In this document: one piece after another, positions 1 to 10,511 of the stretch
Position numbering within the stretch: position 1 is the first letter of the stretch
Layout: the number at the start of each line of letters is the position of its first letter
The notes under the pieces: model-generated
Told to the model about the DNA's origin: nothing
Database searches by the model: none
What the model saw: only the letters and a program-made list of their open reading frames with translations
Source of the DNA: a virus
Virus genome (UHGV): UHGV-1625515
Strand: one strand, 5' to 3'
Length of the DNA stretch: 10,511 nt
Program-made: the position numbers and the translations under genes

Positions 1-353
1 CGGTTACCCACCACAAGCACGCTGCCGCCACCTTTCAGGGATGAACGCTGCCCCTTTTTACGACGCCTGCGGCGCGAAAGGACAACCCGCGCATTACCCA
101 GCTTGATTACGGGCAAATCCCCCCGGTTAACTTTGATTCTGGCCTGCGGATTTTTGACCGTGGCCCTTTTCAGCCTGGCCCTTTCCTTTACCAGTTTCCG
201 GCGTACCTTTGTCTCACGGGCAACTTGTGACGCCGACTGCGATATCGCGGATGAAGCAACGCGGTTAATGGCCATTGCGGCGGCACCAGGCACCGCCGTT
301 TTGCTGATACGGCTGAGGTTTTCAACGGCCTGCTCAAGACCTTTTATGGCCAT
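1..353 (-). CDS. Z: Tail completion protein gpZ-like, partial: start codon at 353, 3' end runs past the window start
   Basis: Minus-strand translation from the ATG at 351-353 reads MAIKGLEQAVENLS..., matching the lambda gpZ N-terminus as recalled. An AAGGGGGA RBS lies just upstream and the start sits 12 nt after the FII stop, as in lambda. The frame stays open to position 1, which is why the ORF track omits it. Confidence 0.8.
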   Translation of the reverse strand, partial: MAIKGLEQAVENLSRISKTAVPGAAAMAINRVASSAISQSASQVARETKVRRKLVKERARLKRATVKNPQARIKVNRGDLPVIKLGNARVVLSRRRRRKKGQRSSLKGGGSVLVVGN

Positions 354-364
354 ACATCCCCCTT

Positions 365-718
365 TCAGCGGCGACGGTTAACGGCAGGCGGTACGCCCCG
401 TCCAAGCCAGAGATGACAACTTCCGCCATCATCCGGCGAAACCCGATCTACCCAGAAATTTTCCTCACCGATGGTCAGCGTGTCTCCACGCCGCAGCTGC
501 CGCACCTCATCAGTCCGGACAAACAGGGACGGGCTGGAGCCTTCAACGCGCACGCCCTGTCCGGCATAGCTGATATTTTCAGGGTCATCAAAAACACCAC
601 GTATCACCGCACCTGACTGCTCACCGGATGTCATGGTGGCTGACGTTCCCATGTACCCGCGTATCGTTTCATCGGCGCGGGCAATGGCAGCATCGAACAG
701 GTTATCGAAATCAGCCAC
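365..718 (-). CDS. FII: Head-tail joining protein gpFII (117 aa)
   Basis: The 117-aa ORF begins MADFDNLFDAAIARADETIRGYMG and ends ...LGRGVPPAVNRRR, matching recalled lambda FII in length and sequence. It sits in the lambda position between FI and Z. Confidence 0.92.
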   Translation of the reverse strand: MADFDNLFDAAIARADETIRGYMGTSATMTSGEQSGAVIRGVFDDPENISYAGQGVRVEGSSPSLFVRTDEVRQLRRGDTLTIGEENFWVDRVSPDDGGSCHLWLGRGVPPAVNRRR

Positions 719-729
719 AGCGCCTCCCG

Positions 730-1128
730 TTATTGCATTCTGGCCAGGCCGCGCTCTGTCATTTCGGCTGCCACACCGGCAGAGACACGAAACGCCGTTC
801 CCGGCAGCACAAATGCCACAGGTTCATCCCGCGTGGCGTGAAGTGCATCAGTATGCAGCTTCACCAGTGCCACGACCGTGACCAGTTCAGACGTATCCAG
901 AATCACGGTATCCGGCTGCGCTGATCCCACCTCATTTTCATGTCCGGTCAGCACATTTTCCCGGCTGAGAGGGGTGTCCTGACCGGCAGTTTCATCCGTG
1001 TCATCAAGCTCCTCTTCCAGCTCTGCCACACGGAGCGCCAGTTCTTCTTTCGTCCCCGTCAGGCTGACATCACGGTTCAGTTGTTCACCCAGCGAGCGGA
1101 GACGGGCAATCAGTTCATCTTTCGTCAT
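730..1128 (-). CDS. FI: DNA-packaging/head assembly protein gpFI (132 aa)
   Basis: The track ORF (145 aa) contains an internal start MTKDELIARLRSLGEQL that gives the 132-aa lambda FI length. A strong GGAGGAG RBS sits about 5 nt upstream of the ATG at 1128. Sequence matches recalled lambda FI. Confidence 0.9.
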   Translation of the reverse strand: MTKDELIARLRSLGEQLNRDVSLTGTKEELALRVAELEEELDDTDETAGQDTPLSRENVLTGHENEVGSAQPDTVILDTSELVTVVALVKLHTDALHATRDEPVAFVLPGTAFRVSAGVAAEMTERGLARMQ

Positions 1129-1140
1129 GGACTCCTCCAC

Positions 1141-1167
1141 AGAGAAACAATGGCCCCGAAGGGCCAT
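1141..1167 (-). terminator. Perfect 7-bp GC-rich hairpin with a UUCG tetraloop in the E-FI intergenic region, followed by a U-rich tract on the mRNA; likely partial terminator or mRNA-stabilising structure
   Basis: Plus strand ATGGCCC-CGAA-GGGCCAT (about 1150-1167). On the minus-strand mRNA this is a stem with a UUCG loop followed by UGUUUCUCU, then the FI RBS. Confidence 0.4.
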
Positions 1168-1169
1168 GA

Positions 1170-2195
1170 TTACGCCAGTTGTACGGACACGAACTCATCA
1201 GGGTCAGCCAGCAGCATCAGCGGTGCTGACTGAATCATGGTGAACTCACGCGCCGGATCGCCGGTGGTCACCCAGTTTTTCGGGTAACGGGCAGAGGCGT
1301 TAATGCCTTCGCGCTGTGCGTCCGCATCCTGAATGCAGCCATAGGTGCGCAGACCGCGTGCCTGAGTGTTCCCCAGCACCATCGTGTTGTCCGGCAGGAA
1401 GTTCTTTTTGACGTCGTTTTCCACGTACTGTCCGGAATACACGACGATGGCTACATCGCCATACATCCCCTTATAGGACACCGCTTTGCCCAGGTCTTTC
1501 ACCGCTGTCTCCAGCTCGGAATTAGAGCCACGACGGGTATCCAGCTTCTCCTTGACGGCTTTGAAGGAACGGAACAGCGCCCAGCCTTTCGGATCGAACA
1601 CGATGATATTCACCACACCGCTGGCGTTCAGCGCGTAGGCTTCGATATCGTCGGTCGGGTCATACGTGGACTTGTCACGCTTGCTCCACTCCGTGCCGCC
1701 GGACTGCGTGATGTTATTCTCCTCACTGCGGCCCATATCCACCTCAACCGGATCGAAGGCTTCACCGGTCATGGTGTATTTGCCCTTAAGCACGGCAGAA
1801 ACTGCCTGCATCTCTTCGACCTGAGCAATGGCCAGCTCTTCGTCACGCATGTTCTGCATGATGATGCGACGGCGGCGGTAAGCCGGGTCCGCCAGATTCT
1901 GCGGATCTTCATCCGGCAGGCGACGCAGGGTCATCTGCGGATTCACTTCATGCTTCGGCTTGACATATCCCGGCGTAAATTCAGAGGTGGAGCCGCCACG
2001 GGAACGGATAACCTCACCGGAAACAATCGGCGAAACGTACAGCGCCATGTTTACCAGTCCCGGAATTTGTGAGAGATAGACTTTCTCCGTGGTGAAGGGA
2101 TAGCTCTCACGGAAAAAGAGACGCAGAAACAGCGGATCAAACTTAAATTTCTGCTCATTTGCCGCCAGCAGCTGGGCGGTTGTGTACATCGACAT
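1170..2195 (-). CDS. E: Major capsid protein gpE (341 aa, HK97-fold lambda type)
   Basis: The track ORF (350 aa) contains the start MSMYTTAQLLAANEQKFKFDPLF..., which gives 341 aa as in lambda gpE. The C-terminus ...MLLADPDEFVSVQLA matches recalled lambda E. Confidence 0.95.
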   Translation of the reverse strand: MSMYTTAQLLAANEQKFKFDPLFLRLFFRESYPFTTEKVYLSQIPGLVNMALYVSPIVSGEVIRSRGGSTSEFTPGYVKPKHEVNPQMTLRRLPDEDPQNLADPAYRRRRIIMQNMRDEELAIAQVEEMQAVSAVLKGKYTMTGEAFDPVEVDMGRSEENNITQSGGTEWSKRDKSTYDPTDDIEAYALNASGVVNIIVFDPKGWALFRSFKAVKEKLDTRRGSNSELETAVKDLGKAVSYKGMYGDVAIVVYSGQYVENDVKKNFLPDNTMVLGNTQARGLRTYGCIQDADAQREGINASARYPKNWVTTGDPAREFTMIQSAPLMLLADPDEFVSVQLA

Positions 2196-2208
2196 AAAAA
2201 AATCCCGT

Positions 2209-2230
2209 AAAAAAAGCCGCACAGGCGGCC
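2209..2230 (-). terminator. Terminator-like hairpin (GCCGC-CUGU-GCGGC plus U7) in the D-E intergenic region
   Basis: Plus strand AAAAAAAGCCGCACAGGCGGC. On the minus-strand mRNA a 5-bp GC stem is followed by seven U, located between the D stop (2251) and the E start (2195). Confidence 0.4.
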
Positions 2231-2250
2231 TTTAGTGATGAAGGGTAAAG

Positions 2251-2583
2251 TTAAACGATGCTGATTGCCGTTCCGGCAAACGCGGTCCGTTTTTTCGTCT
2301 CGTCGCTGGCAGCCTCCGGCCAGAGCACATCCTCATAACGGAACGTGCCGGACTTGTAGAACGTCAGCGTGGTGCTGGTCTGGTCAGCAGCAACCGCAAG
2401 AATGCCAACGGCAGCACCGTCGGTGGTGCCATCCCACGCAACCAGCTTACGGCTGGAGGTGTCCAGCATCAGCGGGGTCATTGCAGGCGCTTTCGCACTC
2501 AATCCGCCGGGCGCGGTTGCGGTATGAGCCGGGTCACTGTTGCCCAGCGGCTGGTAATGGGTAAAGGTTTCTTTGCTCGTCAT
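2251..2583 (-). CDS. D: Head decoration protein gpD (110 aa)
   Basis: The track ORF (112 aa) contains [27 protein letters not shown]..., giving 110 aa. Near-identical to recalled lambda gpD and 9 nt downstream of the C stop, as in lambda. Confidence 0.93.
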
Positions 2584-2592
2584 AAACATCCC

Positions 2593-3198
2593 TTACACTG
2601 GTGTGTTCAGCAAATCGTTAACGGCATCAGATGCCGGGTTACCTGCAGCCAGCGGTGCCGGTGCCCCCTGCATCAGACGATCCAGCGCAGTGTCACTGCG
2701 CGCCTGTGCACTCTGTGGTGCTGCGGCCAGAATGCGGCGGGCCGTTTCCACGGTCATACCGGGGGTTTCTGCCAGCACGCGTGCCTGTTCTTCGCGTCCG
2801 TGAGCCTCCTCACAGTTGAGGATCCCCATAATGCGGCTGTTTTCTGCCGCAACCGCTGCGGTGATCTGCGCGTTCACGTCCGGCTGCGCCGCGCTGGCGT
2901 TTTCGCCCTCCGTCGCTGGCACCACGTCAGTAACGTCAGCCTGCGAAGCAGTGGCTGAAACAGTTGTTGATTGAGTCTCTTTGGTCATTCGCCCTCCTGA
3001 GAGACGGGATTTACGTGCATCCAGTGCATCACGCATGACGGTGATCGCATCGGTGCTGTTAACAAGTTCATCAGCCAGTCCGGCATCAATGGCCTCCTGA
3101 CCGCTGTACACTGCAGCCTCGGTATCCAGCACAGCCTGCACGGACAGGCCGGTATATGCCGACACCTTCTGCGCAAACATCTGGCGGGTTGCGTCCAT
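2593..3198 (-). CDS. Nu3: Scaffolding protein Nu3, produced by in-frame internal initiation within C (202 aa)
   Basis: An in-frame ATG at 3196-3198 gives MDATRQMFAQKVSAYTGLSVQ... sharing the C stop. It corresponds to the position of lambda Nu3 by collinearity. Established for lambda; inferred here. Confidence 0.55.
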   Translation of the reverse strand: MDATRQMFAQKVSAYTGLSVQAVLDTEAAVYSGQEAIDAGLADELVNSTDAITVMRDALDARKSRLSGGRMTKETQSTTVSATASQADVTDVVPATEGENASAAQPDVNAQITAAVAAENSRIMGILNCEEAHGREEQARVLAETPGMTVETARRILAAAPQSAQARSDTALDRLMQGAPAPLAAGNPASDAVNDLLNTPV

Positions 3199-3892
3199 CC
3201 GGGACTGCAGTGTCTCCCGGACGTCATCCGGAAGATGGCTGTAGGGGTTGCCATCCACCTTATGGCTGCCGCTGTAAATCAGAGTGATTTCCACACCCTG
3301 TTTCTCCAGCGCAGCACCGTAATTACTGTGAGCCATCATGACGCCGATGGAGCCTGTCCGGGCGGTCTGCGTGACCAGACGCCGGGAGGCGGCACTGGCA
3401 AGCAGCTGACCTGCACTGCAGTTCATGTCGTTGGCCAGCGCCCATACCGGTTTTATGTCACGCACACGGGCGATGATGTCAGCGCAGTCAAATGCCCCCG
3501 CCACCATCCCGCCGGGCGTGTCCATATCGAGCAGAATGCCGTCCACCATCGGATCGCTGGCAGCCTGTTGCAGACGGGCGATAATGCCGTTGTAACCGGT
3601 CATTCCCGAATACGGCTGCAGCGCCCGCGTCCGGCTGACCAGCGTACCGGACACCGGCAGCACGGCGATGCCGTTCATGACCTGATAACTGCGGGCCTGT
3701 CGTGGTCCGTCATCATCACCGGATAACGCCAGCGCCGCGGGTGCCTCTCCGGCAGTCAGGCTGTCGCCGGATACTGCATCCGTCAGGCGGCTGATCCCAA
3801 GCTGGCCTGCAAGCGCACAAAAGAAAACCCGCGCATAGGCGGGTTCAAGCATCAGCGGCTCATTAAAAGCCATGCTGGCAATATGCGGGAGA

Positions 3893-3912
<20 letters not shown>
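2593..3912 (-). CDS. C: Head maturation protease/scaffold gpC (439 aa, S49/ClpP-like serine peptidase family)
   Basis: The track ORF (484 aa) is over-extended into B. By my hand count the GTG at 3912 gives VTAALRNLPHIASMAFNEPLMLEPAYARVFF... and the 439-aa lambda gpC length. It overlaps the B 3' end by 20 nt, as in lambda. Confidence 0.9.
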
Positions 3913-7593
<3,681 letters not shown>

Positions 7594-7619
<26 letters not shown>

Positions 7620-8139
7620 TCAGCAACCCCGGTATCAGTTCATCCAGCGCGGCTGCTTTGTTCATGGCTTTGATGATATCCCGTTTCAGGAAATCAACAT
7701 GTCGGTTTTCCAGTTCCGGAAAACGCCGCTGCACCGACAGGGGGATCCCGTCGAGAATACTGGCAATTTCACCTGCGATCCGCGACAGCACGAAAGTACA
7801 GAATGCGGTTTCCACCACTTCAGCGGAGTCTCTGGCATTTTTCAGCTCCTGTGCGTCGGCCTGCGCACGCGTAAGTCGATGGCGTTCGTACTCAATAGTC
7901 CCTGGCTGGAGATCTGTCTCGCTAGCCTGCCGCAGTTCTTCAACTTCCCGGCGCAGCTTTTCGTTCTCAATTTCAGCATCCCTTTCGGCATACCATTTTA
8001 TGACGGCGGCAGAGTCATAAAGCACCTCATTACCCTTGCCACCGCCTCGCAGAACGGGCATTCCCTGTTCCTGCCAGTTCTGAATGGTACGGATACTCGC
8101 ACCGAAAATGTCAGCCAGCTGCTTTTTGTTGACTTCCAT
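7594..8139 (-). CDS. Nu1: Terminase small subunit gpNu1 (181 aa; cosB-binding wHTH)
   Basis: The 181-aa ORF MEVNKKQLADIFGASIRTIQNWQEQGMPVLRGGGKGNEVLYDSAAVIKWYAERDAEIENEKLRREVEEL... is essentially identical to recalled lambda Nu1. The start lies about 190 nt from cosN, as in lambda. Confidence 0.95.
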
Positions 8140-8164
8140 TGTTCATTCCACGGACAAAAACAGA

Positions 8165-8278
8165 GAAAGGAAACGACAGAGGCCAAAAAGCTCGCTTTCA
8201 GCACCTGTCGTTTCCTTTCTTTTCAGAGGGTATTTTAAATAAAAACATTAAGTTATGACGAAGAAGAACGGAAACGCC
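8165..8278. promoter_or_regulatory. cosB: cosB: terminase (gpNu1) binding elements R1 (about 8165-8179), R2 (about 8205-8219), R3 (about 8263-8278), with an AT-rich stretch between R3 and R2 consistent with the IHF site I1
   Basis: GAAAGGAAACGACAG (8165-8179) and CTGTCGTTTCCTTTC (8205-8219) form a perfect 15-bp inverted repeat. GAAGAACGGAAACGCC (8263-8278) shares the GGAAACG core. Sequences and spacing match the lambda cosB R elements as I recall them. Confidence 0.75.
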
Positions 8279-8316
8279 TTAAACCGGAAAATTTTCATAA
8301 ATAGCGAAAACCCGCG

Positions 8317-8328
8317 AGGTCGCCGCCC
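8317..8328. other. cosN: cosN: 12-nt cohesive-end site (reverse complement of lambda GGGCGGCGACCT), the terminase nicking site. cosQ is expected within about 10-40 bp on the Rz side (about 8335-8365)
   Basis: Plus strand AGGTCGCCGCCC is flanked on one side by CGCGGG..., the reverse complement of the recalled lambda left end, and on the other by CGTAACCTGTCGGATCGCC, the reverse complement of the recalled lambda right end ...GGCGATCCGACAGGTTACG. Confidence 0.8.
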
Positions 8329-8695
8329 CGTAACCTGTCGGATCGCCGGAAAGGACCCGAGAAAATGATAATGATTATCAGTTGCAACAAAATCCAGTTT
8401 CTTCCACCATCGCACCGGACGAGCGACCATGAGGGGACAACGCCACGCTCCGTTAACGCGGTAAACCCCGGTGTGTATCGTTTTTGATTATCCCCGCACA
8501 CTCGCGCAGAGGAGTCTCCCGGTAGGGCTGCGGTCTCTGTTCATGTGGGAATACGGCGACGATACTGCGCAAAGACATGCTTCAGAAATACATAAGTAAA
8601 CTAAAATATTGTATCTCTGTGGCTAATTACGTAAATTGGTGGCTTGGCCCCTTTAGCCACCGGCAAATCTTCAGCGGATTATCCTTGGCCGGTTT

Positions 8696-9169
8696 TTATC
8701 TGAGGCATTGCTCACGAATGTATAGCTGTGCCCCTTCCAGCTGCTTCTGCATTGTCATCAACCGTTCTCTGAGGATGAAATAATCCCGTTCAGCGGTGTC
8801 TGCCAGTCGGGGGCCGGTTGCATTATCCACGCGGGCGGTGCCGGTGGCTTCACGCACGGGACCTGGACAGGTGGCGTTGATACGCAGGCGCTTACGACCA
8901 GCGGCAACATCAGCACGCAGAGTTTCATTTTCAGCTCTCGCATCGGCTAATTCCCTCGAGTATTTTGCATCGAGCGCAGCAACATCGCGCTGGCGCACCT
9001 GCATATCAGTAATGGTGGCGTTTGCCAGCTCCAGCTCTCTGGCTTTTTTATCGCGCTGCGCTTTGTAGGTGATGGCGTTATCGCGGTAATGGTCTGTTGC
9101 CATCCACAGCGCTCCACAGGCCACCAGCAGAATAACGATAAACGCGGAAAGCATTCGGTTTATGTTCAC
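8696..9169 (-). CDS. Rz: Rz-type inner-membrane spanin (i-spanin). Start uncertain: GTG at 9169 or ATG at 9154
   Basis: The ORF has an N-terminal TM segment ([16 protein letters not shown]), then [15 protein letters not shown] and a coiled-coil-like periplasmic domain ending ...[22 protein letters not shown]. It is clearly homologous to lambda Rz but diverged (roughly two-thirds identical by eye). Confidence 0.85.
8758..8943 (-). CDS. Rz1: Rz1 outer-membrane lipoprotein spanin (o-spanin), fully embedded in the +1 frame of Rz
   Basis: The 61-aa [64 protein letters not shown] has a lipoprotein signal with a lipobox Cys and a proline-rich mature region. It closely resembles recalled lambda Rz1 (MLKLKMMLCVMMLPLVVVGC...). 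Confidence 0.8.
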
Positions 9170-9297
9170 CCCAGCAGCCCCGACGAAGACAACATCATCC
9201 AGGCCATGGAAAGAAAAAGAGCAACCAGCATTAGTGAAAATGAAATGCCGACAATTACACAGAGGATCTTCGCCAGCGTTATGAGTTTGTCTGACAT
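9166..9297 (-). CDS. Hypothetical 43-aa single-pass hydrophobic peptide ([43 protein letters not shown]), function unknown
   Basis: Internal ATG of track ORF 9166..9387, preceded by a strong GGGAGGA Shine-Dalgarno about 6 nt upstream. Its stop overlaps or abuts the Rz start (GTGA-type junction). About 30 consecutive hydrophobic residues. No family recognised by eye. Confidence 0.45.
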
Positions 9298-9311
9298 GCT
9301 TAATCCTCCCT

Positions 9312-9494
9312 TCACGATTTCAACGCAATGACCAGTTTTGCCAGCCCATACAGCATCGGGGACACAGCAACACCGACCGCCACCCACTTAATGGCAAAAG
9401 CCAGTGCTCTGCTGATGTCATCAGTTACAGGCGCTTTCAGTTCAAGGCCGTTTTTCATAGTCAACCTCAACAGAATTCGTTTATACTTCTCCAT
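9312..9494 (-). CDS. Hypothetical 60-aa protein with a basic N-terminus and hydrophobic/amphipathic C-terminal segment ([60 protein letters not shown]). An alternative GTG start at 9527 would give 71 aa
   Basis: ATG at 9494 with an AAGGGAG RBS upstream. Stop lies 2-3 nt before the RBS of the next small ORF, giving an operon-like arrangement. The ORF lies immediately downstream of a hairpin terminator. No recognisable family. Confidence 0.4.
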
Positions 9495-9527
9495 GTTCTC
9501 CCTTGCCTTATCCAAGGTCAGAAACAC

Positions 9528-9570
9528 AAAACCCCGCTTGCAGCCAACAAACGGGGTTTTTACTTTTATT
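9528..9570. terminator. Bidirectional Rho-independent terminator-like hairpin between the endolysin gene and the small-ORF pair
   Basis: Plus strand CCCCGCTTG-cagccaa-CAAACGGGG gives a 9-bp stem with one mismatch and a 7-nt loop. It is followed by TTTTTACTTTTATT on the plus strand and by TTTTGTGTTTC on the minus strand. Confidence 0.5.
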
Positions 9571-9650
9571 CACTTAGTTTTTGTCAGTTCGCAGGATTTC
9601 GTGTTATCCGTCCGTGTGAGCAAACCGCATTTTTCAGCAAAATATTCTGC

Positions 9651-10184
9651 TTATCTGTCAATTCCCCAGCACGCCAGCGCGCTCTCCTGGTCACGCCGCG
9701 ATACCTGCCCGTAACAGTTATTTGAGCGATTCCGACAGTCCCTGCCGCCGTCATATATCCATCGGCGGATTTCAGCACATGCACCTTTCCGGTCTCCGGC
9801 GTTCAGTTTCCGGTAAAACGTTGAGGTGAAGCATTTCGAAGGCCCGATGTTGTACGGACAGAATGACGCGATGCCCGCTTTCTGCGGTTCAGTCAGTGGC
9901 AATTTGATGTTTTTCTCCACCCATGCCAGCGCCTTATCACGTTCAATGGCATTAACCTGAGCGCATTTTTCCTTCGACAACTTCATGCCCGGGACGACAG
10001 GTTTGCCATCCACCATGATGGCACCACGGCAGATGGTCCAGATCCCCGCACCATCACGGTATGCCGTGGTGTGGTTACCTTCTTTTTCGTCAAGAAACTG
10101 GTCGAGGATTTCAGGCGCAGAAGCACCTGTGGCAATCATCGCCAGAACGGCTACCGATAAACCATAGTGGAGTTTCCTGCTCAT
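9651..10184 (-). CDS. R: SAR (signal-anchor-release) endolysin, T4-lysozyme-like muramidase (GH24), 177 aa
   Basis: N-terminal basic stretch plus a Gly/Ala/Ser-rich weakly hydrophobic segment (MSRKLHYGLSVAVLAMIATGASA), followed by the catalytic E-x8-D-x5-T motif (EGNHTTAYRDGAGIWT). GGGGAGAG RBS overlaps the holin stop, with the ATG 4 nt after it. Confidence 0.88.
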   Translation of the reverse strand: MSRKLHYGLSVAVLAMIATGASAPEILDQFLDEKEGNHTTAYRDGAGIWTICRGAIMVDGKPVVPGMKLSKEKCAQVNAIERDKALAWVEKNIKLPLTEPQKAGIASFCPYNIGPSKCFTSTFYRKLNAGDRKGACAEIRRWIYDGGRDCRNRSNNCYGQVSRRDQESALACWGIDR

Positions 10185-10188
10185 CAGC

Positions 10189-10404
10189 TTACTCTCCCCG
10201 CGCAGCTTTGCGCCGGTCTTCTTTAATCTTGAAATACAGATTCGTCAGGTATGTCAGGAACCCCAGACACAGGCTCCCCAAAACCCCGATAGCAGCCCAC
10301 TGTGACGGAGTAACCTGATCCAACCACTGTAGAAACCAGTAACCCGCACTGCCCGCAGAAGTACCATAGGCTATGCCCGTTGATATTTTTTCCATCTGAT
10401 ACAT
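10189..10404 (-). CDS. S: Phage-21-type class II holin (pinholin), 71 aa, with dual-start motif (Met1 and Met4)
   Basis: [71 protein letters not shown] is near-identical to recalled phage 21 S21 (71 and 68 aa forms). It has two TMDs, the first Gly/Ala/Ser-rich and SAR-like, and a charged C-terminus. Confidence 0.9.
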
Positions 10405-10435
10405 ATCCCCGCCCCGACAGACCTGTGCTACCGGA

Positions 10436-10469
10436 AATAAAAAAGGCCATCAGTGTTTTACTGATGGCC
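10436..10469 (-). terminator. tR'-like intrinsic terminator immediately upstream of the holin: the expected target of Q-mediated antitermination of the late transcript
   Basis: Minus strand GGCCATCAG-UAAAACA-CUGAUGGCC forms a perfect 9-bp stem followed by UUUUUUAUUU, about 35 nt upstream of the holin start. Confidence 0.6.
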
Positions 10470-10511
10470 CTGCCCCGCCGTTACAGCATTGTGCCCGGTT
10501 CGGGTTGTGTG

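Follow-up and report, generated by a model that had tools for sequence, protein, structure and literature searches.

The 10,511-nt stretch analysed here (the window; UHGV virus genome UHGV-1625515, positions marked w) is very probably a functional piece of the late operon of a natural Escherichia phage or prophage of the lambdoid kind, in which two interchangeable modules, a lambda-type cos site with its head genes and a non-lambda lysis cassette, meet at cos. The module swap is real, but E. coli prophages offer many well-known cases of it. The window holds no new kind of system; its architecture is ordinary and already known, textbook lambdoid modular mosaicism with little significance past correct annotation. 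The phage sense is the minus strand, and a Q-dependent late transcript would enter at w10511 and run leftward through the P21-family pinholin gene S, the endolysin gene R, two small membrane ORFs and the Rz/Rz1 spanin genes, then through a 367-bp gene-free spacer and cos, before reaching the lambda-type terminase and head genes (Table 1). The matches to lambda and Pfam that identify the modules below have E values of about 0, so none of them is a chance resemblance.

Table 1. Features of the window, in window coordinates
Feature	Position	Strand	Basis or remark
Tail gene Z, 5' part, runs off window	1-353	-	Collinear with lambda Z (start L001 13441), inside 98.8% HSP
Lambda-type head and packaging module	365-8139	-	Lambda gene lengths; proteins 98.2-100% identical; no indels
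FII	365-718	-	354 nt
FI	730-1128	-	399 nt
E	1170-2195	-	1026 nt
D	2251-2583	-	333 nt
C/Nu3	2593-3912	-	1320 nt
B	3893-5494	-	1602 nt
W	5491-5697	-	207 nt
A	5694-7619	-	1926 nt
Nu1	7594-8139	-	546 nt
cosB region (lambda R3-I1-R2-R1 interval) and Nu1 leader	8140-8316	-	100% lambda, cosN to Nu1 ATG
cosN, 12-nt cohesive-end sequence, reverse complement GGGCGGCGACCT	8317-8328	-	Read from sequence; flanks (cosN half-sites) lambda-identical
Best-supported crossover interval, lysis-side (JE86/PhiR12_4 type) to lambda-type cos/head lineage	8339-8360		SNP table; contains cosQ
cosQ	8352-8358		GGGTCCT; about 30 bp upstream of nick
End of lambda homology (8380/8381, about lambda bp 48,452) and short linker to conserved element	8381-8391		blastn HSP boundary, alignment
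Conserved ~180-bp segment, apparently non-coding	8392-8571	-	Lambda homologue about bp 46,868-47,045
124-bp AT-rich spacer at bor position	8572-8695	-	Only in PhiR12-type and JE86-type prophages
Rz i-spanin, 157 aa from GTG	8696-9169	-	PF03245, 168.9 bits; alternative ATG 9154
Rz1 o-spanin, embedded in Rz, +1 frame	8758-8943	-	PF06085, 75.6 bits; lipobox LVVSAC
orfB, 43-aa single-pass membrane protein	9166-9297	-	phrog_4906 (unknown function); stop overlaps Rz start
orfA, 60 aa, C-terminal hydrophobic segment	9312-9494	-	phrog_1115 (unknown function)
Terminator-like hairpin between R and orfA	9528-9560	-
R endolysin, 177 aa, GH24 T4-type lysozyme, N-terminal SAR-like segment	9651-10184	-	PF00959
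S holin, 71 aa, P21 holin S family (class II, pinholin type), Met1/Met4 dual start	10189-10404	-	PF04971
Terminator-like hairpin just upstream of S	10443-10471	-	3' side of upstream DUF826 gene

Head genes and cos site

Over w1-8380 the window is 98.77% identical to lambda DNA with a single 1-nt indel, identity in successive 250-bp windows ranging from 95.6% to 100%; the block from cosQ, cosN and cosB through Nu1 to FII is 98.8% identical, with identical gene lengths. An earlier note, made from the letters of this DNA, had claimed lambda's gene lengths, overlaps and spacings and near-identical proteins for this part, and the alignment agrees with it throughout: the lengths are exact in nine of the nine head genes, as are gene order, overlaps and spacings. 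A laboratory lambda hybrid or cloning-vector derivative was also considered, since lambda-21 hybrids that cross over close to cos belong to the classical constructs (PMC4669245), but about 1.2% of head-module positions differ from lambda, spread over the full length, the module is equally close to natural prophages, and the lysis cassette is of the Stx-phage/PhiR12 type and does not carry the phage 21 R allele. We give such an artificial origin next to no credence and read the module as that of a natural phage.

The cos site, which had also been called as lambda's, is just that, and the chromosome right end, ...GACAGGTTACG, stops at w8329. An inverted repeat at w8161-8223 is part of lambda's own cosB sequence. 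GGGTCCT is the cosQ sequence of lambda, and cosQ, cosN and cosB of the window are all identical to those of lambda. Set against the published definitions of these subsites (PMC4669245), the window has the cohesive ends with their half-sites, the 7-bp cosQ, and a cosB with the R sites of lambda rather than those of phage 21. Because cosB is identical to that of lambda and Nu1 is 98.9% identical, lambda packaging specificity, not that of phage 21, is predicted from the sequence, and with gpA at 99.2% we infer that lambda terminase would cleave and package this cos.

The lysis cassette

S and R are unrelated to the corresponding lambda proteins and belong to different families. Lambda has a class I holin (S105/S107), whereas S matches PF04971, 'Bacteriophage P21 holin S', at full length (residues 5-67, 119.7 bits against a gathering cutoff of 26), and carries a pair of transmembrane segments, of which the first is rich in Gly/Ala/Ser, together with a Met1/Met4 dual-start motif; the S21-like pinholin proposed earlier is thus borne out at the family level. 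S is 100% identical to S of PhiR12_4, 83% identical to EssD of DLP12 and only about 20% identical to lambda S. Its N-terminal extension reads MYQ, compared with MKS in EssD, and because it lacks the Lys at position 2, and with it the extra positive charge, its antiholin behavior may differ from that of EssD. In Stx phages the holins fall in the P21 holin S family and go together with SAR endolysins (PMC10462455). Because S belongs to this family and is paired with an endolysin bearing an N-terminal export segment, it would be expected to form small (∼2 nm) holes that depolarize the membrane without passing the endolysin.

The endolysin is of the T4-lysozyme type, as had been proposed, and not a transglycosylase like lambda R, to which it is 18.5% identical. 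It matches PF00959 at 88 bits, and its catalytic triad E35/D44/T50 (Glu-8 residues-Asp-5 residues-Thr) aligns with that of R21 in the 3HDE alignment; its nearest solved relatives are R21 (3HDE/3HDF) and RrrD (4ZPU), with E values of only about 1e-19. Identity is 99.4% to R of PhiR12_4, 89% to R of a 933W-like Stx phage and 30.6% to RrrD. Gly, Ala, Ser and Thr make up 53% of residues 5-23 (LHYGLSVAVLAMIATGASA), where the Kyte-Doolittle 19-residue maximum is 1.68; this would suit a SAR-like segment, but the A-S-A/P at residues 21-24 would also fit signal-peptidase cleavage. Rz, with its N-terminal transmembrane segment, and Rz1, a lipoprotein in the +1 frame, have the makeup of a two-component embedded spanin. 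They are 68.4 and 72.1% identical to their lambda counterparts (82.7% for Rz DNA), hence related but diverged as the earlier note had it, and 85 and 93% identical to those of the 933W-like phage; a look-up found no record of the Rz product as delimited here. By analogy with phage 21, R would be exported without the holin and tethered to the membrane by its SAR-like segment, the pinholin S would depolarize the inner membrane, thereby freeing and activating R, and Rz/Rz1 would then break the outer membrane.

The same predicted design, a pinholin followed by a SAR-type GH24 endolysin and an embedded two-component spanin, is found in phage 21 and DLP12 (S21/EssD, R21/RrrD, Rz, Rz1) and in mEp332, where such a cassette is already combined with lambda-type Nu1 and head genes. 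The cassette is nevertheless not that of phage 21 in the allelic sense: relative to DLP12, Rz is 67.7% identical and R falls to the value given for RrrD, whereas both are closest to Stx-phage alleles. The description "phage-21-type" therefore holds for holin family and functional class, not for the endolysin allele. DLP12 and mEp332 also retain a bor or bor-like gene after Rz, and neither has orfA or orfB.

The earlier note did not mention orfA and orfB, the small ORFs that separate R from Rz. The orfB product has a Kyte-Doolittle 19-residue maximum of 2.89 and is annotated in PhiR12_4 and JE86, and the differences in orfA among the homologues compared are synonymous only. The DUF826 gene upstream of S lies mostly beyond the window, its context being taken from related loci. 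The hairpin at its 3' side was considered as a PasA, PasC, AgvB or AsxR sRNA and rejected, as PasA of E2348/69 gave no match and there was no Rfam match.

Comparison with relatives shows that the two modules are found in other combinations. Stx1a-converting phages, Stx1_8100 (LC645431) among them, and the E. coli 2013C-4991 prophage (NZ_CP027355) are 98% identical over w1-8571 and share the P21-family holin, a 177-aa GH24 lysozyme, Rz/Rz1, the absence of bor, a conserved 180-bp element beyond Rz (described below), the lambda-type cos and lambda-length head genes. They differ in their lysis alleles, with R 83-88% and Rz 88% identical to those of the window and holin DNA of Stx1_8100 only 73% identical, and in having no orfA. 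Conversely, PhiR12_4 (PV340553), PhiR5_2 (PV340546) and the JE86-ST05 prophage carry the lysis cassette with orfA/orfB, the spacer, the element and cosQ at 97-100% identity and the same 367-bp distance from Rz to cosN, but in the head and terminase genes the identity drops to 66-78%. JE86 further differs in its phage-21-type decoration protein, which matches the phage 21 SHP chains 1TD3/1TD4, in a cosB unlike that of the window, in its holin and in an insertion between S and R. Together with contigs that encode the exact R protein and have P22-portal-type heads, PhiR12_4 and JE86-ST05 place this type of lysis cassette with three different head modules. From the other side, the exact portal protein of the window is found with a PF04971 holin ahead of lambda-type heads in eight of the eight places listed, with varying cargo between Rz and Nu1. 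Lambda-type heads with a pinholin and GH24 endolysin are the usual state in E. coli prophages, and lambda's own S/R the unusual one. No paper on the PhiR/mEp332 phage set turned up in a search of the literature.

The interval between Rz and cos

The distance from the Rz stop codon to cosN is 367 bp, compared with 2075 bp in lambda, close to the figures of about 370 bp and 2 kb in the earlier note, and in the relatives examined it takes values between 252 and 2076 bp. In lambda these 2.07 kb hold bor and the ybcV-like and ybcW-like ORFs. The interval is a variable cargo slot, of which this phage carries a short, bor-less form: tblastn against the window gave no match (best E = 2.1) for Bor of lambda, for the YbcV-like or YbcW-like protein, or for a pair of small ORFs. 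In practical terms the window allows a phenotype to be predicted, namely lambda packaging specificity, lysis by pinholin and SAR endolysin, and no Bor serum-resistance lipoprotein. The reported loss of lambda's accessory region is correct for these genes, but a non-coding piece of it, the ∼180-bp element, is retained.

This element is homologous to the lambda sequence just beyond bor, to which it is about 76% identical, and the first five phage and prophage loci compared gave 74-94% identity. It occurs in many E. coli lambdoid phages in the same relative position, after Rz or bor and before the packaging genes, and in about 85% of the complete genomes of E. coli it stands ahead of packaging modules of three unrelated kinds; among GTDB species representatives its core motif is found only in Escherichia. 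Indels of 1, 2, 3 and 12 nt among the homologues break every reading frame. The adjoining 124-bp spacer is not in lambda, Stx1_8100 or L007, and because it is absent from Stx1_8100 and 2013C-4991 their Rz-to-cosN distance is only about 250-270 bp.

Several roles for this interval were considered and set aside. As to protein coding, no Pfam or NCBIfam match was obtained for the ORFs at w8295-8501 and w8248-8430, both of which cross cosN, for that at w8577-8783, or for the 81-aa "ORF B85" that the annotation of a 933W-like phage places on the element, and homologues differ by the frame-breaking indels. An Rfam search of w8100-10511 (E <= 1) returned only sub-threshold noise, a rimP leader at 27.5 bits (gathering score 47) and, on the inverted repeat of cosB, two miRNA models, with nothing on the element. 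Single-sequence folds of the element were no better than shuffles (z = +0.8 and +1.2), and RNAalifold on seven homologues gave a covariation term of -0.08 with one compensatory pair only, so a structured RNA was rejected. borD is regulated by PhoP. A role for the element as bor promoter is unlikely, since a PhoP-box-like TGTTTAGGGTTTGTTTA and a promoter-like site lie in lambda's 116-bp gap between bor and the element, and since the element is kept where bor is absent. Nor is its conservation exceptional, at 75% compared with 86% for R in the comparison with the 933W-like phage, not above that of neighboring genes.

The junction between the modules

Identity to lambda drops abruptly from 98.8% to none at w8380/8381. 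This boundary lies inside the stretch of about w8330-8700 in which the earlier note had placed a junction, yet the breakpoints are nested rather than single: w8338/8339, 8380/8381, 8571/8572, about 8700, about 9175-9496 and about 10160-10180. Overall, the alignment to lambda gave a lysis cassette that is not lambda-like, head genes free of indels and no bor gene, in agreement with the note. We considered whether a lambda descendant could have reached this state with no recombination, by deletion of the bor region and divergence of the lysis genes in place. Rz/Rz1 and the ∼180-bp element are indeed recognizably homologous to lambda, but the step in identity, the membership of S and R in other families, and the 97.1% identity of w8284-10511 to PhiR12_4, a phage with head genes that match those of the window at only 66-69%, refute this account, and we assign it a vanishingly small probability compared with a module swap.

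In the SNP table the window is identical to the JE86-ST05 prophage from w8720 to w8339 and is then of the lambda/Stx1_8100 type at w8335-8338; the last sites differing from lambda are w8345 and w8358-8361. Polymorphism within the donor lineage could account for the 4-nt difference at w8335-8338, so the crossover is placed no more tightly than about w8339-8380. Of two probes spanning w8300-8365, neither the 64-mer run against IMG/VR nor the 48-mer run against JGI metagenomes had an exact match, and the best match to w8300-8720 in complete E. coli genomes is 99.0% and of JE86 type. Because the junction has no exact match in any of these three, the exact recombinant has been seen only once. The exact R protein is in 263 index blocks and the exact portal protein in 337, with both modules together in none of the places listed.

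An assembler could in principle have produced such a join from two prophages of one genome, through the conserved repeat at cos or the 180-bp one. Places that resemble the window number 3 in the median E. coli genome and as many as 16, the two "parents" have only a block of about 100-290 bp in common (w8284-8571), and the exact junction 48-64-mers are missing from the collections searched. Nevertheless, the same overall architecture is found in closed genomes and sequenced phages (E. coli 2013C-4991, Stx1a phages, mEp332), the sequence on either flank is intact, its reading frames open and its cos complete, and the switch sits where natural module exchange is expected. We consider an assembly chimera very improbable and retain natural recombination as the origin of the window.

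The lysis-side and lambda-type lineages are joined within the roughly 20-50 bp between cosQ and cosN. The block from cosQ to cosN is common to lambda-like cos phages and would thus offer homology for Red/Rec recombination; alternatively, terminase packaging from one cos to the next could join the arms of two tandem prophages. A broader proposal holds both that arm exchange among lambda-like cos phages occurs mostly at cos, by cos-to-cos packaging between neighboring or tandem heterologous prophages or by recombination from the cos double-strand end, and that the ∼180-bp element is a selected linker or late-transcript element, not a neutral relic; taken jointly, we think these two statements unlikely to be true. 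A role for a Chi hotspot was set aside, the single GCTGGTGG at w9121-9128 being at chance level. The breakpoint itself is no farther than about 10-50 bp from the cosN nick, and this position between cosQ and cosN is the sole mildly useful lead that the window provides.

Extent of the lambda-type head arm

Local blastn against the lambda record PV340536 (L001) aligned w1-8380 (w, window position) at 98.77% identity with a single 1-nt indel, and in a three-way alignment every 250-bp window was 95.6-100% identical with no further indel. The nine head genes have exactly the lambda lengths (546, 1926, 207, 1602, 1320, 333, 1026, 399 and 354 nt), as an earlier note had claimed, and their products are 98.2-100% identical to the lambda counterparts. 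All sequence between the cohesive end and the Nu1 ATG is 100% identical to lambda, the 7-bp cosQ (GGGTCCT) is found at w8352-8358, and Nu1 differs from that of lambda at two residues, both outside the N-terminal domain. Lambda and phage 21 have cosQ and cosN in common, but not cosB or TerS specificity (Feiss laboratory, cos subsites; PMC4669245). Given the lambda cosB and a Nu1 with only these two changes outside the N-terminal domain, the packaging specificity is predicted to be that of lambda. The Nu1 ATG is base 190 from the cohesive end in both the window and PV340536, as against an expected base 191, so lambda coordinates are good to +/- 1.

Stx1_8100 and E. coli 2013C-4991 each match w1-8571 at 98%. 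On the lysis side, PhiR12_4 is 97.1% identical over w8284-10511, with terminase and head genes just 66-69% identical to those of the window, and the prophage of E. coli JE86-ST05 equals the window without difference from w8720 down to w8339. The decoration protein of the latter matches chains 1TD3/1TD4 of phage 21 SHP, so this prophage has phage-21-type heads. In a site-by-site table, the window is of the JE86/PhiR12 type to w8339 and of the lambda/Stx1_8100 type from w8335-8338 (GACAGG versus GGGCCG), and the final sites unlike lambda are w8345 and w8358-8361. This switch and these last differences place the crossover between lysis arm and head arm at about w8339-8360, between cosQ and cosN, with an outer limit at w8380/8381, where lambda homology ends.

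The cosQ-cosN-I2 block, near-identical across lambda-like cos phages, could have supplied the homology for a Red- or RecA-mediated exchange; temperate phages are reported to recombine via short or diverged homologies (PMC2327257, PMC3945230). Alternatively, terminase may have started at cosB of one prophage and ended at the cosQ/cosN of an adjacent prophage, which would give a chromosome that takes its left arm from the first prophage and its right arm from the neighbour and that, once cyclised, has a junction at cosN. Such cos-to-cos packaging across prophages has been demonstrated experimentally in dilysogens (PMC4669245). The two routes are indistinguishable here, since the four differing nucleotides at w8335-8338 may be a polymorphism.

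The crossover falls within the interval of about 8330-8700 first suggested for the junction, but the idea of a single join does not survive. Against further relatives there are breakpoints at w8571/8572, ~w8700, ~w9175-9496 (orfA and orfB present versus absent) and ~w10160-10180 (holin allele), so that the region, as judged from these alignments, is a nested mosaic and not a single two-parent join.

Features of the window, listed leftward from w10511 along the minus strand (the conventional phage orientation), and copies of the ~180-bp element in comparison loci
Feature	Position	Strand	Family
Terminator-like hairpin, upstream of S	w10443-10471	minus	
S holin	w10189-10404	minus	PF04971
R endolysin	w9651-10184	minus	PF00959
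Second terminator-like hairpin, between R and orfA	w9528-9560	minus	
orfA, 60 aa	w9312-9494	minus	phrog_1115
orfB, 43 aa	w9166-9297	minus	phrog_4906
Rz	w8696-9169	minus	PF03245
Rz1, embedded in Rz	w8758-8943	minus	PF06085
Gene-free spacer	w8329-8695		
~180-bp element, window	w8392-8571		
cosN	w8317-8328		
cosB	w8140-8316		
Nu1, A, W, B, C, D, E, FI, FII	w365-8139	minus	
Start of Z	w1-353	minus	
~180-bp element, lambda (L001)	3831-~4010		
~180-bp element, locus L004	2501-2681		
~180-bp element, locus L007	11505-11683		
~180-bp element, locus L015	3510-~3690		
~180-bp element, locus L026	4826-5000		

The lysis cassette and its small ORFs

By protein comparison S and R have no relation to lambda S and R, and the sole lambda alignment of the lysis-gene DNA is w8705-9091 in Rz, at 82.7%. 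The Rz and Rz1 proteins are 68 and 72% identical to those of lambda, and 85 and 93% to Stx-phage alleles, which bears out a non-lambda cassette with diverged spanin genes. S matches PF04971 ("Bacteriophage P21 holin S") over its full length and is 83% identical to EssD, the DLP12 holin. R is a T4-type lysozyme whose nearest solved structures are R21 (3HDE/3HDF) and the DLP12 endolysin RrrD (4ZPU), and its residues E35, D44 and T50 align with the catalytic residues of R21. In global alignment R is just 30.6% identical to RrrD, as against 89% to its counterpart in a 933W-like Stx1-converting phage and 99.4% to PhiR12_4 R. The term "phage-21-type" used in the earlier note is thus correct for functional class and holin family but not for the R allele, the cassette sequence being a Stx-phage/PhiR12 variant.

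The holin extension ahead of Met4 (first four codons, w10393-10404) reads Met-Tyr-Gln, whereas DLP12 EssD has Met-Lys-Ser; S of Stx1_8100 also starts with MYQ and S of E. coli 2013C-4991 with MNQ, the lysine being missing there too. An extra positive charge on the longer product is what makes S21-71 an antiholin, and with MYQ instead of MKS the longer S product is without it. The holins of 933W and H-19B belong to the P21 holin S family, and such pinholins are associated with SAR endolysins (PMC10462455). R of the window may be a true SAR endolysin, or may instead be cleaved at A-S-A/P.

Between R and Rz lie two small membrane ORFs, orfA and orfB (w9166-9494, minus strand), the stop of orfB overlapping the start of Rz. 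Neither has a match in Pfam or NCBIfam, and orfA differs among the compared homologues by synonymous changes only. A 933W-like phage also has orfB-like sequence ahead of Rz, whereas other Stx phages carry an antirepressor gene in this slot; a part in lysis timing, or a moron identity, is possible. Both terminator-like hairpins sit within the late operon, and Q-modified RNA polymerase presumably reads through them; the one upstream of S was ruled out as the PasA sRNA of EPEC E2348/69. A lone Chi octamer of phage sense (GCTGGTGG; w9121-9128, minus strand) falls within Rz, ~800 bp away from the right cohesive end, and a single copy is at chance level (at least one in 84 of 200 shuffles).

The shortened spacer and its ~180-bp element

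From the Rz stop to cosN there are 367 bp in the window, where lambda has 2075 bp and DLP12 has 2076 bp, in line with the ~370 bp and ~2 kb of the earlier note. In tblastn, neither lambda Bor, nor the YbcV-like or YbcW-like protein, nor either of two small ORFs had a match in the window. The reported absence of the bor accessory region therefore holds for these genes but not for the whole interval: w8392-8571 is homologous to lambda/DLP12 sequence that lies in the gap from bor to the ybcV-like ORF and starts 116 bp upstream of bor (counted from its start codon), so the spacer is not entirely foreign to lambda.

This ~180-bp element stands ahead of three unrelated packaging modules, with a boundary always sharp at w8571. 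These are a lambda-type cos, a 933W-type terminase, where the element is annotated as an 81-aa ORF, and a P22-type portal module, where it begins 10 bp past the Rz stop. Related sequence is present in 440 phage records and in 4573 of 5426 complete E. coli genomes, and among species representatives the core motif is confined to Escherichia. Since indels of 1, 2, 3 and 12 nt disrupt every frame in the homologue alignment and no protein family matches, the element looks non-coding; it likewise gave no Rfam match and no RNA folding signal. Its conservation is no higher than that of the flanking genes. In our reading it has been inherited as part of the Rz-bor-cos interval, and it may act as recombination homology. 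An inverted repeat of 11 bp (TATTCCCGCAT ... GTGCGGGGATA) lies within it, and lambda and DLP12 show one compensatory change there.

The adjoining w8572-8695, common only to PhiR12-type and JE86-type prophages, sits where bor would. In lambda, a perfect direct repeat (TGTTTA-GGGTT-TGTTTA; L001 3765-3785, minus strand) ~50-70 bp ahead of the bor start codon resembles a PhoP box, which fits borD as a member of the Mg2+/PhoP stimulon; the repeat is absent from the window, which is without bor.

Prevalence of the arrangement

The feature is, on its sequence, a real, intact and functional-looking late region, and the original observation and interpretation are correct in this refined form. In phage mEp332, lambda-type Nu1 and head genes already occur together with an S-RrrD-Rz cassette of the DLP12/21 type. 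Stx1a-converting phages and E. coli 2013C-4991 have the window architecture too, and in them Rz is closer still to cosN, at about 250-270 bp. A place covering at least 80% of the window is held by 1940 complete E. coli genomes. The exact window portal protein occurs in 337 index blocks of a protein-to-contig collection; a PF04971 holin lies ahead of a lambda-length head set in all eight places displayed, with a PF00959 lysozyme also seen in six, and the Rz-Nu1 cargo in these eight is very variable (Bor, DUF1398, DUF3950, pRha, T5orf172, cold-shock genes, GnsAB). The exact R protein (263 blocks) adjoins P22-type-portal heads in the places displayed. Together these data make the lambda S/R cassette with its 2-kb bor region one variant among many, and the window is an unremarkable case of lambdoid modular exchange, already known in kind.

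The exact junction string has no match in IMG/VR or JGI metagenome contigs, and the best match to w8300-8720 among complete E. coli genomes is 99.0%, so this recombinant has been seen once. That the assembler created the join at the shared block is an explanation that we consider very improbable. In two E. coli assemblies with the exact window portal, a ~7-kb island lies between lambda-type D and E (L034 13708-20843; L035 13708-20929); with its genes for an integrase, AlpA, a D5-type primase and SSB, this insert is similar to a phage-inducible chromosomal island or satellite.

Follow-up and report, generated by a model that had tools for sequence, protein, structure and literature searches.

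What fills the space between the endolysin gene and the Rz spanin gene of the virus genome UHGV-1625515, and does it take part in lysis? A first-pass annotation of the window (the whole stretch of 10,511 nt analysed here) had pointed to an unannotated module of two membrane-peptide genes at 9166..9527, preceded by a hairpin terminator that was taken as the mark of a moron-type insertion. We examined the coding status, distribution and surroundings of the two reading frames, denoted ORF60 and ORF43.

Two small genes between the endolysin and Rz

The lysis cassette lies on the minus strand. It begins with a class II (phage 21 S-type) holin (10189..10404; 71 aa with a Met1/Met4 dual-start motif; PF04971, E = 5e-35; phrog_20 and phrog_9876), followed by an R21-type SAR endolysin (9651..10184; 177 aa; PF00959, E = 8e-25; phrog_7) whose N-terminal segment is weakly hydrophobic and Ala/Gly-rich. 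It ends with the Rz i-spanin (8696..9169, starting at GTG 9169 or ATG 9154; PF03245, E = 7e-50) and, embedded in Rz, the Rz1 o-spanin (8758..8943; PF06085, E = 2e-21). The gap from the endolysin stop (9651) to the Rz GTG (9169) measures 481 bp, matching the initial estimate of ∼480 bp, and is occupied by ORF60 and ORF43 behind a hairpin, both oriented as S, R, and Rz.

ORF60 (9312..9494, minus strand; 60 aa) runs from ATG 9494 to a stop at 9314–9312, with the Shine–Dalgarno (SD) sequence AAGGGAG placed 3 nt 5′ of the start. ORF43 (9166..9297, minus strand; 43 aa) runs from ATG 9297 to a stop at 9168–9166, with a strong SD, AGGGAGGA, 7 nt 5′ of its ATG. The ribosome-binding sites had been judged credible by eye, and SDs are conserved among homologues. 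Of the span first proposed, the two ORFs stood and the upper end did not, since 9527 is an upstream GTG; this start (71 aa) was dropped because it falls in the tail of the hairpin and distant homologues favour ATG 9494. A start at Met13 (48 aa) was dropped as well, the YKRI..RL.M segment being conserved as protein in distant homologues. The ORF60–ORF43 spacing is 12–22 nt with an SD in between, and ORF43 is separated from the next gene by −4 to +9 nt. The ORF43 stop shares bases with the Rz GTG (9169), giving GTGA. This overlap, given outright in the first-pass annotation, is conditional because it depends on the choice of Rz start; the PGAP start is the ATG, 12 nt downstream of the ORF43 stop.

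Frame-specific constraint, which the first-pass annotation had named as a test of the two genes, was found in both. Values of dN/dS were 0.24 for ORF60 and 0.32 for ORF43 (0.09 in the 44-aa clade and 0.5–0.86 in close pairs), with 0.6–2.3 in the off-frames, indicating that both ORFs are under purifying selection in the correct frame only. Frame and length are kept in homologues of both ORFs down to ∼40% identity, and these homologues span Escherichia and Salmonella, reaching distant metagenomic relatives. The CV.VG.SF core is invariant among ORF43 homologues, which have 13 invariant residues in all.

Support for translation comes from a homologue. For XECs191 of E. coli O157:H7 Sakai, a small gene missing from earlier annotation, translation was reported, with an RNA RPKM of 30, a footprint RPKM of 12.6 and an RCV of 0.43 in uninduced cultures (Huecker et al. 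2017; PMC5597208); the same gene is EDL933_1392 (Neuhaus et al. 2016; PMC4765031) and ORF50 of phage BP-4795. Like ORF43, to which it is ∼67%–74% identical, XECs191 lies directly 5′ of Rz and is predicted to reside in the inner membrane, but the gene ahead of it is ant, not ORF60, and its N-terminus is 5–6 residues longer. We consider it highly improbable that the two ORFs are chance or decaying reading frames without function: damaged copies are known (see below), but purifying selection confined to the correct frame, the conserved SDs, the reach of the homologues from two bacterial genera to metagenomic relatives, and the ribosome-footprint signal all argue against it.

The predicted products are very small membrane proteins. 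ORF60 has the basic N-terminus (+7/−4 in residues 1–29) and hydrophobic C-terminus seen at first reading, although the C-terminal helix is only weakly hydrophobic (KD19 of 1.88); the AF2 model places a helix at residues 23–59 (pLDDT ∼85). Both products end in uncharged C-terminal tails, "KS" and "LSSSGLLG". ORF43 forms a single strongly hydrophobic helix (KD19 of 2.89; residues 2–38 in the AF2 model, pLDDT 89), in agreement with the single transmembrane segment first proposed. A comparison of the two profiles detected no relationship.

Both genes are already represented in databases and are not new there. They are direct sequence members of RefSeq hypothetical-protein entries (WP_021566721.1 for ORF60 and WP_001280932.1 for ORF43) and of PHROG families, with PHROG profile matches covering residues 1–60 of ORF60 (phrog_1115, E = 1.4e-42) and residues 1–43 of ORF43 (phrog_4906, E = 2.1e-23); PHROGs 4493 and 3246 are also linked to the ORF60 family. 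These are catalogue entries without a known mechanism, and the PHROG families matching the two ORFs are all function-unknown. The description of the genes as unannotated is accurate for the ORF43 homologue in 933W and in most Stx-phage records, and inaccurate for identical DNA elsewhere: in E. coli and in PhiR phages the two products are listed as hypothetical proteins.

In agreement with the earlier failure to place them by eye, neither ORF appears to belong to a characterised family. Searches of Pfam, NCBIfam and PADLOC returned nothing for either (for the PADLOC defence models, at E up to 10), and HMMER profiles run exhaustively against 1.84 billion representatives retrieved just 21 proteins, which therefore provide no tie to a known family. 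A Foldseek search of the ORF60 model against BFVD gave nothing; the AF2 models are simple one- or two-helix structures, for which we judged wider fold searches meaningless. A comparison with the holin class found no Pfam or PHROG holin match and no charged C-terminal tail in either ORF, and the cassette already has a bona fide S21-type holin. As for spanins, both ORFs lack a lipobox and extend at most ∼8 residues past the helix, and the cassette has its own Rz and Rz1. Literature searches by accession number and peptide string returned nothing in main texts, the small ORFs are absent from a comparative paper on Stx phages (PMC8136144), and a literature search on the PhiR phages found no paper.

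Distribution and separability

Both genes are common in E. coli. ORF60 was detected in at least 1043 of 5426 complete genomes (≥19%), with up to seven copies per genome, and ORF43 in at least 1578 of 5426 (≥29%). Among 50,697 sequenced phage records, ORF60 was found in just 14. ORF43 lies immediately before Rz in 276 phage records, mostly of Stx phages, where it is usually unannotated and ant replaces ORF60, giving the order R-ant-ORF43-Rz. Conversely, ORF60 alone precedes Rz at 17 loci. These arrangements indicate that ORF60 and ORF43 occur separately and are not an obligate pair, and we abandoned the notion that they constitute one module.

The view that they are accessory insertions fared better. 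The R–Rz slot is empty in K-12 Qin, and the comparison of lysis cassettes suggested at the outset revealed that presence and absence of the genes vary among related prophages. Deletions, frameshifts and replacements at related loci make it most likely that both genes are non-essential; plaque-forming PhiR phages retain both. We also observed frameshifted, truncated and fused copies of the ORFs.

ORF60 follows four classes of endolysin: R21 SAR lysozyme, GH108, another SAR GH24, and M15 peptidase. A SAR-specific role is unlikely, because GH108 and M15 are non-SAR endolysins. In Salmonella, a relative with ∼45% identity ends 1 nt before Rz. Other relatives, one of them 69% identical, have no lysis cassette around them and follow tail-fibre genes or a capsid gene, positions more in keeping with general cargo than with a role specific to lysis. 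Some of the genomes hosting them look like P2- or Mu-like myoviruses, in which the gene sits behind two terminators; no Q-type antitermination is known in such phages. A scan of genome contigs for additional ORF60 relatives gave pattern matches, of which none was confirmed.

In every context examined, the gene that directly follows ORF43 is Rz or a small gene for a lipoprotein non-homologous to Rz. Such constancy raises the question of whether ORF43 is mainly an upstream reading frame that couples translation of Rz, with a peptide of little importance. Its GTGA overlap with Rz, or distance of at most 9 nt from the Rz or lipoprotein start, across all contexts would fit, as would its very strong SD and the relaxed dN/dS of close pairs. 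Yet the overall dN/dS, the far lower value in the 44-aa clade and the 13 invariant residues speak for the peptide itself; the same peptide precedes a non-homologous gene; and Rz expression needs no ORF43 in lambda, Qin and DLP12-type cassettes. Taken together, we regard pure coupling as quite improbable.

The hairpin and leader of ORF60

Upstream of ORF60, a 14-bp GC-rich hairpin (9528..9560, minus strand) flanked by an A-tract on its upstream side and a T-tract on its downstream side was identified by terminator scan and folding. The 46-nt hairpin segment folds at about −21.6 kcal/mol, so the hairpin first noticed before the two genes is real; it resembles a bidirectional intrinsic terminator and forms the 5′ boundary of the ORF60 cassette. 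A second stem-loop (9496..9523, minus strand; recovered in both the MFE and centroid folds) has a CCUUG-N7-CAAGG core and holds the ORF60 SD in its 3′ arm, and similar SD-bearing stems precede distant ORF60 homologues. The 161-nt spacer from R to ORF60 has a fold z-score of −3.3 versus shuffles. A hairpin accompanies ORF60 in every context. Its stem sequence differs from one to the next, and the antisense side has its T-tract in all of them, including those with different flanking DNA. By comparison, the ∼90 untranslated nucleotides between the hairpin and R (9561..9650, minus strand) are part of the endolysin module and not of the inserted genes: they are also found 3′ of R in 933W, followed there by ant instead of ORF60, and homology between the cassette types ends at their 3′ end.

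A sigma-70 consensus scan detected no sense promoter-like site on the minus strand between R and ORF60, nor at two distant contexts (L223 and L233). The leader, 33 nt from the hairpin to the ORF60 ATG, is too short to hold one. A terminator scan between ORF43 and Rz was also negative. ORF60 may thus be described as a promoterless mobile cassette, composed of the hairpin, a short leader with its ribosome-binding site in the second stem, and the 60-aa ORF.

A moron, as defined by Juhala and Hendrix, has its own promoter upstream and a terminator downstream. The two genes resemble bor, lom and HK97 gp15 in being extra, dispensable, patchily distributed membrane-protein genes of the late operon, but we saw no sense promoter of their own and the terminator precedes the genes instead of following them, and the hairpin could not be upheld as a moron signature. 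The same features bear on another possible role, in which the ORFs would be expressed from the prophage for lysogenic conversion or superinfection exclusion, in the manner of bor, lom, cor or HK97 gp15, and would act at the inner membrane to stop incoming phage DNA or alter host fitness. Relatives at sites typical of phage cargo (following tail-fibre genes, or separating the lysis genes from those for packaging), the patchy presence, the abundance in E. coli genomes compared with the rarity of ORF60 in phage records, and the XECs191 footprints without induction are all compatible with that role. We nonetheless find it unlikely, given the upstream terminator and undetected promoter, the tight packing with Rz, the lack of a PADLOC match, and the low footprint values, which could reflect spontaneous induction.

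The sole promoter-like match that our scan found near both genes points the other way. This sigma-70-like site (9458..9487, plus strand; TAGTCA-18-TATACT) lies inside ORF60 codons 3–12 and is aimed at the hairpin, suggesting a candidate promoter for an antisense RNA of ∼70–80 nt. Equivalent antisense matches were found in L223, L233, L224 (L224b) and L241, the first two of which, like the window, had no other such site near ORF60. Overall, five of nine lineages carry the site versus 1.84 expected from synonymous recoding (P = 0.012, a value that is too optimistic because the lineages share ancestry). Third-position conservation was only slightly higher in the 5′ half of ORF60 in a synonymous-site test across the putative promoter. 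The matches themselves are weak (9/12), and when the same peptide is recoded synonymously, one arises in ∼40% of cases.

These hints keep alive, at low probability, the earlier suggestion of a type I toxin. According to this suggestion, the ORF60 cassette would be a type I toxin–antitoxin-like unit in which a cis-antisense RNA guards a small membrane-active peptide. Starting within codons 2–13, this RNA would span the SD and the start codon and be terminated by the hairpin, and the unit would stabilise the prophage or abort infection. Type I toxin loci are often mobile as one piece and present in multiple copies. ORF60 shares with hok/sok, symE/symR, ldr/rdl and zor/orz a small hydrophobic product, an SD within a stem, multiple prophage-borne copies and a candidate antisense RNA; the unit from hairpin to ORF moves as one piece, and the hairpin has its antisense-side T-tract wherever it occurs. 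On the other hand, ORF60 shows no homology to these loci, lacks a toxin-mRNA promoter and a long 5′ leader, and has a weakly hydrophobic helix and a 30-residue basic head, which most type I toxins do not have; four lineages are without the antisense site. Pfam, NCBIfam and PADLOC gave no membership in the Hok/Gef, Ldr, Ibs or TisB toxin families for the ORFs, and Rfam gave only sub-threshold chance matches to the region and no known antitoxin RNA above threshold. A type I system is, overall, unlikely. The EHEC prophage sRNAs AgvB, AsxR and Pas were also considered as R–Rz RNAs and were rejected, since they lie upstream of the holin.

A possible role in late lysis

The explanation we tentatively prefer, short of confidence, is that ORF60 and ORF43 are two independent accessory genes of a lambda-like prophage, each encoding a very small inner-membrane protein, that ride as cargo in its late (lysis) operon; expressed through Q read-through, their products would modulate lysis. 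Lambda Q antitermination passes downstream terminators. Transcription of both genes would occur only by read-through of Q-modified RNA polymerase from pR′ during late lytic growth, an expectation that follows from the missing sense promoter, the shared orientation with S, R and Rz, and the terminator-like hairpin ahead. The hairpin, perhaps together with the antisense RNA, would silence the genes in the lysogen; some expression in lysogens is possible, because the XECs191 footprints came from uninduced cultures. Once made, the peptides would insert in the inner membrane, ORF60 with a basic cytoplasmic head and a C-terminal membrane helix, and ORF43, encoded by a separate gene packed on the Rz start and widespread in Stx phages, as a single helix. 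There they may modulate membrane steps of lysis in a non-essential manner, affecting when or how efficiently the holin or spanins act.

Such a role has parallels in other lysis cassettes. P2 LysA, a non-essential membrane protein, likewise occupies a slot between the endolysin (K) and the spanins (lysB/lysC), and it affects lysis timing. With 141 aa and several transmembrane segments, it differs from the single helices of ORF60 and ORF43. In Mu, whose lysis cassette has a SAR endolysin, the releasin gp25 and gp20 are small proteins that cross the membrane once (Chamblee et al. 2022; PMC9239132). They share with our ORFs the small single-helix design and the position beside a SAR endolysin. Sequence relationship was not detected in either case: hhalign probabilities of Mu gp25, Mu gp20 and P2 LysA against the ORFs ranged from 0.06% to 1.4% (at most 0.9% for the Mu proteins and 1.4% for LysA).

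Shiga toxin leaves the cell through lysis of Stx-phage lysogens, which makes ORF43 an easily tested candidate factor for lysis timing or toxin release. The ORF60 cassette, present in about one-fifth of complete E. coli genomes, offers a model for the movement of small accessory genes between phage modules, and for the silencing of a possibly membrane-toxic late gene in the lysogen. Should the antisense RNA be real, the cassette would be a type I-like system borne by a phage and unusual in its layout; otherwise, both genes would be ordinary uncharacterised cargo.

A joint reading of these observations, speculative and in our estimation unlikely to hold in full, treats the ORF60 family as a so far undescribed kind of mobile phage cassette, a promoterless small membrane-toxin gene that is locked by the bidirectional hairpin and by an antisense RNA from its own codons. 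The hairpin would double as a recombination boundary for hopping among lysis, tail-fibre and capsid slots and for forming tandem arrays, and ORF43 would encode a separate Rz-coupled membrane peptide, shared by almost every Stx phage, that adjusts the final lysis step and through it the release of toxin. A comparable arrangement is reportedly that of the PeSLs of T4-type phages, said to have been described by Arbiol et al. in 2010 as mobile regulatory cassettes in which small ORFs flanked by stem-loops are shuffled by recombination. PeSLs differ in having an early promoter next to the stem-loop, where none was seen for ORF60, and in phage group and sequence. The likeness lies in small ORFs bounded by a conserved stem-loop, in varied positions and in tandem arrays, as in L237, where ORF60-family arrays carry near-identical stem-loop repeats.

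Two small genes in the endolysin–spanin gap

The window comes from a lambda-like prophage and is its late region, encoded on the minus strand. A phage-21-type class II holin (10404..10189; PF04971) and an R21-type SAR endolysin (10184..9651; PF00959) precede Rz (9169..8696; PF03245), in which Rz1 is embedded (8943..8758; PF06085). An exact lambda cosN (GGGCGGCGACCT, 8328..8317, minus strand) follows, and then lambda-type Nu1, gpA, portal, protease, gpD, gpE, FI, and FII genes. Finding cosN between Rz and Nu1 is expected for a lambda-type cos phage. Lambda and 933W have a bor-like gene between Rz and cos, whereas the window has none there (8140–8695, minus strand). The 481 bp that separate the endolysin stop codon from the Rz GTG contain ORF60 (60 aa; ATG 9494 to stop 9312) and ORF43 (43 aa; ATG 9297 to stop 9166), both on the minus strand. 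The first-pass annotation described this gap accurately. The hairpin (9560..9528) has a 14-bp stem; its 46-nt segment has a folding energy of about −21.6 kcal/mol, and the whole 161-nt spacer from R to ORF60 has a folding z of −3.3 versus shuffles.

ORF60 is preceded by a Shine–Dalgarno-like AAGGGAG and ORF43 by a strong AGGGAGGA, with only 14 nt between the two genes. ORF60 begins with a basic head (+7/−4) and ends in a C-terminal helix of weak hydrophobicity (KD19 1.88, close to that of the SAR domain), modeled by AlphaFold2 as helix 23–59 (pLDDT about 85); ORF43 consists of one helix, which is strongly hydrophobic (KD19 2.89; modeled helix 2–38, pLDDT 89). The Rz GTG (9169) overlaps the ORF43 stop as GTGA, and Rz read from it matches lambda Rz in the length of its N-terminus. 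The overlap exists in only one of two readings, because PGAP prefers a downstream ATG (9154; 12 nt past the ORF43 stop, 15 nt past the GTG); the PhiR5_2 record starts Rz later still. We regard it as very doubtful that ORF43 is a coupling uORF for Rz.

Both ORFs are real genes. In the proposed frames, dN/dS was 0.24 for ORF60 (40 distinct DNA sequences) and 0.32 for ORF43 (35 distinct DNA sequences), compared with 0.6–2.3 in the two off-frames. ORF43 has 13 invariant residues, the CV.VG.SF core among them. The ORF60 family is very small: when 1.84 billion representative proteins were searched exhaustively by profile, 21 belonged to it. Its remotest members, at about 40% identity, retain the C-terminal helix and the YKRI..RL.MKNG.E..AP motif and have kept the length. 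The ORF43 homolog of E. coli O157:H7 Sakai, XECs191, has been reported as a translated small gene, classed as "real" by the authors (in LB: RNA RPKM 30, footprints 12.6, RCV 0.43; PMC5597208); its EDL933 counterpart is EDL933_1392 (PMC4765031).

Distribution and separability

The genes had been called unannotated, but identical DNA in phage PhiR5_2 and E. coli S19-651 has both annotated as hypothetical proteins (WP_021566721.1 and WP_001280932.1 in RefSeq). They are thus already cataloged, yet uncharacterized; their profile matches, PHROG 1115 for ORF60 and PHROG 4906 for ORF43, are families of unknown function. Neither matched holin, spanin, Hok/Gef, or other families in Pfam and NCBIfam or defense proteins in the PADLOC models, and neither resembled Mu releasin gp25, Mu gp20, or P2 LysA. 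The region matched no Rfam family, and Foldseek with the ORF60 model gave no match in BFVD. Among 5426 complete E. coli genomes, ORF60 occurs in at least 1043 (coverage at least 80%) and ORF43 in at least 1578, with up to seven copies per genome. Of 50,697 phage records, only 14 have ORF60, chiefly those of the plaque-forming PhiR series. An intact ORF43 is found in 276 phage records, for the most part Stx-converting phages, and lacks annotation in most of them; it is near-universal in Stx phages. The 933W homolog, unannotated in the reference record (AF125520 27420–27569; L225:3421–3570), sits between ant and Rz in an "empty" stretch of 153 bp. A pattern scan of a genome-contig collection gave 16 stretches matching ORF60 peptide patterns, none confirmed by tblastn; that collection may have the prophage stretches in question masked, the family being common in Escherichia and Salmonella.

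Lysis-cassette architectures were compared across about 220 IMG/VR loci. Most read S21-R21-ORF60-ORF43-Rz/Rz1; about 40 read holin-holin-GH108 endolysin-ORF60-ORF43-60-aa lipoprotein, 17 have ORF60 alone and then Rz, and others are frameshifted, duplicated, or fused. Stx phages have R-ant-ORF43-Rz, and in K-12 Qin, R and Rz overlap with nothing inserted. Each gene can therefore be dispensed with and is distributed independently of the other, and the proposed two-gene module does not hold.

The GH108 cassette (L006:1178–3361, from E. coli SOI121; also L091 and L096–L130) has holins phrog_198 and phrog_217, no recognizable Rz/Rz1, and a lipoprotein (phrog_7528, of unknown function) with lipobox LVGC. 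Rearranged copies (P0090, P0094, and P0114; loci L077, L190, and L232) include an ORF43 N-terminus fused to the ORF60 C-terminal helix and an additional piece of the ORF60 C-terminus placed between ORF43 and Rz, pointing to recombination between repeated copies. A paralog of ORF60 (P0241 type; L088:3292–3465, L134–L148) shares its C-terminal helix with ORF60 but has an unrelated N-terminal half (MDYLYRTGCIHNNLF...); its neighbors in L088 are a full-length ORF60 and the phrog_7528 lipoprotein.

A hairpin-bounded ORF60 cassette

Homology between contexts begins exactly at the hairpin and stops at the ORF43 or ORF60 stop. Four endolysin classes precede ORF60: R21 SAR lysozyme, GH108, another SAR GH24, and M15 peptidase. 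Distant relatives lie after tail-fiber/DUF4376 genes at a prophage end (P0242, P0247, and P0057, the last 69% identical), directly 5′ of Rz in a prophage remnant from Salmonella (P0244), and after a major capsid gene within a tandem array of small TM ORFs, three of them fronted by a near-identical 48-nt hairpin repeat (P0254). In every context a GC-rich hairpin lies 30–45 nt 5′ of the start, with an A-tract before and a T-tract after; stem sequences vary by context, pairing is always kept, and a second small stem usually holds the Shine–Dalgarno. No sense-strand sigma-70-like promoter was found in the window or two distant contexts, so the unit is a hairpin, leader, and ORF lacking a promoter. 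The ORF60 cassette is thus hairpin-bounded and promoterless, and it moves between phage modules. Of the suggested moron pair, the accessory character stood; a single paired module and the classical moron layout, from which this promoterless unit differs, did not.

The capsid-side array (L237:3400–4450, after a lambda-type major capsid gene) holds five TM ORFs of 51, 52, 59, 51, and 32 aa, several ending ..RWW; copies of its 48-nt direct repeat are 94% and 77% identical, and the arrangement resembles one produced when cassettes duplicate or shuffle at the hairpin.

Candidate regulation and function

The sole promoter-like site near ORF60 lies on the antisense strand in codons 2–13, aimed at the hairpin (window, L223, L233), which carries a T-run on that side too. 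It would yield a candidate RNA of ∼70–80 nt over the start codon and Shine–Dalgarno, as antisense RNAs do at type I toxin–antitoxin loci. When the same N-terminus is recoded synonymously, such a site still arises in about 40% of cases; it occurs in five of nine lineages versus 1.84 expected (Poisson-binomial P = 0.012), the lineages being non-independent and the sites weak at 9/12. Third-position conservation is only slightly higher in the gene's 5′ half. These patterns are no more than suggestive of antisense control, a testable hypothesis that this analysis adds, together with gene separability, ORF43 across Stx phages, and the hairpin-bounded cassette. A type I-like toxin cassette seems quite improbable; independent distribution and dispensability argue against an obligate toxin–antidote pair.

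Lambda Q-modified polymerase reads through terminators. Co-orientation and tight packing with S, R, and Rz, the hairpin in front, and the lack of a sense promoter suggest that read-through transcription from pR′ would yield both peptides in the late phase of lytic growth. They would then insert into the inner membrane and modulate membrane steps of lysis, non-essentially. We tentatively favor this joint reading as a possible one; its nearest precedent, by position, is P2 LysA. A SAR-endolysin-specific, releasin-like role is unlikely, as GH108 and M15 endolysins are found alongside ORF60 as well. Relatives of ORF60 located outside lysis slots and XECs191 footprints obtained without induction keep other readings alive: prophage-expressed exclusion or fitness factors, which we consider unlikely, and the still less probable toxin cassette and Rz-coupling uORF.

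Elsewhere in the region, a second terminator-like hairpin (10443–10471, minus strand; 12 pairs, then TTTTTATTTCC) lies just 5′ of the holin start. In the holin, the dual-start spacing of phage 21 is preserved (Met1 and Met4, MYQM; 10393–10404, minus strand), but the Lys of the S21-71 antiholin extension is missing; the antiholin logic of a dual start may not hold for it. The ∼90-nt untranslated stretch after the endolysin stop (9561–9650, minus strand) is conserved along with the endolysin; 933W has it too, followed there by a different hairpin and ant.

Follow-up and report, generated by a model that had tools for sequence, protein, structure and literature searches.

A predicted intrinsic terminator heading a mobile small-ORF cassette in the lysis region of lambdoid prophages

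A strong, nearly palindromic hairpin separates the endolysin gene R from two small open reading frames (ORF-A and ORF-B) in the virus genome UHGV-1625515, of which a stretch of 10,511 nucleotides (the window) was analysed. Sequence comparison makes it somewhat probable (roughly 55%) that this hairpin acts as an intrinsic terminator and marks the 5′ boundary of a mobile cassette of small ORFs, where it would make downstream expression dependent on Q antitermination. The hairpin is structured, conserved and covarying, is linked to the downstream cassette, has no late-sense promoter in its vicinity and is paralleled by another terminator hairpin in front of the holin gene S. From these observations we infer that it terminates transcription with some efficiency, that Q allows polymerase to read through it, and that its purpose may be to shield lysogens from leaky expression of potentially membrane-damaging genes.

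The window corresponds to the late region of a lambdoid phage, transcribed from the minus strand in the order S, R, hairpin, ORF-A, ORF-B, Rz/Rz1, lambda-like cos region, Nu1 and terminase. The holin S (10189..10404, minus strand; PF04971, E = 5e-35) belongs to the phage 21 family, the endolysin R (9651..10184, minus; PF00959 Phage_lysozyme, E = 8e-25) has a hydrophobic N-terminus, and the spanin gene Rz (8696..9169, minus; PF03245, E = 7e-50) carries Rz1 embedded at 8758–8943. ORF-A (9312..9494, minus) encodes 60 aa with a C-terminal hydrophobic helix (KD19 maximum 1.88) and matches phrog_1115, phrog_4493 and phrog_3246, whereas the 43-aa product of ORF-B (9166..9297, minus; phrog_4906) is strongly hydrophobic (KD19 maximum 2.89). 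All PHROGs matches of the small ORFs are to families of unknown function, Pfam and NCBIfam yielded no match for them, and ORF-A is a hypothetical protein in the PGAP annotation. ORF-A has an alternative internal start at 9458, with GAGG just 5′ of it; a 71-aa version beginning at GTG 9527 was rejected because its start lies inside the hairpin, and ATG 9494 or the ATG at 9458 was preferred. The element is widespread: positions 9150–9700 are 100% identical to Escherichia phage PhiR5_2 and 95–99% identical to many prophages, and positions 9300–9660 were matched in 2109 of 5426 complete E. coli genomes (~39%).

The hairpin (9528..9560, minus strand; hereafter type A) reads AAAA-CCCCGCTTG-cagccaa-CAAACGGGG-TTTT on the plus strand. 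Its 9-bp G+C-rich core (9532–9540 paired with 9548–9556; six G-C pairs by the scan) is extended by four A-U pairs from the flanks (9528–9531 with 9557–9560) to a total of 13–14 pairs, with a loop of 5–7 nt (9541–9547). No other terminator-like match of the window ranked higher or was longer in the terminator scan, which counted 14 minus-strand pairs in it. Because the sequence is near-palindromic, it folds on both strands, with the minus, late-sense strand being the more stable (−21.6 versus −14.3 kcal/mol), and the fold outperformed all 200 shuffles on each of them (z = −4.48 for minus, −3.51 for plus). Two of the 14 minus-strand pairs are G·U, and these turn into C·A mismatches on the plus strand. 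On the minus-strand RNA, the stem is followed by the U-tract UUUUGUGUUUCU (9520..9531; the T-tract from 9531 to 9520 is TTTTGTGTTTCT), and the A-rich stretch located 5′ of the hairpin in the late sense has as its complement a plus-strand U-tract, UUUUUACUUUUAUU (9557..9570; T-tract TTTTTACTTTTATT), which is somewhat better and represents the only advantage of that strand. The element displays the structural attributes of an intrinsic terminator, namely, a G+C-rich stem of at least 5 bp, a short loop, a U-tract directly 3′ and a structure kept by selection, and it resembles a bidirectional terminator in having a hairpin and U-tract on both strands, with the weaker stem on the plus strand. The sequence occurs only once in the window, and we accordingly rejected its interpretation as a repeat or MITE. 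Between the hairpin and ORF-A lies a leader (9495..9527, minus) with a small stem-loop (9501–9505 paired with 9513–9517) and the Shine-Dalgarno region AAGGGAGAA at 9504..9496.

These results agree in part with the first-pass annotation of this DNA, which had described a 9-bp GC-rich stem with T-tracts on both sides in the gap between the endolysin and the first small ORF, found here at 9528–9560 as placed; folding on both strands, as measured against the shuffles, bears this out. It had also remarked that no plus-strand gene precedes the hairpin, and no credible plus-strand ORF was found upstream in the window. By contrast, its assertion that termination would be even better on the plus strand did not hold, given the weaker, C·A-mismatched stem on that strand.

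To place the hairpin in a comparative context, we surveyed the joint between R and Rz in 80 viral loci, fetched solely for encoding an R homologue, of which 74 had an R stop codon that could be used as an anchor. In 53 of the 74 loci, a type A hairpin starts 89–90 nt past the R stop. Another 20 contain an unrelated hairpin, type B (GGCACC-GTAAT-GGTGCC followed by UUUGUCAUUUCUG), ~110 nt past the R stop, which possesses a U-tract in the late sense only, with none on the other strand; in Stx phages and the Sakai prophages Sp6, Sp10 and Sp11, it stands at the start of the antirepressor (ant) cassette. Neither hairpin is present in the one remaining locus (1/74), where Rz abuts R, the arrangement of locus L018. 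The R-Rz joint is thus an insertion hot spot, occupied by type A, by type B with ant, or by no insert in different loci, and judging from the sequences every kind of insert appears to open with a hairpin resembling a late-sense terminator. That a single position is taken by either of two hairpins with no relation to each other, each followed by a U-tract in the late sense, argues for selection on late-sense termination. A point against the terminator reading is that the K-12 prophages DLP12 and Qin, in which R overlaps Rz and both spacer and hairpin are absent, manage without the element.

Diverged copies of the type A hairpin retain its pairing. In an alignment of 20 distinct hairpins, 95% of the cells were paired and three stem pairs had changed on both sides (A-U/G-C; U·G/A-U/U-A/G-C; and U-A/C-G); the covariation score was equalled by none of 500 shuffles, and registers in which the partner was slid fell to 62% paired or less. 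When the same pairs were read on the opposite strand, 91.5% were standard, versus 95.0% in the late sense, and G·U cells numbered 14 on the late-sense strand versus 5 on the antisense strand, indicating that the preference for the late-sense strand is real but modest and that the element is near-symmetric. Within the hairpin family of the window, the late-sense strand is more stable by 4–8 kcal/mol. All variants have a good late-sense U-tract, even next to non-homologous leaders, whereas the plus-strand tail is good in lambdoid copies and poor (CUUUCGCUUU) in most copies from pPE4-like phages; the A-rich flank is also retained in the latter, and their stems are perfect on both strands. The modest asymmetry and these two-way perfect stems speak against the late-strand terminator reading. 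The claim of the first-pass annotation that the hairpin would terminate non-antiterminated minus-strand transcription gains support from the fixed position in 53 of 74 loci, the replacement in 20 of 74, the covariation and the preserved late-sense U-tract.

To which of the neighbouring modules the hairpin belongs can be judged from its distribution. The non-coding spacer from the R stop to the hairpin (9561..9650, minus) is conserved, with ~89% identity over 9556–9655 in Stx phages lacking the type A hairpin, and, being common to type A and type B loci, is part of the R module; the hairpin itself is absent from type B loci although the 90-nt spacer is shared by both types. Similarity of the window to other phages is interrupted at 9496, 9519, 9556 and ~9566. 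Downstream of the type A hairpin, we found at least four types of cassette: ORF-A with ORF-B, as in the window; the Sp4 type, with a diverged ORF-A homologue (Sakai hairpin copy at 1184826–1184858); a 45-aa ‘FDFSKLIREIR’ ORF (FDFSK ORF; locus L003); and an array of four ORFs in which ORF-B and the C-terminal part of ORF-A occur in reverse order (L004). The encoded proteins are all small, hydrophobic and assigned to PHROG families of unknown function, and one leader precedes three different ORFs, namely, ORF-A, the Sp4-type ORF and the FDFSK ORF of pPE4-like phages. ORF-B is also found after ant in the cassettes of Stx phages. Furthermore, the entire unit of A-rich flank, hairpin, U-tract, leader and FDFSK ORF recurs 3′ of a baseplate gene, inside a tail operon, in phage vB_Apl-pPE4 and 17 further viral contigs, none of which has an R gene upstream. 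The hairpin, therefore, travels with the small ORFs, and the comparison assigns it to the downstream cassette rather than to the R module. A separate scan of genome contigs for the hairpin pattern returned 13 matches in unrelated organisms, which we took as chance, and none in Escherichia, Salmonella or Actinobacillus genomes.

The same mosaicism could be taken to mean that the hairpin has no current function and is a hitch-hiking remnant or a conserved linker marking the recombination joint. The breakpoints do cluster around the hairpin, an antiterminated operon tolerates terminators anywhere, some prophage copies carry weakening substitutions (CGAGG, CCCCA) and ORF-A is frameshifted in 7 of 47 copies. 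However, a mere remnant would hardly be expected to undergo compensatory changes that preserve the stem in diverged copies, to keep its U-tracts beside non-homologous leaders or to have its place taken, in other cassettes, by an unrelated hairpin with a late-sense U-tract, and we regard a functionless element as improbable.

How a terminator at this position would act follows from the biology of lambdoid late operons, which are transcribed by Q-modified, terminator-resistant polymerase (PMC7547250). During lytic growth, Q-modified polymerase coming from pR′ would pass the hairpin, whereas RNA polymerase without the Q modification would stop at it on the late transcript, such that ORF-A, ORF-B, Rz/Rz1 and the packaging genes would be made only from Q-modified, terminator-resistant transcription. 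Transcription starting downstream of tR′ would be kept from leaking into ORF-A, ORF-B, the spanins and the packaging genes; in Stx phages, a primary start site has been mapped between tR′ and stx2AB (Sy et al.). At the 3′ end of terminated S-R transcripts, the hairpin might also shield them from exonucleases. No late-sense promoter was found between R and ORF-A or overlapping the hairpin, the best candidate matching 8/12 positions with a poor −10, and ORF-A should thus depend on read-through. The scan for a terminator between ORF-B and Rz, which overlap, found none.

A similar arrangement precedes the holin gene. A second late-sense terminator hairpin (10443..10471, minus; −22.6 kcal/mol, z = −3.6), followed by UUUUUUAUUU and without a U-tract on the plus strand, is located ~38 nt 5′ of the S start codon, and the layout of a terminator, a short leader with a Shine-Dalgarno sequence and a membrane-protein gene is therefore seen twice in the operon, before S and, with a 33-nt leader, before ORF-A. 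The same layout raises a difficulty for the Q-gated terminator: with both tR′ and the terminator before S lying upstream, little transcription is expected to reach the type A hairpin in a lysogen, and the benefit of a third barrier is an assumption. In addition, a terminator at the 5′ end of a module would be just as natural as part of an antisense gene (see below).

Polymerase modified by Q would ignore the hairpin as a terminator (PMC7547250), which is one reason to ask whether it acts instead on the read-through late mRNA as a stability or processing element, either keeping 3′ exonucleases off the S-R segment once the transcript has been cleaved or forming, together with the 90-nt spacer, an RNA derived from the 3′ UTR. 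Hfq usually binds a 3′ module consisting of a stable hairpin and a U-tail, and conservation of the spacer 9561–9650 extends to type A and type B loci alike. Yet, the ~89% identity of the spacer does not exceed that of the R gene itself, neither a promoter nor a conserved structure was found within it, and the hairpin segregates with the downstream cassette rather than with R. The Sakai Hfq data contain no entry at the site, although their filter drops sites within 100 bp of genes. Taken together, these considerations make it unlikely that mRNA stability or processing is the main role of the hairpin.

The tract of U residues on the plus strand calls for a different consideration, namely, that the hairpin mainly ends a short plus-strand RNA whose promoter would lie within the opening codons of the ORF. 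A sigma-70 promoter-like site, TAGTCA-18-TATACT (9458..9487, plus strand; 9/12 matches), lies antisense to ORF-A codons 3–13, with a weak −35-like TAGTCA at 9458–9463 and a −10-like TATACT at 9482–9487 separated by an 18-nt spacer. A transcript from this site would run from ~9494–9496 to ~9563–9568 (68–75 nt) and complement the Shine-Dalgarno region at 9496–9504. Such a hypothetical antisense RNA of ~70 nt (9494..9566, plus) would begin with the anti-Shine-Dalgarno sequence UUCUCCCUU, continue through a small stem-loop and end at the terminator, with a predicted fold of −20.2 kcal/mol (z = −2.5). It might pair with the Shine-Dalgarno region of the ORF, as a cis-antisense guard or an antitoxin resembling those of type I systems, or act in trans through its anti-Shine-Dalgarno 5′ end, a mode known from other prophage sRNAs. 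The promoter proposed by the first-pass annotation is thus present insofar as it consists of TATACT and a weak −35, but it does not rise above chance at the level of the window, where sites of 9/12 quality number 4 compared with 6.5 ± 2.1 in shuffles. Likewise, of the suggestion that the RNA would be antisense to the ribosome-binding site and the ORF start, the first part stands, whereas the start codon (9494..9492) is barely reached. The geometry of an antisense RNA or type I antitoxin is as it had been described; membership in a type I toxin-antitoxin system finds no support, in that we detected no toxin promoter and no match to a toxin family.

Several observations speak in favour of such an RNA. 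The geometry is exact, with TATACT ending 40 nt before the hairpin, and the diverged, homologous ORF of the Sp4 type retains TGGACA-18-TATACT at the same place. Moreover, the unrelated FDFSK ORF family contains, on the antisense strand, an extended −10, TGcTAAAAT, 39–43 nt from the hairpin, with no change across 18 variants; over its first 36 nt, this ORF shows 96% identity between variants, versus 80% over the remainder. Given the background in these phages of 0.38 sites per kb by the 9-of-12 rule and 0.27 per kb for the extended −10, a match within the 14-nt placement window has P ~0.004–0.005. The mobile unit includes the A-tract from which the plus-strand U-tract derives, and an antisense gene would bring a 5′ terminator along with the mobile ORF. 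The late regions of related prophages also offer precedent, encoding short sRNAs in antisense orientation, each equipped with a promoter and terminator, such as AsxR and AgvB (PMC4104026) and the 66-nt HnrS, which pairs with a ribosome-binding site (PMC13502914).

Other observations speak against it. The hexamers are embedded in coding sequence, and the changes there are synonymous or conservative and include a frame-preserving 3-nt indel, so that coding constraint is sufficient to account for their conservation. The window shows no enrichment of promoter-like sites, and the −35 element is weak, with an 18-nt spacer; the −10 of the second ORF family was noticed post hoc, and early codons rich in A/T inflate the number of −10-like hexamers. 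Most variants have the C·A mismatch on the plus strand (−14 versus −21 kcal/mol) and most pPE4-like copies the poor plus-strand tail, and the type B hairpin occupies the same site without any U-tract on the plus strand. No Rfam family matched the RNA: none of the families, including AgvB, AsxR, STnc100 and Sok, reached its gathering threshold, and at a permissive E-value only the rimP leader was reported (9496–9584; 27.5 bits versus a gathering threshold of 47, E = 0.44), a sub-threshold hit which we rejected as a generic look-alike of a terminator. In the list of Sakai Hfq-CRAC sites (Table S2 of Tree 2014), there is no entry at the Sp4 hairpin copy, 1184826–1184858; a filter for sites that are antisense to a CDS or lie >100 bp from any CDS was applied there and would have excluded this copy. 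On balance, we consider the existence of such an RNA possible but rather improbable, and the ending of a plus-strand RNA is a doubtful candidate for the main role of the hairpin. Equally tentative is the broader proposal of a self-contained gene, made up of the hairpin together with the 33-nt leader and the first ~12 codons, for an antisense sRNA of ~70 nt with an anti-Shine-Dalgarno 5′ end. This gene would accompany exchangeable ORFs for small membrane proteins as they move between the lysis cassettes of lambdoid phages and tail operons in phages of other kinds. If that were the case, it would be a prophage sRNA family new to description, which could guard a late membrane protein in cis (similar to type I systems, without a toxin promoter), target host ribosome-binding sites in trans, as HnrS does, or both.

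Returning to the Q-gated terminator, its closest counterparts are the terminators of Q-antiterminated late operons, such as tR′ and those flanking morons (Juhala et al. 2000, as cited in PMC4104026), which share with the hairpin a G+C stem and a U-tract at a module joint and, like it, would be expected to stop unmodified and to pass Q-modified polymerase. The hairpin is not tR′. Its site is a known insertion hot spot, at which Stx phages carry ant. A classical moron consists of a promoter, a gene and a terminator, with the terminator 3′, whereas here the terminator is 5′ of the cassette and no ORF promoter was found. As in a moron, the cassette is extra DNA where relatives differ (R abutting Rz in DLP12, Qin and L018; ant in Stx phages); however, with neither a promoter of its own (best match 8/12, poor −10) nor a terminator downstream, it is not a classical moron. 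Bidirectional terminators likewise have an upstream A-tract mirroring the downstream U-tract and fold on both strands, but they normally lie between convergent genes, whereas here there is no plus-strand ORF and the plus-strand stem is the weaker one.

For the type I toxin-antitoxin systems (SymE/SymR and Ibs/Sib; also hokW/sokW in Sakai prophage Sp5, PMC8621323), the likeness lies in the small hydrophobic ORF, a possible antisense RNA over the Shine-Dalgarno region and the compact mobile unit. Toxins of this type are small hydrophobic proteins, usually of <60 aa, to be compared with 60 aa for ORF-A and 43 aa for ORF-B, whose toxicity is putative. A toxin promoter is lacking, the hairpin being just 33 nt before the ORF-A start codon, and on the side of the antisense sRNA the terminator is present, together with promoter-like sites in two ORF families, within coding sequence. 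The ORFs are situated inside the lysis operon and co-oriented with it, and show no Pfam or NCBIfam match to known toxin families (Hok, Ldr, Ibs, TisB, ShoB, Zor and others). In the absence of both a toxin promoter and a toxin-family match, the resemblance is functional at most. The lysis cassettes of other phages similarly harbour tiny membrane-protein genes between the endolysin and the spanins, a parallel that concerns the ORFs, not the hairpin, and for which we found no sequence relationship. In P2, lysA has the same placement between endolysin and spanins, and Mu has an accessory lysis protein for its own SAR endolysin. P1 encodes the holin LydA and the antiholin LydB alongside a SAR endolysin (PMC9025707).

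We class the element as one of a known kind, a near-symmetric intrinsic terminator in an antiterminated late operon at a mosaic joint. It is mildly unusual in that the cassette carries its terminator 5′ instead of 3′, and in that the terminator moves with the cassette into a different operon of a different type of phage. Our literature search found nothing on the hairpin sequence, on ECs1094/1095 and the WP accessions or on terminators in lysis cassettes, and it turned up no expression data for the site. If the Q-gated terminator reading is correct, it would document a design principle of a group of E. coli prophages that is very common (matched in ~39% of complete genomes), whereby the holin and the accessory small membrane proteins are each placed behind a strong terminator and expressed only by antiterminated polymerase, with the terminator moving along with the cassette. 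Such a rule, while unsurprising, would be of use for annotating lysis cassettes and predicting leaky prophage expression. Should the antisense RNA exist, it would be an extra member of the growing set of late-region prophage sRNAs of pathogenic E. coli and would offer a simple system in which to test whether lysis accessory genes are under antisense control.

The hypothetical RNA can be compared with known members of that set. AsxR, AgvB (RF02703, RF02702), HnrS and PasA–D, from the late regions of EHEC and EPEC prophages, are 51–66 nt in length, compared with ~70 nt for the hypothetical RNA, which would share with them the orientation relative to the late genes, a weak sigma-70 promoter and an intrinsic terminator. 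The 5′ end of HnrS pairs with a ribosome-binding site, and that of the hypothetical RNA could do likewise. There is no similarity in sequence or in Rfam assignment, and the known sRNAs are sited upstream of S or downstream of Rz, whereas the hypothetical RNA would lie between R and Rz. Two previously reported RNAs were considered as equivalents and rejected: EcOnc33 (~71 nt) maps after the esterase gene, and EcOnc10–12, which is HnrS, is sited after Rz and is absent from the window. In Sakai, we located HnrS just past Rz as TTGAAA-18-AAAAAT with a terminator; the homology of the window to this region stops a few nucleotides before reaching the HnrS terminator identified in the scan. The coordinates given in the paper for NC_002695.1 are offset by ~125 nt relative to NC_002695.2.

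The small ORFs situated between the endolysin gene R and Rz (9166-9494 in the window, as well as in comparison loci L003, L004 and L207) constitute a mosaic set, the number and order of which vary among prophages. Its members are ORF-A (60 aa), ORF-B (43 aa), the 45-aa FDFSK ORF, which in other cassettes follows the type A hairpin (the R-Rz terminator of the window), and a fourth 'MSAELIRAMAFAIRIV...' ORF. In both ORF-A and the FDFSK ORF, a further ATG occurs within the frame (codon 13-14) with a Shine-Dalgarno-like motif, GAGG or GGGAG, just ahead of it, and the shorter form is the one annotated in Sakai (ECs_1094); all assigned starts are therefore tentative. Among viral contigs, 7 of the 47 copies of ORF-A are frameshifted or truncated (loci L038, L093, L116 and L129), which suggests that the gene is decaying in some prophages or that the sequences contain errors.

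The unit comprising the hairpin, leader and FDFSK ORF is also found inserted after a baseplate gene, in phage vB_Apl-pPE4 (L005/L212, record 37828-38070) and in loci L213-L229; in vB_Apl-pPE4, for which the reported source is Actinobacillus, it is adjoined by a reversed antirepressor gene. Compared with the E. coli copy, the non-coding part of the pPE4 unit is 80% identical and the FDFSK ORF almost identical, a sequence likeness which implies either recent transfer or an enterobacterial origin of vB_Apl-pPE4. The unrelated type B hairpin (GGCACCGTAATGGTGCC and UUUGUCAUUUCUG; L002 3360-3395), present in 20 of the 74 loci anchored on the R stop, marks the beginning of the antirepressor (ant) cassette of Stx phages, where it is separated from ant by ~170 nt of non-coding DNA that could contain ant's own promoter.

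Ahead of the holin gene S, a strong terminator hairpin is predicted at 10443-10471, on the minus (late-sense) strand only (12 pairs, -22.6 kcal/mol, tail UUUUUUAUUU), with the S start codon ~38 nt downstream. In related prophages with the order esterase-sRNA-holin-lysozyme, the equivalent position is occupied by PasA/PasC/AgvB-type sRNAs; no Rfam match was found at 10443-10471 in the window. Exactly where the 350-aa ORF (1170..2222) meets the ORF that follows it (730..1167), the minus strand has a short G+C hairpin and a U-rich tail (1150-1167); this hairpin folds no better than shuffled sequences (z = -1.2). In several relatives, among them L003 (2818-3132), L004 (2272-2544) and L207 (ECs_1097), an opposite-strand ORF is annotated between S (or ydfR) and R; it has no counterpart in the window.

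Downstream of Rz, window positions 8386-8571 share 93% identity with the segment directly after Rz in Sakai Sp10 (L211 5757-5942), a segment which flanks hnrS (EcOnc11), the gene of a 66-nt prophage sRNA. HnrS maps to ~1946944-1947009 in NC_002695.2 (TTGAAA-18-AAAAAT and a terminator), ~125 nt shifted from the coordinates published in 2014 for NC_002695.1. The homology to Sp10 stops a few nucleotides before the HnrS terminator, and hence the window lacks the hnrS sRNA gene. Between Rz and Nu1 lies a lambda-like cos region (~8140-8330), with GGGCGGCGACCT near 8318-8329 on the minus strand and an adjoining cosB-like sequence.
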